Source: Octopus sinensis (taxonomy: Eukaryota). From it: a DNA stretch of 8,483 bases. The translations under genes were made by a program, and so were the position numbers. This document shows positions 1 to 8,483 of this stretch, piece by piece. Position 1 is the first letter of the stretch. Each line of letters opens with the position of its first letter. A model generated the notes under the pieces. The model had not been told where the DNA came from, made no database searches, and saw nothing but the letters and a program-made list of their open reading frames with translations. The stretch spans positions 1 through 8,483 of the forward strand of contig NW_021828426.1 in assembly GCF_006345805.1 (NCBI RefSeq), given 5' to 3'.

Positions 1-217
1 TAGTTGTTTTTCCTAACATTTAGATCGAATTAGGAAATGAAACCAAGATAGTTACTATGAACAGAGTTAAAAAGTGTTAATTTTTTTAAGTGTTAAAATG
101 TCTTTAGTTTTTTTTTTATTAATACAAAAATACATCGATATATCACCTGTCAACTGATGGTCGCAATTAATGTCAAAAATACATCACTGAAGGTCATAAC
201 CTGTCAAAATGAAGGTT

Positions 218-253
218 GGATGGTCGCCAGCGTGGGATGGTCGCCAGCGTGGG
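218..253. repeat. 17-bp tandem duplication (GGATGGTCGCCAGCGTG x2)
   Basis: Exact copies at 218-234 and 235-251, followed by GG. The GATGGTC core also occurs at 156-162 and 892-898. Confidence 0.9.
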
Positions 254-274
254 TCGCGACATATTATGTCGCGA
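254..274. repeat. Near-perfect palindrome TCGCGACATA-T-TATGTCGCGA
   Basis: 254-263 is the exact reverse complement of 265-274, with a 1-nt spacer. Confidence 0.9.
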
Positions 275-859
275 GCGCAGCGAGCAACCACTCAATTTCT
301 AGATCCGATCAATCAAAAAATCTATAAATTGACAAATACCCAGGATTGTATTTGGGATTAAATATATTCGATAACAAAAATTAAAATCGATGCCAAAGCA
401 GAATGAGCTTTAAAACCGATTTCATAAATAAAAATAATATTTTAAAATTTATAATTGATATTTTAGAATAATGAGAAAAAATCTAAATGCTTCATAATTT
501 ATAAAAATGTCAAAACAAGAATCTTCTGAAGGAGCAAGCCTGTCTGCACAGTTCATTTTTGATTAGAAGACCTAATTTTAGAGATTAAAACGAAAAAATA
601 GCAATGAGATCTGTCAAATTATTACCCCCCTCACAACCTAAACCAAATTAGCGTTCAGTATTCATTGATTTTACTTTTTCTATTAAGGTCTACTTATAAA
701 TTATTTTATGGGATTCAATGGAAAACTTAAGTTATTTCAATTTTAATTTTAAATCATGTTAAAATTTTAAATAATTTAATAAATATATTTGTTGATGATA
801 GGCTTGTTAGGTGTCAAAGTTGCGTCTAGCGCTCGGTCGCGCGCTGCGCTCGCGACATA
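265..859. mobile_element. Candidate non-autonomous DNA element (MITE-like or Helitron/Helentron-derived) bounded by an 18-bp CpG-rich inverted repeat
   Basis: TATGTCGCGAGCGCAGCG (265-282) is the exact reverse complement of CGCTGCGCTCGCGACATA (842-859). It can be read as TA|TGTCGCG...CGCGACA|TA. The interior is AT-rich with no long ORF. Family and boundaries are uncertain. Confidence 0.35.
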
Positions 860-1015
860 TTAATTTAATATTTAATACTGAATATCAGCAGGATGGTCCA
901 AATCTTAAAAAATTATTATTTAATATACTAACATTCATATCCACACTCCCCCATATGACAATAAAATTAAATTTAAATAATTAAAATATTTTTTATAAAT
1001 ATTTTTTAAATTAAA

Positions 1016-1055
1016 TGTCACAGTCCCATTCTGAAATCCGCCCATTTTGTTACCT
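1016..1055 (+). repeat. Left terminal inverted repeat of the Ginger-like element
   Basis: TGTCACAGTCCCATTCTGAAATCCGCCCATTTTGTTACCT; 5 mismatches versus the reverse complement of 2407-2446. Preceded by TSD TTAAA (1011-1015). Confidence 0.92.
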
Positions 1056-1174
1056 TGTAGCAAATATTACAAAAAAAATAAGAAAAAAATAATTTTAAGG
1101 AAAAAGTCGTTTATTTATGTATAAATTTTTATTAAAACTGATAAAATAATTTAATTTTAAAGCAGCGTGATTTA

Positions 1175-1936
1175 ATGCGTCAGGTGGCACTTTCTAGGGA
1201 AGAATTGGAAATTATCAAAGAATTCAAGTCCAATGAAGAGGATTTGAGTGTCTTCGATAACAAGAGCAAGTTTCAGCGAATGCGGCTTAAGAGAATAGCC
1301 AGATCAATTGTCTTTAAGGATGTTGTAAGACCACGGGCCCCTTGGGTACAGGGACAAATAGAAAGATGTTTTCTGCATTAATTAATTTTAGATTTAATAA
1401 GAGTGTAAAAGGTTGGATTTCCTCCACCAGTGAATCAAAAATTGTTTTGGACGTTATGTCAATATTATCAAAGATATTGTCGAGGATTATAATTACACTA
1501 TTCACTCGACGACAAGGCAGATACCTTTCTTTCTGTTTATGGGAATCAAGAATTGCAATTCAGTTAGTGAAACACATCGAAAAGAGCTTATGGGGCATAA
1601 CAGTGATGATACAGAAAAAGAGGTTTTGGAAAATGACAGTGATGACGAACTTGAGAAAAAGAGAAATGAAGCTTTCAAAAACTTTGTCTCTTGCGGTATA
1701 AAAATGAATAAAAAAGAAAATGGAAAAACGATGAGGATAGGCCATCAGAAGGCGATCTTGTACTTCTACGTACAGATAATGACACCAATCGGCCAAGATA
1801 TCCGTTATATGAAGGAATTGATTCCAGCAAACACAAGATCATCAGTGTGAAAAACAATCAGTATTTTTTAGAAGGAGAAAATGGTGAGATTGTACCAAAT
1901 GTACACATCTCAAGATTTAAAACAATTAAGAAATAA
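1175..1936 (+). pseudogene. Internally deleted and frameshifted integrase/transposase gene of the Ginger-like element
   Basis: Stitched reading: N-terminus MRQVALSREE...RMRLKRIARSIVFKD, then directly RPRAPWVQGQIER (catalytic-Glu motif, cf. xPxxxGxxER) / FNKSVKGW (after removing 1366-1391) / frameshift near the A-run 1437-1441 / NCFGRYVNIIKDIVEDYNYTIHSTTRQIPFFLFMG (YNxxxHSTTxxxPF core C-terminal motif) / frameshift near the A-run 1710-1715 / EGDLVLLR...VHISRFK (integrase C-terminal-domain-like), ending at TAA 1934-1936. The HHCC zinc finger and the two catalytic Asp motifs are missing, implying a deletion at about 1320-1325. Confidence 0.8.
1366..1391 (+). other. Putative 26-nt intron (AT...AG as written) in the integrase gene
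   Basis: Removing ATGTTTTCTGCATTAATTAATTTTAG joins GAA AG + A TTT AAT AAG = E-R-F-N-K, restoring the GQIERFN motif and bypassing a stop. It is AT-rich, ends TTTTAG, and matches the size class of the host introns. The donor is non-canonical. Confidence 0.55.
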
Positions 1937-1979
1937 CTTATTTAACTATAAAAATTTATTCAAAATTAAAATTTTCATT

Positions 1980-2013
1980 AACTTTTTAAGTATTAAAACT
2001 TTTTAAGTATTAA
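1980..2013. repeat. 17-bp tandem duplication (AACTTTTTAAGTATTAA x2)
   Basis: Exact copies at 1980-1996 and 1997-2013. Confidence 0.9.
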
Positions 2014-2087
2014 GGATTAGGGTTTAGATTAGGATTAGGGTTTAGATTAGGATTAGGGTTTAGATTAGGATTAGGGTTTAGATTAGG
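2013..2087 (+). repeat. 18-bp minisatellite (AGGATTAGGGTTTAGATT x4 + AGG), each unit containing TTAGGG
   Basis: Four identical units start at 2013, 2031, 2049 and 2067, inside the transposon downstream of the integrase stop. Confidence 0.95.
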
Positions 2088-2406
2088 TTTGGAGATAAAA
2101 GTCAGTTTAGAATGGAAACTAAGTTCTGGGCTGGGCGTCAGGTATACGTTGGAATTAGAGTTAGGGGTTGTTTTAATTATTTTCTATTTATTAAAATACA
2201 CATTTTATAAGCACTAATTATAATTAAAAGCCTTTATATATAATAAATTGTTACGTTGCTACTACGTTATTTATAGTTGTCTGGTGCGGTTGGTTTTGTT
2301 ACCTAACAGATTTTCGAAAAATATCAAAAAATGAAACCACTCATCAAATAATAAATAAAGTATGATTGCTGGGCCCTAATAATACAGATTAATCGATAAA
2401 ATCGAT

Positions 2407-2446
2407 AGGTAACAAAATGGGCGGGTTTTATAAACGGACTGTGACA
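2407..2446 (-). repeat. Right terminal inverted repeat of the Ginger-like element
   Basis: AGGTAACAAAATGGGCGGGTTTTATAAACGGACTGTGACA, followed by TSD TTAAA (2447-2451). Confidence 0.92.
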
Positions 2447-2484
2447 TTAAATTTTGTGAGTCAATTATTTATTCGCAATAATAA

Positions 2485-3757
2485 CACAGGAAGAGGTTGA
2501 AAGGGCAATTGCTGGGTTGAAGAACAAGGCGCCTGGCTTTGACTACATCCCTCCGAAGTTGTTAAAGAAGGCCCCTGAAATCTTGATACGAGCATTGACT
2601 ATGTTGTTTCACGCCAGCTGGACGTTCGGACACCTTCCATCGGCGTGGAAGCATACGATTGTTCGAATGATTCCAAAATCTGGTAAATCGACACTGCTGG
2701 CACAGAACTACCGGCCAATTAGCCTCATTTGTGCTTTCTCTAAGACAATGGAAAAGATTGTCTTTAACAGACTCTCTGGTCATATAGAATCACAAAATTG
2801 CTTTTACCTGAACAATGGGGATTTCGTGGAGGAAGATCCACAGGGGACTGCCTCAGGGAGTTAGAGCACCAATTATCCCGTGCTGACAGAAATGAAGCAT
2901 GGCTAACTGTGGTGTGTCTGGATCTGGCCAAAGCCTTCGATAGCGTGTGGCACCTGGGCCTACTCTCCAGAATCCATGACATCGGAGCCGGGATAAAGAC
3001 CTATCGATGGCTGGAGAGCTTCTTGTCAGGAAGACAATCATTTGTCCGCTGTGGAAACCGCCTATCGGGGTGTGTGGAACTTAGAAGGGGAGTCCCGCAG
3101 GGATCTATCTTGAGTCCACTTCTGTTCAACCTCTTCTTGGCGGACATTCCTCTGCCGTCGACACGTACTGGCAAGCTCGTTATCTATGCTGACGATATCC
3201 TGGTCATGGATACCTCGAAAAGGATATCGCAGTCTTGGAGACGACTGAAATCATACATTGCAACGCTAAAGATGTGGACTATAGAGAAGGGTTTGACCCT
3301 AGCACCGGAGAAGAGCACCATTTCATGGTTGCGGAGAGGGAGTCGCTATGCGGAGTCTTGTGCATATGCGATGAGTAGCTATGTGATGGATCTCTCGAAA
3401 AGAAAAAATCTTTCTTACCTGGGAGCAACCATTAACTGTCGTGGCTCGTACGTAGAGCATATAGCAAATCAGAGAAAGAGGAGTGTGAGGATCCTCAAAA
3501 GCTTAACCAGGTTCCATCTGGATCCGGAAACGTACATCTACGTATACAAAACGTGTGTGCAGCCAGTCCTCACATATGGCTACGAGGGCTGGTACGGTAC
3601 GGAGGAGAGTGACTACCTGATCGAACAGTTGGAAAAGACAAGACGTTTCGCTATGAAATTGGCTTACGGAGTACAACTTGACGGAAGGCTAAAAGACTCA
3701 CAAGAATCCTCTGTGCCCACGATCCGGATGGTCTTGGAGAATTGTCGTCAAACATGA
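2485..3757 (+). pseudogene. Reverse transcriptase domain of LINE-A (5'-truncated, one frameshift)
   Basis: Motifs KAPGFD, IPKSGK, YRPISL, Q(W)GFR, DLAKAFDSVWH, GVPQGSILSPLLF, YADD, YLG. ORFs 2517-2864 and 2798-3757 are joined by one missing base at the A4 run 2794-2797. Stop TGA at 3755-3757. No endonuclease in this copy. Confidence 0.92.
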
Positions 3758-3892
3758 CTAGTATTGGGGATACGCATGGAAAGAGACACTTCGGTGCCTT
3801 GTTTTTATCTCCCCGCCGATGTTTTTCTTCCTTGTTTTTCTTTTTCTTTTCGCTCAATAAACACTATTCTATTCTATATATATTCTATTCTA
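2485..3892 (+). mobile_element. 5'-truncated non-LTR retrotransposon (LINE-A; APE-type lineage, Jockey/CR1/I-like RT) with microsatellite tail
   Basis: Perfect 15-bp TSD TATTCGCAATAATAA at 2470-2484 and 3893-3907. Coding begins mid-protein at TQEEVERAIAGLKNKAPGFD. Pyrimidine-rich 3' UTR, AATAAA at 3856-3861, imperfect (TATTC)n tail at about 3865-3892. Confidence 0.93.
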
Positions 3893-4034
3893 TATTCGCA
3901 ATAATAAGATTTTTGTGTTGATTTAGTTATAATCGTTTTCACTAAAAAATTTCATTTAAAATTATTTTTTATAATACAAAAATTTTAATTTATTATTTTT
4001 AATTAATAAATAATAAAATTTATAATAAATTATT

Positions 4035-4889
4035 TTAAAATAAATTAAATTTATTTTCTTGTTGTAGCATTCTAATATTCTCCAACTCTGAATAATTCTT
4101 TTTCAATTTATTCTTCATTTCCATTATCTATAATGAATTAAATGTTTAATACAATATTTAAATCTTTCTTTGCCTCATTCAATGATTCATACACGTTAGA
4201 ATGCCTTTTATTTATTATTTTGTTATTAAATTCACGAAGTTCCTCTGTAATCTGTTCCACATCTTCAGCCCTAAAAAATGATAAAAATTTTCCCGCCTTT
4301 TTCTTTCTTTTTCCATCAAATCAAAAGCCGAAAAATTTTTCTTAGCCACTATCTGGTCTAAGTGACTGTTCTTGGCCTAAAAGTATTTTTTTACCAATTT
4401 TTATTGGAATTTGGGTATTTTGGTGGATTTCGTTTTTTAAATGTTTCAAAAAACTGTCTAAACCTGAAGAATATATTTTTTTAAAATCTGAGTCCAGTGG
4501 GTTTGATCTAAGACTTAAATTTTTTAAATTCGGTAAAAATCCTGTCTGTTTTTTGATGTAACAAAAACCGTATGAGTTGGGAATTGAAGTCAGGACGTTT
4601 CGGTCGAGAAGAAGTGTGTTGAGGTCACACTCTTTTGGCGATTGGACCAAAGGTAGTTGAGATATTTGATTGGCGCGAAGATCAATCCAAAGAGCTTTTT
4701 GGAGGGAATCGAAAAATGAATTTGGTAATATTTTTAGATTGTTTTTTGATAGATTTAAGAACTTAATTATTTTAAAATAATTACTTTTATGTTTTTTATA
4801 TTTAGGAGTTCTTTTGGAATTTCTTTTAGTTTGGAATTAGATAAATTGACTCTATTTTCATTATATAGGTCATATGCTTTAGATATCAT
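4035..4889 (-). CDS. Leucine-rich-repeat plus coiled-coil protein, LRRC27-like (spliced; about 5 micro-introns)
   Basis: Model: ATG at 4889; introns 4762-4784, 4542-4568, ~4377-4394/4395, 4271-4296 and 4128-4152; stop TAA at 4035-4037. Product MISKAYDLYNENRVNLSNSKLKEIPKELLNIKNIK|FLNLSKNNLKILPNSFFDSLQKALWIDLRANQISQLP...LNTLLLDRNVLTSIPNSYG|FLPNLKNLSLRSNPL...SGLDSFLKHLK, then a charged coiled-coil-like tail ending ...MLQQENKFNLF. The repeat order and motifs (FF..L..L.W(L/I)DLR.N, LLL(E/D)RN, GL...L..L) recall LRRC27 from memory only; no symbol assigned. The 3' half of the model is less certain than the LRR half. Confidence 0.72.
4128..4152 (-). other. 25-nt GT-AG micro-intron
   Basis: GTATTAAACATTTAATTCATTATAG. 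Removal skips an in-frame TAA and opens the final exon IMEMKNKLKKNYSELENIRMLQQENKFNLF*. Confidence 0.75.
4271..4296 (-). other. Putative 26-nt GC-AG micro-intron
   Basis: AAAG|GCGGGAAAATTTTTATCATTTTTTAG|G. Removal gives DLMEKERKR-AEDVEQITEELREF, a continuous coiled-coil-like sequence. Confidence 0.55.
4377..4394 (-). other. Probable micro-intron with ambiguous boundaries
   Basis: GTAAAAAAATACTTTTAG (18 nt, GT-AG) looks intronic but leaves the frame heading to a stop at 4342-4344. The downstream open frame is reached by a 19-nt GG-AG version (4377-4395), a 37-nt GT-AG version (4358-4394), or the 18-nt intron plus a 1-nt indel in the T5 run 4398-4402. Confidence 0.45.
4542..4568 (-). other. 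27-nt in-frame GT-AG micro-intron
   Basis: GTTTTTGTTACATCAAAAAACAGACAG. Removal deletes 9 residues and restores normal LRR spacing (LTSIPNSYGFLPNLKNLSLRSNPL). It contains no stop, so retention cannot be excluded. Confidence 0.7.
4762..4784 (-). other. 23-nt GT-AG micro-intron
   Basis: GTAATTATTTTAAAATAATTAAG. Removal joins two LRR-coding frames (LLNIKNIK|FLNLSKNNL) and skips a TAA. Confidence 0.85.
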
Positions 4890-5184
4890 CACAAGATTGG
4901 TAACTTGGTAATATTTTATTTATTTAATTAAAATTTATTAAAATATAATATTTTATTAATATAATAGAATTAAAATTAATATAGTTTCTATTTTTTGTAT
5001 CAAAAATGTATAATAAAAAACTAGTATTAATATACAGAATTCAGAATTCTTATTTCTCAATTAAACCATTAATATAAATCTAAATATTTATAATTATTTA
5101 TAAATATATATTATATTTTTATAAATAATAAATAAAGAATTTATTGACTAATACGTAGCACCTTGTTGTGCATGTCAGGTCAGG

Positions 5185-5223
5185 TTGATTCGGTGTGGAG
5201 ATGTGGAACAAAACCCTGGACCT
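5185..5223 (+). other. 2A-like ribosomal skipping (stop-go) peptide LIRCGDVEQNPG/P
   Basis: Exact match to the D(V/I)ExNPG-P consensus (GAT GTG GAA CAA AAC CCT GGA CCT, 5200-5223), in frame with and immediately upstream of the APE domain. Confidence 0.88.
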
Positions 5224-8200
5224 GAGCCTATTAGAACACTAACCATCCTTCAATTGAACATCAACGGGATTTCCAAGAAATGCAATGACCTACGCTACTT
5301 TCTACACACGAACTCTATTGATATAGCTCTTATTCAAGAGACCAAACTTACTCCAAAATCCCAAACCCCCCGTTTTAAGGGATATTCCACCATTCGTCGT
5401 GACCGCCAGTCTGGAAAGCCTGGCGGTGGTCTCATTACTCTCATTCACGAGGCCATTCCCTTTGCAGACTCAACTGCCAACATTGAATCTCTCTTAACTA
5501 ATGATCGATTTACCGAAATTTCATCTATTCAAATTAACATTAACAAGATATGTTACTCTGTTGTTAACACATATATCCCCCCGATTTCGTCATGTGCTCC
5601 CAATTATACACCGAACTTACTGCCTCTTTTTTCAATTGAAAACTGTATTCTATGTGGCGACTTCAACGCCCACCATCCTCTCTGGTTATCCACAAACAAA
5701 ACTGACAAACGTGGCCAGCAAATCACAACGGATGCGGAAGAATTGATCACTCTAAACAACCCTCTTCTACACACCGCTGTGCAATGCGACCTGGAGATTC
5801 AAACACTTCTCCTGACATTACCTTATGTTCCCCAAACATCGCCCTCGACGCCAAATGGACAGTTCTGTACGACCTACCAACGGACCACAATCCTATTCTA
5901 ATCAAAATAAACCATCACCCTGTAAAGAAGAGAATTACGAAGACCTACATTAACTACAAACGTGGGAAATGGGACTCGTTCAGGAGTGAAACTGAACGTA
6001 TATTCAGTAATTTTTCTTGCTCCTCCATTCAATCATTTGACGCTGCCGTTGCTTTCTTTACTAGTACACTTCTTTCTGCGGACAAAAAATTTATTCCCCG
6101 CGGCTTCATCCGAAATCACGGCCTCCACTTCCCCCCACCTATCATTGAACTATTCAAAAAACGAAGGAGGATCAAATCGACGACTTCTATCAATGGAAAT
6201 GGAGAATCTCTAGCAGAAATCAACAAACAAATTGACGAATTAATCAAGAAACATAAAACTGACGAATGGAATGATTTTATCACTTCAATAACCCCAAATA
6301 CTGGATCCCGTGCTTTCTGGAGAACCCTCAAGAAAATTCACACGAGGCAAACATGTCCCCTCTCACATGCCACCGGTATCTCGACCAAAAAATCTGTCCT
6401 ATCTTTCCAGGATCAAGCCAACATCTTAATTCGCCATTATGCAAAAATCAGTCACCTTCCTACCCCAAAGGATCTCCGTTTCGTAAGAAAATCACATTAT
6501 AAGTCAAATGACAATTCTACTGACTATATTAACATCCCAGAATCATTTACCAGGCAACTTGTTGTTAACTCGCGGAATTCTAACGCCAGAGGTCCTGATG
6601 GCCTTGCCATCCACCACTTAAAAAATCTGGGTCCTAATGGCTTTCTGGCTCTGACCAATCTAATCGAATACTCGATCAACCATGGTCTGGTTCCTATGCT
6701 TTGGAAGAAATCTACCATCATCCCTATCCCAAAGCCAAATCGTGATACCTCTGACCCCTCCTCTTTTCGACCTATCTCTTTGATCTCAGTGGTTTCAAAA
6801 ATAACAGAGCGAGTTGTATTGAGCATCATAAAACCTTTCCTCCCATTTGCTGAATCTCAACATGGCTTTCGTTCTTTGCATTCCACTTCCACCCATCTTT
6901 CAAAACTGACACAATTCATTGCGGATGGGTTTAACAATCATAAGCCACCTCAAAGAACAATTATTGCATCCATCGACATTGAAAAGGCATTTGACAGAAC
7001 GTCAAGACACGTTCTGTGTAGGAAAATAACCGATACGGAATTCCCCCACCAAATAAAGTCATGGCTACTCTCTTTTCTCTCTGGGCGTCTTGGTCGCACC
7101 ACAATCATGTCTTCTTACTCACGCTACAAATACTTGCCTAACGGAGTTCCCCAAGGCTCGGTCCTTTCACCTGCCTTATTTAACTTACATCTGTCAAATA
7201 TCCCGACGAACAATAATACTCTACTTCTCTCCTACGCTGATGACTTAATTTTTGCCTCCCGCCACCAAAACATAATCACCGCTTCTGGATTTCTGCAGGA
7301 ACACATGAACACTCTTTCGTCCTGGCTGAAATGCAATCTTCTTCAACCTTCTCCTTCCAAATCATCTGTTACGCTATTCACAACTGACCGCCGTCAGTTC
7401 AACTTAGAGCCTAAACTATTCCTAGACAACACTCCACTCCCAGTTGAAAAATCCCCCAAAATCTTGGGTCTGATATTTGATTGCTGTTTGTCCTTCTCGA
7501 AACATGTTTCATATATCTGTGGAAAATCCCAGAAAAAATCTCAATGTGCTCCGAGCTATTGCGGGGACTTCATTTGGGCAGGATAAGGAAAGTCTAACAA
7601 CTGTATACAAGCAGTTTATTAGAACAACTATGAACTACGCCATCCCTGCTTGGGGTTCCTGCTTATCTAATACAAACCTTGAAAAACTTCAGAGAACTCA
7701 AAACTCAGCATTACGAATTATTACCGGCTGTCTAAAAACGACACCTACCGACCACCTACATTGGGAATCGAAAATCCTTCCAATCAGTGACCATTTTGAA
7801 ATGCTCGGGCTGCAATTTCTTGACAAATGCCGAACCCTAAATCACCCTGGCTACTTCCTCTGGCACTCCACTAACAACAGGAGAATAGTTCCGACCCTCG
7901 CGGACAAAGTCCGCAAGCTTATACGATCCCCTCCGGACATTAACCAGAAGGGGATTCACGACCTGGTGGCTACGAGGGCAATCAGATGTCTTGGAATAAA
8001 CAAGCTTCTGGGACGCCTTCCGCCGCCAATTAATAAGATCGAATCCTCCCTCTCAAGAGAAGCCCGAGTGAACTTGGCTCGTCTCCGCTGTGGCCACCAT
8101 ACTGGCCTACACGATTATCGCATAAAAATCGGTCTTGGTGAAATAACCCCTTCCTATTCCCTCAACGACCTTTTCTCCTGTCCAGGCCCGCCTTCTACTT

Positions 8201-8313
8201 CCTCGGAACACCGGATCACGATCGGGGATCTTTGGGAGCGTCCGACATTGGCCCTAACGTTCTTGTTAGCCACCGGCTTCCTTCAATTGAAGGGGCCGGG
8301 GGTAAATAAATAA
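5185..8313 (+). pseudogene. 2A-APE endonuclease-reverse transcriptase polyprotein of LINE-B (two 1-nt frameshifts as assembled)
   Basis: APE motifs LQLNING, IQETKL, NTYIPP, GDFNAHH, PDITL, TDHNPI. RT motifs ARGPDG, IPIPKP, FRPISL, QHGFR, DIEKAFD, GVPQGSVLSPALF, YADD, KILG. ORF segments 5185-5901, 5784-7586 and 7477-8313 overlap, with shifts at about 5755-5780 and about 7528-7538. No in-frame ATG upstream of the 2A motif. Confidence 0.92.
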
Positions 8314-8319
8314 ATAAAT
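8273..8319 (+). repeat. 3'-terminal stem-loop plus (TAAA)4 tail of LINE-B
   Basis: CCGGC-T-TCCTTCAA / TTGAAGGG-GCCGG (8273-8299) pairs with one G-U and one bulge. TAAA x4 at 8303-8318 contains the ORF stop (8311-8313). Confidence 0.75.
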
Positions 8320-8483
8320 GGGTGTTGAAAATCCTGGAAGGATTGATGAAGCGGAAATTTACAACTTTTAGCTTATGATTCGACAGGATTATCAAATGTT
8401 CGATAAAGTGCATTAGAAAATTAATAATTGCTGGCAAAAAAAAAAGTTGAAAAAAGAAATTATCATAAAAATAGACATTACAC

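Follow-up and report, generated by a model that had tools for sequence, protein, structure and literature searches.

An LRRC27-like gene with likely miniature U2-type introns and a likely deletion-broken middle on a probable dicyemid contig

Described miniature-intron systems and the present locus

The closest described systems are the dicyemids, animals which inhabit the kidneys of cephalopods (PMC2222250). Intron lengths of Dicyema japonicum, as tabulated in supplement S14 of PMC13644364, have a minimum of 20 nt, a Q10 of 22, a median of 24 and a Q90 of 32 nt. A median of 27 nt is given for Dicyema sp. (PMC6543705), and the introns of D. acuticephalum have a mean length of 26.2 nt and conserved positions (PMC2222250). 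The genome of D. japonicum is described as containing 49% repeats, with many LINE ORF2 copies (PMC6736024). Similar sizes are found in the myxobolids Henneguya salminicola, Thelohanellus kitauei and Myxobolus rasmusseni (medians of 22–27 nt; PMC13644364). According to the same source, splice signals in myxobolids and D. japonicum have shrunk to GTa and AG, the likely branch site being a small number of A residues of weak conservation; U2 snRNA and U2AF are retained in myxozoans. Introns of about 25 nt in Paramecium, 15–16 nt in Stentor and 18–21 nt in Bigelowiella are cited in PMC2222250 and PMC13644364.

The DNA analysed here, referred to as the window, is an 8,483-nt stretch of contig NW_021828426.1 from an Octopus sinensis assembly. 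It is AT-rich and includes an 855-base gene on the minus strand, which has a LINE-type element on either side; a DNA transposon in decay lies further to the left. We consider it probable that this is an LRRC27-like gene, likely of a dicyemid, carrying miniature U2-type introns of 23, 27 and 26 nt, and that the copy in the window has lost about 236 coding bases and is read to a premature stop.

In several respects the locus resembles the dicyemid systems. Its introns of 23–27 nt compare with medians of 24 and 27 nt and a mean of 26.2 nt, their signals are cut down to GT..AG, and they lie in repeat-rich DNA with LINEs; the position of intron 1 may also be an old one. It differs in that one intron is GC-AG and in that the window copy looks deletion-broken; the term GC-AG does not occur in the main text of PMC6543705 or in the supplement of PMC13644364, the two places in which it was sought. 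Lengths of 23, 25, 26 and 27 nt all fall within the dicyemid range of about 20–32 nt, and an 18-nt segment, also proposed as an intron, lies below the annotated minimum. With myxobolids the locus shares the intron size (medians of 22–27 nt), the reduced splice signals and the association with parasites of animals; the myxobolid hosts described are, however, fish. Introns of ciliates, nucleomorphs and microsporidia belong to the same size class, but those described here interrupt an animal-type gene which has no TAA or TAG codons for Gln and which is accompanied by LINEs and a DNA transposon.

An earlier note on this DNA, made from the sequence alone, had regarded the combination of very short introns, a standard code and abundant transposons as unusual. 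This is the published dicyemid state, as in D. japonicum with its median of 24 nt, 49% repeats and LINE ORF2 copies (PMC13644364, PMC6736024), and the combination is therefore not new. The minimal intron-definition spliceosome that the note proposed is a fair inference, and one that has been published for dicyemids and myxobolids (PMC13644364). What the locus contributes is a further instance of a trait already described, a gene of the tiny-intron animals that includes a GC-AG case. It also indicates that a deletion scar can mimic an even shorter intron in such genomes, that ORF callers miss genes of this kind, and that the gene likely flags a parasite contig within a host assembly.

Gene layout and likeness to LRRC27

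The open reading frame of 102 aa called in this region (4650–4342, minus strand, with a TTG start) is, as the earlier note had recognised, only a piece of a longer leucine-rich repeat (LRR) frame. The frame holding exon 2 gives a Pfam LRR_8 match (E 1.9e-6). Read from the ATG at 4889, the frame meets a stop after 40 codons unless the 23-nt segment 4784–4762 is taken out. The features of the gene are as follows.

4785..4889, minus strand: exon 1; 35 codons from a putative start ATG at 4889; first LRR; LRRC27 profile columns 54–82
4762..4784, minus strand: intron 1, likely; 23 nt, GT-AG, phase 0; shifts the frame if retained; absent from X3 and X4 contigs
4569..4761, minus strand: exon 2; 193 nt, LRRs; matches Pfam LRR_8 and the LRRC27 profile
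4542..4568, minus strand: intron 2, likely; 27 nt, GT-AG, phase 1; in the window in frame and without a stop; absent from X4; 26 nt in X1
4386..4541, minus strand: 5′ part of exon 3; last LRR and C-terminal cap; ended by the presumed deletion; profile match to column 186
4377..4394, minus strand: apparent 18-nt GT-AG segment (third proposed intron); likely a deletion scar, a coding GT and A-run joined to 4385–4377
4297..4376, minus strand: exon of 80 nt, not in frame in the window copy; X3, X4 and X5 contigs cover it
4344–4342, minus strand: premature stop of the window copy, in the frame read after removal of introns
4271..4296, minus strand: GC-AG intron (fourth), likely; 26 nt, phase 2; absent from X4 and X5; present in one X3 contig; 25 nt in X1
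4153..4270, minus strand: exon of 118 nt; tail, charged and helical (coiled-coil-like); X4 and X5 contigs cover it
4128..4152, minus strand: candidate, probable intron (fifth); 25 nt, GT-AG, phase 0; 84% AT; retained in an X5 contig
4035..4127, minus strand: probable last exon; stop at 4037–4035; frame open once the 25-nt segment is removed

The intron and candidate intron 5′ ends read GTAATT, GTTTTT, GCGGGA and GTATTA, and all four segments end in AG. The six Gln codons of the LRR part are all CAA and no in-frame TAA, TAG or TGA occurs there, in agreement with the standard-looking code described in the earlier note; animals use the standard nuclear code. A ciliate origin with TAR read as Gln was rejected, since none of the 10 Gln codons is TAA or TAG.

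When the unspliced frame was used in an exhaustive protein search, 803 hits to LRR proteins were obtained. Among the best 150, only the fish protein P0030, aligned over one long piece, led to a named family; its relatives are mostly named LRRC27 or LRRC27-like. Eight further hits were nameless. Two word-indexed protein searches with the unspliced LRR frame yielded nothing among 427 and 14 candidates, a metagenome scan gave one locus at 30% identity and a viral pattern scan gave none. The ESM Atlas returned generic LRR clusters, with no usable hit for the tail, and PDB matches were likewise generic LRR proteins.

Removal of the proposed introns improves these alignments. With introns 1 and 2 removed, residues 20–138 align with P0030 at 36% identity with a single gap position; if intron 2 is retained, a gap of nine residues opens. 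Joining exon 1 gives a better top HSP in 150 of 151 LRR proteins. Taking out intron 2 improves 133 of 151 LRR matches (12 become worse) and all 119 matches in the fish LRRC27 set. A profile was built from these 119 fish proteins (P0152–P0270; a fish-only family set, the best 120 of 199). On its columns 54–186 the N-terminal part of the product scores 82.6 bits without intron 2, with one inserted residue, and 71.6 bits with it. The expectation in the earlier note that homologue alignments would improve on removal is thereby borne out for the 27-nt segment.

The same profile gives 75.2 bits for the best of 150 generic LRR proteins (P0134), 56.3 for the next and a median of 33.6 bits, and in BLAST comparisons 94 of the 119 family members score above the best generic LRR protein. 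The LRR block and cap are therefore collinear with LRRC27 and score above other LRR proteins, and by sequence comparison the gene is LRRC27-like over its LRR part. The likeness includes an LRR block with a C-terminal cap and 35–37% identity over 120–140 residues with 1–4 gap positions; a helical tail follows here too, although its match is not significant. It differs from LRRC27 in being shorter (about 329 codons for the presumed intact form vs 324–637 aa, most 400–480), in its very short N-terminus and in the truncation of the window copy. The earlier note was right to see LRRC27-like repeats followed by a coiled-coil-like part, here a charged helical tail; the tail exon itself reaches a non-significant 3.9 bits (E 1.1) on profile columns 373–433. 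One of the 119 fish models, P0227 from trout, has an insertion of 34 residues at the column of intron 1. The first residue of the insertion is Val and the last is Lys, which is what translation through a GT..AG intron would produce. This suggests that the position of intron 1 may be old and shared with fish LRRC27.

Evidence for the introns in related contigs

Six sequencing runs, none listed as RNA, match the window: X1, X2 and X6 from organism A, and X3–X5, from two studies, from organism B. Contigs of four of the six were aligned to positions 3900–4912 at 80% likeness, X2 and X6 being left out, and differences in the X1 and X3–X5 contigs were counted among the rows listed, to which 19 substitution rows and 3 indel rows would be added in full tables. 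The run type of X3–X5 is not on record; their organism label differs from that of X1, and we treat them as probable assemblies of spliced transcripts.

Three of the five proposed segments correspond to exact gaps in these contigs from a relative, of unrecorded run type. Exactly 23 nt are missing at 4762 in organism-B contigs from both studies (X3, with a depth below 3, and X4), exactly 27 nt at 4541 in X4, and exactly 26 nt at 4270 in X4 and X5, from one study. The gap ends can be placed as GT..AG, GT..AG and GC..AG, respectively. For random gaps of the same lengths, canonical ends arise in 3 of 817 (23 nt), 8 of 813 (27 nt) and 8 of 814 (26 nt) placements, and GC-AG is the sole canonical option of the four placements of the 26-nt gap. 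A reading of the fourth intron as a 23-nt GG-AG segment was rejected, as the actual gap is 26 nt. Because the gaps fall at exact GT/GC-AG ends, the 23-, 27- and 26-nt segments are likely spliced out. A low-depth X3 contig (4145–4376, with two gap letters) retains the 26-nt segment, so that both forms are present in organism B. In the organism-A DNA run X1, 1-nt indels at 4562 and 4288, at full depth, leave the 27-nt and 26-nt segments each one letter shorter; an exon would not tolerate such changes. Together with ends typical of U2-type (major) spliceosomal introns, GT-AG or GC-AG, these comparisons make it likely that all three segments are real U2-type introns.

The earlier note had proposed GT-AG introns of 23, 27 and 25 nt. 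All three segments are present; those of 23 and 27 nt are absent from organism-B contigs, but that of 25 nt is retained in the sole contig spanning it. One of the likely introns, that of 26 nt, is GC-AG and not GT-AG.

This sole organism-B contig across 4152–4128, from X5, retains the 25-nt segment although it is without the 26-nt intron. In favour of an intron, six of its 17 differences fall within the 25 bases (binomial P 0.005; four of the 17 were not located). No listed change affects the GT or AG of the segment, and its in-frame stop at 4140–4138 is not conserved. The last letter of the contig is 4098, which lies exactly 30 letters beyond the acceptor of the segment. A merge with a spliced path in a de Bruijn graph would leave such an end, and a downstream X5 contig is absent from those aligned. 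This end is a weak hint of splicing. From the sequence we consider it moderately probable that the 25-nt segment is an intron.

The interrupted middle, rival readings and neighbouring elements

The X4 and X5 contigs follow the window as far as 4386 and rejoin it at 4373; between these points they contain 248 letters against 12 in the window, with 206 and 79 letters on the two sides. Counting the 248 letters, the coding sequence amounts to 987 bases, or 329 codons, with both halves in register. Since this joint restores the register, the window copy has likely been broken by a deletion, with a loss of about 236 coding bases and part of an intron and a shift of the frame. The 248 letters could also be lineage-specific in organism B, given the 80% likeness and the other organism label. 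No X1 contig with this long form is listed among those aligned to 3900–4912.

An 18-nt intron at 4394–4377, the shortest length given in the earlier note, is not supported, as the organism-B contigs align through 4386 without its removal and then show 248 letters against 12. It was rejected as a frame-restoring intron, since the frame still ends at 4344 when it is removed. The 18-nt segment is likely a deletion scar, one end of which appears to be the remnant of a downstream intron.

An intact functional gene would offer one open frame across supported introns, and the window copy does not. With introns 1, 2, 4 and 5 removed, its frame meets the stop at 4344 after 165 aa, or after 159 aa if the 18-nt segment is spliced as well. 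No combination of GT-AG introns of 18–27 nt (0 solutions from 6 candidates) reaches the final stop, so that the intact product of about 240 aa put forward in the earlier note is not obtained. When GC donors or lengths of up to 45 nt are allowed, 15 to 105 solutions reach it (105 combinations from 28 candidates at 14–45 nt); rescues are thus easily obtained by chance.

The junction itself is present in an 82-nt X1 contig with 0 differences from the window, at a depth of 24.5 against 104 and 179 on the flanks; this contig has 29 letters on one side where 31 were demanded, and X1 may be the window's own source. It ends at 4414, 30 letters past 4385. With 31-letter words, such an end suggests another X1 path which diverges where organism B diverges.

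The pattern of substitutions indicates how recently the window copy was constrained. Of the organism-B differences listed, 23 in number, 13 leave the amino acid unchanged in the spliced frame (P 0.0002 when all changes serve as reference, 0.03 with transitions alone). The five X1 differences listed for the LRR part are all synonymous (P about 0.005, neutral transitions), and at these places organism B shares the X1 letter, clearly at four and mixed at one. As the X1 differences are synonymous and organism B mostly shares the X1 letter, selection acted on the window copy until recent times, and the copy cannot have been dead for long. A young deletion fits this pattern, although a short form that still works would be compatible with it too. 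Constraint is not evident in the tail, where synonymous changes make up 2 of the 7 organism-B differences (tail exons) and 0 of the 3 X1 differences (last exon). These three X1 differences, at 4046, 4070 and 4079, are A-to-G changes on the coding strand; they share one codon phase and are non-synonymous in the last-exon frame. By eye, they occupy third positions of an overlapping 46-aa frame (4102–3962), for which no convincing splice entry was found.

The probable reading builds on four observations: exact gaps at three segments, a joint with 248 letters in place of 12, the likeness to LRRC27 and a stop at 4344–4342. In a lineage that would be dicyemid, splicing would proceed by intron definition on little beyond GT or GC, an A-rich branch stretch and AG, as described for Dicyema and myxobolids (PMC13644364). 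A recent deletion would have fused exon 3 to the last nine bases of a downstream intron, creating both the 18-nt GT-AG look-alike and the frameshift. The window copy would then be a dead allele or duplicate, giving at most an LRR-only product of 159–165 aa or a decayed message, alongside an intact gene of about 329 codons predicted to encode a small LRR interaction domain and a helical tail.

It is unlikely, on our assessment, that the deletion instead gave rise to an intron by pairing a GT of the coding sequence with an acceptor left without its donor, of 18 nt with a selected LRR-only protein or of 37 nt with a 238-aa product. An intron would then have been born through a deletion and observed while still polymorphic, in an animal whose spliceosome needs little besides GT, AG and a suitable spacing; an 18-nt intron would be shorter than the shortest annotated dicyemid intron (20 nt), and a spliced short junction would show how readily introns arise under minimal splice signals. 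We also find it doubtful that the window holds a working, naturally shorter organism-A gene of 238–244 aa, in which a deletion-made or recruited intron restores the frame. Candidates for it exist, a 37-nt GT-AG intron (4394–4358) or a 19- or 28-nt GC-AG intron from 4376, which do reach the final stop; the product would have the length of about 240 aa given in the earlier note, and the five synonymous X1 differences in the LRR part would be accounted for. However, organism-B contigs treat 4394–4386 and 4373–4358 as retained, rescue solutions are as cheap as noted above, most of the X1 depth lies outside the path of the junction contig, and 37 nt exceeds the D. japonicum Q90 of 32 nt. Quite unlikely is an assembly artefact that mis-joined an intact LRRC27 gene. 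The longer form does occur in two runs and no aligned contig spans the whole stretch, but the X1 contig reproduces the junction without a difference at a depth of 24.5, albeit with one side of just 29 letters and in a run that may stem from the source sample.

Two further alternatives concern the lineage and the introns themselves. That the source is a dicyemid is likely from the intron sizes and the animal best match. It is improbable that the introns are real and the source another organism, be it a myxobolid myxozoan, a different parasite with tiny introns or a lineage not yet recognised. The chief alternative is a myxobolid, with medians of 22–27 nt in that group (PMC13644364), and the word-indexed, metagenome and exhaustive protein searches returned no dicyemid sequence or close relative that would label the lineage directly. 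Against this stand the best match to animal LRRC27 with its probable shared intron position, the cephalopod-kidney habitat of dicyemids (PMC2222250) and, for a TAR=Gln ciliate, the absence of TAA or TAG from all 10 Gln codons. It is hardly credible that the segments are not introns, the gaps being genomic deletions in organism B and the window holding frameshifted pseudogene debris. The unrecorded run type of X3–X5 would allow it, but all three gaps have canonical ends, one X3 contig retains the 26-nt segment missing from X4 and X5, X1 tolerates 1-nt indels in two of the segments, and homologue alignments improve on their removal.

Several other elements were observed in the window. The decayed, internally deleted DNA transposon at 1016–2446 has inverted arms of 48 nt (88% complementary), TGTCA termini and TTAAA on both sides. 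Its ORF pieces at 1169–1933 have what we take to be integrase-like motifs, and a Pfam search of them gave no hit. The termini and arm length fit Ginger, and a 5-bp duplication would resemble that of TDD-4/5 rather than the usual 4 bp (PMC2836005). A 26-nt AT..AG segment in the transposase (1366–1391, plus strand) breaks a conserved-looking motif and shifts the frame; the transposon may carry a host-sized intron with a decayed donor. It also includes a perfect tandem array of 18-bp units (2013–2087, 4.2 copies), with TTAGGG-like units. A 5′-truncated, frameshifted reverse-transcriptase element (2460–3757, plus strand) starts just to the right of its right arm. The LINE at 5152–8320 (plus strand) is nearly full length, with endonuclease and reverse transcriptase, two frameshifts and a (TAAA)n tail, and its N-terminus has what is presumably a 2A-like motif, DVEQNPGP. 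Near the left end, in very AT-rich DNA, a GC-rich inverted pair of 28 nt (262–289 and 835–862; 89% complementary, 545 nt apart) perhaps marks the ends of a small non-autonomous element, and a 17-bp tandem duplication lies at 218–253.
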